Positions 1 to 64,000 of a stretch of DNA of 64,000 nt are shown in pieces. Every line of letters begins with the position of its first letter. The first letter of the stretch is position 1. Both the position numbers and the translations under genes were made by a program. The DNA lies in contig JANNXA010000034.1 of assembly GCA_031409275.1 (NCBI GenBank), positions 128,001 to 192,000 of the forward strand, read 5' to 3'. A model generated the notes under the pieces. That model was not told the origin of the DNA and did no database searches. It saw only the letters and a list, made by a program, of their open reading frames with translations. The DNA is from Planctomycetota bacterium (GTDB lineage: Bacteria > Planctomycetota > B15-G4 > SIAN01).

Positions 1-392
1 CCATGCTGGTCCATCAGCTCGCGCAACTCCTCTTCGCCCGAGTGGCCGAATGGCGGATGGCCGAGGTCGTGCGCAAGGCCGATCGCCTCCACCAGCGCCT
101 CGTTCAGCCGCAAGGCGCGGCCGACCGCTCGCGCGAGCTGCGCCACTTCGAGAGTGTGGGTCATCCGGGTGCGATAGTTGTCCCCGGTGCCATTCACCAG
201 CACTTGCGTCTTGTATTCGAGGCGGCGGAAGGCGCCGCTGTGGATGACGCGGTCGCGATCGCGCATGAAGGCGGTGCGGTGGGGGTCTTCGCCCTCCGCA
301 TGGCGTCGGCCGCGGCTGTGCACGGACTTCAACGCGAACGGCGCGAGGTCGCGCTGCTCGAGCTCTTCGAACTCCTGTCGGGTGCGTTGCAT
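1..392 (-). CDS. dgt: Deoxyguanosinetriphosphate triphosphohydrolase (dGTPase, HD family), 5' part; runs off the window edge
   Basis: Manual minus-strand translation from ATG at 392: [64 protein letters not shown]...[16 protein letters not shown]...[14 protein letters not shown]. Hallmark dGTPase motifs. Absent from the ORF track. Confidence 0.95.
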
Positions 393-447
393 GGCGGCCT
401 ATTGTCTCCGCGCGGCGCAGAAGATGATGCGCCGAGCTGGAGGGAAC

Positions 448-1257
448 GTGGAAAAGGACGCGACCGACGAGATCGCCGAGTGGAACAAGACTGCCTGGAA
501 CCGCCAGGTCGCGCGCGGCAACCGCTGGACGGTGCCGGTCGATGGCGCCGCCATCGCGGCGGCCCGCCGCGGAGAGTGGCAGGTGGTGCTGACCCCGGCG
601 CGACCCGTGCCGCGCGACTGGTTTCCACCGCTGGCCGGCTTGAAAACCCTCTGCCTTGCCTCCGGCGGTGGTCAGCAGGCGCCGCTGCTCGCGGCGGCCG
701 GGGCCGACGTCACCGTGCACGATCTGTCGCCGGCGCAGCTCGCCCAGGATCGGGCCGTCGCAGCGCGCGAGGGGCTCACGCTCCGGCTCGAAGAAGGCGA
801 CATGCGCGACCTCTCGCGCTACGCCGACGGCAGCTTCGGCCTCCTCTTCCATCCCTGCTCGAACGCCTTCGTTCCCGATCCGGCGCCGGTCTGGCGCGAG
901 GCGTTTCGGGTGCTGGCACCGGGTGGCGTCCTGCTGGCCGGCGTCACGCAACCGGTGCGCTTCCTCTTCGATGAGAAGGCGCTCGAGCGCGGCGAGCTCG
1001 TCGCGCGCCACTCGCTGCCCTACTCCGACTTCGTTCATCTCAACGAAGCGGAGCGCGCCGAACTTCGTGCCGCCGACGAGCCGTGGTGCTTCGGCCACAC
1101 GCTCGAGCAGCAGCTCGGCGGTCAGCTCAGCGCGGGGTTCGTGCTGACCGGCCTCTACGAAGATCGCTCGCCTGGCGACGCGCTCGATGCGCGCATCGCC
1201 TGCTACCTCGCAACGCGCGCGGTGAAGGCGCCGTCCGCCTCCATCTCGAAGGGGTAA
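448..1257 (+). CDS. Class I SAM-dependent methyltransferase
   Basis: GTG start after GGAGGG. Motif [38 protein letters not shown]. Confidence 0.9.
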
Positions 1258-1290
1258 GGTGCCGGCCTTTGCGCACCCTGGAGCTTTCGA

Positions 1291-1629
1291 TTGGCGAGCA
1301 GTGAACGGTCGGTCCACTTGTCGAGCCTTTCCACGCACGAGCGCCGTCGGCTCTGGTTGGCGGTCTATGCGAGGGGCGCCGGCATCGCGGCGGCCGTCTT
1401 CTTCGTGCTGGTCACTTCGCTGCACGGCGTCCGCGAGCTCGAACGCAGCCTCGCGGGCGATGGGAGCCACGCCGAGTCCGCCGCGCGCCTGTGCGACGGG
1501 TTGACCGTGCTGGTCGGTGCGCTCGTCTTCGCGGGCGGGTTGCGGTTGCTGATCGGTTGGCTGTTGCGCGCGCCGATCGGCGCGCTGCGCTTCGCGGTGG
1601 TGCGCACGGGGGATACGGAGAAGCGGTGA
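1291..1629 (+). CDS. Small membrane protein (2 TM), hypothetical
   Basis: Two hydrophobic segments. Stop overlaps the next ATG (TGATG at 1627-1631). Start uncertain. Confidence 0.55.
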   Translation: MASSERSVHLSSLSTHERRRLWLAVYARGAGIAAAVFFVLVTSLHGVRELERSLAGDGSHAESAARLCDGLTVLVGALVFAGGLRLLIGWLLRAPIGALRFAVVRTGDTEKR

Positions 1630-2663
1630 TGAGTCGATTGCGCGGACGGGTGTCTCTGCTGCTGGTCGTGTTCTGCGTTCTGGTTTCGGCGTGCGCGACG
1701 CCGCCGCCCGTGCCCATCGCGAATGGAGTCGCGACGCTCGCCACGACACCGCTCGCGCCCCCTGCGGCCGACGGATTCGTGCCGCCGATGGTGCGCGACC
1801 CGTCGGGCAAGCTGATCGGCTGGCTCGATCTGCGCTACGCCGCGGTCGATGGCGTCCCGCCGGCGGAGCAGTCGCTCGACCTGATCGGGCCGGCGACGCT
1901 GACCGGCGAGGGGCAGCCGGCGGTGCGCGGCCTGCCGATCGTCGTCTTCGTCCATGGCGGCGGTTGGCAGCGCGGCGAGAAGCGCGGCTTCCTCGAGCGG
2001 CGCGCGCCGGCGTTCAGCGGCGCCGGCTTCCTGCTCGCGACCATCAACTACCGACTCGCACCGCAAGCGACCCATCCGGCTCAGATCCGCGATACGGCCG
2101 CCGCACTGGCCTGGCTCCATGCGAATGCGCGCGCGTTCGGTGGCGATCCCGAGGCGCTCTTCGTCATGGGCCACTCCGCGGGGGCGCACCTCGCCGCACT
2201 GGTCGCGACCGACGAGCGGTGGCTCGGCGAGCATGACCTGCCGTTGTCGGCGTTGCGCGGCGCGATCCTGCTCGACGGCGCGAGCTACGACCTCGTCGGC
2301 CGCAGCGGCGACATGGAAGGGGCCGAGCAGTTCATCGCGCAGGTGTTCGGCAACGATCCGGCGATCTGGGCCGAGGCGTCGCCGATGAACCACGTCGCTG
2401 CGGGCAAGGGAATCCCGCCGTGCCTGCTGCTGGTGGCCGGCCGGAACCCCGACTCCGGCGAGGACGCCGCGCTCTTCTCGGCGAAGTTGCAGGCGGCCGG
2501 CACGAGCGCGATCGTCGAGACCTTTCCCGCCAAGACGCACGTCGCCATCTCGCGCGAACTTGGCCTGCCCGGCGATGGCCCGACCGCTCGCATCCTCGAC
2601 TTCGTCGCGCAGACCAGCGGTCGGCCGCGCCCGCCCGAGCCGTCCACCTCCGGCGCCAATTGA
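1629..2663 (+). CDS. Alpha/beta hydrolase (HSL-like esterase) lipoprotein
   Basis: Lipobox-like VLVSAC, oxyanion HGGGW, nucleophile GHSAG, C-terminal His (KTHVAI). Confidence 0.88.
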   Translation: MSRLRGRVSLLLVVFCVLVSACATPPPVPIANGVATLATTPLAPPAADGFVPPMVRDPSGKLIGWLDLRYAAVDGVPPAEQSLDLIGPATLTGEGQPAVRGLPIVVFVHGGGWQRGEKRGFLERRAPAFSGAGFLLATINYRLAPQATHPAQIRDTAAALAWLHANARAFGGDPEALFVMGHSAGAHLAALVATDERWLGEHDLPLSALRGAILLDGASYDLVGRSGDMEGAEQFIAQVFGNDPAIWAEASPMNHVAAGKGIPPCLLLVAGRNPDSGEDAALFSAKLQAAGTSAIVETFPAKTHVAISRELGLPGDGPTARILDFVAQTSGRPRPPEPSTSGAN

Positions 2664-2683
2664 CACCGACAGGAACCGAATCG

Positions 2684-3106
2684 ATGGCCACTCTCTTCAC
2701 CAAGATTCTCGAAGGCGCGATCCCCGGCCGCTTCGTGTGGAAGGACGAGAAGTGCTTCTCGATCCTCACCATCAACCCGATCCAGCCGGGCCACTGCCTC
2801 GTCATCCCGCGCCAGGAGATCGACCACTGGCTCGACGTGCCGGCCGACCTCTCGCGCCACCTCTTCGACGTGGCGCGCACGATCGGCAAGGCGCAGATGG
2901 CGGCGTTCCAGCCCGAGAAGGTCGGGCTCACGATCCTCGGCCTCGAGGTGCGTCACGTGCATCTCCACTTGATCCCGATCCGCGAGCCCAAGCACATGGA
3001 GTTCGCCCACGCCGACAAGAACCCGAGCGCCGCCGCCCTCGACGAGGCGGCGGTGAAGTTGCGGGCGGCGTTGAGGGCGCAGGGCGCCAGGCACGTCGCG
3101 GGTTAG
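2684..3106 (+). CDS. HIT family protein
   Basis: MATLFTKILEGAIP, PIQPGHCLVIP and histidine triad HVHLHLIP. Confidence 0.93.
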   Translation: MATLFTKILEGAIPGRFVWKDEKCFSILTINPIQPGHCLVIPRQEIDHWLDVPADLSRHLFDVARTIGKAQMAAFQPEKVGLTILGLEVRHVHLHLIPIREPKHMEFAHADKNPSAAALDEAAVKLRAALRAQGARHVAG

Positions 3107-3170
3107 CGCGGCGACCGACGCCGCGCGGGGCGCCTGCAACCGCGACCGGCCCATCGGCATAGAGCGGCCC

Positions 3171-3734
3171 GTGAAGGAGCTCGTGCCGATCGTGTCGACG
3201 CAGCCGCCGGTGACCCGCTCGCCTGCGGAGGAAGCGTTCGCGCGCCGGCTTGCGGAGTTGCGCGCGGCGGTGGCGTCGCTGCTTCGGCGCGCCGTGCGCC
3301 ATCCCGATCAGCGCGGCGATGCGCTGCAGGAGACGTTCGCCCGCGCATGGGCGGCGCGCGGGCAGTACGACGCGACGCGACCGCTCGGGCCGTGGCTCGC
3401 CACCATCGCGTGGCGCGTCGCGCACGAGCAGGAGCGGCGCCGCGTGCGCCGGCGCGAGGAAGAGGCAGTGGAGGAGCCGCCGGCCAGCGCGCACGGCGAT
3501 GAACCGTTGCGGTTGCTCGAGCGGCGCGAGGAGGAGGCGGCGCTTGCCGCGGCACTCGCGCAGTTGCCGGAGCTGCCGCGCGAGGTCGTGCGGCGTTTCT
3601 ACGCGGAGGGGGAGTCGGTGATGGCGATCGCGGTGGCGCTGTCGTTGCGGGAGAACACGGTGAAGAGCCATCTGCGGCGCGCCCGCCTCGCTCTGGCGAA
3701 GACGCTGGCGCCGCGTGCCGGCGGGGAGGCGTGA
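3171..3734 (+). CDS. ECF RNA polymerase sigma factor
   Basis: Region 2 DALQETFARAW...WLATIA. Region 4 IAVALSLRENTVKSHLRRAR. Confidence 0.92.
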   Translation: MKELVPIVSTQPPVTRSPAEEAFARRLAELRAAVASLLRRAVRHPDQRGDALQETFARAWAARGQYDATRPLGPWLATIAWRVAHEQERRRVRRREEEAVEEPPASAHGDEPLRLLERREEEAALAAALAQLPELPREVVRRFYAEGESVMAIAVALSLRENTVKSHLRRARLALAKTLAPRAGGEA

Positions 3735-4285
3735 CGATGGGCTGCCCGAGCGAGAGCGAAGTCGACGAGGTCCTCGATCGCGTCGCACCGCGCGAGCGCG
3801 CGCAAGCGGTGCATGCCCATGTCGCGGCGTGCGAGCGCTGCCTCGCGCAATTCGGCGCGAGCTTCGAGCTCGAGCTGTGGGGCGGCGCGCTCGGCGCGGA
3901 GACGACGGAGCCGGCGCGGACCGCGTCGCCATGGTGGCAGCGCGCTCGTTGGCGGGCGGCCGCGGCGGCAGCTGCGTTGCTGGTCGTGGCGGGAGTCGGC
4001 GGGCGGCGCTGGCTCGCGATGGAGCGATCGACGCAGGCGACGCGCCTCGATGCGGCGGCGGTGAGCGCGTTGCCCGAGTCGCCCTTCCTCGCGGTCTACG
4101 CGCTCGAGTTCGAGCAAGGTTGGCGCGGTCCCAACGGCCTCGAGCGGCGCACCGCGCGCCTCGATCCGATCAAGCGGGCTTCGATCGACTACACCGAAGT
4201 GCGGCGCGATGCGTCGGGCTTCGAACAACGTTCGCGTCGGACCGCGCTGCTTCGCGTGGCCGCAACGCCCAAGGAGTCGCCATGA
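3731..4285 (+). CDS. Zinc-finger (ZAS/zf-HC2) membrane anti-sigma factor
   Basis: HVAACERC (HxxxCxxC) followed by a TM segment. 4-bp overlap with the sigma gene. Confidence 0.8.
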   Translation: MTMGCPSESEVDEVLDRVAPRERAQAVHAHVAACERCLAQFGASFELELWGGALGAETTEPARTASPWWQRARWRAAAAAAALLVVAGVGGRRWLAMERSTQATRLDAAAVSALPESPFLAVYALEFEQGWRGPNGLERRTARLDPIKRASIDYTEVRRDASGFEQRSRRTALLRVAATPKESP

Positions 4286-5439
4286 GTCTGCTCGCCTTCG
4301 TGCTCGCCGCAGTGCCGCATCACGCGCTGCAGGCCGTTCCGTCGCGCGCGGCGCCGACCACCATCGTGCGGCAAGGAGACGACTCGAAGAGCGTCACGCA
4401 CGGCGACCAGTCGGTCGTCGTCTACGACGTGCACGATTTGTTGGCGCCGCCCAAAAAGGGGATGGCCCGCCAGTTCGAGGTGCTGCTCGAGCAGAAGCGC
4501 GCTGCGGCGAAGGCGGCGAGCGAGGCGCTGGGGCGCGGGACGGGCGAGGCGCCCCTCGTCGATGAAACCGGCAGGGCGGACGAGTCGACGGTGGAGGAGG
4601 AGCGCGCCGCGCAGCAGCAATTGCTGGTGGCCTATCTGCAGTGCCTCGGCGCGCGCGTCCACGACGACAAGCTCCACGTTGACGCGCGCACTCCCGGCAC
4701 ACTGGTGGTCCACGCGCGCACCGCGACGTTCGCCATGGTCGAGGCGCTGATGCGTCAGCTGCGCGAGCGGCACGACGAGGCGCGGCCGAGCGCGGCGGTC
4801 GAAGTGGAGATGAGCGCGTTCTGGCTCGACGCCGACGGGCGCGAGGAGCTCGAGGAGTTCGTCGAGAAGGAGAGCGGCACGAAGGTGGACGGCAACGTCG
4901 TGACGATGCTGCGGCCCGAGCTGGTCGCCCGCTTCGTGGCGCGCGGTGAGAAGATCGACTCTCTGGCGATGCCGCGGATCGTCGTGATGCCGCTCGAGCG
5001 GTTCGAGTTGTCGACTGGCAGCGAAGTCGCCTACGTCGCGGGATTCGATCAGGTCACCATCGAAGGGATCGGCAGCCTGATCGATCCGGTGGTGAAGACG
5101 CTGCACGAAGGGCTGCGGCTCGATGGGCGCGCGCTGACCAGTGCGCCACTGCCCGGCCTCGCCGAGCCGCCCTTCGCGCTGCAGGTGACGCTCGACGTCG
5201 CGAAGCTGCACCGGCCGATCGCGATGGCGAAGACCGACCTTGGCGTGGTCCAGCTGCCGGAAATCAGGCACGCCTCATTCAGTACGACGATCGCTGGCAC
5301 CATCGGCACGACCTTCGTCCTCGGCGGCATGCCCGCCCCGCGCCTCGAAGGCGATGGCGCCGAACCGCGCCTCTATCTCCTGGTCACCGTTCACCGCGCC
5401 GGCTGGAGCGACGGCGGCGCGCCGAAGGTGGATCGCTAG
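4282..5439 (+). CDS. Exported protein with secretin-like C-terminal region
   Basis: N-terminal hydrophobic signal and YDVHDLL motif. PRIVV...GSEVAYV...DPVVKTLHEGLRLD...VQLPEI...TFVLGG resembles the GspD/PilQ secretin core. Confidence 0.55.
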   Translation: MSLLAFVLAAVPHHALQAVPSRAAPTTIVRQGDDSKSVTHGDQSVVVYDVHDLLAPPKKGMARQFEVLLEQKRAAAKAASEALGRGTGEAPLVDETGRADESTVEEERAAQQQLLVAYLQCLGARVHDDKLHVDARTPGTLVVHARTATFAMVEALMRQLRERHDEARPSAAVEVEMSAFWLDADGREELEEFVEKESGTKVDGNVVTMLRPELVARFVARGEKIDSLAMPRIVVMPLERFELSTGSEVAYVAGFDQVTIEGIGSLIDPVVKTLHEGLRLDGRALTSAPLPGLAEPPFALQVTLDVAKLHRPIAMAKTDLGVVQLPEIRHASFSTTIAGTIGTTFVLGGMPAPRLEGDGAEPRLYLLVTVHRAGWSDGGAPKVDR

Positions 5440-7586
5440 CGCGATCGTTCGATCGACACCTGCACGACTTCGCCCGCACGCGCTTCGACGATCCGCGGTG
5501 GGATCGGCGCAATGCCAGGAGGAGGCACGAGTTCGAGTCGATAGCGGCCGAACGTCGGCACGCGGAACCAGCCGGCGCGCCAGCGCTGCCAGTCGGCGTA
5601 GATCGGAGGGCCTTCGGGATCGAGCGGCACGAGGCGCGCGCGGCGAAGTGCGCGGTCAAGTTCGTCCGGCTCGGCGTCGAAGTCGAGTTGCGCGGTCACG
5701 TCGGGTGCCGCCGGTTGCCATTCGACGGCAATGATCGTCGGCCGCCCGACGGCCAAGGTCAGTTTGTTTGCTCCCGGCTCCAACCAGCGCTCGTCGCCGT
5801 TGACGATGGCGAGCGATTCCCAGTGGTTGCTGACAACGTCGAAGCGGACCGGGCCAGCCGCGGTGACGAGGTGGGTGCGGTCGTTCCGGTCGAGGGGTCT
5901 TTCTACGCCGCTGAACCGTACGTCGGACAACAAGTCCCCGGCAAAGGAACGGAACGGCACGAAGGGGGCGTCCGGTCGTCGGAGAAGTGTCAGGACTTCG
6001 GCGGGCGGGCCGCCGGTGGCCGCGTCGACGAGGGTCACCTCGAGATCGGCCAGCTCGGGGACGATCAGTTCGAAGCGCTTCGCGTCGGGTTGCGATTCGC
6101 TGTCGCTGATCTCGAGATCCCACGACACGCCGAGCTTCGGCTCGCTCACCCGCCACCGGCCGGGACGAACCGCACCCAACCGCACTTCCCGCCACGCTTC
6201 GAGCGCGCCGTCGGCGGCGCTGCCGTGGGGGTGCGCCGGGATCGTGAGCGGTCCGTTGCGGCGATGCGGGCGTGGCGACTCCTCGTCACCGATCGGCTCC
6301 CACCAGAACTCGAAGCTCTCGAGCGTGGTGCCCGTCGGCCAGCGCACCGTCCCGACCAGCGGCACGAAGGGGCCATCCGTCGGCAGCAACAGTGGCAGCG
6401 TGATGGAAGTCGTTTCGCCCGCGACCACCACGACCTCGACCTCGTCGAGCGCGGGACGGGCGACGTCACCGTCTCCCGGCGCCACCGCGAGGCGGTAGCG
6501 ACCGGGCGGCAGGTGCTCGAGCTCCGTGACACCGTCGACTGGCAGCGGAGCGACCGCCGTCAGCGTCGAGTCGAAGAGGAGCGAGTGTTGCCAGCTGAGG
6601 TGCTCCCGCAGCTGCGACTCGCTCGCTAGCGACCCGTCGGAGAAGAGAGCCGCGACCTCGGCCTCACTCAGCGTCGCCTGCCAGGCGAGCTCGCCCTCCA
6701 CTTCGAGATCGAGCGGGTCGAGCGCGCCCGGATCGAGCGGTGTCTTGAGCGTCAATAGCAGCGGTGCCGTGAACGACTCGAACGCATCAAGACTCCACCA
6801 CGCCGTCACCGTCGGAATCGCGGGGGACGCCGGCGCACGCGCCGACGCGAGCCGCCGCTCGACCTCGCGGTCGCTGCCAATCCCCGTCACGCTGATCGAC
6901 AGCGCGCCGCCGCGCACCAGCTCGACGCGCGCGCGCCCGCCGACGAACCAGTCGACGTCGAGCGTCGCCCAGACACGGCCCGGTGCGCCGATCGACAGCC
7001 GCTGGCGCGCGCGCCCAGACTGCAACTCCTCCCGCGTCGGCGCCAGCAACAGGGGAGCGCTCGCGTCCATCGCCCGCGCGCTCGGAAGCGGCCACAGGCT
7101 CTCCGGTTGCCAGCGCCAGCTCTCGTAGCGCAACGCCCCAACGGAGGAAAAGAGCGCGCCCCTTTGGCTGTCGACGAACTGCACGTTTCGCAACGGCTCG
7201 CCGTTTTCAGCGGCCACCACCTCGACCGTCACCGGCCGCGCGTAACGCGCCGAGAGGCGCAGCGTGCTCGAGTCGGTCACCATCAGCTCGGGCGCATCGG
7301 CCGCCAACAAGGCGGGGCCCCCGTCGAACTCCAACGATTGGATCGTGCAGCGCTCGTCCGCCTCGAGATCGATGACGAAGCGCCCCGAGTCGACGGCACT
7401 CCATTCAAGTTCACCCCGCGACGAAGAGCCGCGGCGCGTCGAGTTCATCACCCGATAGGTGACGGCGCCGGAGGGTGCCTCGAACCACTCGCCGTCACGA
7501 CCCTCGACGCGCACCTCGACCGTCACGTCGCCTGGCGCCGGCACCATCACGAGGGCGAGCAGAAGATCGCCGAGCCATGGCGCCAT
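5436..7586 (-). CDS. Exported beta-sandwich (carboxypeptidase regulatory-like repeat) protein
   Basis: Signal-like MAPWLGDLLLALVMV. Repeated VEVVAAENGEPL / VTLVDAATGGP / LPPGRYRL motifs. Confidence 0.7.
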   Translation of the reverse strand: MAPWLGDLLLALVMVPAPGDVTVEVRVEGRDGEWFEAPSGAVTYRVMNSTRRGSSSRGELEWSAVDSGRFVIDLEADERCTIQSLEFDGGPALLAADAPELMVTDSSTLRLSARYARPVTVEVVAAENGEPLRNVQFVDSQRGALFSSVGALRYESWRWQPESLWPLPSARAMDASAPLLLAPTREELQSGRARQRLSIGAPGRVWATLDVDWFVGGRARVELVRGGALSISVTGIGSDREVERRLASARAPASPAIPTVTAWWSLDAFESFTAPLLLTLKTPLDPGALDPLDLEVEGELAWQATLSEAEVAALFSDGSLASESQLREHLSWQHSLLFDSTLTAVAPLPVDGVTELEHLPPGRYRLAVAPGDGDVARPALDEVEVVVVAGETTSITLPLLLPTDGPFVPLVGTVRWPTGTTLESFEFWWEPIGDEESPRPHRRNGPLTIPAHPHGSAADGALEAWREVRLGAVRPGRWRVSEPKLGVSWDLEISDSESQPDAKRFELIVPELADLEVTLVDAATGGPPAEVLTLLRRPDAPFVPFRSFAGDLLSDVRFSGVERPLDRNDRTHLVTAAGPVRFDVVSNHWESLAIVNGDERWLEPGANKLTLAVGRPTIIAVEWQPAAPDVTAQLDFDAEPDELDRALRRARLVPLDPEGPPIYADWQRWRAGWFRVPTFGRYRLELVPPPGIAPIPPRIVEARAGEVVQVSIERSR

Positions 7587-7753
7587 GGAGATCCCCTGGC
7601 AAGAGCGGCCCTCCACGGCAGGTAGGCGGTGGCGGGCAACGAGCGAATCGAGTTGCAGGGATCAATGTAGCCCGACGGCATGGGTGGAGGTCACGGCGCG
7701 GACGCGTCGGGCTACAGTCGTCGCGGTTCGGGATGGCGCGAAGGAGCGGTGCG

Positions 7754-9676
7754 ATGGCGTCGACTGCGCCGGAGAGGACGCGCTCGCTTGTCTTGCTGAT
7801 TCCCGTCGCCATGGCGTGCGGCGTGGTGTGGTTCATCGAGTCGATGCTGGAGGACGGTCCACCGCGGGTCGTGCGCCCGGTCGCGAGCTTGGTCTCCACG
7901 TTGCGCGAAGCCGACGCGATGGCTGGCGCAGGCGCCGCGCGCGACGGCTCTGCGCCACTTGTGGAGCCGGACGCGGCACGCAAGCAGGAGACTCCCGTCG
8001 CCGATCCGCTCCGACCGCTCGATCCGCGCGAGGAGCGGCTGCGCGAACAGGCGGGCCGCGTGACGCTTTGCGGGCTCGTGCTTTCGCCCGCCGGTGAGCC
8101 GGTCGCCGGCGCGAAGCTCTTCGTCGACGGAGAACTGGTGGGTCGCAGCGACGCGCGCGGCGCCTATCGGATCGAGTTCGCGCACGATGTGCTCGGTGAC
8201 TCCGCTGCCATCGCGGCGATCGCCGAATCGGTCGGCTCGTGCGTCGTCCGTCTCCAAGGTCCCGGCCGCCGGCTCGACTTGACGCTCGAGACCGGCCACG
8301 TCGTTGAAGGGCGGACGGTCGAGTGGCGCGGCGGCGCGCCGGTGGCCGGCGCGACGGTCGACCTGCTGGCGCGCGATCTGGGCAGCGGCACGGGCGAGAG
8401 CTGCTTCGCGTTGACGGCCCGCTCCGACGCATCCGGCGCTTTCCGTTTCGCCGCGATTCCGGACGGCCCGATCGAGCTGCGTGCGCGCGCGCCGGCCGCC
8501 GACACGCTCGCGTTCCGGCCCTATCGGCTCGTCGACGATGCGGCCGCGACTCGCATCGATCTCGAGCTGCGCCGCCGCGTCGCGCTGTGCGGTCGCTTCG
8601 ACCCGTGGCCGCCGCGCGGCTTCGTCAGCGCAGCGCCGCGCGAGGTGCGCGCCTGGACGAGTAGCGGCGGTTCGCGCTGGTTCGACGGCCGCGACTTCCG
8701 TGCGCCGATCGACGGCGACGGCCGCTTCGAGCTGCTGCTGCCGGAGTACGCGAGCTACTCGCTCGCGCTGGCGGCCGGCGACGAGGCGCTCTGGTGCGAG
8801 ACGTGGCCGCTGCCGCCTGACGCCGCGCCGGTCGACCTCGGCCGCATCGCGTTGGGCGAGCCGACGACGCTGGCCGGCCAGCTCGACGTGCCGTCGGAGG
8901 TCGCGGCGCTCGGCGTCGTCGTGCGGGGCCACGCGCAGTGCGGCGAGGCGTCGATCGAGTTCGAGCGGCGCTGCGCTGCCGACGGGAGCTTCTCGATCGG
9001 CCCCTATCCGCTGGAGCGCGTCGAGTTCGAGCTGGTCTGCCGCCACCGCGTGCTCCACCGCGCCGAGCCGCTCGAACTGCGCCGCGGCGACGGTCGGTTC
9101 GACCTCGGGCTCCTCGACGGGCTGCCGAGCTGGTTCGGTCGGGTCGTCGACGAGTCGGGGCGGCCGTTCGCGCATGCCAGCGTGGTGCTGGAGGAGGGCG
9201 GCAAGTCGGTGCGGCCGATGGTGGAGTGCGACGGCGACGGCGTCTTCTGGTTCAACGCGGGCGCGGAGCTCGCGGCGGACGCCGCAGCGCCTCCGACGCT
9301 CGTCGTCACCGCGCGCGGTCTCGCGGCGCATCGCTTCCCGGTCGCCGTTCCCGCCACCGCCGTCGCGCGGCTGCCCGATCTGGTGGTGCGTAGCGAACCA
9401 ACGCTGCGGGTCGGTGGCGTCGTGCGCGAGGCGGATGGCACGCCGATCCTGGGTGCGCTCGTTACGCTCGGCTACGCCTCGCTCGAGGAGGTGCGCGACG
9501 TGACCGGCGTCGACGGCCGCTTCGAGTTCCGCGGGCTCGTGGTCGAAGGCGCGCGTTCGTGGCCGGTCGTCGTCGAGCTGCCGGATGGGCGCTCGTTCGA
9601 GCCGCCGCCACTCACGGCGGCGGAGCGCGAGCTCGAGTGGCACGCGCCGTCGCGCGATTCGTCGGAGTCGCGCTGA
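7754..9676 (+). CDS. Membrane-anchored carboxypeptidase regulatory-like domain protein (paralog 1)
   Basis: AAGGAG RBS and N-terminal TM. Repeats GxVxxxxGxPVAGAxV...SDAxGxF. Confidence 0.8.
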   Translation: MASTAPERTRSLVLLIPVAMACGVVWFIESMLEDGPPRVVRPVASLVSTLREADAMAGAGAARDGSAPLVEPDAARKQETPVADPLRPLDPREERLREQAGRVTLCGLVLSPAGEPVAGAKLFVDGELVGRSDARGAYRIEFAHDVLGDSAAIAAIAESVGSCVVRLQGPGRRLDLTLETGHVVEGRTVEWRGGAPVAGATVDLLARDLGSGTGESCFALTARSDASGAFRFAAIPDGPIELRARAPAADTLAFRPYRLVDDAAATRIDLELRRRVALCGRFDPWPPRGFVSAAPREVRAWTSSGGSRWFDGRDFRAPIDGDGRFELLLPEYASYSLALAAGDEALWCETWPLPPDAAPVDLGRIALGEPTTLAGQLDVPSEVAALGVVVRGHAQCGEASIEFERRCAADGSFSIGPYPLERVEFELVCRHRVLHRAEPLELRRGDGRFDLGLLDGLPSWFGRVVDESGRPFAHASVVLEEGGKSVRPMVECDGDGVFWFNAGAELAADAAAPPTLVVTARGLAAHRFPVAVPATAVARLPDLVVRSEPTLRVGGVVREADGTPILGALVTLGYASLEEVRDVTGVDGRFEFRGLVVEGARSWPVVVELPDGRSFEPPPLTAAERELEWHAPSRDSSESR

Positions 9677-11625
9677 TGGCCCGCGCCCGCGCGGCGGTCG
9701 CGCTCTTCGCTCTGCTCCTCGTCGTGATCGGCGGCGGCGCGTGGTGGCTGCTCGATCGCGAGAGCCGTTGCCTGCCGAAGCTGCCGCCGCTCCTCGATTC
9801 GAGCCGCACGGAGCGGCCGGGCACCGCGCGACGCGATGGCGCGTTGGAGGACGCGGTCGATGCGCCACCCGACGACGACGGTGCTTCGACTGCACAGCGC
9901 GCCGCGGTCGACCGCTCGCCGCTCGAGCTGCCGGCCGACGACGAACTCGCGGCGCTCGAGTCGCGCGGGCGGCTCTTGCTGGCGGGGCGGGTGATCGACT
10001 TCGACGGGGCGCCCTGTCCCGACGCGGTGTTGTGGCATCGCGGCGCGGTGATCGGACGCAGTGATGCGGAGGGGCGCTACCGCGTCGAGGTCGATCGACT
10101 CGGTTGGTGGGTGCGGGGCAGCGGCGCGAGCGAGGCGCTGGCGGCGGTGAAGGAGGGGGTGGGTTCCGGGGCGATCGATGTCGGCGACGTCTCGCGTCAG
10201 GTCGACCTGCCCCTGCAGTGGCGCGCGCGCTTCGGCGGCACCACGGTCGAGATCGACACCGATCGACTCGTGCCCGACGCGACGGTCGAGCTGCTCGCCT
10301 TCGACGCCTACGGCTTCCCGATCTATCCGATCTTCCGGCTGACCACACGCTCCGATGCAAACGGCGCGTTCGAGTTCCTCGGCGTTCCGCCGCACGGCGT
10401 GGCGCTGCGCGCCGAGTCGGAGTCGCACGCGTCGGCCGGCTGGTTCAGCTGCGACACCCGCGATGGAGAAGACCACCTCGCAGTGCCGTTCCGGATGATG
10501 CGCCGCGTGCACGTGCGCGGCTGGTTCGTGCCGCCGCCGCCGGCCGGCGCGCGCCTCGTTCTCCTGCCGGACCTGCAAGGCGAGGTGGCACGCGAGCTCG
10601 AGAAGTTCGAGGCGGCGATCGATGGCGAGGGGCGCTTCGACTTCCAGGTCGCGGCGTCGATGGACTGCGGCGTCCGGTTGCAGATCGACGATGCGCCGCT
10701 CTGGAGCGGCAAGTTCGAGGTGCCGATCGACGCCTTCGAGGTCGACCTTGGGCGGATCGAGGTGGCGGAGCCGGGCGCGCTCGAGGTGGAGGTTTCGTTG
10801 CCCGACGAGGTGCTCGAGCTCGGGCTCGAGGTGCGGCTGCAGACGGGGCGCCACGAGTTCGGCGAGCTGCGTCGGCCGATCGGCCGCGATGGGCGCGCGC
10901 GGATCGAGCGGCTCGCCCCGTGCGCGTACTCGCTCCAGGTCGTCTTCGGTAGCTGGTATTCGCTGGAGCAGGACGAGCTGCCACCGCTGCTTCCCGGCGA
11001 AACGCGCCGCTGGCGACTCGCGGGGCCGGAGGCGGGCGAGCTCTGGATCGTTGGGCGTGTCACCGACCCCGATGGCACGCCCGCAGTGGGCGTCGACTTG
11101 CGGATGCTCGTCCCCTACGAAGGCGCCGCGTACGAACTGCGAGCCGGCGCGATCAGTGACGCGGCCGGGCGGTTCGCTCTCGTCGCCGAAGCGCGTGGCG
11201 CCGACGCCTTCGTCGCGCCCGGCCGGTCAATCGAACTCCTCGCGCGCGGTCGGCGCGGGGTGCGCCATCTCGAAGTCGCGAGCGCGCTGCCGGCGGCGGG
11301 CGCGGTGCGACGGCTCGACGTCGTGTTGGAGCCGGGCGCGCGCCTCGCGGGCCGGGTCGTGAACGCCGCCGGAGCGCCGGTCGGCGACGTGGCTCTCACG
11401 ATCGCACCCGCCGAACTCGCGGCCGAGGACGTGCGCTTCTTCGCGATCGATTTCATCGCCGCCAACGACGGCACCTTCCGCGTCGACGGCCTCGAGGCGC
11501 GCGACCATCGCGTCTGGCTCGACACGCGCCGCGGCCGGATCGAAGTGGGCCGCATCGAACGCGCCGCGATCGTGTCGGGCAGCGCGCCCGTGACGCTGAA
11601 CCTGCCCGCGAATTGGAACGAGTGA
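9676..11625 (+). CDS. Membrane-anchored carboxypeptidase regulatory-like domain protein (paralog 2)
   Basis: TGATG coupling with paralog 1, same repeat architecture, N-terminal TM. Confidence 0.8.
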   Translation: MARARAAVALFALLLVVIGGGAWWLLDRESRCLPKLPPLLDSSRTERPGTARRDGALEDAVDAPPDDDGASTAQRAAVDRSPLELPADDELAALESRGRLLLAGRVIDFDGAPCPDAVLWHRGAVIGRSDAEGRYRVEVDRLGWWVRGSGASEALAAVKEGVGSGAIDVGDVSRQVDLPLQWRARFGGTTVEIDTDRLVPDATVELLAFDAYGFPIYPIFRLTTRSDANGAFEFLGVPPHGVALRAESESHASAGWFSCDTRDGEDHLAVPFRMMRRVHVRGWFVPPPPAGARLVLLPDLQGEVARELEKFEAAIDGEGRFDFQVAASMDCGVRLQIDDAPLWSGKFEVPIDAFEVDLGRIEVAEPGALEVEVSLPDEVLELGLEVRLQTGRHEFGELRRPIGRDGRARIERLAPCAYSLQVVFGSWYSLEQDELPPLLPGETRRWRLAGPEAGELWIVGRVTDPDGTPAVGVDLRMLVPYEGAAYELRAGAISDAAGRFALVAEARGADAFVAPGRSIELLARGRRGVRHLEVASALPAAGAVRRLDVVLEPGARLAGRVVNAAGAPVGDVALTIAPAELAAEDVRFFAIDFIAANDGTFRVDGLEARDHRVWLDTRRGRIEVGRIERAAIVSGSAPVTLNLPANWNE

Positions 11626-13550
11626 TGGGAGCGCAGGCGACACGGCGACCGCTCGGCAGTTCGCGGCTCTGGCTTGTCATGGTGGGTGTGCTGGCGGTCG
11701 TCGCTTTCGTCGCGCGGGTCGTGTGGCGCATGCGGTCGCAGCCGATGCTCGTTGCGCTTCCGATCGAGAGCGTCTCCTCGCCAACGCGGCTTGACGCTTC
11801 GCCCGCGGTCGCGCCGCCGGCGACGCGCGACGCGGCGCGGCCCTCGCTGCTCGAGCTGCCAGGAAGCGACGAGCTCGCGGCTCTCGAGTCGCGCGGGCAG
11901 TTGCTGTTGGCGGGGCGCGTGCTCGACTTCGATGGCGCGCCATGTCCCGGAGCGACGCTCTGGTGCAACGGCGAGCAGGTCGCGACGTGCGATGCCGCCG
12001 GCGCCTACCGCGTCGAGCTCGCCAACCCTCTCGGCTCGTTCGTCGTTTCGCGCCACAGCGGGCGGATCCACGCGGTGCAGCCGGGGGTCGGCGCCGGGAT
12101 GGCGCGCCTCGGTGAACGCAGCGGCGTCCTCGATGTGCCGCTGCTCTGGCGGGCGCGGCTGCGCGGCACCTCCATCGAGGCGGCGACGAAACGGCCGGTC
12201 GGGGGCGTGTCGATCGAGTTGCTGGCCATGGCCGATTCGAGTGATCGACCCGACTGGTCGCTGTCCACGACGGCCGATGAAGCAGGGCGCTTCGAGTTCG
12301 TCGGACTGCCGCCCTTCCGAGTGGCGCTGCGCGCGATGAAGTCGCCGCTCGCCACCGCCGGTTGGCAGCTGCTCGATACGAGCGATGGCGGCGATTCCCT
12401 CGACTTCGAGCTCCTGCTGCACGCTTTGGTGCGGTTGCGCGGCCGCTTCGTCCCGTGGCCGCCGCCACTCGACCCGGCGCAAACGGCGACGGCGCGGCTG
12501 GTCGTGCTGCCGGCGGCCAGCTCGCTGTCGACGAGCGTCGAGCAGTGGAGCGTGCCGCTCGCCGCCGACGGTTCGTTCGACTGCAAGGTCTCGCGCACCT
12601 TCAATGCGGCGCTCTCGCTGGCGGTCGACGGCGGCGTGCTCTGGCACGGCAATCGGCACATCGAAGGCGAAGCGCTGGAGATCGACCTCGGGCGCATCGA
12701 TCTCGTCGCGCCGGCAGCCATCGATCTGCAGGTCGACCTGCCGAGCGAACTGCTCGAACTCGGCGCGATCGCGACGCTGCGCGAGGTCAGCGGATCGGGC
12801 GGGCCGTGGCATGCGCCGATCGGTCGCGACGGCCGCGCCCGCTTCGCACCGCTCGACCCGCGCCAGTTCCAGATCGCCGTGCAATTGGGCGAAACCAGCA
12901 GCTTCTTCCATTCGGGCGACATCGATCGGCTGCGACCCGGCGAGCAGCGCGCGCTGCGCCTCGGCGGGACGCCGCCGCGCGTGGGCGGCCTGCAGCTGGC
13001 GGGGCGCGTGGTCGATGGCGACGGCGCGCCGGCGGTAGGAGTGCAGCTCGTGCTCGTCGTTCCGATCGAGGGGCAGCCGGCGGTGCTCAGCGCGACCAGC
13101 GATCGGCACGGCGTCTACTGCTTCCCGTCGCGTGTCTGGAGCAAGCAGGCGGTGCTGGAACGCGGCGCTTCGATCGAGCTGCTCGCGCGCGGCCGCTGCG
13201 GGTTCGCGCGCGTCGCGCTCGAGTCGGCGCTGCCGGCGCAATGGAGCGCGCGGCGCATCGACGTGACGCTCGCAGCGGGCTGGTCGTTGCGCGGTGTCGT
13301 CGTCGATGCGGCGGGAGCGCCGCTCGCGAACGCGACGCTCGAGCTGCGGCCGGTCGGCGCCGATCGCATCGACCACGAGGCGGGGCCGATCGAGGTCGAA
13401 CTCAACTCACGCGGTGCCTTCGACAGCGACGCCCTCGAGCCGCGTGACTACATCGCCCGCATCCGCGGCGCGCACGACTGGATCGAGCTTGGTCTCGTGC
13501 GGCCGGGCGTAGCGCCGATCTCGCTGCGGCTACCGGCCGAGGCGCCTTAG
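11625..13550 (+). CDS. Membrane-anchored carboxypeptidase regulatory-like domain protein (paralog 3)
   Basis: TGATG coupling. Shares LELPxxDELAALESRGxLLLAGRVxDFDGAPCP with paralog 2. Confidence 0.8.
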   Translation: MGAQATRRPLGSSRLWLVMVGVLAVVAFVARVVWRMRSQPMLVALPIESVSSPTRLDASPAVAPPATRDAARPSLLELPGSDELAALESRGQLLLAGRVLDFDGAPCPGATLWCNGEQVATCDAAGAYRVELANPLGSFVVSRHSGRIHAVQPGVGAGMARLGERSGVLDVPLLWRARLRGTSIEAATKRPVGGVSIELLAMADSSDRPDWSLSTTADEAGRFEFVGLPPFRVALRAMKSPLATAGWQLLDTSDGGDSLDFELLLHALVRLRGRFVPWPPPLDPAQTATARLVVLPAASSLSTSVEQWSVPLAADGSFDCKVSRTFNAALSLAVDGGVLWHGNRHIEGEALEIDLGRIDLVAPAAIDLQVDLPSELLELGAIATLREVSGSGGPWHAPIGRDGRARFAPLDPRQFQIAVQLGETSSFFHSGDIDRLRPGEQRALRLGGTPPRVGGLQLAGRVVDGDGAPAVGVQLVLVVPIEGQPAVLSATSDRHGVYCFPSRVWSKQAVLERGASIELLARGRCGFARVALESALPAQWSARRIDVTLAAGWSLRGVVVDAAGAPLANATLELRPVGADRIDHEAGPIEVELNSRGAFDSDALEPRDYIARIRGAHDWIELGLVRPGVAPISLRLPAEAP

Positions 13551-13592
13551 GCGATCTCGCGGCGCGCGCTCCGCTGCCGTCAGCCTTGCCCC

Positions 13593-14459
13593 TCACCCCG
13601 CCGCCGGCGCCTTGCTCCGCACCACCAGCGTCGTGCCCATCACGATGACCGCGCCCGAGACGACCATCGCGAGCGTCACCGGCTCGCGCAGGAAGAGAGC
13701 GCCCCACAGCACGCCGAAGAGCGGCACGAGGAAGGTGACGGTGGTGGCGCGCGAGGCGCCGATGCGGTTCAGCAGCCTGAAATAGAGCAGGTAGGCGAGT
13801 CCGGTGCAGACGACGCCCAGCACCGCGCCGCAGCCAAGCGCGCGCAGCGACGGCGTCGCGGTTGGCCAGTTCGCCACTCCGAACGGCAGCAGCAGCAGCG
13901 TGCTGGCCATCAGGCTCGCGGCCGAGATGGTGATCGGCGGCATCCCGGCGAAGCGCCGCTTCGCGTGGTGGGCGGCGCAGCCGTAGAGCAGCGCCGCACA
14001 GAGTCCGGCGGCGACGGCGCCCTGGCCCGCGCGACCGTCGAGCTTCGGCCACGCCAGCGCCAGCACGCCGCCGAAGCCGACGACGAGCCCGATCGTCTTG
14101 ATCCGCGGCAGCCGATCGCGCCAGATCGCGAAGCCGAGCAGCGCGACGAAGAGCGGCACCGTTGCGTTCAGCACCGAAGCGAAGCCGGCCGGCAGCGTCT
14201 TCGAGGCCCACGCGAACAGGCAGAACGGCACCGCCGAGTTGATGGCGCCGAAGAGCGCGAGCTCGAGCCAGCGGCCGCGCGCCGCGCGCAGGTCGCCGCG
14301 CGCGATCGCCACCGCCGCGAGCACGGCCGCCGCCACGCCGACGCGGATCGTGATCAGCGGGATCGCGCCGAGTTCGGGCGCGGCGACGCGCATGAAGAGG
14401 AACGACGCGCCCCAGATCGCGCCGAGCAGCACCAGCATCAGCCGGTCGCCCGCGCTCAT
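13593..14459 (-). CDS. EamA/DMT family transporter
   Basis: About 10 TM, LGAIWGASFLF, two EamA repeats. Confidence 0.93.
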   Translation of the reverse strand: MSAGDRLMLVLLGAIWGASFLFMRVAAPELGAIPLITIRVGVAAAVLAAVAIARGDLRAARGRWLELALFGAINSAVPFCLFAWASKTLPAGFASVLNATVPLFVALLGFAIWRDRLPRIKTIGLVVGFGGVLALAWPKLDGRAGQGAVAAGLCAALLYGCAAHHAKRRFAGMPPITISAASLMASTLLLLPFGVANWPTATPSLRALGCGAVLGVVCTGLAYLLYFRLLNRIGASRATTVTFLVPLFGVLWGALFLREPVTLAMVVSGAVIVMGTTLVVRSKAPAAG

Positions 14460-14935
14460 CGGCCCGTCTCCGGCGCCGACACGGCAGCAAGCGGCAGCTT
14501 CGAATGCTCCTTCGCCGTCGCCAGCACGATCGTGGTGCGCGTGTGGGTGATGCCTTTGATCGGCTTGATCTGCTGGTTCAGCAGGCGCGCGAGGTCGTCG
14601 GTGTCGCGCGCGCGCAGCTTGAGCAGGAAGCAGTCGTCACCAACGACTTGATGGACCTCGAGCACCTCGGGGATCGCGGCGAGCGCTGGGCCGAGCGCGT
14701 CGCTCGTGCGCGCTCCCTCGACGCCGACCGAGACGAACGCGGTCAACCCGAAGCCGCAGGCGCGCGGGGCGAGGCGCGCGGTGTAGCCCTCGATCACGCC
14801 GCGCTGCTCGAGCTTGCGGATGCGCTCGAGGATGGCGGAGGGAGCCATGTCGAGTTGGCGGGCGATCTCGGCGTTGGCGACGCGGGCGTCGCTCTGCAAT
14901 GCCGCCAAGATGGCGAGGTCGGCTGAATCGAACAT
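14456..14935 (-). CDS. Lrp/AsnC family transcriptional regulator
   Basis: DLAILAALQSDARVANAEIARQLDMAPSAILERIRKLEQRGVIEGY HTH. RAM domain EVHQVVGDDCFLLK. Confidence 0.95.
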   Translation of the reverse strand: MFDSADLAILAALQSDARVANAEIARQLDMAPSAILERIRKLEQRGVIEGYTARLAPRACGFGLTAFVSVGVEGARTSDALGPALAAIPEVLEVHQVVGDDCFLLKLRARDTDDLARLLNQQIKPIKGITHTRTTIVLATAKEHSKLPLAAVSAPETGR

Positions 14936-15006
14936 TGTTCGTCCAAGGTTCGTGAACTGAGTCGAATGATCGTGCTCCTACGATCTTCAGAGAATGAAGT
15001 TCATTC
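14929..15006. promoter_or_regulatory. Putative Lrp-type operator sites upstream of and overlapping the lrp start
   Basis: AT-richer spacer with palindromes CGAACA-T-TGTTCG (14929-14941) and GAATGAA-G-TTCATTC (14992-15006). Both contain GAA-N5-TTC. Confidence 0.45.
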
Positions 15007-15083
15007 GATGAGGATCGGATTCAGATCAATATCGGGCGCCTCGCGTTCGACAACCTCGCCGGCGCGGACCACAATGCGCGTCG

Positions 15084-15413
15084 ATGATCCTCGCCGCGGA
15101 TGAAGACACCGATGGCCGGCGCCCACGCTGGACCGTCTATCTCCTCGCGTCCCCGACTCGCACCTACGTCGGCGTCACCACCGATGTGCGGCGGCGCCTC
15201 GCGCAGCACAACGGGACCGTCGCTGGCGGAGCGCGCTCGACGCGGGCGGGACGGCCGTGGCGGGTGGCCGCGAAGTGGGGACCGTTCGCGTCGCGCGGAG
15301 AGGCGCTCAAGATCGAGTACCAGTTGAAGCAGCGGCCCGCACGCGAGCGGCGGCGCTGGAAGAGCGGCACGCTGCCAGCGGCGGCGGGCGACGCCGCGCG
15401 ACCGGGATCGTGA
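15084..15413 (+). CDS. GIY-YIG nuclease family protein (small, SLX1/YhbQ-like)
   Basis: VYLL...TYVGVTTDVRRRLAQHNG...GGARSTRAGRPW...EALKIEYQLK. Confidence 0.88.
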   Translation: MILAADEDTDGRRPRWTVYLLASPTRTYVGVTTDVRRRLAQHNGTVAGGARSTRAGRPWRVAAKWGPFASRGEALKIEYQLKQRPARERRRWKSGTLPAAAGDAARPGS

Positions 15414-15423
15414 ACGACACGAG

Positions 15424-16785
15424 CTAACGCCGCGTGTCGCCGAGCGGGATGAACTCGCCGAGCAGGTCGTCGAGCTTGCAGCACTTCGCGTCGGCGGGAT
15501 CGTGGTCGAGGTGCGCGAGCGCCGTCTCGGCGAGCTCCTTCATCGCGACATGGGTCTCGGCGCCGGCCAGCTTGGCGAGCGTGTCGCGGCAGTGTTCGTG
15601 GCGACCGCGACCGACCGCGTAGACGGCGCACGCGCGCGCCAGCGTGACGCGATCGTTCAGCGCCTTCTCGAGGATCGCGTCGAGCTCGGGGGTCGAGACC
15701 ATCGAACCCATGCCGATCAGCGCGTGGCCGCGAATGTTCTGGTCGTTGCCTTTCGACTTCTTCACCAGCAGCTCGCGGATGGCGCCATCGCGCGGTCCGC
15801 AAGCGGCGAGCGCGCGCAGCACGCGGCCCTGGTCATTGCCGGTCAGCGACGGCAGCAGCTTCTTCAGCGGCTCCTTGGCGTCGGGCAACGCCACTTTTCG
15901 CAGCGCATCGACGGCGGCCAGCGCGACGTACTCGTTGCGCTCCTTCGTCACCGCCAGCAGCGGCTCGAGCACGGTGTAGTCGCCCGAAAGCGCCAGCGAC
16001 TCGATGACGGCGACGCGGGTCGCATCGTCGTCGCCTTTCTTCACGTAGTCGAACAGCCGTGCGCGTGCCGCTTCGCTCCCGAGGTCGTGGATCTGCTTCA
16101 GGAACTCGTCCTTGCGCCAGCTGCGCGCCTTCTGCGCTTCGGCGAGGAGTTCGGTGACGCGCGTCGCTTCGACCTTCGCCTCGGGGCTGTCGGCGGCCGG
16201 CGCCGAATGGGCGCGCAGCGCTCGATCGAGGAACTGGAGCAGTTCGGGCAGCGGGAGCTGCCACGCGCGGCGCGCCAGCACGCGCCCTTCGCCCGTGCAG
16301 ACGACGTGCTGCGGCGTGATCGCTTCGCCGCCGCCGAAGAGTTCCGCGGCCGCCTTCGTCGCGCATTGCTTGTGGTCGGAGCAGCTGCCGCCGCCGAAGC
16401 GCTCGCAATGGAGTCCGCTCGCCTCATCCGCGGTCTCGGTGTGGACGGTCGCGCTGGCGATGACACAGACGAAGGCACCTGACTTGGCGACCAGCTTCTC
16501 TTCGCGATAGAGCTTGGCGGCCGCGAGGCTGGTCGTGTCATCGTCGGAATCGAAGGCGACGAAGATCGGCTTCTTCTCGTCCCGCGCGCGGCGCAACGCT
16601 TCCGGCCAGCTCGACAGCCAGTCGATGGTGGGGGCCGCTGGAGCAGGCGCAGGTGGGGCGGGTGGCGCTGCCGGCTCGGGAGCGCTCTGCGCGGCACGGG
16701 TCACTGGCGCGAGGAAGAACGGCGCGATCGAGGCGCAAAGCGCGAACAGAAGAGCGCTTCGCGCATGCATGAACGGTGGTTTCAT
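15424..16785 (-). CDS. Exported thioredoxin-like fold + HEAT repeat protein
   Basis: Signal peptide and Pro/Ala linker. IDWLSSWPEALRRARDEKKPIFVAF (Trx-like, no CxxC). C-terminal HEAT repeats. Confidence 0.75.
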   Translation of the reverse strand: MKPPFMHARSALLFALCASIAPFFLAPVTRAAQSAPEPAAPPAPPAPAPAAPTIDWLSSWPEALRRARDEKKPIFVAFDSDDDTTSLAAAKLYREEKLVAKSGAFVCVIASATVHTETADEASGLHCERFGGGSCSDHKQCATKAAAELFGGGEAITPQHVVCTGEGRVLARRAWQLPLPELLQFLDRALRAHSAPAADSPEAKVEATRVTELLAEAQKARSWRKDEFLKQIHDLGSEAARARLFDYVKKGDDDATRVAVIESLALSGDYTVLEPLLAVTKERNEYVALAAVDALRKVALPDAKEPLKKLLPSLTGNDQGRVLRALAACGPRDGAIRELLVKKSKGNDQNIRGHALIGMGSMVSTPELDAILEKALNDRVTLARACAVYAVGRGRHEHCRDTLAKLAGAETHVAMKELAETALAHLDHDPADAKCCKLDDLLGEFIPLGDTRR

Positions 16786-16871
16786 CGCAACTCCCTGCGC
16801 ATGCGCCGCGCACTCATTGCGCCGCCGCTTGGCTTCGTCTTTGATCCCGCGCCCTTTCGACCGAGTCGACC

Positions 16872-18266
16872 ATGCGCACCACGATCCTCTCCGGTGGCCT
16901 CCTACTTGCAACCTCCTGTGCTGCGGCTCCGCGGCCGCCAGCTCCCTTGCCGCTCGCGCCGCCACCGAACTGGAACCTGGCAACGGGCGCGTTGCCGGGG
17001 CGAGCGCTGGCGGCGGGCGCCACGACACCGCTTGGCGTCGAAGGCCTCGTGGACGGTGCCCCGTTGCAGTTTGCGCAGATTCGCTTCGCGCTGCTCGCGA
17101 CCTGTCCGAGCGACGGCGGTGAGCGGCTGGTCGATTCGCTCGCCCTGATCGTCGATCCGTCGGAGAGCGGTTCCGTGCTGCTGCCGTCGAGCGCGCTCGA
17201 ACCGGCGCGGGTGTGGCGCGGCGACGCGGCTCGTGAACTCTGGGATCGGCTGACGCCGCTCGCCGAGCACGCCTTCCTGCCCCTGGCGAAGCTCGAGGAG
17301 CCGCTGATCGCCGGCTTCACCCACTCGTTCGCCGTGAGTGCCGATGAACGGGTCGATGATCCGCGGGACTTCCTGCGCGAGCGGACGCCGGCGACCACGC
17401 GGACGCGCCGTTTCGGCGTGGCGCTCGATGGCATCGGCGCCGCCGGCGCCAACGTCACCTTCGAGCGCGGTTCGGCCGGCTTCGATGGGGAGCTCGGCAA
17501 GCTCGCGTTGCCGCTGGCACCGCTCGCTGGGCCGCTGCTGATCGTCGTGCCGACGCCGTTCCTCGGCGGGCACGGCGCTTGGTGCGCAGCGTGGCTTGCG
17601 TTCGAGGAGGTGGCGGCGGACTCGCCCGCGGCGGCCACGTGGCATGCGCGCGCGAACGAGTTGCTCGCGCAAGAGCAGGTGCGTCGCGCTGCGGCGAGCG
17701 CGCCGGTGTTGCGTGCCAACGAAACGCTCGCAGCGTGGGAGGCGCTGCCGACCGATGCGAGCGGCCGCACGGCGCTGGTCTGGCAGACCGCGCACCTGCC
17801 GGACAGCCTCATCGCCGACCTGGCGGTGGTGGCAAGCGATGCGGAGCTGACCCGGTTGCTGGAGCAGCTCGCGGCGACGCGCGCGCGCGGGGCTTCGCCG
17901 GCGGACGGCGCCGCGCTCGATGCATTGCTCGAACGCGAGGCGATCGCCTTCCTGGCGCGGCTTGCTCTCGAAGACGAACTGCCACCGGAGCTCGCGAGCG
18001 TGGCGTGGCGTCGCACCGGCGCGGTCGGCGGTTTCCCATCGACGTTGGCCGAAGTGGCGCAGACCGCCGGCGGTTGGACCGCGCTGCAGGCACGGCTGAT
18101 CGTCGAGAACCAGCTCCTTCTCGAAGAGAGCAGCGCGGCGATTCGAGTGCGAGCGTTCGACTGGTTGGCCGCGCGCCACGCCGCCCCGGCCGGTTTCGAT
18201 CCGTTGGCGCCGCAAGCGCAACGCCGCGCCGCGCTGGCCGCGGCCGCGGAGCACGGCGATGAGTGA
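16872..18266 (+). CDS. Hypothetical lipoprotein
   Basis: Lipobox LLATSC. 8-bp overlap with the downstream DUF748 gene. Confidence 0.65.
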   Translation: MRTTILSGGLLLATSCAAAPRPPAPLPLAPPPNWNLATGALPGRALAAGATTPLGVEGLVDGAPLQFAQIRFALLATCPSDGGERLVDSLALIVDPSESGSVLLPSSALEPARVWRGDAARELWDRLTPLAEHAFLPLAKLEEPLIAGFTHSFAVSADERVDDPRDFLRERTPATTRTRRFGVALDGIGAAGANVTFERGSAGFDGELGKLALPLAPLAGPLLIVVPTPFLGGHGAWCAAWLAFEEVAADSPAAATWHARANELLAQEQVRRAAASAPVLRANETLAAWEALPTDASGRTALVWQTAHLPDSLIADLAVVASDAELTRLLEQLAATRARGASPADGAALDALLEREAIAFLARLALEDELPPELASVAWRRTGAVGGFPSTLAEVAQTAGGWTALQARLIVENQLLLEESSAAIRVRAFDWLAARHAAPAGFDPLAPQAQRRAALAAAAEHGDE

Positions 18267-21200
18267 GAGCAAGCCGCTGCACCGACGACGCTGGCCGCGG
18301 CGGTTGGCGTGGACTCTGCTGATCGGCGCGGTCGCGATCCGTTTCGGCGGAGTCGCGCTGCTGCCGACGCTGATCGATCGCTTCGTCGAACCGCTCGGAC
18401 TCGCGCTCCGCTACGAGCGGCTCGACTTGTCGCTCTTTGGCGGCAGCCTCGAGCTCGGCCACCTCGAGTTGCGCAGTCGCAGCGATGAAGCGGCGCTGCT
18501 GACCCTCGAATCGCTGCAGGTCGATGCCGAGATGAGCGCGCTGTTCATCGGAGAGCTGCGCGTTCGGCGCGTCGAGGTCGATGGAGTCCAGGCGAAGCTG
18601 GCGCGCCGCGCCGACGGGTCGATCGGCCTCGATGGGTGGTCTCCGCCGCCGGGAGACGCTCGCGAACCCGAGTCGCAGCGCGCTGCACCCGACGCAGGTC
18701 GCGCACCCGCTCCTTCCGCGACGACGAAGACGGCGTTCGACTTCACGCCGCCGTGCGAAGTCGAGCTGTTGCGCGTCCAGAACGTCCGCGTGCTGTTCCG
18801 CGACGAGACCGTCACTCCCGAGCTGCTGACGCCGGCATCGATCGAGCTGCACGTGAGCGACATCGGACATCCGTCGCGGGCGACCACCGTCGATCTCAGC
18901 GTGCGTGCGCCCGGCGTGGTCGACCGCGTCTCGTTCGCGCTGCGCGCGCGGCTTGGCGTCGGCGAGGGCGATCTCCAATGCGCGCTGGGCGTGCAGGGCG
19001 TCGCTGCCGAGCTGGTCCGTCGCTACGCGCCGCGCGCCGGAATCGACGCGGTGGCGCGCACGCTCGATTTCGAGCTTGGCGCGCGCGCCGGCGTGCGTCC
19101 GCTCGATCCGACGGCAGAGGCGCTGGGTGGCCGTTTCGAACTGACGTGGTGCGCTGCGATCGTCGATGGCAAGGAGGAGCTGACGCTTCAAGCGCAGGCC
19201 GAGCTGCTGGAATGGACGCGCGATGGCGCGCACCTCGGAACGGTGACGAGCGCGCTGGGCGGCCGCGCGGCGCGGCGTGCCGATGGCGTGTTGCAGGCGC
19301 TGGGCTTCGCGTTCGCGCGCGGCGAACCGGGTGAGGTGGCGGTGGCGCCACCACCCTCGCTGCCGAGTTCGCCGCCGAGCCAGCCGCCCGCTTCTCCGCA
19401 CGCTGCTGGGGACGAGAGACCGTTTCGGCTGCGCATCGATGAGATCCGACCGTCATTGCGACTGGCGCTGCGCGACGAGGCGCTGCTCCCGCCGCGCGAT
19501 CTGGTCGTCGAGCTCGCCGACAGTGCGCTGCGTGGCTTCGACACGGAAGCGTCGGCGACGGCGGAGCCGACCACGCTCCAGCTGCATCTGACGGCGCCCG
19601 ATGTCGTTTGCACGGTGCGTGGCGAAGTCCGTTCCGAGGTCGCCGCGCCGCGCGGGTCGCTCGAGTTCGAGATCGCGCTTGGCGATGGGCTTTCGCAACT
19701 GAAGCCCTACCTGGCAATGGCCGGGATCGAGCCGACGTTCGAACGCGGGACGCTCACGGGTTCGATCCGAGGCAGCGCCGTCACCTCGGCGACCGGCGCA
19801 AGCGAAGTCTCCGTTGCGATCGGACCGCTGCGCTTCGTCACGAGCGCGGCCGGTGGCGACGCTGGCGCGCCGCTCGAGGTGCTGGCGCTCGACCGCTTGC
19901 AGCTCGATCAACTGCGGATCGGGCCGGCGGCGGGAGAGCTGGCGCTGCGCTCGCTCGAGCTCGGTGGAGTGCGCGCCACGGCGCGGCGCGAGGTCAGTGG
20001 TGCATGGAACGCGGCAGGTTGGCGCATCGTCGCAACGCCAGGCCAGGCGCCGGTCGAGCCGGTGGAGCTCGCGCTCGAGGAAGTGACTGTGCGCCTCTCC
20101 GATGTCGCCATCGATGCCGACGCGACGCTGGAACCGAAGGCGGCGGCGCTCGACCTCACGGTGAAGGTGCGCGACCTCTGCGAGCTGCTGCACGTGCAGG
20201 GGCGCGTGGCGCTGCGGCCGGCGCCGCTGATGGCGGCGGCGCAACTTCGACTCGATGCGAGCGGATTGCGTGGCGGGCCCCTCACCTCGCTGCTGCGCGA
20301 GCGCGGGATCGAGCCGGAGCTGCGCGCGGGAACGTTGAGCTGCGGCATCGATGTTGCCGTGCGCGACGACGGTGCCGTTCGTCGCGCGTCGCTGCATGTC
20401 GAGCCGCTGCGCCTGCTCGACGGCGAGGAAGAGCTCGTGGCGTTGACGGCGCTGCGCGTCGGCGACGTCGTGCAGCGACCGGGCCGGCTCGTGTGCGGAC
20501 CGATCGAGATCGTCGAGCCGCGCGCGTCGGTGCGTCGGGATGAAGCGGGGACTCTGCACGCCGCTGGCTTCGCGTTCGCGCGGCCACCGGTCGCGGCCGC
20601 TGCGCCGGCGCCGTCCGCTGCTCACGCTGCCAGCGAAACGACGGTCGGGCCCGATCGCGCGCCGGCAACGATCGAGCCCGCGCTGGCGTTCGAGCTGGCC
20701 GGCTTGAAGCTGAGCGGCGCTCGACTGCGTTTCGACGACGCTGCGGTCGTGCCGGCGGTGGCGACGAACGCGACGGTCGACGTCACGGTGGGCGGCCTCG
20801 TGCTCGGTTCGGCCTCACCGACCCACTTCGAAATCGTGGCGCGCGTCGCCAACTCCCTCGATGAGCTGGCGCTGCGTGGCGACTTCACCACCGATCCGCT
20901 CGATCTGGGGATGCGTGCCACGGTGAGTGCCAATGGGGTGCGCGCCGGTCCGCTCGCCGCCTACGCTCCGACGGACGTCGCGCTCCTCACGAAGGATGGC
21001 CGACTCGCGTTTTCGTGGTCCGCGCGGCTTCGCGCCGACGCCTCGGGAAGTCGTCGCGCCGAGTTCTCATTGCGCGAACTCGCGTGGCGAGATGGCGAGG
21101 CGCCGCCCTTGCTCGCGCTCGACGAATTGGTGGCGGTGGTGCCGCAGCTCGACCTTCCGTACGGGCCGTTGGTGATCGAGCAGGTCACGTCGCGCGGGCT

Positions 21201-23559
21201 CGTGCTGCGAGGTCAGCGCGTCGATGACGAGACGATCGAGCTGCTCGGGCTGCGGGTGCGTTCGTCGGCGCCATCGGCAGCGGGCGCCGACGTCGGCGCC
21301 GCCACGGCTGCCACCGCGCCGATCGCCGCTCCTTCGGCGTCACGATTCGAGCCGACGCTGCCGTCGATCGTGCGGCTGGGGGTGATCGACCTCGGAGTCG
21401 CCGAGTTCCGCTTCAGCGATGCGCGTCATGCCGATGCGCCGCCGCTGATCGCGTCGTTCTCCTTGCGGCATCGCGAACCGTCCGTCGTCTGGAGCGAGGA
21501 GGCGGCTCAGATCGAGCCGTTGCGCTTCGAAGTCGTGGCGAGCGCGCTGCCCGTGTTGCGTGAATTGGCGATCGCGCTGGAGGCGACGCCGTTCGCGCCG
21601 ACGCCGGAGCTGACGCTGATCGTCGATGCCGTGGGCGGGTCGGGACCGGGGCTGCTGGCGGTGGTGCCGCAACTGGCGGAGCAGCTCGAACTCTCGGCGC
21701 TCACCGACGCGACCTTCCACGCGCGGCTCGTAGCGAGCGCGCAGGTGAAGCGTCGCGGCGCTGCCGCGATCGACCTTGGCGCGGGCTTCGGCGGCGAGCT
21801 GTCGCTCTCCGACGTCGCGTTGCGGGCGACACCCGATGGCGGACCGATCGTCGCGCTCGAGCGAGTCGAGGTCGATGTGGCCAAGGTGCGGCCGGCGACG
21901 GGCGCCGTCCATGTGCGTTCGATCGAGGTTCGCAAACCGGTCGCGGCCGTCCGGCAGACCGCGGAGACGATCGAGCTCGGGCCGATCCATTGGCGCCGTC
22001 CGGCGGTGGCGCCGGTGGTGGCGACCAGCGAGGCGGACGCGGTGGCGAGCGAATCGGGCGCGGCGTCCGAATCGACGGAGATGGCAGCGCCCGCGCGTCC
22101 CGAGATCCGCATCGACGAGCTGTTGGTCACCGGGCTCGACTTCACGCTGCTCGATGAATCGGTGGCGCCGCCGCTGCGGCTGCCGCTCACCGACCTCGAG
22201 GTCGAGGTGCGTCGCTTCACGACCCGTGCCTTCACCGAGCCGCGGCCGATCCCATTCCGCGTCGGCGTGACCGCGGGCACCGTCGAATTGAAGAAGCGGG
22301 ATGCTGGCACGCTGCTGGGAGGCTTCCTGCGTGCTGCGGCCGGTGCGGTGGTCGGCTCCGCTGCGGAAGTCGAAGTCGAGCCTCGCGCCGCTTGGGAGGA
22401 GCTCGTGCTGCAGGGCTCCGTCGCGCTGTTCCCGGGGCCGACCGGTTTCGTTCAGCTCGACGTGCGCGCGCTGGAACTGCAGGCCTTCAAGGGAGCGGCA
22501 GCCGCGAGCGGCGTCGAAATCGGCGATGGGCTGCTCGACACCAACGTGCGCGTGCAGTTGCGTGGTGCGAAAGGGATGGTGCTCGACTCCGACACCACCT
22601 TGACGTCGCTGTCGGTGACTGAGCCGCCCAACGGACCGATCGCGACCTACCTCAAGTTGCCGGCGCCGCTCGACTCGATCCTCTTCCTGCTGCGCAACGA
22701 GGACGACGAAACGCGATTGCCCGTCCGCTTCGAGGTCGCGGGCGACGGCATGAGCGGCGGCGAGATCGCGCGCGTCGCCACGACGACTCTCTTGCGCCTC
22801 ATCGCGGATGCGGTCGCGGCGGCGCCGATGCGCGTCGCCTCGGGCGCGCTCGACGCCGTGCAGCTCAAGAACCTGCCCGGACTCTCGAGTGTTCCGGGAC
22901 TCGGCAGCCTGCTCGGAAACGCGGAGCCGTTGCCGTTCGATGGAACGCCGGTGGTGCTGTCGCTCGAGGCGGGCGCCGCGGCGCTGCCAGCCGATGCGCT
23001 GACCGCGTTGGCGCCGATCCTCGCGCAGCTGCGGGCCGATCCGAGCCTGTCGGTGGTGGTCGAGCATCAGTTCGGCGGCGCCGACTTCGAGCGCATGCGC
23101 CGCTGGTCGCAGCCGCAGGACGACGACCTCGCCGATCTCGCGCGCAAGCTGCGCGCGCGGCGCGACGTGCTTGGAGCGCAACGGGAAGCGGCGGCGAGCG
23201 CCGCGCGCCTCGCGTTCGGCACGAACCGCAGTGGCGACGGCGCTGGCGGGGCGCAAGCGCGGACGGCTCAGGAGCGGCTGCGCGAACTCGAGCAGGAGCT
23301 CGCGCGGACCGAGGCGGCGCTCGATGCGACGCTGGCGCTGCATGGCGACAGTCGCCGCGGCGCCGCGCAGCGCGTGCGCGCGGGAGCGCAGGCGCTCGCA
23401 ACGACACGGCTGGCGTCGGCGCGCGATCTGTTGATGGGCGCGGCGGTCGAGGCGATCGGGACGCGGCTCGACGTGAAGCGTCCGCGCGTCACGCCACCGG
23501 TCGGCAGCGACGGTGGATTCCTGATCGTCACGCCGCGCCAGAAGCGGGGCGCGAAGTAG
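18259..23559 (+). CDS. Large DUF748/AsmA-like protein (1766 aa)
   Basis: N-terminal TM anchor and repeated beta-rich units (LLxLxxLxV...RRxDGxL). C-terminal LxxxLFLLRNEDDETRLPV and an OmpA-like helical tail typical of DUF748 proteins. Confidence 0.75.
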   Translation: MSESKPLHRRRWPRRLAWTLLIGAVAIRFGGVALLPTLIDRFVEPLGLALRYERLDLSLFGGSLELGHLELRSRSDEAALLTLESLQVDAEMSALFIGELRVRRVEVDGVQAKLARRADGSIGLDGWSPPPGDAREPESQRAAPDAGRAPAPSATTKTAFDFTPPCEVELLRVQNVRVLFRDETVTPELLTPASIELHVSDIGHPSRATTVDLSVRAPGVVDRVSFALRARLGVGEGDLQCALGVQGVAAELVRRYAPRAGIDAVARTLDFELGARAGVRPLDPTAEALGGRFELTWCAAIVDGKEELTLQAQAELLEWTRDGAHLGTVTSALGGRAARRADGVLQALGFAFARGEPGEVAVAPPPSLPSSPPSQPPASPHAAGDERPFRLRIDEIRPSLRLALRDEALLPPRDLVVELADSALRGFDTEASATAEPTTLQLHLTAPDVVCTVRGEVRSEVAAPRGSLEFEIALGDGLSQLKPYLAMAGIEPTFERGTLTGSIRGSAVTSATGASEVSVAIGPLRFVTSAAGGDAGAPLEVLALDRLQLDQLRIGPAAGELALRSLELGGVRATARREVSGAWNAAGWRIVATPGQAPVEPVELALEEVTVRLSDVAIDADATLEPKAAALDLTVKVRDLCELLHVQGRVALRPAPLMAAAQLRLDASGLRGGPLTSLLRERGIEPELRAGTLSCGIDVAVRDDGAVRRASLHVEPLRLLDGEEELVALTALRVGDVVQRPGRLVCGPIEIVEPRASVRRDEAGTLHAAGFAFARPPVAAAAPAPSAAHAASETTVGPDRAPATIEPALAFELAGLKLSGARLRFDDAAVVPAVATNATVDVTVGGLVLGSASPTHFEIVARVANSLDELALRGDFTTDPLDLGMRATVSANGVRAGPLAAYAPTDVALLTKDGRLAFSWSARLRADASGSRRAEFSLRELAWRDGEAPPLLALDELVAVVPQLDLPYGPLVIEQVTSRGLVLRGQRVDDETIELLGLRVRSSAPSAAGADVGAATAATAPIAAPSASRFEPTLPSIVRLGVIDLGVAEFRFSDARHADAPPLIASFSLRHREPSVVWSEEAAQIEPLRFEVVASALPVLRELAIALEATPFAPTPELTLIVDAVGGSGPGLLAVVPQLAEQLELSALTDATFHARLVASAQVKRRGAAAIDLGAGFGGELSLSDVALRATPDGGPIVALERVEVDVAKVRPATGAVHVRSIEVRKPVAAVRQTAETIELGPIHWRRPAVAPVVATSEADAVASESGAASESTEMAAPARPEIRIDELLVTGLDFTLLDESVAPPLRLPLTDLEVEVRRFTTRAFTEPRPIPFRVGVTAGTVELKKRDAGTLLGGFLRAAAGAVVGSAAEVEVEPRAAWEELVLQGSVALFPGPTGFVQLDVRALELQAFKGAAAASGVEIGDGLLDTNVRVQLRGAKGMVLDSDTTLTSLSVTEPPNGPIATYLKLPAPLDSILFLLRNEDDETRLPVRFEVAGDGMSGGEIARVATTTLLRLIADAVAAAPMRVASGALDAVQLKNLPGLSSVPGLGSLLGNAEPLPFDGTPVVLSLEAGAAALPADALTALAPILAQLRADPSLSVVVEHQFGGADFERMRRWSQPQDDDLADLARKLRARRDVLGAQREAAASAARLAFGTNRSGDGAGGAQARTAQERLRELEQELARTEAALDATLALHGDSRRGAAQRVRAGAQALATTRLASARDLLMGAAVEAIGTRLDVKRPRVTPPVGSDGGFLIVTPRQKRGAK

Positions 23560-23568
23560 GCGCGCCGC

Positions 23569-23940
23569 TCACGGCTTCGCGGCTGCGCCCTCGATCTGGC
23601 CGCCCACCTCGGTGATGACCGGATGCACGAAGAAGCTGAGCGGCGGCAGGATGAACCAGAGCGTCAGCTTCGACGTCTCGGCGATGTCGACGCGCTTGCC
23701 GCCGCGGCCGCTCGCCTCCTTGGTGAACTCGGTGACGGTGCTCTCGAGGGAGCCGTCGCCGAAGATCGGGTAGACGAAGAGCCCGTGGAGCGCGTACGAC
23801 GTCGTCGTCTGGTACTCGATCGGTTCGCCGCGGATGCCAGGCACTCCCGACAGGTCGCTGCAGTGGGTGTGGGTCACGCAGCCGGCCAGCGGCAACGCGA
23901 GGACGATCAGGCCGGCAGCAGCTTGCAGTGAACGGTGCAT
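23569..23940 (-). CDS. Small lipoprotein
   Basis: Lipobox LPLAGC and a hydrophobic C-terminal segment. Confidence 0.75.
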   Translation of the reverse strand: MHRSLQAAAGLIVLALPLAGCVTHTHCSDLSGVPGIRGEPIEYQTTTSYALHGLFVYPIFGDGSLESTVTEFTKEASGRGGKRVDIAETSKLTLWFILPPLSFFVHPVITEVGGQIEGAAAKP

Positions 23941-24177
23941 CGCGGACTCCTCGAATGGAAGGAGCCGGCGAGTGTAAGAGCGCCTAGCAGAATGGACGCG
24001 TCGCGCCGAGACCGAGCGAGGCCGCCCAGGACGAGGAGGCCGAAGCAGGCGACTCCGAAGAGTCGCCGATGGAGGTCGACGAAGTCATGGGTGGCCGCAG
24101 CCGGTCGAACGCAGCGGACATTCTGTTCGGCGCTCGAAGAGTCTGCCGCGCGTGCGCGAGCGCGACGGCGCCGCGCC

Positions 24178-25243
24178 TCAGCTGTTGACCGGCATCGGCT
24201 TGCGCTGTTCGAAGCGCACGCGGCTGCGGGCGGCGGCGACCGCCTCCTCGCGGCTGATCACGCCTTCGCGCAGCAGGAGGTCGAGCGAGTCGTCGAGTCG
24301 CCACATTCCCCTCTCGCGACCGCCCTGGAGGCAGTTGGGAATCTCGTGCGTACGCCCCTCGCGAATCAGCGATTGGATCGCGGGCGTCGTCAGCAGCAGC
24401 TCCGTGGCAGCGACGCGTCCGTGGCGGTCTGCGCGCGTCAGCAGCGTCTGCGACAGCACGCCCTGCAGCGATTCGGCGAGCATCGCGCGCACCTGGTCCT
24501 GCTCGGCGATGGGGAAGATGTCGATCACGCGGTCGATCGACTGCGAGGCGTCGTTGGTGTGCAGCGTGGCGAAGACCAGCATCCCGGTCTCGGCGGCGGA
24601 GAGCGCGGCGCGCGTCGTCTCGAGGTCGCGCAACTCGCCGATCAGCAGCACGTTGACGTCGGCGCGCAGCGCGTCGCGCACGCCGCTCGGGAAGTCGGGG
24701 ACGTCGTCGCCGATGCAGCGCTGGTGGACCATCGAGCGCAGGTTCACATGGATGAACTCGACGGGATCCTCGATGGTGACGATGTGGCGCATGTACTGGC
24801 CGTTGATCACGTCGATCAAGGCGGCGAGCGTCGAGCTCTTGCCCGAGCCGGTCGATCCGGTCACCAGCACGAGGCCGTTGCGGACGTGAGCGAGCTCGTC
24901 GACTCCTTTGGGGATCCCGAGCTGATCCAGCGAACGGATCCCCGACTCGATGCGACGGAAGCTCGCCGCGAGGCCGGTGATGCCGCGGTAGTAGTTGACG
25001 CGGAAGCGCGTGCCATCCTCAGCGACGCAGGCGCAGTCGACTTCGCCGTGCTCCTCGAAGCGCTGGCGCTGCCCGTCGTGCAGCGACTGGTCGATCAGAG
25101 CGGCGAGGTCAGAGCGCTCGGCCACCGGCAGCCCTTCCGCGATCTGCAGCTCGCCATGAACGCGCACGCGCGGAGGCAGGCCGACGTGCAGGTGCAGGTC
25201 GGAGGCGCCCATCTCGTTCACCAGGCGGAACAGGGCGGCGAGA

Positions 25244-25251
<8 letters not shown>
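24178..25251 (-). CDS. pilT: PilT/PilU family type IV pilus retraction ATPase
   Basis: GASDLHL, Walker A GSTGSGKSS, Asp box TIEDPVE, LLIGELRD, AAETGMLVFATLH, AIQSLIRE. GTG start at 25251. Confidence 0.92.
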
Positions 25252-26563
<1,312 letters not shown>

Positions 26564-26783
26564 GGGGTGAGGACCTCGGCATCGATGTCGACCAATTCAG
26601 GCCGCAGGCCGAAATCGCCCGGGAGGGAAAGATCGGAATCCAAACTTTTTCTTTTTTTCGGAAGAAGCCTCAAACCAACTGGACGTTTAGGTCGTACTGT
26701 TGGACGAGTTGACCGTTTTAAGGGAACGCGAGCACCCGCAACTGCGGCCCAGCTCGCTTCAAGAACCACGGAGGATTCGTTCG

Positions 26784-27659
26784 ATGTTGAGCCTTCTCTC
26801 GTTTGCCTTCGCCGCAGCGCTCCCGACCACCGGTGGCACCGACATCGTCGACACCGCAGTCGGCGCCGGGAAGTTCAAGACGCTCGTCGCCGCCGTGCAG
26901 GCCGCGAAGCTCGTCGACACGCTGAAGAGCGCCGGCCCGTTCACGGTGTTCGCGCCGAATGACGACGCGTTCGCCAAGCTCCCGGCCGGCACGGTCGAGA
27001 TGCTGCTCAAGCCCGAGAACCTCGCGAAGCTGCAGGGCGTCCTCGGCTACCACGTCGTCGCCGGCAAGTGGCTCGCGAAGGACGTCTCCACGATGACCGG
27101 CGCGGTGACCGTGAATGGTCAGCGCCTCGACTTCAAGATCGATGAAGGCAGCGTTCGCATCGATGGCGCCAAGGTGATCCAGGCCGACATCGAATGCAGC
27201 AACGGCGTGATCCACGTGATCGACAGCGTCGTGATGCCGTCCGCGAAGAACATCGTCGAGACCGCCGCGGGCGCCGGCTCCTTCAAGACCCTGCTCGCTG
27301 CCGCGACGGCCGCCGGCCTCGCCGAGACGCTGGCCAAGGATGGGCCTTACACCGTCTTCGCGCCGACCGACGAAGCGTTCGCGAAGCTCCCCGCCGGCAC
27401 GGTCGAGAACCTGCTCAAGCCGGAGAACAAGGACAAGCTCGTCTCCATCCTGAAGCTGCACGTCGTCAAGGGCCGCGTCTACAGCACCGAAGCGCTGAAA
27501 GCCGGCATGGCGACCAGCCTCTCGGCGGCCTCGCTCGCCATCGTCAAGGGTGAGAAGAGCGCGACCGTGAATGGCAGCGTCCTCCTCGCCACCGACATCG
27601 ATGCTTCGAATGGCGTCATCCACGTCATCGACACCGTGATCCTGCCCAAGGCGAACTGA
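26784..27659 (+). CDS. Fasciclin (two FAS1 domains) exported protein
   Basis: Two copies of [29 protein letters not shown] and [11 protein letters not shown]. Signal peptide and GGAGG RBS. Confidence 0.96.
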
Positions 27660-27673
27660 TCTCAAGACCCTCT

Positions 27674-27734
27674 CGCGGGGCGGCGAACGGGACAGCGCCT
27701 TTGAGGCGCGCCGCGCGTCGCCCCGCTCTGTTTT
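27674..27734 (+). terminator. Possible intrinsic terminator/stem-loop after fasciclin
   Basis: GCGGGGCGGCG...CGTCGCCCCGC arms enclosing GCGCCT-TTG-AGGCGC, followed by TCTGTTTT. Confidence 0.35.
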
Positions 27735-27773
27735 GCCACCGCCGTGCTTACTGCGGTTTCTCAGGAGTTTCGA

Positions 27774-28343
27774 ATGCGTCGACTGGTTGCACTGGCGCTG
27801 GTGTTGGCGGGAGCGGCTGCCTGTCGCTCCGAGCGCGCGGCGCCGCCGGCCCTCGATGGCGCGACGTTCCCGTCCGTCACGTCCGAGGCGCTCGATGGCA
27901 AGCGCTGGAACCTGCCCGCCGATCTGGCGGGAGCGCCGGCCATCCTGCTGGTCGCGTTCGAGCAGGACGGCCAGTTCGACTGCGATCGCTGGCTGCTCGG
28001 CCTCGCCCAGGCAAAGACGCCGGTCAAGGTCCTCGAAGTGCCGACCATTCCCGGAATGGTCCCTGGCCTGTTCGCGGGCACCATCGACTCCGGCATGCGC
28101 AACGGCATCCCGTCGGAAGATTGGGGCGTCGTCGTGACGCTCTATGGCGACGCCGCCCGACAGGTGTTCGATTTCACCGGCGGCGTCTCCGATCGCAACG
28201 CACGCGTACTGCTGCTCGACGGTGAAGGGCGCGTGGCGTGGCATCACTCGCGCGGCTACTCGGCGCGATTGCTGGTCGACCTCGATGCGCGCGCGCGCGA
28301 ACTCAGCGCGGTGCCGGTTCCGGAGGCGTCGCCGAAGCGTTGA
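27774..28343 (+). CDS. Thioredoxin-like fold lipoprotein
   Basis: Lipobox AAAC. FPSVTSEALDGKRWNLPADLAG...VLLLDGEGRVAW. Confidence 0.75.
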   Translation: MRRLVALALVLAGAAACRSERAAPPALDGATFPSVTSEALDGKRWNLPADLAGAPAILLVAFEQDGQFDCDRWLLGLAQAKTPVKVLEVPTIPGMVPGLFAGTIDSGMRNGIPSEDWGVVVTLYGDAARQVFDFTGGVSDRNARVLLLDGEGRVAWHHSRGYSARLLVDLDARARELSAVPVPEASPKR

Positions 28344-29799
28344 CGTGGCGCTCGGCGTAACGGCGAATCCCGGCGAGCATCCCGTTGAACACGATCGCGT
28401 GGAGCGGGACGACGGCGTACCAGTAGGCGAGGCCCGCGAGGCCCTTCGGCCGGAAGCGCGCGGTCTGGATCAGCCGCGTGCCGGTGCCGGAGGGCTCGAG
28501 TTCGAAGGTCAGCGTCGCGATCCCGGGCAGCTTCATCTCCGCGCGCAGTTCGAGGCGTTTGCCGTCTTCGAGTCCGGTGACGCGCCAGAAGTCGAGCGCC
28601 TCGCCGAAACCGACCGCGTCGGGATCCTTGCGCCGTCGTCGCAGGCCCGGTCCACCGACCAGCCGGTCGATCAGGCCGCGTGCACGCCACAGCAGATCGG
28701 CCGCGTAGTAGCCATGCCCGCCGCCGATCCGGACGACCGCGGCGAAGACCGCCGGCGCCGCCGCCGCCACGTCGCAGCTGCGGCGATCGACGAAGACGCG
28801 GCCGCCCGCCCAGTCGGGATCGCCGGGGATTGCGCCAGCATCGCTCCACGCCGACTCAAGCCCTCCTGCGCGCTCCTTCGCCAACGCCTTCGCGATGGCG
28901 ACGCGCACCGGCAGTCGCGCTCCCGGAAGCAGTTCCAGCGCGCGTGGATCGCGGCAGACCACGCGGTTGCGCAGCCCTTCGGCGAGCGGTCGCGCGATCG
29001 CGTGGTCGATCGGCGTGACGAGGTGGATCCACAGCGAGGAGAGCCGCGGCGTGAGGACCGGCAGCGGCACGATGAGGCGCCGGCGCAACCCGAGTTCCTC
29101 CTGCATCACGTGCATCAGGTCGAGGTAGCTCAGCACGTCGGGGCCGCCGATGTCGAGCGTCGCGCCGATCGTGGCGGGCACGTCGAGGCAGCGGACCAAC
29201 GCATCGAGGACGTCGGCGACGGCGATCGGCTGCGATTCCGTGGTCACCCAGCGCGGGGTCACCATGACGGGCAGCCGCTCCACCAGGTAGCGCAGGATCT
29301 CGAACGACGCGCTGCCGGAGCCGAGGATCATCGCGGCGCGCAGGACGGTGAGCGGAACGCCGCCGCTCGCCAGAGCGGTCTCGACCTCGCGTCGCGAGGC
29401 GAGGTGTTCGGAGAGCCCATCGCCGAGCTCGCCAAGGCCACCGAGGTAGATCAGGCGGCTGACGTTGGCGCGCTTCGCGGCCGCGGCGAACCCCGCTGCG
29501 AGGCGCTGGTCATGGCCGCGGAACTCGCGGCCCGCCGTCATCATCGAGTGGATCAGGTAGTAGGCCGCTTCGCAGCCCGCCATCGCCCGCGTCAACGCCG
29601 CTTCGTCGCCGACGTCGCATTCGACGACGCGCAGTCGCGGATGGTGGATCCAGGTGCGCGCGCTGAGTTTGCGGGCATCGCGCGCGGCGCAGACCACCTC
29701 GTGCCCGGCGTCGAGCAGACGTGGCACCAGGCGCCCACCGATGTAGCCCGTCGCGCCGGTGACGAAGAGGCGCCGGATGGGCTGGGCTGGATCGTTCAC
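28303..29799 (-). CDS. SDR/NAD(P)-binding oxidoreductase with DUF2867 C-terminus (YbjT-like)
   Basis: VTGATGYIGGRLV, AYYLIHSM, GSGSASFEILRYLVERLP, LDFWRV, LRAEMKLPG, GLAYWY. Confidence 0.92.
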   Translation of the reverse strand: MNDPAQPIRRLFVTGATGYIGGRLVPRLLDAGHEVVCAARDARKLSARTWIHHPRLRVVECDVGDEAALTRAMAGCEAAYYLIHSMMTAGREFRGHDQRLAAGFAAAAKRANVSRLIYLGGLGELGDGLSEHLASRREVETALASGGVPLTVLRAAMILGSGSASFEILRYLVERLPVMVTPRWVTTESQPIAVADVLDALVRCLDVPATIGATLDIGGPDVLSYLDLMHVMQEELGLRRRLIVPLPVLTPRLSSLWIHLVTPIDHAIARPLAEGLRNRVVCRDPRALELLPGARLPVRVAIAKALAKERAGGLESAWSDAGAIPGDPDWAGGRVFVDRRSCDVAAAAPAVFAAVVRIGGGHGYYAADLLWRARGLIDRLVGGPGLRRRRKDPDAVGFGEALDFWRVTGLEDGKRLELRAEMKLPGIATLTFELEPSGTGTRLIQTARFRPKGLAGLAYWYAVVPLHAIVFNGMLAGIRRYAERHVNASATPPEPAPR

Positions 29800-30719
29800 G
29801 CGTGCCGATCGGAGCTGGCTCGCGCGCGGTCCTGCAGCGAGGCGAGCGAATCCTCGATCACGACCCGCTGCGGATCGAGCGGCAATCGGGCGTCGCGCAG
29901 CTGGCCGCTGACGCGTCCACCGATCACCAGCAACGTGCGCTCTTCCGCGAGCGCCGCGGCAAGCTCCTCGACGTAGGAGCGCGCCGCGCCGCGCGGCTCG
30001 TCGGAGGAGATCGAGATCCAGACCATCGCCGGTTGCCAGCGCTTCGTCGCCGCGACGACGGCGGCGACGGGCAAGCGTGCCCCGAGGTTGATCGTGCGCC
30101 AGCCCGCCTGCTGCAGCGTCATCGACGCCAGTTGGCTCGGGATCTGGTAGGGATCCCATTCGGGCGACCCGCCGATCGCCAGCGGCCCATCGCTCACCGG
30201 CAGCAGTCGAGTGATCTCGTGCAGCGCATGCAGGCACGCTTCCGTCGCCGCGTGCTCGATGACGATCCCGTCCGGTCCGTGGTGCCACAGCTCGCCGAGG
30301 TGCTCGAGCGCCGGTTGCAGGACGTCGCGCGCGAGCGTGACGAGCTCCACCCCATCGACGAAGGCATGCAGCAGCACGGCGTGCGCTTCCGCGAGCTGCC
30401 CGTCGACGAGGAAGCGGGCGAGCGTTCGCGCGTGTTCATGAGTCGGGAGCCGGGCGAGCTGTCGACCGCGTGCCGGCAGGCCGAGCAGTTCCGGACGTAC
30501 GACTTCGTGGTGCTGTTTCTGGATGAAACGAATCGCTTCCGGCAGACGGATGCGGCGATGGCCGCCGCTCGTGCGAACGAGCTTCAGCTGTCCGGAGTCG
30601 GCCCACCGCTTCACCGATGATTCGGAAACGCCGATCGCCGCGCCGAGGTCGCGCGGGCTCAGGAAGACCGGCAGGGAGGTCATCGAACCAGGAGGGGAGG
30701 ACGGTGAGGGATCGACCAT
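29796..30719 (-). CDS. MerR/excisionase-HTH regulator with B12-binding-like domains (CarH/LitR-like)
   Basis: SPRDLGAAIGVSESSVKRWADSG...TSGGHRR. W-x9-EH motif (WHHGPDGIVIEH). Rossmann part GWRTINLGARLP. Alternative start 30683. Confidence 0.85.
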   Translation of the reverse strand: MVDPSPSSPPGSMTSLPVFLSPRDLGAAIGVSESSVKRWADSGQLKLVRTSGGHRRIRLPEAIRFIQKQHHEVVRPELLGLPARGRQLARLPTHEHARTLARFLVDGQLAEAHAVLLHAFVDGVELVTLARDVLQPALEHLGELWHHGPDGIVIEHAATEACLHALHEITRLLPVSDGPLAIGGSPEWDPYQIPSQLASMTLQQAGWRTINLGARLPVAAVVAATKRWQPAMVWISISSDEPRGAARSYVEELAAALAEERTLLVIGGRVSGQLRDARLPLDPQRVVIEDSLASLQDRARASSDRHA

Positions 30720-31066
30720 GGATCTTCTCGGCGGGAGGAGCTGCGCGCGGGTTTCCGGGACGTGTCGGAATCTGAACGATTTGGTTGTTTTATAGGAGGA
30801 GTTGCTGTGCCGCCAGTGGGCAGGCGCGCGAAATCGTGAAGCGAAGTGATGACGATGACGAGGTCTCCCGCGCGCCACTCCGCGGCGGCGCTCGGCAGCC
30901 GCCGCCCGATCTTCAGCCCCTCGAACTCGGCAGGTGAGAGAGCGTCCGGAGTGGCGCCGGGCCGCCGCGTCTCCACCCCTGCAACCGTCGCGTGGATGTT
31001 TTTGGGGCCGCTACAGTCCGCACCTCACGACGCCGTGGTGCCGTTGGCGGCCAAGAGGAGGATGCG

Positions 31067-33172
31067 ATGGTCCAAGCCTGGTTCGCCGCGTTGCTGGCGG
31101 CTCCGTTCGTCACGCTGACGCCGGAGGTCCCGAAGGTCGGCGCCGACGTGCCTCCATTCCGGATGGCCGACCAGGATGGCCGCCTGATCAGCGCCGCGTC
31201 GCTGCAGGGCAAGCGCTATCTGCTGGCCTTCTATCCCAAGGATTTCACCCCTGGCTGAACCAAGGAGCTCTCGGACCTGCGGGACAGGTTCGCCGAGTTC
31301 AAGTCGCGCGGCGTGATGGTCTTCGGTGTGGCGCTCGATGGGGTCGAGTCGCATCGCAAGTTCTGCGACTCGCTTGCCTTGCCCTTCCAGCTCCTCACCG
31401 ACGAGGAGGGGCGCGCGTCGCGCGACTTCGGGGTCTTCCTCGAAGCGATGGGTGGCATCGCGCGTCGCACCATGTTCCTGGTCGGTGCCGGCGGCAAGCT
31501 CGACTACGTCGACGAGGCCTATGAACTGAAGAGCGACGCCGATTGGGAGGCGCTGCTCGCCGCGCTTGGGCCGCGGCCGGAAGTGCCAGGCGCGACCGCA
31601 CTCATCCCCGAGAAACTCGACGGCGAGGCAATCCGCAAGGATCTCCAGAAGCTGGCGTCGGACGAGTTCGAGGGGCGTGGCGTCGGCACGCGAGCCGAGC
31701 GGTTCACGGTCGACTACCTCGTCGAGCAGCTGACGGCGGCTGGCTTCGCGCCCGGCAACGGCCCGAGCTTCGTGCAGCAGGTGCCGCTGGTCAGCGTCCA
31801 GAAGGCGAAGTCGCCGCAACTCGAACTTGGCAAGGTGCCGCAGCGCTTTCTCGATGACTTCGTGGTGATGACGCGGCGGCAGAAGGAAGCGGCGCTGAAG
31901 GCCAGCGGCGAGCTCGTCTTCGTCGGCTACGGCTGCAGTGCGCCCGAGTTCCGTTGGGACGACTACGCCGGACTCGATGTGAAAGGCAAGGTCGTGGTCT
32001 GCCTGGTCAACGATCCGCCGCTCGCCGATGGCCGCTTCGGCGGCAAGGCGATGACCTACTACGGACGCTGGAACTACAAGTTCGAGGAGGCGGCGCGCCG
32101 TGGTGCCGCCGGTTGCCTGATCGTGCACGAGACCGAGCCGGCCGCCTATCCGTGGGAGGTCGTTCGCAACAGCTGGGGCGGCGAGCAGTTCGATTTCGCG
32201 CGCGCCGATGGCGGCGCTTCGCGCTGCGCCTTCGAAGGCTGGATCACGCGCGAGGCCGCGGTCGATCTCTTCCGTCGCAGCGGCGGTGGACTCGATTTCG
32301 ATGCGGTGCACGCCGCGGCCGGCCAGGACGGCTTCCGTCCGGTCGCGCTTGGCCTCGACGCCAGCGTCCAGATCGAGCAGAAGGTCGCACCGATCGTGTC
32401 GCGCAACGTGCTCGGCGTGCTGCCGGGCTGCGATCCGCGCCAGAGCGGCGAATTCGTGCTCTTCTGCGCGCACTGGGACCACTTCGGCATCGATCTGACC
32501 AAGGTCGGCGACCAGATCCTGAACGGAGCGGTCGACAACGCGAGCGGTTGCGCTGGCCTGCTGGAGCTGGCGCGCGCTCTGGGTCGTGCGCCGCGTCCAG
32601 GCCGCTCGGTGGCCGTGCTCTTCGTCACCGCCGAGGAGCGCGGTCTGCTCGGCTCGCAGTGGTACGCCGAACATCCGCTGATCCCGCTCGAGCGGACGCT
32701 CGCCGCGATCAACCTCGACGGGATCAACGTGTGGGGGCGCACGCGCGACCTCGCCGTCATCGGGATGGGGCAGTCCGATCTCGAAGAGCGGCTCGGCGCG
32801 GCGATCGTCGCGCAGGGGCGAACGCTTGTGGCCGACCCGGAGCCCGAGAAGGGCTCCTACTTCCGCTCCGACCAGCTGAGCTTCGCCAAGAAGGGCGTGC
32901 CGGCGCTCTATGTGAAGCAGGGCGTCGACTTCATCGGGCAAGGAGCCGAGTACGGCCTCGAGATCCGCCGCAGCTACACCGCAGAGCGTTATCACAAGCC
33001 GGGCGATGAGTTCGATCCGAGCTGGGTGTTCGATGGCGCAGTCGAGGACCTTTCGGCGCTCCTCTTCGTGGCGCGCGGCGTGTTGGCCAGCGAGCAGTGG
33101 CCGCAATGGAACGCAACCTCGGAGTTCAAGGCGCTGCGGCCGCAGGCGGGGCCCGCGGCAACCGGCCGCTGA
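31067..33172 (+). CDS. Predicted selenoprotein: BCP/PrxQ peroxiredoxin (Sec at TGA 31256-31258) fused to PA-domain M28 metallopeptidase, 701 aa
   Basis: ATG after AGAGGAGG. ORFs 30992-31258 and 31313-33172 share one frame with the TGA as the only stop. FYPKDFTPG*TKE...SHRKFC...FQLLTD...RRTMFLVG. M28 motifs AHWDH, NGAVDNASG, TAEERGLLGS, RSDQ, YHKPGDE. Confidence 0.85.
31265..31300 (+). promoter_or_regulatory. Bacterial SECIS-like hairpin
   Basis: GAGCUC-U-CGGACCUG-[CGGGA]-CAGGUUCG-CC-GAGUUC. Starts after a 6-nt spacer following the UGA. Apical loop lies 21 nt after the UGA with G at loop position 2. Confidence 0.75.
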
Positions 33173-33189
33173 GCGAAGGAGGAGATCCC

Positions 33190-33789
33190 GTGTTCGTCGT
33201 CATCGATTGCGAGACCACCGGCCTGCCGCGCTCGTGGAGCGCGCCGAAGAGCGATCTCTCCAACTGGCCGCGCGTGGTCCAGCTGGCATGGGCGAGCTTC
33301 GACGCGCAAGGCAAGGCGATGACGGCGCGCAGCCTTCTCGTGCGTCCCGACGGATTCACCATTCCCGCAGACGCCGTCCGCGTGCACGGCGTCTCGACCG
33401 AGCGCGCCCTGCGCGAAGGGTCACCGCTGGCCGAAGTGCTGTCGGCCTTCGCTGCGGCCATGAAGCCGGCGCGGTTCGTGGTGGCGCACAACCTCTCCTA
33501 CGACGAGTCGGTGCTCGGCGCCGAGTTCGCGCGCGCGCGCCGTCCCGATCCCTTCGAAGGCAAGCAGCGCCTCTGCACCATGAAGGCGTCGACCGAGCTA
33601 TGCGCGATCCCGGCCGAGAAGGGCTTCAAGTGGCCCAAGCTCCACGAACTCCACGCGAGGCTCTTCGGTCAGCCATCGGAGGAGCGGCACGAGGCGGCGT
33701 ACGACGTCGACGTGTGCGCCAGGTGCTTCTTCGAGCTCCGGCGCCTCGGCGTGGTCAAGACCGCGCGTGAGCAGAGCCTTTTCGGGTAG
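33190..33789 (+). CDS. DEDDh 3'-5' exonuclease (DnaQ-like)
   Basis: VIDCETTGLP, VVAHNLSYD, HEAAYDV. AAGGAGG RBS. Confidence 0.9.
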   Translation: MFVVIDCETTGLPRSWSAPKSDLSNWPRVVQLAWASFDAQGKAMTARSLLVRPDGFTIPADAVRVHGVSTERALREGSPLAEVLSAFAAAMKPARFVVAHNLSYDESVLGAEFARARRPDPFEGKQRLCTMKASTELCAIPAEKGFKWPKLHELHARLFGQPSEERHEAAYDVDVCARCFFELRRLGVVKTAREQSLFG

Positions 33790-33901
33790 CAGCGGCTCGG
33801 CGCACGATTTCATGGTCGGGAAAACGATCGGCGACTCGTCGGTAATGGAGCGGCGGCGCCGCGAGTGGCGCCGTCCTTCACAACCTCTTCAGGAGTGACG
33901 T

Positions 33902-34363
33902 ATGGACATGGAGATGCCCAAGCCCGGTCCCGCTCATCAGCAGCTCGCCAAGCTCGCCGGCCAGTGGACCGGCACCGAGACGATGCACCCGTCGCCGTGG
34001 GATCCGCAGGGCGGTCCCGCGACCGGCAAGGTGAACAACCGTGTCGCGCTCGACGGTTTCAACGTCATCCAGGATTACGAGCAGACGCGCGGCGGCGTCG
34101 TCACGTTCCGCGGCCACGGCGTCTTCTCCGTCGATTCGGAAAGCGGTCAGCCGACCCTGCACTGGTGGGATTCGATGGGCTGCACGGCGAGCCTCTTCAC
34201 CGGCGCCTGGAATGGCAACACCCTGGTGATGACCAGCCAGTCGCCGATGGGCCACTCGCGCTGCACCTTCGGCCTCGCCGGCGCTCGCTACACCTTCCTG
34301 ATGGAGATGTCGCAGGACGGGAAGCAGTGGGCGCCCGCAATGTCCGGCAGCTACACGAAGTAG
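33902..34363 (+). CDS. DUF1579-like protein
   Basis: PKPGPAHQQLAKLAGQWTG...WWDSMG...SQDGKQW. AGGAG RBS. Confidence 0.8.
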   Translation: MDMEMPKPGPAHQQLAKLAGQWTGTETMHPSPWDPQGGPATGKVNNRVALDGFNVIQDYEQTRGGVVTFRGHGVFSVDSESGQPTLHWWDSMGCTASLFTGAWNGNTLVMTSQSPMGHSRCTFGLAGARYTFLMEMSQDGKQWAPAMSGSYTK

Positions 34364-34438
34364 GAACCCGCGGTGGGGCGGCTCCAGCGGGGAGCCGCCG
34401 CCGCCTTGCCGCGCGAGCGAGGGCGACGATCCGCGGCC

Positions 34439-34979
34439 ATGGACCCCTTCCCGCGGAACGAGCTCTCGCGCGGTCAGTTCACGATCGGCGCCCTGAGCGG
34501 GCTGCTGACGACGAGCGTCCTCCAGACCCTGCGGGCGGCCGTCGACTTCGATCGCCTCACCAAGGAGGTCGCGTTCCCCGATTCGGGCGAGCGATCGGTG
34601 GGCTTCGACTTCCCCCAGCCCCGAGGGGCTCGCGCTCACGTTCGGGAAGCAGATCTTCGTGCTCGGGAAGGGGCGCTCGATCGTGCCGCACGGACACAAC
34701 AACATGGCCACCGCCTTCGATGTCCTGAAGGGCGAGTTCCATGGTCGTCATTTCGAGCGCGTCGAGGACATGGTGATCGAGCCGACGATCGACCGCAAGT
34801 TCGGTCCGGCCGAGGCGTCGACGATCAGCGACTACAAGGACAACGAACCTCTTCGTTGCGGCCGCAGCGATCCGAGCAACTTCCTCATCGGGTCGGACGG
34901 TCGAATCGCGTGGCGGGCACTCGGCTGCGACGAGACCGCCTTGCGCACGGCCCTCGAAAACGTCGTCAAGGCGAAGTGA
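34439..34979 (+). pseudogene. Frameshifted cupin-like gene remnant with a thioredoxin-like tail
   Basis: One frame reads ...DFDRLTKEVAFPDSGERSVGFDFPQP. After a +1 shift in CCCC (34619-34622) it continues EGLALTFGKQIFVLGKGRSIVPHGHNNMATAF...STISDYKDN, then an unrelated tail NFLIGSDGRIAWR. Confidence 0.6.
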
Positions 34980-35012
34980 AGTGCGCCGCGATCGACCCTT
35001 CGGTCGTCGCGT

Positions 35013-36695
35013 TCACTTCAGCTTCACGTAGTCGACGTACGCCACCATCATCTCGTCGCTGGTCTGCTCGCCGACGTGGACCCGCTGCGAGGGGTCGGGG
35101 TTGCGCGGGTTCGCGGCGGAGTTGTCGTAGGCGGCGTTGAGGACGAGCTCGTCGCCTGGTTCGAGGCGCAGCGGATCGCGCAACTCGTAGGTGTGCTGCC
35201 AGCCGAAGTCGTAGCGCGGCACGTCGAGCAGGATGCGCCGCGTGCCGTCGACTCGCGCAAGCTCGATGCGGAAGGCGTGGCCGCGCCAATGCATGTGAGG
35301 CATCAGTGCCGTGACCAGGATCGGCTCGCGGAACGGTTCGGTGCGCGTGAAGCGGGTGTCGGCTGCGAACGGCTCGAGCTCGACCTTCGGATTGGCGATC
35401 GTCCAGTTGGCGACTTCGCGCGTCACCGGAGCCCGCGCGAAGCGAAGCGCCATGCGCGTGCGATCGGTGGTCGCCTTGCCATTGGGCGTGTAGTGCAGTT
35501 GGAAGAGGAATCGCGTGCCACGTGCGACACGTTTGGCCATTCCGTCCGCGAGCTCGATCGGCCGTCCGCCCGGCGCGCTGCCGGCGAAAAGGAGGTTCGG
35601 GTTCAAGACGCGCTGGTTCAGGCCGGGCGGCAGCAGGAAGACGCCGATGTGGTGGGTCACCTCCCGATTGCCGGGTCGCACCTCGATCGCCTGCACCAGG
35701 CGATCCTCGGTGAAGTGCGGGTCGACTGGCACGTAGCGGTAGGGGACGACCCCCTCCGCCGGGATCGGCTGCGGCGCGGGCAGCTCGACGACGACGTCGG
35801 GCGTGCCGATCGACCACTCGGCGCTGTCGAAGCGCGGTGCCGGTGGCGCGTCGCTCGCGTCGCCCAGCGCGGCGCCGCTCGCATTCCAGTCGTGCAGCGT
35901 CCGCTTCTCCGTGTCGGTGAGGCTGCGCTCGTTCGTGAAGTGCCCGTAACGCGGATCGGCATGCCATGGCGGCATGCGGCCATCGGCGACCACCTCGGCG
36001 ATCTGCGGCGCCCAACCTCGCGTCTCCGCGCCATCGAGGAAGCTCATCGGCCCGATGTCGCCAGGATGGTGGCACTCGACGCAGCGCGTCCACAGGATCG
36101 GCGCGACGTCGCGGAAGAACGTCGGTGCGGCGGGCGCGGCGGGGCGCAGCTTCGTCAACGCGACACCCGCCGACGTGCCGTCGTCGTCGGACGCAGCGGA
36201 GCTGGCGATCGGCTGCGCCACCAACACCGCCGCGATCGCATCGGCCAGCGGTTGCGCGCTGGCGAGGTCGAATCGCGCGAGCTCGACGAACTCGCGGTCG
36301 AGCAGCAGCGCGGTCGCGGTCGTCGTCACTCCAAGCCGCTCGCACACCGCCTGCAGCGGATCGCGCAGCAGCGGGAAGTCGAGCTTCGCAGAGTGCGCGA
36401 AGGCCTGCAGCTCCAGCGCGTCGTCCGCCGCCGCCGGATCGATCGCGAGGAAGCGCACGCCGCGCGGCGCCTGCGCGCGCGCAAGCTCGCCCATCGTCGG
36501 TGCCAGCGTTCGCGTCGCCGCGCAATCGAGCGCCGCGATCCACAGCACCGTGCAGCGGCGCGCCGCGTCCTCGGCGACGAGATGGACGCGCTGGCCATCG
36601 CTCGCTTCGAGCAGGAAGTCGCTCAGCGGTCGCGCGTCGGGGGCGGCGAGCGACAGCGTGCCCAGCGCGAGGAGCGCAGCCAGCGGACGTTTCAT
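35013..36695 (-). CDS. Redoxin-like + c-type heme + copper monooxygenase (PHM/DBH-like) fusion protein
   Basis: Signal peptide, AhpC/TSA-like domain, CVECH, MPPW. Cu ligands THH, QLHY, PHMH, DEMM. Confidence 0.85.
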   Translation of the reverse strand: MKRPLAALLALGTLSLAAPDARPLSDFLLEASDGQRVHLVAEDAARRCTVLWIAALDCAATRTLAPTMGELARAQAPRGVRFLAIDPAAADDALELQAFAHSAKLDFPLLRDPLQAVCERLGVTTTATALLLDREFVELARFDLASAQPLADAIAAVLVAQPIASSAASDDDGTSAGVALTKLRPAAPAAPTFFRDVAPILWTRCVECHHPGDIGPMSFLDGAETRGWAPQIAEVVADGRMPPWHADPRYGHFTNERSLTDTEKRTLHDWNASGAALGDASDAPPAPRFDSAEWSIGTPDVVVELPAPQPIPAEGVVPYRYVPVDPHFTEDRLVQAIEVRPGNREVTHHIGVFLLPPGLNQRVLNPNLLFAGSAPGGRPIELADGMAKRVARGTRFLFQLHYTPNGKATTDRTRMALRFARAPVTREVANWTIANPKVELEPFAADTRFTRTEPFREPILVTALMPHMHWRGHAFRIELARVDGTRRILLDVPRYDFGWQHTYELRDPLRLEPGDELVLNAAYDNSAANPRNPDPSQRVHVGEQTSDEMMVAYVDYVKLK

Positions 36696-36699
36696 CGCG

Positions 36700-39600
36700 T
36701 CACTTCGCTTCCCATTGCAGGCGCGGTCGCGGCCGAGCTTCGGGCAGTTGCTGCGCCATGGTGCGCGCATCGAAGAGTCGGCCGTTCGCACAGGTGAGCT
36801 CGATCGAATCGCTGTTTTCGAGCCGCTCGAGCGGGTTCTTTGCCATCACCACGAAGTCGGCGAGCTTGCCCTGGTCGAGCGAGCCGAGCTCTCCGTCGAG
36901 GCCGAGGTACCAGGCGCCGTAGTGGGTCGCGCAGCGGATCGCCTCCAGCGGCGAAAGACCGCCCTGCCCCAGCATCCACAGCTCCCAGTGGGCGCCGAGG
37001 CCCTGCAGCTGGCCGTGCGCGCCGAGCTGCAGATGGCCGCCGGCGCGCAGGATCTTCGCGCACGCCTGGGCGACCTTGACGTGCTGGAAGTCGTCATCGA
37101 ACGCGAAGACGTCGCGTCGGCGCGACTTCGCCTCGAGCCAGCCGGGCGGCGAGAGCGAGAGGAGCGGCTGCTTCTCGAAGACGCGGTCGTGCTGGTACCA
37201 CCAGTACTCGCCGTTCAGGCCGCCGTAGGTGACGATCAGCGTCGGCGTGATGCCGGTGCCCGATTGGCCGAAGAGGTTGGCGACGTCGGCGTAGATCGGA
37301 GCCACCGGCAGGTTGTGCTCGACGCCAGTGTGGCCGTCGAGGCACATGGTGAGGTTGTGCGCCAGCAGCGAGCCGCCCTCGGGCACCACCAGCATCTGCT
37401 CTTCGCGAGCGGCCGCGACGACCCACTGGCGCTGGTTGCGACGCGGCTGGTTGTAGCTCTTCACGCTGAAGGCGCCGACCGCCTTCAGCCGCTTCAAGTG
37501 GTGGCGCGCGTCGTCGAGCGAGTCGATCTCCGCCTTGTTCGGGTTCTTCGCGCCATAGAGGATGAATCCGGTCGAGTCGACGCGCGGGCCGACCATGCGA
37601 CCACTCTTGACGAGCTCTGATTGCGCGAAGACGAGCTCCGTCGGCGCCGAAGGATCGTGCGTCGTGGTGACGCCATAGGCGAGGTTGACCACGTATTCCC
37701 ACGGCTGCGTCGGCTGCACGTCGAGCGCGTTGTAGTGCAGGTGCGCGTGGACATCGATGATCCCCGGCATCACCGTCTTGCCGCGGCCGTCGACGACGGT
37801 CGTGCCGGCGGGGACCGTGGTGGTCGCGCTCGGACCGAGGCCGACGATGTGGTTGCCCTCGACGATCAGCGTTCCCTCCTCGATCACCTCGTCGCCGCGC
37901 ATCGTGATGAGGCGCGCGCCAACGAGGGCGAAGCGACCGCTCGGTGCGTCGCCCGGTGCGCTGGCGTCGAGCGCCACGAGGCTCGCATCGGGGCGCACCC
38001 CTTGCGCATTGAACTCGGCGGGCTTGTCGGCGGGCTTCGTCTCCGCGGGCGGTGTCGTCGCCGGCGGGATCGCGGCGGCGGCCTTCGCCGCTTCCGGTGC
38101 GAAGAGCGGCGCGACTTCCTGCACGGCGAACTGCGGCCCGAGCGCCCACGTGAGGTACTTGCTGTCGGCGCTCCAGGTCGGCCAGCTCCCGCCGATCTCG
38201 GTGAGCTTCTTCACGGGCATCGGGGCGCCGTTGCGGCCGATGGTCAGCGCGCGCCCGACGGCCGAAGGGAACGGCGCGACGTAGATTTGATGCTGCTCTT
38301 TCCAGGCGACCCACTTCAGGTCGGGTGAAGGTGCGATCTCCTCGGCATCCTCGTTGGTGGCGAGCGTCAGCTTCTCGCGTCCATCGAGCGTCGCGCGCAC
38401 CAGCACCGTGCCGGCGCCCCCATCCTCGAACCACATCAACTGCTGGCCATCGGGGGCGAAGAAGAGGCGCGGCATGCGCCGGTTGGTGCCGCGATTGCTG
38501 GTCGTCGTGAGTTCGTGCGGTGGAGCGCCGGCGCTGGCATCGACGACGAGCCACGCGATGCGCAGCGAATCTCCCGCGAGCGATTCACCGCGCGCCGTCG
38601 CATCGCTGCCGAGCAGGAATGCGATCTCGTTGCCAATCGGCGAGAACGCCGGATTGGCGATGATCCCCGGCTGCTCGTAGCGGACGCTCGGCGCGCCGCC
38701 GCCGTCGCTCGGCACCAGCCAGAGCTTCCCGCCGACGCCATTCTCGAAGGTCGTGAAGGCGAGCACGCGGCCGTCGGCCGAGAGCGCCGGCGCGTAGGCG
38801 AGCGCGCCAGGCGCGGTGGCGATCGCCGTCGCCGCACCGCCCGCGCGCGGCTGCTTCCAGATCTGTCCGAGCGCCTGGAACCAGATCGTCGCGCCGTCGG
38901 GCGACAGGAGCGGCCAGCGGATCATCTTCGCGTGGACGGTCGGCTCGAAGACGGGCCGCGCGAAACGCAGCGCTTCATGCACTTTGTGGGTGGTCTTCGC
39001 GTGGAAGGGAATCCACGTCGTGCGGCCGCTCGTCGCGCCCTCCGCGGCATCGATGCGCGCGAGCTTGCCGCCCGCCGTCACCACGATCGCCGAGCTGTCG
39101 GGCAGCCAGCAGTAGCCGGGAAAGGTGCCGTGCGTGGACCACGTCTCCATCGTGTCGTGGTCGAGCCCATCGAAGAGAAGGCGCTCGCGGCCCGATGCGA
39201 GGTCGCGCACGAAGAGCGCGGTCTTCAGTCCCGCGCGGCGTACCAGCGCCACCGACTTGCCGTCGGGGGACGGACGTGGCCGGCAGGCGCCGCCGCTGCC
39301 ATCGCTGAAGGGCTCGCGCTTGCCGTTGGCGCGATCGATGCGCGAAACCGCGTAGATCCCCTGGTAGGGGTTCTTGTTGTAGGCGAAGTCGCCGGCGTGG
39401 CTGAAGTAGAGCCAGCGCCCGTCCTTGCTGATGGCCGGCTCGTTCACGTCCGCGGTGTTCGAGCTCTTCTCGGTCAGCTGGACCCCGGCGCCGCCGCCGT
39501 TCGCCGCATACATCCAGACCTCGCCGGCGCCGAGCGACCGGGTGTCGGTGAAGTGCTTGCGCGCCAGGATCCACTCGCCGTCGGGCATCCACTCGGGGCA

Positions 39601-40104
39601 ATGGACGAGACGGAAGTCCTCCTTGGTCACCTGGCGCAGGTCGCTGCCGTCGCGCGCGCAGCTCCAGATGTTGTCGGCGCCGCCGCGATCGCTGACGAAG
39701 GCGATGCGCGCGCCGCTCGGGCTGAAGCGTGGCTGCCACTCCCACGCCGCGCCGCCCAGCAGGAGTGTCGCCTCGCCGCCGGCGATCGGCAGCGTCCAGA
39801 CGTCGCCCAGCAGATCGAACAGCAGCGTCTGCCCGTCGGGGCTGACGTCGACCTGCATCCAGGTCCCCTCGTCGGTGTCGATGGTGACGTCGCGCGTCGG
39901 TCCGAACGGCACCGTGACATCCCAGTCGGTGGGGGCGGCGCGCGGCGGATCGAGCAGCGGCCCGGTCGGGGCGCGGCCGCCCGCGCAGCACTCGTCGCCG
40001 GTCGGCGGCAGCGCGGCCGGCAATGCGGTTAAGGGCGCCGCGGCGGCGAGGCCGATGAGCGGCAAGAGAGTGCACGCGAAACGCGACGGGAGGTGGTGTG
40101 CCAT
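36700..40104 (-). CDS. Exported amidohydrolase with TolB/PD40 beta-propellers
   Basis: DEGTWMQVDVSPDG and repeated P.FSPDG. MPGIIDVHAH, LGAHGQLQGLGAHWE, GSLDQGKLADFVV. Confidence 0.92.
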   Translation of the reverse strand: MAHHLPSRFACTLLPLIGLAAAAPLTALPAALPPTGDECCAGGRAPTGPLLDPPRAAPTDWDVTVPFGPTRDVTIDTDEGTWMQVDVSPDGQTLLFDLLGDVWTLPIAGGEATLLLGGAAWEWQPRFSPSGARIAFVSDRGGADNIWSCARDGSDLRQVTKEDFRLVHCPEWMPDGEWILARKHFTDTRSLGAGEVWMYAANGGGAGVQLTEKSSNTADVNEPAISKDGRWLYFSHAGDFAYNKNPYQGIYAVSRIDRANGKREPFSDGSGGACRPRPSPDGKSVALVRRAGLKTALFVRDLASGRERLLFDGLDHDTMETWSTHGTFPGYCWLPDSSAIVVTAGGKLARIDAAEGATSGRTTWIPFHAKTTHKVHEALRFARPVFEPTVHAKMIRWPLLSPDGATIWFQALGQIWKQPRAGGAATAIATAPGALAYAPALSADGRVLAFTTFENGVGGKLWLVPSDGGGAPSVRYEQPGIIANPAFSPIGNEIAFLLGSDATARGESLAGDSLRIAWLVVDASAGAPPHELTTTSNRGTNRRMPRLFFAPDGQQLMWFEDGGAGTVLVRATLDGREKLTLATNEDAEEIAPSPDLKWVAWKEQHQIYVAPFPSAVGRALTIGRNGAPMPVKKLTEIGGSWPTWSADSKYLTWALGPQFAVQEVAPLFAPEAAKAAAAIPPATTPPAETKPADKPAEFNAQGVRPDASLVALDASAPGDAPSGRFALVGARLITMRGDEVIEEGTLIVEGNHIVGLGPSATTTVPAGTTVVDGRGKTVMPGIIDVHAHLHYNALDVQPTQPWEYVVNLAYGVTTTHDPSAPTELVFAQSELVKSGRMVGPRVDSTGFILYGAKNPNKAEIDSLDDARHHLKRLKAVGAFSVKSYNQPRRNQRQWVVAAAREEQMLVVPEGGSLLAHNLTMCLDGHTGVEHNLPVAPIYADVANLFGQSGTGITPTLIVTYGGLNGEYWWYQHDRVFEKQPLLSLSPPGWLEAKSRRRDVFAFDDDFQHVKVAQACAKILRAGGHLQLGAHGQLQGLGAHWELWMLGQGGLSPLEAIRCATHYGAWYLGLDGELGSLDQGKLADFVVMAKNPLERLENSDSIELTCANGRLFDARTMAQQLPEARPRPRLQWEAK

Positions 40105-40168
40105 AGGGCGACCATGTTGCCGCGTCGTGCGCGTGCGGGAAGGGTATGGCCGAGTGGCAGGAGGCGCG

Positions 40169-41488
40169 ATGAGGTCCGATCGTCGATCGTTCGCGCGCGG
40201 CCTCGGCATCGTGGGGGGGCTGCTGCTCGCTCCGGCGCCAACGCAGGCTTCCGGCGATGGCGCGCGCGCCGCCAAGGGCCAGTTCCTCGGCCCCGCCACC
40301 TGCGACTCGACCCACTGCCATGGCGCCGCACGACCCGCCGATGGCCGCGTCCGACAGGATGAGTTCGCGACCTGGTTCGCGCGCGACGACCATCGCCGCG
40401 CATGGGAAGCGCTCTCGGCGCCGCTCGGTCGCGCGATGGGCGAGCGGCTCGGGATCGACGCGACGAAGGCGGCCGAGTGTCTCGTCTGCCACGCCGGATC
40501 GGAGAGCGCCGGCGCCAACGTCGCCGACTTCGGCGTCAGCTGCGAGGCGTGCCACGGCGCGGCCTCGGGCTGGTACGGGACGCACTTCCAACGAGGATTC
40601 GATCGCGCGACGGCGGTTCGCGAGCTCGGCCTCAACGACACGTTGGACCCGGTGGCTCTCGCCGCGACCTGCGTGCGTTGCCACGTCGGCGATGCGACGC
40701 ACGTCGTCGACCATCGGTTGATCGCGGCGGGCCATCCCGACCTCGCGTTCGAAGCGGGCTCCTTCCTGCTCTCGATGAGTCCCCATTGGCGGCAGCGGGG
40801 CGCGACGAGCCGCGACTGGTTCACTCGCGCGGCGCTGGCGGGCCCGCTGGTGGCGCTCGAAGCGCAGCTCGAGAAGCTCGCGCGCGAGGCCGCCGGATCG
40901 CTCGACTTCTCGAGCCGCGAATGCTCCTCCTGCCATCACGACCTCGCGGACGGCGGATGGGATCAGCTACGCGAGTGGCGGCTTGCGCATGGTCTTTCGG
41001 TCCCGATCGGCCGACCGCTCCTCGACGCGTCGCGCTTCGTCACCGCGGGTGCTGTGGCGAGCGCGGTCGATGCGACTCGCGGCGCCGCGCTGCGCGAAAC
41101 GCTTCACCACATGGAGCAGCTCGCCAACGCGCAACCGTTCGACGGCGCGGCCTTCACCGGCGCGGTCGAGCTTGCCGGCCAGCAGGTGCAGCCACTCTTC
41201 GACCTGTTGCAGGCGCGCACCGAAGCGGAGTCGCTGGCGCGCGAGGTCGTGACCGCGCTCTCACGCGAGGGCGATCGCCTCGCCGGCCACGGCATGAAGG
41301 CCGCGGAGCAGGCCGCGCAGCTGATCCACTCACTGCAGACGACGTTCGATGAAGCGAGCTGGAACGTCGCGCCGGGCGGTGCCGCTGCGGCGATCCGCGC
41401 GCGCCTGCTGGCGCCGCTCACGAGGCCGGCAGAGTTCCGGCCGGCCGACTTCGCACGCGAGTGGAAAGCGACGACCGAGCGGGAGTGA
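40169..41488 (+). CDS. Multiheme c-type cytochrome (c554-like N-terminal domain)
   Basis: CDSTHCH (CX4CH), CLVCH, CEACH, CVRCH, CSSCH. AAGHPDLAFE. GGAGG RBS. Confidence 0.88.
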   Translation: MRSDRRSFARGLGIVGGLLLAPAPTQASGDGARAAKGQFLGPATCDSTHCHGAARPADGRVRQDEFATWFARDDHRRAWEALSAPLGRAMGERLGIDATKAAECLVCHAGSESAGANVADFGVSCEACHGAASGWYGTHFQRGFDRATAVRELGLNDTLDPVALAATCVRCHVGDATHVVDHRLIAAGHPDLAFEAGSFLLSMSPHWRQRGATSRDWFTRAALAGPLVALEAQLEKLAREAAGSLDFSSRECSSCHHDLADGGWDQLREWRLAHGLSVPIGRPLLDASRFVTAGAVASAVDATRGAALRETLHHMEQLANAQPFDGAAFTGAVELAGQQVQPLFDLLQARTEAESLAREVVTALSREGDRLAGHGMKAAEQAAQLIHSLQTTFDEASWNVAPGGAAAAIRARLLAPLTRPAEFRPADFAREWKATTERE

Positions 41489-41521
41489 GAACGGGGCGGA
41501 GCGCCGCCGCGAGGTCCACGC

Positions 41522-41989
41522 GTGCCGCAGTTCGCGCCGGCGCACCATCGGTCGCTTCCGATCCATATCCGGCGCACGTCCTACGGCGATGTTCTCGCCG
41601 ATCGACGAAAGGTACGTGATCGGCGCCGCGCTCGGCAGTCGTATGCGCGGTTTGAACAATCGTCCATGGATCGGTGGCCGGACCGGACGTCTGTCGCGTT
41701 GCGGGTCCGCGCACGTCGTTTGCATTGGCACGAACACTCCCTGGAGCAGTTCATGCACAAGGCATCTGACGACTCGACACAGCTCTTCCGCGCGCGTGTC
41801 CGCCAACGCTGGGGGCATCTGAACGATGCGGATGTCGACCTGTTGTGCCTGCGCCGGGCGAAGGCGCTGGAGGTGCTTGGTCCGATGCGTTACGCGAAGC
41901 ATGTGGCAGATGCGATGGGGTCGATCGAGTGGCTGCGCGTGCTGTCGGCGCCGCTGGCGCGCGCCACGAACGCGCAGCGCGCGCCATGA
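41522..41989 (+). CDS. Hypothetical protein
   Basis: Open frame whose stop overlaps the next ATG (ATGA). No recognised motif. Confidence 0.35.
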   Translation: MPQFAPAHHRSLPIHIRRTSYGDVLADRRKVRDRRRARQSYARFEQSSMDRWPDRTSVALRVRARRLHWHEHSLEQFMHKASDDSTQLFRARVRQRWGHLNDADVDLLCLRRAKALEVLGPMRYAKHVADAMGSIEWLRVLSAPLARATNAQRAP

Positions 41990-42282
41990 GCGGTCTCAAT
42001 GAAAATCCAGATCGCTTCGACGGCGCCCTGAGCCTGCCGAGTCACCGAACGTTCGAAGGCGTGAGGAACTTCGGGGTTGCGACTCGGGAGGATGACGCGT
42101 TTCCGAATCAGGAAGCGGTCGAGCGCAGTCGGCGCTTCCTTGCTGCCGACTTCCTGTCCTTCAATCCGACGAATCCTCGGGTCCGCATCCGCGGATCGAA
42201 TGACGGTTTGAGTTCTCAGCTGCTCGTCATCGCCATCTGCTTCCTGCTGCTCGCGACGCTCGGCACCCTGTCGATGTTCTAG
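41986..42282 (+). CDS. Hypothetical small protein with C-terminal TM
   Basis: ATG at 41986 and C-terminal LLVIAICFLLLATLGTLSMF. Its TAG stop lies in the IS target CTAG. Confidence 0.4.
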   Translation: MSGLNENPDRFDGALSLPSHRTFEGVRNFGVATREDDAFPNQEAVERSRRFLAADFLSFNPTNPRVRIRGSNDGLSSQLLVIAICFLLLATLGTLSMF

Positions 42283-43969
42283 CCCGAATAATTCACGAGC
42301 CATGAAACGCGAAAGCCCTCGGTGCGTACGAATCGCCTACCAGAGCTGATTCGAGGCAATCGAGGGGCTTTCAGCGTGTGCGACGATAACGAGCAGGGTG
42401 TTCTCTTCGCCAGTGGGTTGTCGCGGCGGATCGAGGTGCAGTTCGACGAGCCGGATACGACGTCGGATGGCGGTGCGGTGCTGCTGGCGCAGGTGGACCG
42501 CTCGCTCGGTCTGACGTCTTCTCTCGCGCGGGCGGTCCGCGAATGGCGGAGCGACTCCCGCATCGAGCATTCGCTCGAGTCGCTGGTGCGCCAGCGCGTG
42601 TTCGGCATCGCCTGCGGCTACGCCGACTGCAACGACTCGGCGCGGCTGCGGCACGATCCGATGCAGCAGGAGCTGGCCGGCACGGCGGAGACTCACCTCG
42701 CCTCGCAGCCGACGCTGTCGCGCTTCGAGCGGCAGGTGTCGCGCGGGTCGCTGCTGCGGATGGGCGCGACGCTGACGGACTCGGTGATCGAGCGCCTGAA
42801 GAAGCGTCATCCTCGGGCGCGGCGGATCACGCTCGACCTCGACAGCACGGTCGATCCGACACACGGTCGCCAGCAGCTCTCGCTCTTCCACGGCAAGTAC
42901 GGCACGTGGTGCTACCTGCCGCAGCTGTGCTTCGCGACGATCGACGGCGATCCGGAGCAGTACCTGCTGGCGGCGCTGCTGCGACCGGGGACGGCGCACG
43001 AGGTCGATGGCGGGCTGTGGCTGATCCGGCGGATGGTCGAGCGGCTGCGCGCCGCCTTCCCGATGGCGAAGGTGCGCGTGCGGCTCGATGCCGGATTTTC
43101 GGGTCCGGAGCTCTTCGCTCTGCTGAAGGAGCTCAAGGTCGAGTACGTGGTGTCGATGGCGGGGAACCCTGTACTCGCTCGCCGATCGGCGAAGCTCGTC
43201 GAATTCGCCTGGGAGCTGTCGGCGATCACGGGCCAGTCGGCGCGCTGCTACGGCGAGACGCGATACGCCGCGCGCAGCTGGAAGGGCGAGGCGCGGCGAG
43301 TGGTCTTCAAGGCGGAAGTGACGCGCGAGGGCGACAAGCCCGCGCGTGAGAATCCCCGCTACGTCGTCACGAACCTCCGCCGCGGCTCGCCGAAGTCGGT
43401 GTACGAGACGTACTGCCAGCGCGGCGATGTCGAGAACCGGATCAAGGAGCTGAAGGACGATCTTTCGATCGACCGCACCAGCTGCTCGAGCTTCGCCGCC
43501 AACCAGCTGCGGGTGCTGCTGACGGCGGCGGCGTACGCGCTCTATCAGGCGCTGCGCAGCGAGCTCGCACAGCGGGGCGAGGCGCGGGCGCAGGTCGGCA
43601 CGATGCGGCTGCAGCTGATCAAGATCGGCGCACGCGTCGTGCGCTCGGTGAGGCGCGTCGTGCTCCACCTTGCCGCGCAGCATCCTTGGCGCGACGCTTG
43701 GACAAGGCTCGCGCTGAGGCTCGGCGCGGTCCCGATCGCCACTCCGGCCTGATCGACGCCGACGCCGAGCGCGACGAACGGTGCCAAGAGCGGAGATGCT
43801 CCGTCCAGACCATGCGACGGAGCATGAAAACGGCTGTCGAAGCCTGCCTCAACCGCCCGAAAAGCAGCTCCGCGAGCAGGTCGACGCTGAACGCGCCGAC
43901 GAAATCGCAACTAGGCGACGCAGAGGGTGTCGACGGTGCCGGACGACTCGCGCTCATGAATAGGTCAGG
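42283..43969 (+). mobile_element. IS1380 family insertion sequence (1687 bp)
   Basis: IRL CCCGAATAATTCACGAGC vs IRR reverse complement CCTGACCTATTCATGAGC (13/18 match). Flanking CTAG at 42279-42282 and 43970-43973. Confidence 0.9.
42376..43752 (+). CDS. IS1380 family DDE transposase
   Basis: TSDGGAVLL, GYADCND, LASQPTLSRFE, LDLDST, RLDAGF, YCQRGDVENRIKELK, SFAANQLR. Alternative start 42322. Confidence 0.95.
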   Translation: MCDDNEQGVLFASGLSRRIEVQFDEPDTTSDGGAVLLAQVDRSLGLTSSLARAVREWRSDSRIEHSLESLVRQRVFGIACGYADCNDSARLRHDPMQQELAGTAETHLASQPTLSRFERQVSRGSLLRMGATLTDSVIERLKKRHPRARRITLDLDSTVDPTHGRQQLSLFHGKYGTWCYLPQLCFATIDGDPEQYLLAALLRPGTAHEVDGGLWLIRRMVERLRAAFPMAKVRVRLDAGFSGPELFALLKELKVEYVVSMAGNPVLARRSAKLVEFAWELSAITGQSARCYGETRYAARSWKGEARRVVFKAEVTREGDKPARENPRYVVTNLRRGSPKSVYETYCQRGDVENRIKELKDDLSIDRTSCSSFAANQLRVLLTAAAYALYQALRSELAQRGEARAQVGTMRLQLIKIGARVVRSVRRVVLHLAAQHPWRDAWTRLALRLGAVPIATPA

Positions 43970-43973
43970 CTAG

Positions 43974-44133
43974 CAGCCCGTTGGAGAACTCCCCGTGTCG
44001 CCTGGCGGCGTCTTTCAAGCCGCTACTTCGTCGGAGTCTCTCGACAACTCACAGGGGAGTTGGCTTCGAACCTCCTCCTCGTCCCGACTCGAAATCCGCT
44101 CGCCAGACTCGCGGTGACTTCTCCAACGGGCTG
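43974..44133. mobile_element. 160-bp non-autonomous hairpin element (MITE/REPIN-like)
   Basis: Perfect 15-bp TIR CAGCCCGTTGGAGAA / TTCTCCAACGGGCTG with CTAG on both sides. Interior is an imperfect inverted repeat ending in CAACTC-ACAGGG-GAGTTG. Confidence 0.8.
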
Positions 44134-44471
44134 CTAGAGCGCCTGATTCACGAGCCCCGTCGCCTGGCTACGCGGATCGTGAAGAAGTCGGGCGAACGCC
44201 TCGCGGGGCCATCTCGACGCTCCTCGCCATGCACTCGGCTCGAGGGCGGTATTCGCGTGAGCTGCGTGGCCGGCTGCAGCGAGGAGGTGTCCTCGCTCGT
44301 TGGAGCCATGGCCTCCGTCGCGACGCGGGAGGCTCAGGACGCGGAGGGAATGCACGGTTCTGGGGCGTCGTGCGTGCGAGGTCGAGCGGTGGCACCGCTG
44401 CGCAGGCACCCACCCGATTCTCCGGAGAGCCATCGCCGACGTCGTGCGACGACGGCGGCGATGGCGTCGCC

Positions 44472-44864
44472 TCAGCTCTTCGGCTTGACCGTGATGGAGA
44501 TCGGCTGCGTGATGGCGATTCCGCCAGCCCCGCTCGCCGTGACCCGCGCGACCGACTTCTCGACGAGCGCCGCGGAATCGGTGGCTCGCAGCGTGTAGGT
44601 GCCGCGGTCGCCAACGATCTTGGTGCCGGAGTCGACCACTTCGACCCCTTGCGGGAGGTCGGCGAAGTTGATCGAGACCTCGCCGGTCAACAGGTGGCGC
44701 TCGATGTGAAGCTCAGTGGTGGCCGTTCCGCCGCGCACGAGGCTGACACCCGCCGGGGCCTGCAGCGTGAGCTGAGCGCCGGAGGCGCCAGTCACGGTGG
44801 AGGACTTCTGGCAGCCTGCCGAAGCGAGCACGAGGAGGAAGAATGCGATCGGACGTTTCGACAT
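44472..44864 (-). CDS. Small Ig-like lipoprotein (paralog B)
   Basis: Lipobox SAGC. RGGTAT...IER...GEVSINFADLPQGV. Confidence 0.75.
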   Translation of the reverse strand: MSKRPIAFFLLVLASAGCQKSSTVTGASGAQLTLQAPAGVSLVRGGTATTELHIERHLLTGEVSINFADLPQGVEVVDSGTKIVGDRGTYTLRATDSAALVEKSVARVTASGAGGIAITQPISITVKPKS

Positions 44865-44893
44865 GACGGACTCCAGACGAGGGGTGAAAGTGA

Positions 44894-45292
44894 TCATTCG
44901 ACGACGGTGAGCGCGACCACCTGCTCCGTGGCTTGACCGTTCGCCCCCTCGAGGGTGATCCGAATCGAGTGGTTCTGGAGCAGCGATGCCGTGCGCGACG
45001 CGCGCAGCACGAAGGTCGTCGCCGTGGTTTCGACTCGGCGCGACGAGTCCTCCGCGGAAACGCCATCAGGCAGTTGCGACAGCGTGACCGTGACGGCGCC
45101 GGTGAAGCGCTCGCGATCGATGCCGACGGCGAGTAGCGCCGAGGCGCCCCGCTTCAGGTTGACGGAGAGCGGCGTGGTCACGGTGATCGACGTGCCGTCG
45201 TCACCATGCACGGTCGAACTCTGGCAACCCATCGACATCAGCGACACGACGCAGCAGGAAGCGATGGCAATGAAGGCTCGGCGACAGTTCAT
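44894..45292 (-). CDS. Small Ig-like lipoprotein (paralog A)
   Basis: Lipobox-like SMGC. KRGASA...IDR...GAVTVTLSQLPDGV aligns with the neighbour. Confidence 0.75.
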   Translation of the reverse strand: MNCRRAFIAIASCCVVSLMSMGCQSSTVHGDDGTSITVTTPLSVNLKRGASALLAVGIDRERFTGAVTVTLSQLPDGVSAEDSSRRVETTATTFVLRASRTASLLQNHSIRITLEGANGQATEQVVALTVVE

Positions 45293-45356
45293 CAGAAGTC
45301 TCACGGTGGAATCGAGCGGTGGGGTCACGCAAGGCGCGTGACTGGCCTTGAAGAAC

Positions 45357-45371
45357 GCAAGGGGCGCGCCG
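45357..45371 (-). promoter_or_regulatory. sigma54 -24/-12 promoter (lipoprotein pair)
   Basis: CGGCGCG-CCCC-TTGC, GG-N10-GC. Confidence 0.55.
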
Positions 45372-45500
45372 CGGCGCTTGGGTGCAGGCGGCCGGCGGTG
45401 CCCGCGAGCTCGCGCCCGCGACGCTTCTCGATTGCACCATCCGCTTGCAAATCGCGCCTCCGCCGTCCGGTCTCGTCGCCGCTCGGCCGGCCGCAACGAG

Positions 45501-45515
45501 TGGCACGCTTCGTGA
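45501..45515 (+). promoter_or_regulatory. Variant sigma54 promoter (lmo0937-like gene)
   Basis: TGGCACG-CTTC-GTGA. Perfect -24 element, non-canonical -12 (GA). Confidence 0.35.
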
Positions 45516-45554
45516 AGAAGTGTTGCCAGACCCCAACTGCGCGGAGCTCCGAAC

Positions 45555-45704
45555 ATGCTTGAAACGATCGCTCTCGTCCTCGTCGCCTTGTGGCTGCTCG
45601 GACTCGTGTCGTCCTACACCCTTGGCGGCTTCATCCACGTGTTGCTCGTCGTCGCCGTGGTGCTGATCTTGCTGCGCGTGATTCGCGGACGCCGGGTCGT
45701 CTGA
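45555..45704 (+). CDS. lmo0937-family small membrane protein (49 aa)
   Basis: MLETIALVLVALWLLGLVSSYTLGGFIHVLLVVAVVLILLRVIRGRRVV with GGAG RBS. Below the ORF-track size cutoff. Confidence 0.9.
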   Translation: MLETIALVLVALWLLGLVSSYTLGGFIHVLLVVAVVLILLRVIRGRRVV

Positions 45705-46056
45705 CCCGTGCTGACGGGACGCGCGTAATGGACCCCTCGCCATGACCGGGGCGTGGCCGTATGCGCCTTCACGAGTCACTCGACAATTCCGGAGCGTTCG
45801 CTTCGTGGCGCCCTATCGTCACGACCTTGTCGTCGCGGTCGAGCGGGGCGAGCGCTCCATGAAACCGCGTCCTCACGGGTGACGAGAGTCCTCACCCGGA
45901 CGCTTCCCAAGCCACCGACGCGATTCCTCCTGGGCGCCGGTGCGAGTCGGGCGACCCGTTGAGAAGTCGGACCCGTTCAGGGCCAACGCGCGGCGTGGCC
46001 AGAACCCCCACGCGATCGCGGGGGCGCGAAACAGGACGGGGCGAGGAGAGGCGTCG

Positions 46057-48999
46057 ATGCGGGCAAAGCCGGCCACCAAGCAACGACCGTCACGCGCAGC
46101 GGTGGCGCGACCGGGTCGGGCCCCGATCCCATGGATCGTCGGGATCGGCGCTTCCACCGGTGGGCTCAAGGCGTTCTCTGAGCTGCTGGCCGCGCTCGAA
46201 CTCGATAACGGCGCTGCCGTCGTCCTCGTGCAGCACCTCGCTCCAACTCACAAGAGCCTGCTCACCCGGCTTCTAAGTGCGAAGACGCAGCTGGCGGTGG
46301 TGGAGGCCGGTGACGGAATGGTGCTGCGCGCCAACCGCGTTGTCGTCATTCCTCCAAGCGCCGAACTGACCGTTGCGAAAGGACGTCTCCATCTCGTCCC
46401 GCGCCGGCGGGGTCCAGGAACGCCGCGGCCGATCGACGTCTTCTTCCAGTCCTTGGCACAGGGGTGCGAGGGCAGATGCATCGCCATCGTGCTTTCGGGT
46501 GCCGGGACCGACGGATCGCAAGGGCTGCGAGCAGTGCGAGCGGCGGGCGGCATCACGATGGCCCAGGATCCGGCGACGGCGGAATGCTCCGACATGCCGG
46601 TCGCCGCGATCGAAACCGGGGCGGTGGACTTCGTGCTCGCACCGGCCGCCATCGGCGTCAAGATCGGCCAGCTCGAGAAGATGTCGCCCGCGGCGATCCA
46701 CCATCTCGCGGGTCGCCGCCGCGACGCGACCGCGCCCGGACTTGATCCGCTTACGGCAATCTTGGAAGCCGTGCGCCGACACTCCGGCGTGGACTTCTCG
46801 CATTACAAGCGCCCGACCGTGCTGCGCCGACTCCAACGCCGCATGCGGGTTCATCAAATCACCACGATCGCAGCCTATTGCAGGCTGCTGGGCGGACGCC
46901 CCGAGGAGGTCGGCGAACTCTTCCGCGACCTGCTGATCCATGTCACCAGCTTCTTCCGCGATCGCCCGGTCTTCGATGCGCTGTCCAGCGAGTTGCTGCC
47001 ACGCCTTCTGGCGCAGCGTGCGGACGACGTCCCGCTGCGCATCTGGGCACCAGGCTGCGCGACTGGTGAAGAGGCCTACTCGCTCGCCATGTGCCTGATC
47101 GAGTCGATGGAGACCGCGAAAAAGACGGTGCCGGTTCGCGTGTTTGCCACTGACGTGAGCGAGTCTGCCATCGAGACGGCGCGTGCAGGTCTCTACCCAC
47201 CGTCGATTGCCGCCGACGTCTCACCGGAGCGGCTCAACCGTTTCTTCACCCGCGTCGACGGCCACTACCGAGTGACGAAGGCGGTGCGCGACCTCTGCAT
47301 CTTCGCGCGACATGACGTCAGCCGCGATCCGCCCTTTTCGCGACTGGACTTGATTCTCTGCCGCAACCTCCTGATCTACCTCGATGCACCGCTACAACGT
47401 CGTCTGCTCACCGCCTTTCACTACTCGCTGAAACCGGGAGGCGTCCTGGTGCTCGGCGCTGCCGAGTCGATCGGAGCGCAGACCGGGGAGTTCGGCCTCG
47501 TCGATGCGTTGCACCGCATCTTCGTTCGCAAGCCGTCCGACGCGGTGGTCGTCGCCTCGATGCGGTGGCCGCCGCCCATTTCGCCGCTCACGCTGCTTAC
47601 GCCGCTCAATCCGCTCACGCCGGCGGACGCATGCGAAGTCCCCGGGCTGAGTGAACGCGCAGACGCGTTGATCCTTGCGCGCTTCGCACCCGCGGGAGCG
47701 ATCGTCGATGCCGATGGACGGATCGTCAACTTCCGCGGCGCAACCGGGAACTACCTTGAAGCGCCGTCCGGCGAAGTCACGCTGGATCTGCTGAAGATGG
47801 TGCGCAGCGGGCTGCTGCGCGGGACTCGGGACGCGCTGCTCGAGGCGCGCCGCACCGGGCTAGCCGCCGAGCGTTCGGCGCTGCTTGTCGAGAAGAGGTG
47901 TCGGGTCAAGGTGGTGGTGCTGCCGATGGCACCGCCCGGGCCCAACTGCCACCGTCTCGTTCTGTTCGAAGACGGCGCGATCGATTCCAAGGCGTCTGGG
48001 CGGCGGAAGCTGGCCGCATCGGAGCTGCGCCGCGTTGTCGGATCGACCGAGCTCATTTCGCAGCTGCGAAACGAGCTTGCGGCGAGCCGCGACTATCTGC
48101 AGACGATCCAGAACGACTTCGAGGCGGCACACGAGGAGCTGCAGTCGGCGAACGAGGAGATCCTCTCCAACAACGAAGAGCTGCAGAGCGCCAACGAGGA
48201 GCTCGACACCGCGAAGGAGCAGACGCAGTCCTCGAACGAGGAGCTGCGTTCCGCCAACAATGAGCTGCGCGCTCGTGTCGATGAACTCACGCGCTCCGGT
48301 CGCGACCTGATCGACCTGGTCGCGTGCGGTTCGACGGCGGCGTTCGTGGTGGATGCCGAACTGCGCGTGATTTGCTTCACGCCGAGCGCAAAGGAGCTGC
48401 TCGACCTGGTGCCGGCCAACGTCGGCCAGGCTCTCGTCGCGGTCGTCGCGTCGCTTGCACTGCCGGAACTCGAGTCCCGGTTGCTCGCGGTCATCGACGG
48501 CGGCGCCCCGTTCGTTGGCAGTGTGCGTGACGCGAAGGGGCGCCCCTTCACGCTGCACCTCCAGCCGCGCCTCGACCCGAATGGGGAGATCACAGGAGCC
48601 ATCATGATCCTGGCGGGAACGTCTCTCGCGATCCACGACGGCTCCCGACTTCCAGCGCCGCAGACGCTGGTCGACCGGTTGTTTGCCATGTCGCGCGAGC
48701 CGCTCGCCCTGCTCGATGGCGATCTCCGCCTTCTGCGATTCAACGCGGCGTTCGTCGCGGCGCTGAAGTTGCCACCGCTCGATGTCGCGTCGCCGCTCGC
48801 GGCGCGTCTCGCCGATGGCACGGCACGAAAGCAACTCGGCGAACTGCTCCAAGCGGATGCGCCGAGCGGGACCGCTGACATCACGTTGGACGCTGCGTCG
48901 GGCGAAGAGAGCGTCCTATTGCGCGCCACGCGCTTCAGAGCCGACGACGCCTCCCCGAACCTGCTCCTCGAACTCGCGAGAGCCGGTGGCGCTTCGTGA
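46057..48999 (+). CDS. CheB methylesterase-CheR methyltransferase fusion with coiled coil and PAS domains
   Basis: CheB GIGASTGG/VQHL/SGAGTDG. CheR VTSFFRD, RIWAPGCATGEEAYS, DLILCRNLLIY. EELQSANEE heptads. Confidence 0.93.
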   Translation: MRAKPATKQRPSRAAVARPGRAPIPWIVGIGASTGGLKAFSELLAALELDNGAAVVLVQHLAPTHKSLLTRLLSAKTQLAVVEAGDGMVLRANRVVVIPPSAELTVAKGRLHLVPRRRGPGTPRPIDVFFQSLAQGCEGRCIAIVLSGAGTDGSQGLRAVRAAGGITMAQDPATAECSDMPVAAIETGAVDFVLAPAAIGVKIGQLEKMSPAAIHHLAGRRRDATAPGLDPLTAILEAVRRHSGVDFSHYKRPTVLRRLQRRMRVHQITTIAAYCRLLGGRPEEVGELFRDLLIHVTSFFRDRPVFDALSSELLPRLLAQRADDVPLRIWAPGCATGEEAYSLAMCLIESMETAKKTVPVRVFATDVSESAIETARAGLYPPSIAADVSPERLNRFFTRVDGHYRVTKAVRDLCIFARHDVSRDPPFSRLDLILCRNLLIYLDAPLQRRLLTAFHYSLKPGGVLVLGAAESIGAQTGEFGLVDALHRIFVRKPSDAVVVASMRWPPPISPLTLLTPLNPLTPADACEVPGLSERADALILARFAPAGAIVDADGRIVNFRGATGNYLEAPSGEVTLDLLKMVRSGLLRGTRDALLEARRTGLAAERSALLVEKRCRVKVVVLPMAPPGPNCHRLVLFEDGAIDSKASGRRKLAASELRRVVGSTELISQLRNELAASRDYLQTIQNDFEAAHEELQSANEEILSNNEELQSANEELDTAKEQTQSSNEELRSANNELRARVDELTRSGRDLIDLVACGSTAAFVVDAELRVICFTPSAKELLDLVPANVGQALVAVVASLALPELESRLLAVIDGGAPFVGSVRDAKGRPFTLHLQPRLDPNGEITGAIMILAGTSLAIHDGSRLPAPQTLVDRLFAMSREPLALLDGDLRLLRFNAAFVAALKLPPLDVASPLAARLADGTARKQLGELLQADAPSGTADITLDAASGEESVLLRATRFRADDASPNLLLELARAGGAS

Positions 49000-50648
49000 A
49001 AAAATCAACCGGCCGCACAAAGACGCGTCCCGCCATCGCAAGGCTGGATCAGGTGAAGAACGACTGCGAGCTCGACGATCTGCAAGTGCACCACGAGGAG
49101 CTTCAGACGCAGAACGAGCAGCTCGTCGAGGCGCAGCAAGCGCTCGAACTGAGCCGTTTGCGCTACCACGAATTGTTCGACCTGGCGCCAGTCGGCTATT
49201 CGACGCTCTCCAGCGTGGGCACGATCGAAGAGGTGAATCTCGCGCTCGTCCGACTGCTCGGCCGCGAGCGGCATCAGCTGGTGCGACGGTCGCTCCGGAC
49301 CTTCGTTGCACCAGACCATCGCCGGCGTTTCCTGGCGCACCTCGCGGACTGCGGTTCCGACGAACGCATGCACTGCGTCGACCTCGATCTGCTGGCCGGC
49401 GACGGCGAGAACGTCCCGGTTCGCCTCATCACGCAAGCGATTCAGCCCGGCTCGTTGTGGACGGTGATCACCGACCAGCGCGAGCAGGTGTCGATGCGGG
49501 CGGAACGAACTCTCGCTGAGAAGCGCGAGGCGGTCGCGGCGGCGACGATCGACTCCAAGGACCGTTTCCTCGCCATCCTCAGCCATGAACTGCGCACGCC
49601 GCTGACGCCGATCCTCGCGGCGGTCACGAGCCTCATGGACCTCGCCGAGCTGCCGACCTCGTTGCGCCCGCTCCTCGATGTGGTGTGTCGCAACGTGCGC
49701 GTCGAGGCGAGGCTGATCGACGACCTTCTCGACCTGACGAGTTTCGAGCACCAGAAACTCAGTCTCGAAGTCGAGTCGGTGAACGTCCACGACGTCGCTC
49801 GAGACGTCGCGGCCGCACCCGGTGAGCCGGGTTCCGGCGAGCATTCAGTGCAACTTGAGTTGAACGCGACGATGGCTTACGTCGCGGCCGACCGAATGCG
49901 CCTGCGGCAGGTGCTGTCGAATCTGCTCAGCAACGCACGGCGCTATTCGCCGAAGGGCGGCAACGTCGTGATCAGGACGAGCGATGTCTCGACCGGCTTC
50001 CTCGAGTTCTCGGTCGAGGACAATGGCATCGGCATCGATCGCTCGCTCCTCGTCCACATGTTCGAGCCGTTCGTGCAGCTGACGAAGCGCCGGCCAGGAT
50101 TGCGCGGTCTTGGCCTCGGGCTCGCGATCTGCCGCGGAATCGTCGTGACACATGGCGGCCAGATCGAGGCGCACAGCGACGGCCTCGGCAAGGGAACACG
50201 CATCGTCGTGCGATGGCCGACGGCTTCACGAGTCGCGGCGACGCCGCCACCCGTCGAGTCGCCAAAGGAAACTGCGCGGCCGCTGCGCATCCTCCTGGTC
50301 GAGGACGACGAGGATTGCGGGATCTCGCTCGCATTCCTCCTGCGACAAGCCGGCCATTCGGTCGAAGTGGCATCTTCATGCGCACAAGCGCGTGTGGTGT
50401 GTGTTCCGCCGCCGGACCTCATCATCAGCGACCTCGACTTGCCCGACGGAAACGGCTACGACCTGCTCGTCGAGCTGCGACAAGGGCGACCGTTGCCTGC
50501 GCTCGCACTTTCCGGATTCGGCGCTGCCGAGGATCGACGCAGGAGCCTGGCGGCCGGGTTCGAGGAGCATCTCATCAAGCCGATCGAGCGCAGCGCTCTG
50601 CTCGCCGCCGTAGCCAGTTCCGTGCAACGCAGTGGCGTGCTGGTCTGA
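48996..50648 (+). CDS. PAS-domain hybrid sensor histidine kinase with C-terminal receiver
   Basis: LSHELRTPL, NLLSNARRY, DNGIGI, GLGLGLAI. REC LLVEDD...ISDLDLPDGNG...HLIKP. Confidence 0.95.
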   Translation: MKKSTGRTKTRPAIARLDQVKNDCELDDLQVHHEELQTQNEQLVEAQQALELSRLRYHELFDLAPVGYSTLSSVGTIEEVNLALVRLLGRERHQLVRRSLRTFVAPDHRRRFLAHLADCGSDERMHCVDLDLLAGDGENVPVRLITQAIQPGSLWTVITDQREQVSMRAERTLAEKREAVAAATIDSKDRFLAILSHELRTPLTPILAAVTSLMDLAELPTSLRPLLDVVCRNVRVEARLIDDLLDLTSFEHQKLSLEVESVNVHDVARDVAAAPGEPGSGEHSVQLELNATMAYVAADRMRLRQVLSNLLSNARRYSPKGGNVVIRTSDVSTGFLEFSVEDNGIGIDRSLLVHMFEPFVQLTKRRPGLRGLGLGLAICRGIVVTHGGQIEAHSDGLGKGTRIVVRWPTASRVAATPPPVESPKETARPLRILLVEDDEDCGISLAFLLRQAGHSVEVASSCAQARVVCVPPPDLIISDLDLPDGNGYDLLVELRQGRPLPALALSGFGAAEDRRRSLAAGFEEHLIKPIERSALLAAVASSVQRSGVLV

Positions 50649-50664
50649 CGGTCGCCGTACTCGT

Positions 50665-51066
50665 TCAGCGGCCACGCGGGCGTTTCTTGGCGGCTTGATC
50701 CATGCCGATGGCGATCTGCGCCACCTGGGCCGCCTTTCGCTCCTCGACCGATCGTTCGGCCGAAGGCTGGTGAGCGACGGTGGAAGACGGCTCCATCGGA
50801 AAGACCGACGGAGCGGGCGGTGGAGTCGCTTCGGGGGAGCGAGTGCGGCGCTTTGCGAGCGGCCGCGCTTCGGCGGTGTGTCCGCCGCCGGCCGCTTCCA
50901 TCTCTCCCCGACCATCGCCGACTCCATCGGCGTTGGCACCGGACTTTTCGGTCAGAAGCCGGTCCGGTTCGTTGCGTTTCGGATCGAGCGTCGGCAGGTG
51001 CCGATTCGGATCGACCGCGGGCGCACGCATGCGGGGTCGCGGGGCATTCGGGGATGGAGGGTTCAT
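50665..51066 (-). CDS. Hypothetical Pro-rich protein
   Basis: AAGGA before ATG. Co-oriented with the PRC-barrel genes. No motif. Confidence 0.4.
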   Translation of the reverse strand: MNPPSPNAPRPRMRAPAVDPNRHLPTLDPKRNEPDRLLTEKSGANADGVGDGRGEMEAAGGGHTAEARPLAKRRTRSPEATPPPAPSVFPMEPSSTVAHQPSAERSVEERKAAQVAQIAIGMDQAAKKRPRGR

Positions 51067-51162
51067 GAATTCCTTGCGATGGCGGTGGTCGTCGCATTGC
51101 GGACGGGCACGGCTCCCCGCCCGGCGCCGAGTGCGGCGACGGGCGGGCAGCCGAGAACGATT

Positions 51163-52029
51163 TCAGCGCGGCAAGGTGGCCAGTGGGTCCGACCCTTCGG
51201 AACCGACCCACCACGGCTGCCGTCCGTAGTAGCGGTGCACGTCCGTGCCCCAGGTGCGATCGGCGAAGTTCGGCCAGTGGTGCTTGTCGAAACCGGGCGC
51301 TTCCGCGAGGCGCTGCTTGGCGACGTCGAGGATCAGCGTCTGACGTCCATCCACTGCGGTCGATGTCAGCGAGGACCACGGCAGTGCGAACAGCTTGTCG
51401 CCCATGCCAAGGAAACCACCGAACGAAAGAACCGCGTAGACGATGCGATCGGAGCCATCCTCGATCGCGAGGTCGGTCAACGTGCCGACCACGGCACCCG
51501 ACGGATCGGCGACATCGGCGCCAATGACGTTGGAAGCGCGCTCGAGGCCGCGGGCGTGCATGATCTCGGGGTCGAGTTCGACCGAGCCGACCGGTCCGAC
51601 GGTCCGGTTCAGGGTGCTCGGCGAAGTGGCGCGGTAATGGGAGTTCACCGACTCGGTGTACTTGCGGTCGAACTGAGGCCAGGAGCCCGGCGCGAAGCTA
51701 GGCGCCCCTTCGAGCTCGACACGCGAAAGGTCGGAGACGACGAATTCCGAGTCCGACGTGCGCTTCAGGCGGGAGAGCGGTACGGCGAAGTGCTTCTCGC
51801 CGATGCCGAGGAATCCGCCGAAGGAGAGCACGGCCGATGCGAGGTAGCCGGCGCGCTCATCGACGATGAGTTCCTCGATGGCGCCGATCTTGTCGCCCTT
51901 CGCGTCGCGAACGTCGCATTTCAACAGCTGCGTGGCGCGGCGAACGCGATGCAATGTCGTGCGCGGGGTGGCGGTGGACCCGAGAGGGGTGGAGCCGGCG
52001 AGCGGCGCCGACGGGTAGGGTGGGTTCAT
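51163..52029 (-). CDS. Double PRC-barrel domain protein (no signal peptide)
   Basis: Two repeats DVxDxxG..IGxIxxL.....G....AVLSFGGFLGxGxKxFAxP...APxF. Confidence 0.9.
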   Translation of the reverse strand: MNPPYPSAPLAGSTPLGSTATPRTTLHRVRRATQLLKCDVRDAKGDKIGAIEELIVDERAGYLASAVLSFGGFLGIGEKHFAVPLSRLKRTSDSEFVVSDLSRVELEGAPSFAPGSWPQFDRKYTESVNSHYRATSPSTLNRTVGPVGSVELDPEIMHARGLERASNVIGADVADPSGAVVGTLTDLAIEDGSDRIVYAVLSFGGFLGMGDKLFALPWSSLTSTAVDGRQTLILDVAKQRLAEAPGFDKHHWPNFADRTWGTDVHRYYGRQPWWVGSEGSDPLATLPR

Positions 52030-52133
52030 GTGTTGTCTTCCATCGGGAGCGCGCGAGGGCACGCTCGGTGAATCGTGACGCGTACCTCGCGGCGGCCAGT
52101 CAGCCGCCGCGAGGACGCGTCACGATGGATAAA

Positions 52134-53075
52134 TCAGCGGCCTGCGCTCGGCGGGTTGGTCTTCGCCTTGGGATCAATCCAATAGGGGTCCTGACCGTAG
52201 TAGCTGTGGATCTCGATCCCCCAGCGAGGATCCGCCATGTCCGGCCAGTGCTTCTGATCGAAGCCTGGGGCTGCCTTCAAGCGGTCCTTCGAGACGTCGA
52301 GGACCAACCGATCCTCGTTCTTCATCGACTGCTTCATCGCCTTCCATGGGATGGCGAAGTACTTGTCGCCCATGCCGAGGAAGCCGCCGAATGAAAGGAC
52401 GGTGTAGACGATCCGGCCGGTGCCGTCGTCGATGACCAGCTCCTGCACGTCGCCAAGCGACTTGCCGTCGGTGTCTTCGACCGAGCTGCCGATCACCTTC
52501 GAAGCGCGACGCATGCCGCGCGCTCGAAGATGGTCCTTGTCGAGGGCGTCCTTGGTGATGCGAGTGGCATCCTGGTGCGGGACTCCGCTCGCAGCCAGCC
52601 AATACGGCGTCGCCTTGTAGTAGGTGTGGACCGTCTCGCCGTACGTGCGATCGAACGTCGGCCAGTTGTCGGAAGCGAATGCGGGCGCCTTCTCGAGCGT
52701 CGCCTTGGTGATGTCGGCGACCACACAATGTTCGTCGTCGGTGCGCACGACGTTGGCGAACGGGATCGCGAACAGCTTCTCATCGAAGCCGAGGAAACCG
52801 CCGAAGGACAACACCGCGTAGGCGATATACCCCTCGTCCTCGTCGATGATGAGGGCCTCGACTTCACCGATCTTGCCACCCTTGGCGTCCATGACGTCGC
52901 AGTCAAGGAGTTTCGTGACGCGGCACACGCGGCCGCGCACGACTTCCTTCGCAGGGGCCGGGATGGAAGGCTTGTCCTGGCTCTTCGCGGGAGCCACGCC
53001 GTCCTGAGCGAACGCGGAGTTCGCGAACGTCAGGAGTGTCACCGCAATCGATGCGGCATTTCGATGCAAGGTCAT
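52134..53075 (-). CDS. Double PRC-barrel domain protein with signal peptide
   Basis: Signal peptide ending AFA-Q. Two YxVLSFGGFLG repeats. Confidence 0.92.
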   Translation of the reverse strand: MTLHRNAASIAVTLLTFANSAFAQDGVAPAKSQDKPSIPAPAKEVVRGRVCRVTKLLDCDVMDAKGGKIGEVEALIIDEDEGYIAYAVLSFGGFLGFDEKLFAIPFANVVRTDDEHCVVADITKATLEKAPAFASDNWPTFDRTYGETVHTYYKATPYWLAASGVPHQDATRITKDALDKDHLRARGMRRASKVIGSSVEDTDGKSLGDVQELVIDDGTGRIVYTVLSFGGFLGMGDKYFAIPWKAMKQSMKNEDRLVLDVSKDRLKAAPGFDQKHWPDMADPRWGIEIHSYYGQDPYWIDPKAKTNPPSAGR

Positions 53076-53137
53076 TTACTTCTCCGAGGAGTGTCAAATT
53101 CGCTGCGAGACGAAGCTCGCGACGCAGGGGAGCAAGC

Positions 53138-53152
53138 GCAACCGTCATGCCG
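53138..53152 (-). promoter_or_regulatory. sigma54 promoter (PRC-barrel genes)
   Basis: CGGCATG-ACGG-TTGC. Confidence 0.7.
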
Positions 53153-53334
53153 CCGTCCGGCGCTGTCGCTCCCTGCGGGCGCGCGCGATCGCCGCTGGCG
53201 ATCGCGTCGATTGCTACAACCGTTGCAAACGCCCGTTCCCCCGGTCGTCGAGCGCCGCACGTTGAATCGAAACGTGGTGCCGCGAGCGGTGATGCGCCCG
53301 AGACTGGCGCGACCCGCTCGATCCGGCGCGGTGG

Positions 53335-54198
53335 TCAGCGGTCGAGCAGGTGAGTCACCGCCACTGGCACAGTGACCGGCGTGGCATTGAAGTCGGTGAG
53401 CCGATAGTTCATCGCGAAATCGAGCAGCTCGGCGGCCTCCGGCGCCAGACGAGTCGTCGCTTCCTGTGAGAAGCCCGGCCGCAGCGGGGCGATGATCAGC
53501 TCAGCGACGGCGCCGTCACGCACGACGATGCGCACGCGCAGCGAAATCGCGCCTGCCGTCGCGCGCGGGTCGGCGCCTGACGGCAGCTCGCAGTCCCAGG
53601 CGAGAGCTCCGGCATTGTCGCCATTCGTGATGCGCGTCGCGCTCGTGATGCGCGTCGCGCTGTGGTCGAGGATCTGGTGAGGGGCGAGGAATCGGACGAA
53701 ATAGGGCAGCGCCGCAAGTGGCGGCGCCCCCGACGCGAGCGGCTCCGCGGGCCGCGCCGCGTTGCGCAGCAGTTGCCAGTCGTCGCCGCCTTGCAGGCGG
53801 AAGACGAGTCGCCCACGCGCGCGGAACGCCTCCACGCCGGCGCCGGTGATCTGGAGCGGCAGGGGGCGGGCGGAGCGGCCTTCGAGCTCGAAGGTGGCGG
53901 CCTTCGCCGACGTGCTCCACGCCGCGGGGGCGGTACCGGCCAGGAGGAAGCGGTAACTCTCGAGCTCGTCGAAGGCGATCAGCGCGGCGCGCAACTCCGC
54001 ATCGATCGCGAGGCGAGCGTTCGGATCGATGACGCGCGGCGTCTCCAGTGGTGGCTTCTGGGGTGTCGTTTGCGGAGTTTGGGGCGGCGTGTTCTGCAAA
54101 CTGGTGCGCCACGGTCGGTGGCCGAACGATCGTGCCGTCGGCGAGAACGTGCTGGACGGCAGGATCACGAGCAGGAGCAGCAGGGCAGCGATCAACAT
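53335..54198 (-). CDS. Hypothetical exported protein
   Basis: Hydrophobic N-terminus MLIAALLLLLVIL and a TPPQ-rich linker. Confidence 0.6.
   Translation of the reverse strand: MLIAALLLLLVILPSSTFSPTARSFGHRPWRTSLQNTPPQTPQTTPQKPPLETPRVIDPNARLAIDAELRAALIAFDELESYRFLLAGTAPAAWSTSAKAATFELEGRSARPLPLQITGAGVEAFRARGRLVFRLQGGDDWQLLRNAARPAEPLASGAPPLAALPYFVRFLAPHQILDHSATRITSATRITNGDNAGALAWDCELPSGADPRATAGAISLRVRIVVRDGAVAELIIAPLRPGFSQEATTRLAPEAAELLDFAMNYRLTDFNATPVTVPVAVTHLLDR
53625..53660. repeat. Perfect 18-bp tandem duplication
   Basis: TCGTGATGCGCGTCGCGC x2, encoding SATRIT-SATRIT on the minus strand. Confidence 0.9.
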
Positions 54199-54267
54199 GG
54201 GCGAGCCTCGGTCGGTGGCGCGGTGGCGGCGGGACGCCACGACCGAACGCCACGCCCACCGACCTTG

Positions 54268-54282
54268 GCAAGACGCATGCCG
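54268..54282 (-). promoter_or_regulatory. sigma54 promoter
   Basis: CGGCATG-CGTC-TTGC. Confidence 0.65.
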
Positions 54283-54285
54283 CCG

Positions 54286-55053
54286 TTACGGCGCGTCCGG
54301 AAAGTCGATCCTCATGCGCCCGTCGAGTCCGAGCGTGCCGACGAGCGAGAGCTCGCCGTCGCGGGTTCGGATCAGCTCGCGCGCGAGACGCAAGGCGAGG
54401 CGATGGGGGCGCGGGATCGCGCACGTGCCAGAAGCAGGCAGCGCTTCGAAGTCGATCGGAGCCAAGGGCTCCGACGCGGGGTCGGAAAAGCCGAGATCGA
54501 GGTGGACGCCGCCGGCGTCGCTGGTCGTCACGACCGCGGCCGTTGCGTGCTCCCGCGTCGCCAGGACCTTGTCCAGCATCAAGTAGGCGCGCCACGCGAA
54601 CCCAACCACGGTCGGGTCGATCTGCACGCGGTCGCTGCGAAGCGGGCCCTTCGCGCGCGACGGCGCGTTGCGTCGTGGCACCCATTCGCCCTCGAGTTCG
54701 GCGACGATGGTCTGCAGCAGCGCGTTCGGCTCGATGGCACTGGTTCCCGGACTCGACGCGGCTACCAGCGTCGCATCGAGGAGCAGCTGCAGCATTTCCG
54801 CGGTCTGCATTGCCTGGCTGCGGATCCGCGCGAGAAGATCGCGGCGCGCTTCGCCAGAGATCGACGGGGCTTCCTCGAGCACGGAGGCGCAGGTGACGAT
54901 CGTGGAGAGGGGCGTCCGCAGGTCGTGTCCAAGCGACATGCGAACCTGCTCCATGAACGCGCGCAGCTGCGTGCGGCGGTCGGGGATCGGCGCCAAGGCT
55001 TTGAGCAACTGCGGGCTCCGTGGTGCGTTGGTGTGCCGATCGCGGGGCTTCAA
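54286..55053 (-). CDS. HisKA (DHp) protein with degenerate ATPase domain
   Basis: H-box LGHDLRTPLSTI. No N-box Asn, DxGxG or GxGLG visible. Overlaps the activator stop. Confidence 0.7.
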   Translation of the reverse strand: MKPRDRHTNAPRSPQLLKALAPIPDRRTQLRAFMEQVRMSLGHDLRTPLSTIVTCASVLEEAPSISGEARRDLLARIRSQAMQTAEMLQLLLDATLVAASSPGTSAIEPNALLQTIVAELEGEWVPRRNAPSRAKGPLRSDRVQIDPTVVGFAWRAYLMLDKVLATREHATAAVVTTSDAGGVHLDLGFSDPASEPLAPIDFEALPASGTCAIPRPHRLALRLARELIRTRDGELSLVGTLGLDGRMRIDFPDAP

Positions 55054-56441
55054 GGTGCTCCGGCGCGATATACGCTCAGTCGGTTGTAGAGCGTCTTGAG
55101 GCTGATCCCGAGCAATCGAGCAGCTGCTGGCTTGTCGCCATGAGCGTGATCGAGCGTCGCGACGATCAACTGCCGCTCGGCATCAGCGATCGAGGCACCG
55201 ACTGCAATCGCAAGCGACGCACCAATCGGCGTCGGCGTCACCGGGATCGCTTGCGTTGCCTCGGCTTCGAGCGTCGTGTCGGCGAGGATCCATGCTCGGT
55301 AGACGGCGTTCTTCAACTCGCGCACGTTGCCGAGCCAGGCGCGCTCCGTCAGCGCTTCGAGCACGCCGTTTCCCCACTCCTTGTGGGTGCCGTGCGCGCG
55401 GTTCAACAGGTCGAGAAAGTGGATCGCCAGCGGCATCACGTCGGCGCGCCGATCGCGTAGCGGCGGCAGGTGGATCGGGAAGACGGCGAGGCGGAAGTAG
55501 AGGTCCTCGCGCAGGCGGCCGTCGCGAATCGCCTCGAGCAGATCGCGGTTCGTCGCGGCCAGAACGCGCACGCTCACGGCGAACTCTTCGGCACCACCGA
55601 CGCGCTGCAGGCGGCCACTTTCCAGCACGCGCAGCAGCTTCACCTGTGCCTGCAGCGGCATCTCGGTGATCTCGTCGAGGAAGAGCGTGCCACCGTCCGC
55701 ACGCTCGAAGCACCCGCGACGCAGCTTGTCGGCGCCGGTGAAGCTGCCGCGCTCGTGGCCGAACAGTTCGCTCTCGATCAGCGTCTCGGGAATGGCTCCG
55801 CAATTGACGGCGATGAGCTTTCCCGCCGCCCGGCTGCTCGAGTCGTGAATGGCCTGCGCGATCACTTCCTTGCCAGTGCCGCTCTCGCCGCTGATCAGGA
55901 CGCTCGCTTCGGTCGGTGCGATGCGTGCGACTTGTTCGAGCACCGCCTGCATCGCGCGCGAGTTGGCCACCACCGGTCCGCCTGCGCGATGGGCGAGCAG
56001 CTTGGTGCGCAGCTCGATCACCTCACGCTTCAACGCACGCGTACGACGCAGCTGGGCGAGCGTGCTCTTCAGTTTGACGCGATCGACCGGCTTGGTGAGG
56101 TAGTCGAACGCACCGCCTTTCAGTGCATCGACGGCCGAGTCGACGGTTGCATGCCCGGTGATCACGACGAACTCGGCGCTGCCGTTGCGTGAGGTTTCGA
56201 GCAGAACGCTGCCGTCGCCGTCGGGGAGTTCGAGATCGGCGAGGATGGCGTCGAACGTGGTCTTTGCCAGCGCGGCGCGTGCGGCAGCGCAACTGGCGAC
56301 TCCCGTCACCGAAAAACCCTGCTGTTCGAGCAGCAAACTCAGGCTGCTGCGGAAGTCGGAATCGTCTTCTACGACGAGCAGCGCGAGAGAGGGCTCGCAA
56401 GCGCGCTCGGTCGCGATGAGCGCTTTGGCGGTGGTGGCCAT
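55050..56441 (-). CDS. Sigma54-dependent response regulator (NtrC family: REC-AAA+-Fis HTH)
   Basis: VVEDD, ADLELPDG, GESGTGKE, ESELFGHERGSFTGA, LFLDEI, REDLYFRL, GNVRELKN, AARLLGISLKTLYNRL. Confidence 0.96.
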   Translation of the reverse strand: MATTAKALIATERACEPSLALLVVEDDSDFRSSLSLLLEQQGFSVTGVASCAAARAALAKTTFDAILADLELPDGDGSVLLETSRNGSAEFVVITGHATVDSAVDALKGGAFDYLTKPVDRVKLKSTLAQLRRTRALKREVIELRTKLLAHRAGGPVVANSRAMQAVLEQVARIAPTEASVLISGESGTGKEVIAQAIHDSSSRAAGKLIAVNCGAIPETLIESELFGHERGSFTGADKLRRGCFERADGGTLFLDEITEMPLQAQVKLLRVLESGRLQRVGGAEEFAVSVRVLAATNRDLLEAIRDGRLREDLYFRLAVFPIHLPPLRDRRADVMPLAIHFLDLLNRAHGTHKEWGNGVLEALTERAWLGNVRELKNAVYRAWILADTTLEAEATQAIPVTPTPIGASLAIAVGASIADAERQLIVATLDHAHGDKPAAARLLGISLKTLYNRLSVYRAGAP

Positions 56442-56587
56442 GGGAAGAAACTCCTGCGAGCGACCGGGAATCGGCGTGCGAGCGCGTGCCGAACGCAGGC
56501 GGAGAGTAATTGCACCAACCCTCGCGCAGTTGAACAATCGCTCGTGAGAAGTCGGAGCAATCGTCGTGCAGGCCGGTCGGATCCAAG

Positions 56588-56602
56588 TGGTACGTGCCTT
56601 GC
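56588..56602 (+). promoter_or_regulatory. sigma54 promoter
   Basis: TGGTACG-TGCC-TTGC. Confidence 0.65.
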
Positions 56603-56634
56603 CATCCGGCGGGACAGGTCGTCGGCGGCGGGCC

Positions 56635-56946
56635 ATGGTTCCGGGCGCCGACCGAGCGACCGTGGAGGACGACTTGCCCGAACGCCCGATCGACGACCCA
56701 CGACGCCCCGATTCAGACTTGCGTCGATCGGCGCGGCGGGTGGTCGAGGACGTCGAAGCCCTCGGAGGCGTCGTGGCCAGGCGGGTCACCGATGGCGCGC
56801 GCCGCGCGGTGGCGGCAGACGGCGCAAAGCCCAAGTCGTTTCGTCGGCGGGCGCACGCTTTCGTCATCGCGGAGCCATTGGTGGCGCTCTTCGCCGCGGT
56901 CGTGACCAGCGTGCTGCTCGCCCTCGGCATCTGGTGGTTGCTCTGA
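56635..56946 (+). CDS. Small C-terminally anchored membrane protein (DUF883/ElaB-like architecture)
   Basis: RRVVEDVEALG...EPLVALFAAVVTSVLLALGIWWLL, directly downstream of a sigma54 motif. Confidence 0.55.
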   Translation: MVPGADRATVEDDLPERPIDDPRRPDSDLRRSARRVVEDVEALGGVVARRVTDGARRAVAADGAKPKSFRRRAHAFVIAEPLVALFAAVVTSVLLALGIWWLL

Positions 56947-57304
56947 GCGCCGACCGGCCGAGCTGACTCGAAGTTCACATCAAGTCACCGCACGCTCCGC
57001 GGAACCGCCGCGTCGAGCCCGCGATTCTTCGCGTTGCGCAGCCCCCGTCTCCCGCCGCCCCGCATCGCGAGCTCGGAGCGAGGAGCCTGGCGACGTGTGT
57101 CGTCGACGACGACCCAACAGCACGATTCCCAGCCATCGGAGCGGCAGCTCGTTGCACGACTCGCTGAGCAGGCGAGGCGTCGTCGTGCGTGATTCGAGAC
57201 ACACAAAAATCCATCGCCGCCTTCGGTCACAGTTCGCGAACAGCGAACGGCGCACGAAAGCGGCGATGGCACATCCAAATCAAGCGGCGACAGGCGTCAC
57301 CGCA

Positions 57305-58795
57305 TCAGGGGGCGATTGCTTCCAGGGCATTGCTCGCCGAGAAGTTCTTCACGCCGGCCGGATCGATGATCCAGGCCTGCAGATAGAACGTGTCGCCGGT
57401 GGTGGCATCGCTCGGCCAGGTGTCCTGGAACGTGAAGCCGCCGTTGCCGTCGAGCACGCACGGCAGGATGGCGTTCAGCGCCGGCACGAAGGTGCCGCCG
57501 GCGAAGGACGCGTCGATCCGGCTCACGCCGACGATCAGGAACGCGGTGGCGTTTGGCAGTCCGTTGCCGATGACGGCGGTTGTCGTCGACAGGGGCTCCA
57601 GAGTTCCGATGCCCAGCAGCGTCGGCAGCCCGGTGGAACCGGCGAGAGCGAATCCGAGGTCGGAGAAGGCCGAGACCGCCGAGTTCACCAGCACCGAGAT
57701 GCTGTTGCCCGATTCATTGGTGGTGACCAGGTCGACCGATCCGTCTCGGTCGAGGTCGCCCATCGCGAGGTGGCCGGGATCCGTTCCGGTCACGAAGATC
57801 TGCGCGAGGCCGAACGAGCCGGCGCCGTCGTTCGCGAACGTCGTCAGATTGCTCGAGTTCTCGTTCACGACCGCGATGTCCATGTCGTAGTCGAGGTCGA
57901 AGTCGCCGGCGATGACCGCGCTGGGGTCGGTGCCGGTCGTCGGATAGTTGATGCCGCCGGCGAAGACGCCTGCGGAGGTCTGGATGAAGATCGTCATCCG
58001 GTTGAGGCCGCTGTCGGAGCCGGCCGAGATGAGGTCGTTGTCGCCGTCACCGTCGAGGTCGCTGGCGAAGACGCCTTCCGGCTTGAGCGGCGCCATCTGC
58101 AGCGAAGCGGCGGCGGCGAATACGCCGTTCCCGTCGTTCATCAGCATGAAGATCGCCTCGGAGTCGTGGGCCGCGGCCGAGAGGTCGAGGTCGCCGTCTC
58201 CGTCGAGATCGGACGGGCAGAGCGCGCGGGTGTCGAGTCCGGCGGGGAACGCCGCAGCGGCACCGAAGAGTCCAGCGCTGGTCTGCAGCAGCACGTCGAC
58301 CTTGCCGCTATCGCGGCAGGACGCCGCCAGATCGATGCTGGCGTCGGGATCGAAGCGGCCGACCACGACGTAAGTCACACCGTGGCTCACCGGGTAGCTC
58401 GCGCCGAGAGTGAAGGAGCCGCTGCCCTGATTGATGACCACGAGCAGCTGGTCCTGGCCGTACAGCGCCACGACCAGGTCGAGGTCGAGGTCGCCGTCGA
58501 AGTCCGCGCAGGCGATTCCCTTCGGCGAGCTGCTGCTCGGCAAGTTGACGTCGTTGCCCGCGCCGAAGGTGCCGGTGCCGTCGTTCACGAGGATGGTCAC
58601 CCGGTCGGGGCCATCGCTGGTGATGGCGAGATCGAGATCTCCGTCGCCGTCGAAGTCGCCGACCGTCGTCTGATCGGGCGTCGAGGTGACCTGGACGTCG
58701 ACGTGGGGAGCGAACGCGATCTGGCCGGCTGCGTAGCCTCCGACCGCGATTGCGGCGATCGACGCGATGCCGATCGCCGGCAGAAGTTTGGTCAT
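57305..58795 (-). CDS. FG-GAP/VCBS repeat beta-propeller exported protein
   Basis: Seven D(F/L)DxDGDxDL-type repeats and a signal peptide. C-terminal FYLQAWIIDPAG..SASNAL domain. Confidence 0.92.
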   Translation of the reverse strand: MTKLLPAIGIASIAAIAVGGYAAGQIAFAPHVDVQVTSTPDQTTVGDFDGDGDLDLAITSDGPDRVTILVNDGTGTFGAGNDVNLPSSSSPKGIACADFDGDLDLDLVVALYGQDQLLVVINQGSGSFTLGASYPVSHGVTYVVVGRFDPDASIDLAASCRDSGKVDVLLQTSAGLFGAAAAFPAGLDTRALCPSDLDGDGDLDLSAAAHDSEAIFMLMNDGNGVFAAAASLQMAPLKPEGVFASDLDGDGDNDLISAGSDSGLNRMTIFIQTSAGVFAGGINYPTTGTDPSAVIAGDFDLDYDMDIAVVNENSSNLTTFANDGAGSFGLAQIFVTGTDPGHLAMGDLDRDGSVDLVTTNESGNSISVLVNSAVSAFSDLGFALAGSTGLPTLLGIGTLEPLSTTTAVIGNGLPNATAFLIVGVSRIDASFAGGTFVPALNAILPCVLDGNGGFTFQDTWPSDATTGDTFYLQAWIIDPAGVKNFSASNALEAIAP

Positions 58796-58887
58796 AGACG
58801 TGATTCCATGGGTGTAGAAACGCGCCGACCAGTCGGCATGAAACGAAGTCTCCGACGAATTCCGTCGACGCGCATGGCTGCGGCATT

Positions 58888-58902
58888 GCAAGCGTCATGC
58901 CT
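58888..58902 (-). promoter_or_regulatory. sigma54 promoter (FG-GAP gene)
   Basis: AGGCATG-ACGC-TTGC(AA). Confidence 0.65.
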
Positions 58903-59132
58903 GCGGCCAGCGCCGCGCGCCTCGTGGTTCACCTGGACGGGGGGACCAGCCTTCGGTCGCCCGGTGCGTCGGGAGTGCGCGGACGACTCGATCGACACCT
59001 CCCCGCTCGCGACGTCCGATCGGAGCGGTTCATCGCGCACGACGCGTCACGCCGTCGACGTCGGCATGTCGTGGCTCGACGAAGGCTCGGCCGAGGCGGC
59101 GCCCAGAGAATGCGGTCGCCCCCGGCGGCAGA

Positions 59133-59147
59133 CGGCTCGGCGGTTGC
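59133..59147 (+). promoter_or_regulatory. sigma54 promoter (AI-2E gene)
   Basis: CGGCTCG-GCGG-TTGC. Confidence 0.5.
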
Positions 59148-59228
59148 GGATTCCGCAGGGCATCCACCCGACGCCGCGCCGCCCCGTCTCTCGCCGCGAG
59201 CGCGATGGGACCACTTGTAGAAAACTCC

Positions 59229-61019
59229 ATGCCTTACCCCCGTCTGCTGATGCTCGCCGCTGTCGTGATCGTGGTTGCGGCGCTCTACCTGGCGCAGACG
59301 GTCCTGATGCCGGTCGCGATGGCGATCTTCCTCAGCTTCGTGCTTTCGCCGCTGGTCACGTGGCTGGAGCGTTTTCACCTGGCGCGCGGCGCGTCGGTTT
59401 TCTGCGTTGCCTTGCTCGCCTTCACCGTCATCGGTGCGGCGGGTTGGTTCGTGGCGCGGCAAGCGGTCGACCTCGTCACGCGGCTTCCGGAATATCACGC
59501 GAATCTCGACGCCAAGCTGGCGTTGGTCCGCGATCGAATCCATGCGCCGCTCAAGCGCGCGAGCGACGCCGTCCACGAGTTCGAGCGGAGCGCGATGGGA
59601 AACGCCCCCGCGCACGTCTCCACCGTCGCGAACGATCCGGCGCCTCTCGCCGTGGCCGAGGAGCCGTCGCCCATTCTTGGATGGACCGCTGGCGGCATCG
59701 GAGCGCTCGTCTCCGTGCTCGGCACCGCGGGCGTCGTCGTGCTGCTCGTCGCCATGATGCTGGTGCAACGCGGCGACCTGCGCGACCGGTTCGTCGCTCT
59801 CGCCGCTGGCGGAGTCGTGGCGACGACGCAGGCGCTCGACGAGGCCGCGTCGCGCCTGAGCCGCTACCTCCTCGCGCTCACGGCGATCAATGCCGCGCAC
59901 GGGACTGCGGTCGGCGCGGGCCTCTGGCTGATCGGAGTTCCGAACAGCCTGCTGTGGGGGCTGATGGCCGCCGTCCTGCGCTTCATTCCCTACGCCGGTC
60001 CTTGGATCGCCGCCGCGGTTCCGCTCCTCTTCTCGTTCGCGATCAGCGACAACTTCATGGTGCCGATGCTGACGCTCGGGCTGTTCGCGGCGCTCGAGCT
60101 CTTGACGAACCTCGTCGTCGAGCCGCTCGTGCTTCCGAATCGCATCGGAGTCTCGGCGACGGCGCTGGTGGTGAGCGTGGTCTTCTGGACATGGCTCTGG
60201 GGAGCGCCAGGCCTCGTGCTCGCGGTGCCGCTCACCGTCTGCGTCGCGGTGATGGGAAATCACATCCCGCGGATGCGTTTCCTGTCCACGATTCTCGGCG
60301 ACCAGTCCGTCCTCTCGGCGTCGTTGCGTCTCTACCAGCGCCTGATCGTGGGCGAAGCCGAGGAGGCGTGGAATCTGGTCGCTGCAGAGCGGAAGGACGG
60401 CCTGTCCGTGCTCGAAAGCTGCGACTCGCTGTTGGTACCGGCACTCTGTCTCGCGCAGCGCGATCGGCTCGATCTCGTGATCGACGAGTCCACGTTGATC
60501 AAGGTGGCCGACCGCGCTCGCGAACTGGCCGAGGAGATGGCGGATCGTCGCGATTCGAGTGAGCCGGCCGTCGTGATTCGCGATCCGTTGCGCGTCGTCT
60601 GCGTTGCGGCGGGCAAGGAGGTGGACGGGGCTGTCGCCGAGATGCTGGGCACCATCCTGCGGCACACGGGCATCGACGCGGTCGTGCTGCCTCACGGCAC
60701 GCTGGTCGGCGAGGTGTTGGCGCTGATCGCCTCGACGCGCGCCCAGGCGGTCTGCCTCTCGCAGTTGCCGCCGCTTTCCTACAGCCGCCTTCGCTACCTC
60801 AGCAAGCGGATCGCCGAGCGCTTCCCCGCGCTGCCGATCCTGGTCGGCACATGGACCGTGAGCCTCGATCCGACGCGTTTCCACCAACGTCTCGAGTGCG
60901 ATGGCGGCATCGAGGTGGCAGGGTCGATCGCCGAGATGCTCGAACAGATCCAGAGGGTCGCCGCTCGTGTGCGCCCGGAGGCGTCGCCCCCGGCCGCGTT
61001 GCTGTCCAGCACCGGCTGA
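59229..61019 (+). CDS. AI-2E family transporter with cytoplasmic C-terminal extension
   Basis: PVAMAIFLSFVLSPLV, LRFIPYAGPWI, NLVVEP, FWTWLWGAPGLVLAVPLTVC. Confidence 0.93.
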   Translation: MPYPRLLMLAAVVIVVAALYLAQTVLMPVAMAIFLSFVLSPLVTWLERFHLARGASVFCVALLAFTVIGAAGWFVARQAVDLVTRLPEYHANLDAKLALVRDRIHAPLKRASDAVHEFERSAMGNAPAHVSTVANDPAPLAVAEEPSPILGWTAGGIGALVSVLGTAGVVVLLVAMMLVQRGDLRDRFVALAAGGVVATTQALDEAASRLSRYLLALTAINAAHGTAVGAGLWLIGVPNSLLWGLMAAVLRFIPYAGPWIAAAVPLLFSFAISDNFMVPMLTLGLFAALELLTNLVVEPLVLPNRIGVSATALVVSVVFWTWLWGAPGLVLAVPLTVCVAVMGNHIPRMRFLSTILGDQSVLSASLRLYQRLIVGEAEEAWNLVAAERKDGLSVLESCDSLLVPALCLAQRDRLDLVIDESTLIKVADRARELAEEMADRRDSSEPAVVIRDPLRVVCVAAGKEVDGAVAEMLGTILRHTGIDAVVLPHGTLVGEVLALIASTRAQAVCLSQLPPLSYSRLRYLSKRIAERFPALPILVGTWTVSLDPTRFHQRLECDGGIEVAGSIAEMLEQIQRVAARVRPEASPPAALLSSTG

Positions 61020-61049
61020 GAGAGAGGGCGGCGGCCGAGAGGTCCGAAC

Positions 61050-61331
61050 TCAGATGACGATCAAGACGAGCACGAGCGCAAGGACGACGACGGCAGCGAC
61101 GCCGATGCCGCCAAGGGAGGCGCCGTTGTGGCCGCCAGCGAAGTCGCGAAGTTCTGCGGCCGTCGATTCGCGAACAGCGTAGGCGACTTCCTCTGCGAGC
61201 GTGGCATCCGTCGGGGTGTCGGTGCGGACGACCGAAGCGGCAACGACGTCGTCAGGGGCGGAGGCATGCGCGAAGGGCGTCGCCGCGGCTGCGCTGAGGA
61301 TCGATGCGAGGAGGAGGCGAGCGAGGGTCAT
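61050..61331 (-). CDS. Small secreted protein with double-glycine motif and hydrophobic tail
   Basis: Signal peptide ending AHA. YAVRESTAAELRDFAGG followed by HNGASLGGIGVAAVVVLALVLVLIVI. ATGA overlap with the C39 gene. Confidence 0.75.
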   Translation of the reverse strand: MTLARLLLASILSAAAATPFAHASAPDDVVAASVVRTDTPTDATLAEEVAYAVRESTAAELRDFAGGHNGASLGGIGVAAVVVLALVLVLIVI

Positions 61332-61954
61332 GGTGAGATCTCCGACGAGTGCATGTCCACCGCGTTCGAGGTCGTCCGAGTTGATGGCCGCAGGAAGACC
61401 ATCGAAAGGCGGCCGGCCGGCTCCCACTCGTCGAGGAAGCCGCCGAATGTGTAGTTCTGCCAACCGCGTGCCGGATCGAGCGTCACGACACGGTCGTTGG
61501 CGCGACTGACGCCAACGACGACGGCGTAGTGCGTCCATTCCGCGTCTGACCACCTCTGCTTCAGCCCGACCACCAGCGGTCGGCCGTGTGCGAGCTCGTG
61601 CTCGAGGTCGGCGAACTCTCCGCGAATGATCCACGCCGACAATTCGTGGGCACGGGCGAGGTCACGCAGCGCCACGGCGCGGACGCCGACTCCTTCCGTC
61701 GGCGGGCAGGCGACGCGCACCTCCTCACGACCGACGGGGATCCGCCAGTACGCGAAGATCATCGCGAGTGCCGCGCTGCCGCAGTCTTCACGACCGATCT
61801 GCGCGACGAACGGAACCCCTTCGACGGCGGTCAGGCCGCAGTCGGTCCGCAATTCCGCGGGGGCGGCGCTCGTCGCACTGCCGAGATAGGTGGCGGTGCA
61901 GCCGGCGAGCAACGGCAGCGAAACGGCCAGGAGTGACGCGGCGAGGCGATGCAC
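61328..61954 (-). CDS. Stand-alone C39-family cysteine peptidase lipoprotein
   Basis: Lipobox LLAGC. VPFVAQ...DCGSAALAM (Gln/Cys), THYAVVVG (His), LDPARG (Asp). Confidence 0.88.
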   Translation of the reverse strand: MHRLAASLLAVSLPLLAGCTATYLGSATSAAPAELRTDCGLTAVEGVPFVAQIGREDCGSAALAMIFAYWRIPVGREEVRVACPPTEGVGVRAVALRDLARAHELSAWIIRGEFADLEHELAHGRPLVVGLKQRWSDAEWTHYAVVVGVSRANDRVVTLDPARGWQNYTFGGFLDEWEPAGRLSMVFLRPSTRTTSNAVDMHSSEISP

Positions 61955-61957
61955 GCG

Positions 61958-62224
61958 TCAGCGCCGTGAACGGGCGCGAGCCCGCGCGTCGAGGGCGATG
62001 CGTCCCGGCATCGACGGTCCACGCAGCGAATCGCGCAGGAGGACGCCTTGCACGATCAGCGGAACGATGAGCCATCGCCTGTGCCCGAGCAGCCCCACGG
62101 CGATCCCGAGCAGGGAGATCGCAGAGGAGTGAGTCCGCAGGCGACGCTCGTCGTTCCGCTCGTTGTCATCCGCGCGCATCCGGGCGTCGCGATTCTCGAT
62201 CGCAGCGGGGGTTCGCGCTTTCAT
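61958..62224 (-). CDS. Small membrane protein (possibly degenerate YgaP/DUF2892-like)
   Basis: ERRLRTHSSAISLLGIAVGLLGHRRWLIVPLIVQGVLL. Confidence 0.4.
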   Translation of the reverse strand: MKARTPAAIENRDARMRADDNERNDERRLRTHSSAISLLGIAVGLLGHRRWLIVPLIVQGVLLRDSLRGPSMPGRIALDARARARSRR

Positions 62225-62228
62225 TCGC

Positions 62229-62630
62229 TCAGCAACCCGGGTTCTTCGGCGCCGCGGGGTTCGCAGGATTCGCGCCCTTCTTCATGTCGCTGCCGCCGTC
62301 GGACTTCGAGGGTGAGTCGCAGCACTCGCCGTCCTTCTCCATGTTCTTCGGGCTGGTCGACGCGTTCGACGCCGGCGCGAGCTTGATGCTGCCGCCGAGG
62401 ACTGGCCGCGACTGGTCGATCTTCTTGTCGCTGTCCTTGCGCTCGTTGTGCGTGTCGTTGTTGCCGCGCGAGGGCTCGTCGATCATCCGCTTCGATTCGT
62501 TCCGACGGCCGTCCTTCTGGGCGTCCTTCGGTGGGGCGAGCGGCGGTGTGTTCTTCGGGGCCGTCGGAGGAACACTCGACGGGGCGACTGGAGTATCGAA
62601 TCGCGGGTTCGGAGCGTCAGGAGTCGTCAT
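62229..62630 (-). CDS. Low-complexity Pro/Lys/Asp-rich hydrophilic protein
   Basis: ATG at 62630 and disordered-type composition. Confidence 0.55.
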   Translation of the reverse strand: MTTPDAPNPRFDTPVAPSSVPPTAPKNTPPLAPPKDAQKDGRRNESKRMIDEPSRGNNDTHNERKDSDKKIDQSRPVLGGSIKLAPASNASTSPKNMEKDGECCDSPSKSDGGSDMKKGANPANPAAPKNPGC

Positions 62631-62781
62631 TGTGAGGAGCTTTCTGTGTGAATCGAGGCCCGGAAATACGGGCTCGATGTAGGTGTCTTCAAGTCGTTTG
62701 AACGATTGGACGTGTGAAGCGATCGACCAAGCCGGATCCGTTTCGTGGGTCCGCAACGAACTGCGCTGCGGCTCGACCGCG

Positions 62782-62994
62782 TCAGGTGGATCGTCGAGTG
62801 GAAGACAGTTTCGTGAGGCCGATGGCAGCCGCGATCACGCCGACCAGCAGCATCCAGATCGACTTGTCGCTTGGCGCTCCCTGGAAGAAGCGCGAGAAGC
62901 GCGACGAAAGCGAGTCGCCCGCTTCGATTCCGTAGAAGATCAATGCCGCACCCACCAGCAGCAGCACCAGACCGACGATTCTTCCGTTCGACAT
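62782..62994 (-). CDS. DUF3185 family small membrane protein
   Basis: RIVGLVLLLVGAALIFYGIEAGDSLSSRFSRFFQGAPSDKSIWMLLVG. Confidence 0.88.
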   Translation of the reverse strand: MSNGRIVGLVLLLVGAALIFYGIEAGDSLSSRFSRFFQGAPSDKSIWMLLVGVIAAAIGLTKLSSTRRST

Positions 62995-63041
62995 CGCATG
63001 TCATCCAATTTGAAAGCGTTCGTGTTCTTCCACGAACAAAC

Positions 63042-63056
63042 GCAACTCGCTTGCCA
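63042..63056 (-). promoter_or_regulatory. sigma54 promoter (DUF3185 unit)
   Basis: TGGCAAG-CGAG-TTGC. Confidence 0.65.
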
Positions 63057-63206
63057 TCGTCGATCGGGTGCGGGATCGAAGACGAAAGGCGAAGCGTTCG
63101 GCCGTGCGACTCGCTCGGAAACTGCGCCGCGCGCGACGGCCCATCGATTGCAACCCGGGCGGAGACCACGAGTCGCCATCTTGCGACCGGGTCAGGGGCC
63201 GTACCG

Positions 63207-63386
63207 ATGAGTCGTCGAGCGCGAGGCATTCCCGACGGTCCGGGCAAACCGCCGAACCCAGCGCCTGAGCCGCCGATCCGCCCGGAAGAGCGGCCGGTCG
63301 AGCGGCCGTACGAGACCCCGCCGGTGCCGCCGCAGCCGACGGACGACCCGCTTCCCGAAGAGCCGCCAATCTCGCCGAGCTTCTGA
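63207..63386 (+). CDS. Proline-rich small protein (59 aa)
   Basis: MSRRARGIPDGPGKPPNPAPEPPIRPEERPVERPYETPPVPPQP..., preceded by AGGGG. Confidence 0.45.
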   Translation: MSRRARGIPDGPGKPPNPAPEPPIRPEERPVERPYETPPVPPQPTDDPLPEEPPISPSF

Positions 63387-63551
63387 CTCGTGGAGAGGTG
63401 GGCATCCGCGGCGCGCGCAGAGGCGGCGTGCGGCGCCGCGCGAGCGCAGTGCGCGGGCAGGTGTAAGGAGCGTCTCGCAGTTGCACAATCGCGGCGCAGT
63501 CGCTGCGGGGCCTCATCGCCGGAGGCGGCGGCGGCTCGCGGCGGATGACGC

Positions 63552-63566
63552 CGGCATGCAGATTGC
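63552..63566 (+). promoter_or_regulatory. sigma54 promoter (DUF883 gene)
   Basis: CGGCATG-CAGA-TTGC. Confidence 0.7.
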
Positions 63567-63654
63567 CCTATCCCGTCGGCGGCCAAACCGGCCGCAGCGG
63601 AAACCAGCGTGTGGTCGACCAGGTCGACCACGCCCTGCGACGGAGCGACGGTTC

Positions 63655-63957
63655 ATGATCGATTCCAAGAACGGCAACACGGTGCGTCCCCGGACGGGCG
63701 GCCGCAACGTACGCAATCAGTCCCAGCGCATCCTGCAGGACGTGAAGGACCTTGGTTCCATCGCGGCCCACGACGTCACGCTTGGCAAGCAGCGCCTCGC
63801 GGCTCGCGGCCGCGAGCTGCTCGCCGATGGGCGGCAGGCGATCTCGAACTACGAGGACAACGCGAAGCAGTACATCGCCGAGCACCCCTTCAAGACGCTC
63901 CTGGTGGCGCTCGGTGTCGGGACGCTGATCGGCCTGGTGATCCGTCGTCGGTCCTGA
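63655..63957 (+). CDS. DUF883 / ElaB-YqjD family membrane-anchored protein
   Basis: C-terminal YIAEHPFKTLLVALGVGTLIGLVIRRR. Confidence 0.88.
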   Translation: MIDSKNGNTVRPRTGGRNVRNQSQRILQDVKDLGSIAAHDVTLGKQRLAARGRELLADGRQAISNYEDNAKQYIAEHPFKTLLVALGVGTLIGLVIRRRS

Positions 63958-64000
63958 TCCAGGGCCGAACGAGCCAGCGATGGACTTCGCGCAAGACTCC

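What the first reader, a model, noticed from the sequence alone, without database searches (positions are those of the whole stretch)
31067..33172. Hidden selenoprotein: Sec-peroxiredoxin (BCP/PrxQ) fused to an M28 metallopeptidase
Seen: the track splits this locus, but both ORFs share one frame and the only interruption is TGA 31256-31258, codon 64 from the ATG with a strong RBS. Read-through gives FYPKDFTPG-U-TKELSDLRDRFAEFKSRGVMVFGVALDGVESHRKFCDSLALPFQLLTD...IARRTMFLVG. The frame then runs without a stop into a complete PA+M28 peptidase. Known: FYPKDxTPGCT is the BCP/PrxQ active site (PxxxTxxC), so the UGA sits exactly on the peroxidatic Cys. Cys100 in SHRKFC matches the helix-3 resolving Cys of that subfamily, and the catalytic Arg region is intact. 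Sec-peroxiredoxins are known, but I do not know of a described Sec-Prx-M28 fusion. Inferred: a possibly exported 701-aa bifunctional enzyme whose peptidase domain is made only when UGA is recoded. Selenium supply would then gate peptidase expression, and peroxide chemistry could protect or regulate the peptidase.
Basis: partly seen in the sequence, partly recalled or inferred. Interest (0 to 1): 0.92.

Follow-up and report, generated by a model that had tools for sequence, protein, structure and literature searches.

The report
Selenium peroxidase fused to exported peptidase
An apparent stop codon inside this bacterial gene is very likely read as selenocysteine, so it likely makes one probably exported protein that joins a predicted peroxide-destroying selenium enzyme to a predicted zinc peptidase, a pairing whose relatives also occur with cysteine, serine or no peroxidase part at all.

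Summary
Confirmed. Window 31067-33172 is one 701-codon frame broken only by TGA at codon 64, the peroxidatic position of a PrxQ/BCP-like peroxiredoxin (PxxxTxxU), followed by an intact PA-M28 peptidase. The genome has selA, selB, selD and tRNA-Sec. A hairpin meeting the published bacterial SECIS constraints follows the UGA. The same TGA, hairpin and fusion occur in 5 of 5 genomes of this Planctomycetota genus, and reassembled contigs show TGA. New here: the fusion is a small family with four states: Sec plus a helix-3 Cys, 1-Cys, Ser, and peroxiredoxin deleted (two Sec-competent sister genomes, nested among fused forms, AU p=0.0001). So the peptidase persists without the redox domain. Selenium gating follows from the gene layout but looks incidental, and nothing shows redox control of the peptidase. 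A DsbD with UxxC in 7 of 8 family genomes is a plausible electron donor. I found no description of the fusion in the papers searched. Verdict: real new selenoprotein architecture built from known parts; interest 0.5.

The parts
31053..31061 (+). Ribosome-binding site AAGAGGAGG, 5 nt before the ATG
   Evidence: GGAG/GAGG-type sites also precede the starts of the four genus orthologues
31067..33172 (+). Fused gene: leader + Sec-peroxiredoxin + PA-M28 peptidase, 701 aa
   Evidence: 5 of 5 genus genomes
31067..31123 (+). Hydrophobic leader (aa 1-19), predicted export signal
   Evidence: max 9-residue hydropathy 2.2-2.8 in 10 of 10 full-length fusions; absent from the genome's other Sec-BCP on C45; SignalP not available
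31124..31576 (+). PrxQ/BCP-like peroxiredoxin domain (aa 20-170)
   Evidence: Pfam AhpC-TSA; best solved match 5enu E 1.2e-17
31256..31258 (+). In-frame UGA, codon 64, inferred selenocysteine at the peroxidatic site (P57xxxT61xxU64)
   Evidence: Cys in 4 database clusters of the same fusion
31265..31300 (+). Predicted bacterial SECIS: 8-bp upper stem, apical loop CGGGA (31280-31284) 21 nt after UGA, lower stem
   Evidence: rare AGG codon kept in 6 of 6 loci; codons 69-75 pS 0.076 vs median 0.38
31364..31366 (+). Cys100, predicted helix-3 resolving cysteine
   Evidence: aligns with SHDNFC of 5iiz/3gkk; 9 of 9 Sec-type rows, 0 of 5 Cys/Ser rows
31466..31468 (+). Arg134, conserved peroxiredoxin arginine
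   Evidence: invariant in 17 of 17 rows of A1; aligns with the Arg of ERSTF in 5enu
31577..31609 (+). Pro-rich linker of variable length, low model confidence
   Evidence: length varies among orthologues; pLDDT under 50 at 172-180
31610..33142 (+). PA-inserted M28 metallopeptidase; predicted metal/catalytic residues H469, D471, D490, E523, E524, D551, H643
   Evidence: Pfam; all seven kept in 16 of 16 clade rows; fold closest to 2ek8 and PaAP 8ac7
33190..33789 (+). DEDD-type exonuclease gene directly downstream, probably co-transcribed
   Evidence: Pfam RNase_T; downstream in 3 of 4 relatives' loci; no terminator-like site in 30700-34700

Best explanation
The gene carries an in-frame UGA at the peroxiredoxin catalytic position that is very likely decoded as selenocysteine, giving one probably exported protein in which a predicted selenium peroxidase and a predicted zinc peptidase likely work side by side as largely independent enzymes. 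Mechanism: SelB bound to the SECIS hairpin inserts Sec64 (inferred from genes and hairpin). The leader takes the protein to the periplasm (predicted). Sec64 reduces H2O2 or organic peroxides, is resolved by Cys100 into a Se-S bond (inferred from the helix-3 type of PrxQ), and is re-reduced by the DsbD route, here a DsbD with UxxC, directly or through exported Sec-TlpA proteins (inferred by analogy with Caulobacter PprX). The PA-M28 domain would trim peptides as a two-zinc exopeptidase (family inference; substrate not known). The fusion arose once, probably by joining an exported BCP with its leader to an M28 gene; afterwards the redox domain appears as Sec+Cys100, 1-Cys, Ser, or is deleted. 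Because there is no second start, full-length peptidase would need UGA read-through, but this dependence is likely a by-product.
For: Sec: selA E 7.8e-123, SelB wing E 6.4e-17, selD E 6.4e-101 with its own TGA, tRNA-SeC(tca). tRNA-Sec over cut-off in 4 of 4 other genus genomes. TGA, hairpin and AGG in 6 of 6 loci with DNA. The 42 codons before the UGA are as conserved as those after it (pN/pS 0.47 vs 0.48, M28 0.43). No Shine-Dalgarno-led start between UGA and peptidase in 5 of 5. Export: leaders in 10 of 10 full-length fusions; the closest free-standing peroxiredoxins shown (P0050, P0052, P0058) also carry leaders. Donor: DsbD-gamma with TGA at the first Cys of CxxC in 7 of 8 family genomes; two leader-bearing WUGPC redoxins. 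Independence: unfused G005/G007 proteins are 85-86% identical to Cys fusion P0013 and nest among fused forms, G005 keeps a decayed remnant of the peroxiredoxin tail; Ser form P0012; flexible linker; BCP domains fuse to many unrelated partners.
Against: No expression, proteomic or activity data. The leader of this copy is short and has no basic residue; SignalP was not run. The hairpin's energy is unusual only in the 47-nt window (z -2.36; -0.20 and -0.74 for 60 and 80 nt), and 0 of 13 pairs show a two-sided compensatory change. The redox domain is as conserved as the peptidase in the Sec clade (70-81% vs 70-82%), and a second, reverse-order M28-PDZ-BCP fusion exists (3 clusters), both compatible with a functional link. 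NCBIfam BCP model is not reached (86.8 vs 140 bits).
Confidence: 0.62

Rival explanations
1. Coupled enzyme: the Sec-peroxiredoxin domain shields the peptidase from peroxide, or senses peroxide and switches the peptidase through a thiol relay or domain contact.
For: Fusion kept across two clades; independent M28-PDZ-BCP fusion in 3 clusters and BCP joined to a peptidase-like domain in P0019/P0020 (weak deacetylase hit E 5.4e-5; M14-like motif recalled); clade-specific Cys290 in 16 of 16 clade rows vs 0 of 22 outgroup rows.
Against: Redox domain deleted in G005/G007 and Ser-substituted in P0012 while all clade cysteines and metal ligands stay; unfused M28 paralogues of the same genome have 5-6 Cys and two outgroup proteins (P0044, P0046) have 5; BCP fuses to many unrelated partners.
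Confidence: 0.2
2. Adaptive selenium switch: the UGA is kept so that this peptidase, and the downstream exonuclease through translational coupling, are made only when selenium is available.
For: No alternative start in 5 of 5; stop and start nearly abut (TGACATG) before the exonuclease in 2 of 5 genomes.
Against: Sec sits exactly on the catalytic site with a matching Cys100, which catalysis explains alone; Sec-competent sister genomes make the peptidase without any UGA; four other clear M28 matches in the genome; DsbD and SelD themselves need Sec, so selenium lack would be a cell-wide problem.
Confidence: 0.08
3. Cytoplasmic enzyme: the leader is not a signal peptide and the protein is recycled by thioredoxin.
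For: This copy's leader is short (about 19 aa) with no Lys or Arg; G002's is shorter.
Against: Hydrophobic leaders in 10 of 10 full-length fusions, several longer and AxA-like; unfused relatives keep the leader after losing the redox domain; the genome's other BCP has none.
Confidence: 0.08
4. Pseudogene or assembly error: the TGA is a true stop.
For: Database gene calls split the gene and start at Met84 (P0006).
Against: Same TGA in 6 of 6 loci at 64-81% identity, conserved hairpin, full Sec machinery, contigs without differences, equal conservation on both sides of the TGA.
Confidence: 0.02

Closest known systems
Sec-containing bacterial peroxiredoxin (Prx, PF00578, TxxU), listed as experimentally verified in PMC13188914 Table 1
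   Same: PxxxTxxU motif, UGA decoded with an in-gene SECIS.
   Different: Here fused to a 510-aa PA-M28 peptidase and preceded by a leader; none of the table's family names (read in full) includes a peptidase or M28 partner. Score against the PrxU model NF040737 is far below cut-off (47.9 vs 270).
Helix-3 atypical 2-Cys BCP/PrxQ (PDB 5iiz, 3gkk; Xanthomonas campestris origin recalled)
   Same: FYPKDxTPGC motif and SHxxFC Cys 36 residues downstream align without gaps. About 6% of PrxQ have this arrangement (PMC4749874, passage).
   Different: Sec replaces the peroxidatic Cys; leader and peptidase added; the C-terminal half resembles AhpE (4x0x, E 4.5e-15).
Caulobacter periplasmic peroxiredoxin PprX (PMC3322552)
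   Same: PrxQ-type with a signal sequence; recycled by a DsbD-family protein via TlpA or directly by DsbD-gamma; DsbD and TlpA-like genes are present here.
   Different: PprX is a free-standing Cys enzyme; here Sec, fused, and the DsbD and TlpA-like proteins carry UGA too. Export and electron route were not tested here.
PA-containing M28 aminopeptidases (Aneurinibacillus 2ek8, Pseudomonas PaAP 8ac7)
   Same: Top Foldseek matches (E 9.8e-24, 1.2e-20); metal ligands align with Vibrio-type leucyl aminopeptidase 3b3t over residues 462-565.
   Different: Only 18-20% identity; no solved member of this subfamily; substrate unknown; N-terminal redox domain.
Fusion selenoproteins from marine metagenomes (Prx-PP2C phosphatase and others; PMC2398784, passages)
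   Same: Sec-peroxiredoxin joined to a non-redox enzyme domain.
   Different: Different partner; 'peptidase' occurs 0 times in that paper's main text.

Membership tests
Bacterial selenoprotein (SelB/bSECIS) | selA, selB, selC, selD in the genome | tested here: met
Bacterial selenoprotein (SelB/bSECIS) | Hairpin with 3-9 nt loop, 4-16 bp stem, G in first two loop positions, 16-37 nt from UGA, MFE <= -7.5 (PMC13188914 Fig. 2 legend) | tested here: met
   loop CGGGA (5 nt), 8 bp, 21 nt, -19.5 kcal/mol
Bacterial selenoprotein (SelB/bSECIS) | UGA conserved, aligning with Cys in homologues | tested here: met
   TGA in 6 of 6 loci; Cys in 4 fused clusters
Bacterial selenoprotein (SelB/bSECIS) | Selenium in the full-length product | not testable with these tools
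   needs proteomics or 75Se labelling
Peroxiredoxin, BCP/PrxQ subfamily | PxxxT/SxxC/U and conserved Arg | tested here: met
   P57, T61, U64, R134
Peroxiredoxin, BCP/PrxQ subfamily | Subfamily profile score | tested here: inconclusive
   best NCBIfam hit is BCP PRK09437 but 86.8 < 140 bits; best solved hits are BCP/PrxQ, AhpE close behind; PREX/DASP not available
Peroxiredoxin, BCP/PrxQ subfamily | Helix-3 resolving Cys | tested here: met
   C100 aligns with SHDNFC of 5iiz/3gkk and lies in predicted helix 93-103; Se-S bond itself not shown
Peroxiredoxin, BCP/PrxQ subfamily | Thiol-dependent peroxidase activity | not testable with these tools
   needs assay
Peptidase family M28 (PA-inserted) | Pfam PF04389 and PA above cut-off; M28 fold | tested here: met
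Peptidase family M28 (PA-inserted) | Five metal ligands and catalytic Glu/Asp | tested here: met
   H469, D490, E523, E524, D551 align with 3b3t; H643 and D471 invariant in 16 of 16 clade rows (role of H643 as fifth ligand recalled)
Peptidase family M28 (PA-inserted) | Peptidase activity and substrate | not testable with these tools
   needs assay
PprX-type periplasmic peroxiredoxin | Cleavable signal peptide, periplasmic location | tested here: inconclusive
   hydrophobic leader in 10 of 10; no predictor or fractionation
PprX-type periplasmic peroxiredoxin | Reduction by a DsbD/ScsB-TlpA route | not testable with these tools
   genes present; electron transfer not shown

The most novel reading that the evidence does not exclude
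These Planctomycetota run an all-selenium periplasmic electron chain, Sec-DsbD to Sec-TlpA to the Sec64-Cys100 peroxiredoxin, whose last member is built into an M28 peptidase and tunes or protects it, so that envelope peptide processing is tied to both peroxide and selenium; M28-BCP fusions arose twice, in opposite order, for that reason.
Probability: 0.15. Interest if true: 0.8.

Novelty: new variant of a known kind. Interest (0 to 1): 0.5.

Why it matters
It adds a selenoprotein architecture missing from the 2026 catalogue I read and corrects gene calls: databases hold the Sec forms as truncated 'M28 peptidases' without leader or active site (8 of 13 fused clusters). The family gives a natural series on one scaffold (Sec with resolving Cys, 1-Cys, Ser, deleted) for asking what selenium adds to a peroxiredoxin and whether a Sec-PrxQ needs a resolving Cys. 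It also points to a probable exported Sec-peroxiredoxin with a Sec-DsbD donor, a periplasmic redox route I did not find described. If the two domains turn out to be coupled, it would be a peptidase under peroxide or selenium control.

Tried and rejected
Domain-contact prediction (complex prediction) was not available: the queue was full and nothing was folded, so contact between the domains is untested. The single-chain model gives no interface measure. Cys enrichment of the peptidase as a sign of redox coupling: rejected as lineage composition; Cys pairs 290/387 and 467/495 do not co-vary as obligate disulfides. Loss of the redox domain explained by loss of Sec machinery: rejected, G005 and G007 keep selA and selB, G005 also tRNA-Sec. 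Duplication from the genome's own Sec-BCP (C45): not supported, it groups elsewhere. Direction Sec to Cys or Cys to Sec: unresolved (AU p 0.36). Whether G005 and G007 reflect one or two deletions: unresolved. Upstream oxidative-stress context: not conserved, the B12/HTH regulator is found in 1 of 4 relatives' loci. Promoter and terminator scan: 0 sites. No RNA holder listed. The careful 45-row tree did not finish; quick trees are used. SECIS energy z-score was significant in 1 of 3 windows. Earlier-findings look-ups by sequence and by words gave nothing.

Full report
Observation. Window 31067-33172 (+) translates to 701 codons with a single internal stop, TGA 31256-31258, codon 64. A strong ribosome-binding site precedes the ATG. 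Pfam places AhpC-TSA at 24-147, PA at 280-357 and Peptidase_M28 at 447-654, all over cut-off. The UGA is the last position of P57xxxT61xxU64, the peroxiredoxin catalytic motif (PMC13188914, passage). Contigs of two runs cover the codon with 0 differences; both come from one study, and one may be the window's source.

Is it selenocysteine? The genome (92.9% complete) has selA, SelB wing-3, selD with its own in-frame TGA, and tRNA-SeC(tca). A hairpin follows the UGA: 8-bp upper stem, loop CGGGA, 21 nt from the codon, -19.5 kcal/mol. It meets all four constraints of the consensus model (PMC13188914 Fig. 2 legend). Its energy stands out from shuffles in only 1 of 3 windows tried (z -2.36, -0.20, -0.74), and no pair shows a two-sided compensatory change (0 of 13). 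The sequence evidence is stronger. The stem uses AGG for Arg74 in 5 of 5 genus genes and in L064, while AGG is 9 of 263 Arg codons in those five genes and about 2.4% genome-wide. Codons 69-75 have pS 0.076 and pN 0, ranking 7th lowest of 664 windows (median 0.38). The same TGA sits at the same codon in 4 of 4 other genomes of the genus, at 71-81% identity, all with tRNA-Sec, and in a metagenome contig at 64% (L064, which ends at the start of the peptidase). Codons before the UGA are as conserved as those after (uncorrected pN/pS 0.47 vs 0.48; peptidase 0.43). I put recoding at about 97%.

Distribution. The unbroken Prx-linker-M28 match was found only in this genus: 5 of 42 genomes of the class and 3 of a 401-genome phylum sample, all three of the genus. 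Named records holding it are titled Planctomycetota or Phycisphaerales MAGs (L144-L147; not counted as extra genomes). In the protein collection, 13 of 41 hits carry both domains: 8 begin after the Sec site and all 8 have SH[RQ]KFC; 4 are complete Cys forms (FYPKDF[TS]PGCT); 1 has Ser (FFPRDYTPNST). JGI's automatic names for the Cys forms join 'peroxiredoxin' and 'M28 family'. A search of 1.84 billion representatives added only two fragments of the same type (P0047, P0048).

Four states of one fusion. Cys100 is present in 9 of 9 Sec-type rows and 0 of 5 Cys/Ser rows; this is one evolutionary contrast, not fourteen. It aligns with the helix-3 Cys of solved BCPs 5iiz/3gkk, an arrangement of about 6% of PrxQ (PMC4749874, passage). 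In a tree of the peptidase domain the fusions form one clade (support 99-100) that also contains the unfused genes of G005 and G007, next to Cys form P0013 (quick trees). Forcing the 13 fused rows together is rejected (AU p 0.0001; group named after the first tree was seen). The unfused proteins are 85-86% identical to P0013, and G005 keeps DVDGEAQLAAPGPRP, a decayed copy of the peroxiredoxin tail. No copy of that redox domain was found elsewhere in these genomes (86% and 70% complete). They keep selA and selB. So the peptidase gene survives loss of its redox partner. Whether Sec or Cys came first is unresolved (p 0.36). The fused peroxiredoxins group (support 98) with free-standing ones, several with leaders and two with UGA, not with the genome's own Sec-BCP.

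Peptidase. H469, D490, E523, E524 and D551 align with the leucyl aminopeptidase 3b3t; these, D471 and H643 are kept in 16 of 16 clade rows. The model (pLDDT 73.5, low-confidence linker 172-180) matches PA-containing aminopeptidases 2ek8 and PaAP at 18-20% identity. The substrate is not known.

Location and electron supply. All 10 full-length fusions have a hydrophobic leader; this copy's is short and lacks a basic residue, and no signal-peptide predictor was at hand. Caulobacter PprX is a periplasmic PrxQ reduced by ScsB via TlpA, or by DsbD-gamma (PMC3322552, passages). This genome has a DsbD whose gamma domain reads FTGFT-U-INC with a SECIS-like hairpin; the TGA is at that position in 7 of 8 family genomes, the eighth has Cys. 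Two leader-bearing redoxins with W-U-GPC are also present. That they reduce this protein is inference.

Gating: no Shine-Dalgarno-led start lies between the UGA and the peptidase in 5 of 5 genes, so full-length peptidase would need read-through. But Cys, Ser and deleted forms exist, the deleted ones in Sec-competent genomes, and this genome has four other clear M28 matches. I read gating as a by-product. Protection or regulation: the clade's peptidase has 3-9 Cys against 0-5 in outgroups, but two unfused paralogues of this genome have 5-6, so this is probably lineage composition. An independent PA-M28-PDZ-BCP fusion exists in 3 clusters, which is a hint, but the same two calls show BCP fused to aldo-keto reductase, TPR, DUF498, dockerin, MsrB and other partners. 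A domain-contact prediction could not be run.

Literature. Searches for selenocysteine+peroxiredoxin+M28+fusion and selenoprotein+Planctomycetota+UGA returned 0 papers. Searches listed 5, 2, 2 and 12 papers, none on this fusion by title or abstract start. I read parts 1-2 of 3 of section 7 of PMC13188914, including its whole table of 119 families: Prx (TxxU) is listed, no peptidase fusion and no plain DsbD entry. I read passages only of PMC2398784 (Sec-Prx fusions to other partners; 'peptidase' 0 times), PMC4749874, PMC3322552, PMC7231847 and PMC1794560. Supplements were not read and might list such sequences; subscription journals are not searched.

Verdict. A real, conserved, mis-annotated selenoprotein with an architecture I did not find described, made of two well-known domains. 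Most likely two enzymes on one leader, with the redox domain evolutionarily optional. New variant of a known kind; interest 0.5.

Noticed in passing
L224 (G000:C51, TGA at 106506, minus strand); L234-L239: DsbD with UxxC in the gamma domain and a SECIS-like hairpin; TGA in 7 of 8 family genomes. No plain DsbD entry in the catalogue table I read (only the TsoB fusion and a 'thiol:disulfide interchange protein').
   Followed up: partly
L226 (G000:C34:64177 -) and L227 (G000:C14:295797 -): Two FG-GAP/ASPIC-UnbV proteins with a C-terminal TlpA-like domain carry an in-frame TGA in a shared motif (U-S-[TF]-[YW]-W-R) with SECIS-like hairpins; conservation in relatives not checked.
   Followed up: partly
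   Followed up: partly
L228 (G000:C43:63697 +): Leader-bearing protein with MNGHPLGCV-U-NNG and a CGUGA-loop hairpin; no family hit.
   Followed up: no
L229 (G000:C37:62433 +), L230, L231, L232: Lipoprotein-like MsrB-MsrA with Sec at the MsrA catalytic site, two W-U-GPC redoxins with leaders, and a leaderless Sec-BCP.
   Followed up: partly
P0093, P0203, P0204: Independent fusion in reverse order: PA-M28-PDZ-BCP (Cys form), 3 clusters.
   Followed up: partly
P0019, P0020: Leader + BCP with helix-3 Cys fused to a deacylase/carboxypeptidase-like domain (GIHGEEP, DLHED; family recalled, weak NCBIfam hit).
   Followed up: partly
L149, L061: Free-standing Sec-BCPs related to the fused domain (FYPKDFTSG*T in a Myxococcales record; FYPKSFTGG*T in G043), both without Cys100.
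   Followed up: no
window 26700-30878: Upstream, divergent: B12-binding/HTH regulator (Pfam), then a likely NAD(P)-dependent oxidoreductase and a fasciclin-like gene (names recalled); resembles light or oxidative-stress regulons but is next to the fusion in only 1 of 4 relatives' loci.
   Followed up: partly
L008, L009 downstream of the fusion stop: TGACATG: the exonuclease start lies one base after the fusion's stop in 2 of 5 genomes, suggesting translational coupling.
   Followed up: no
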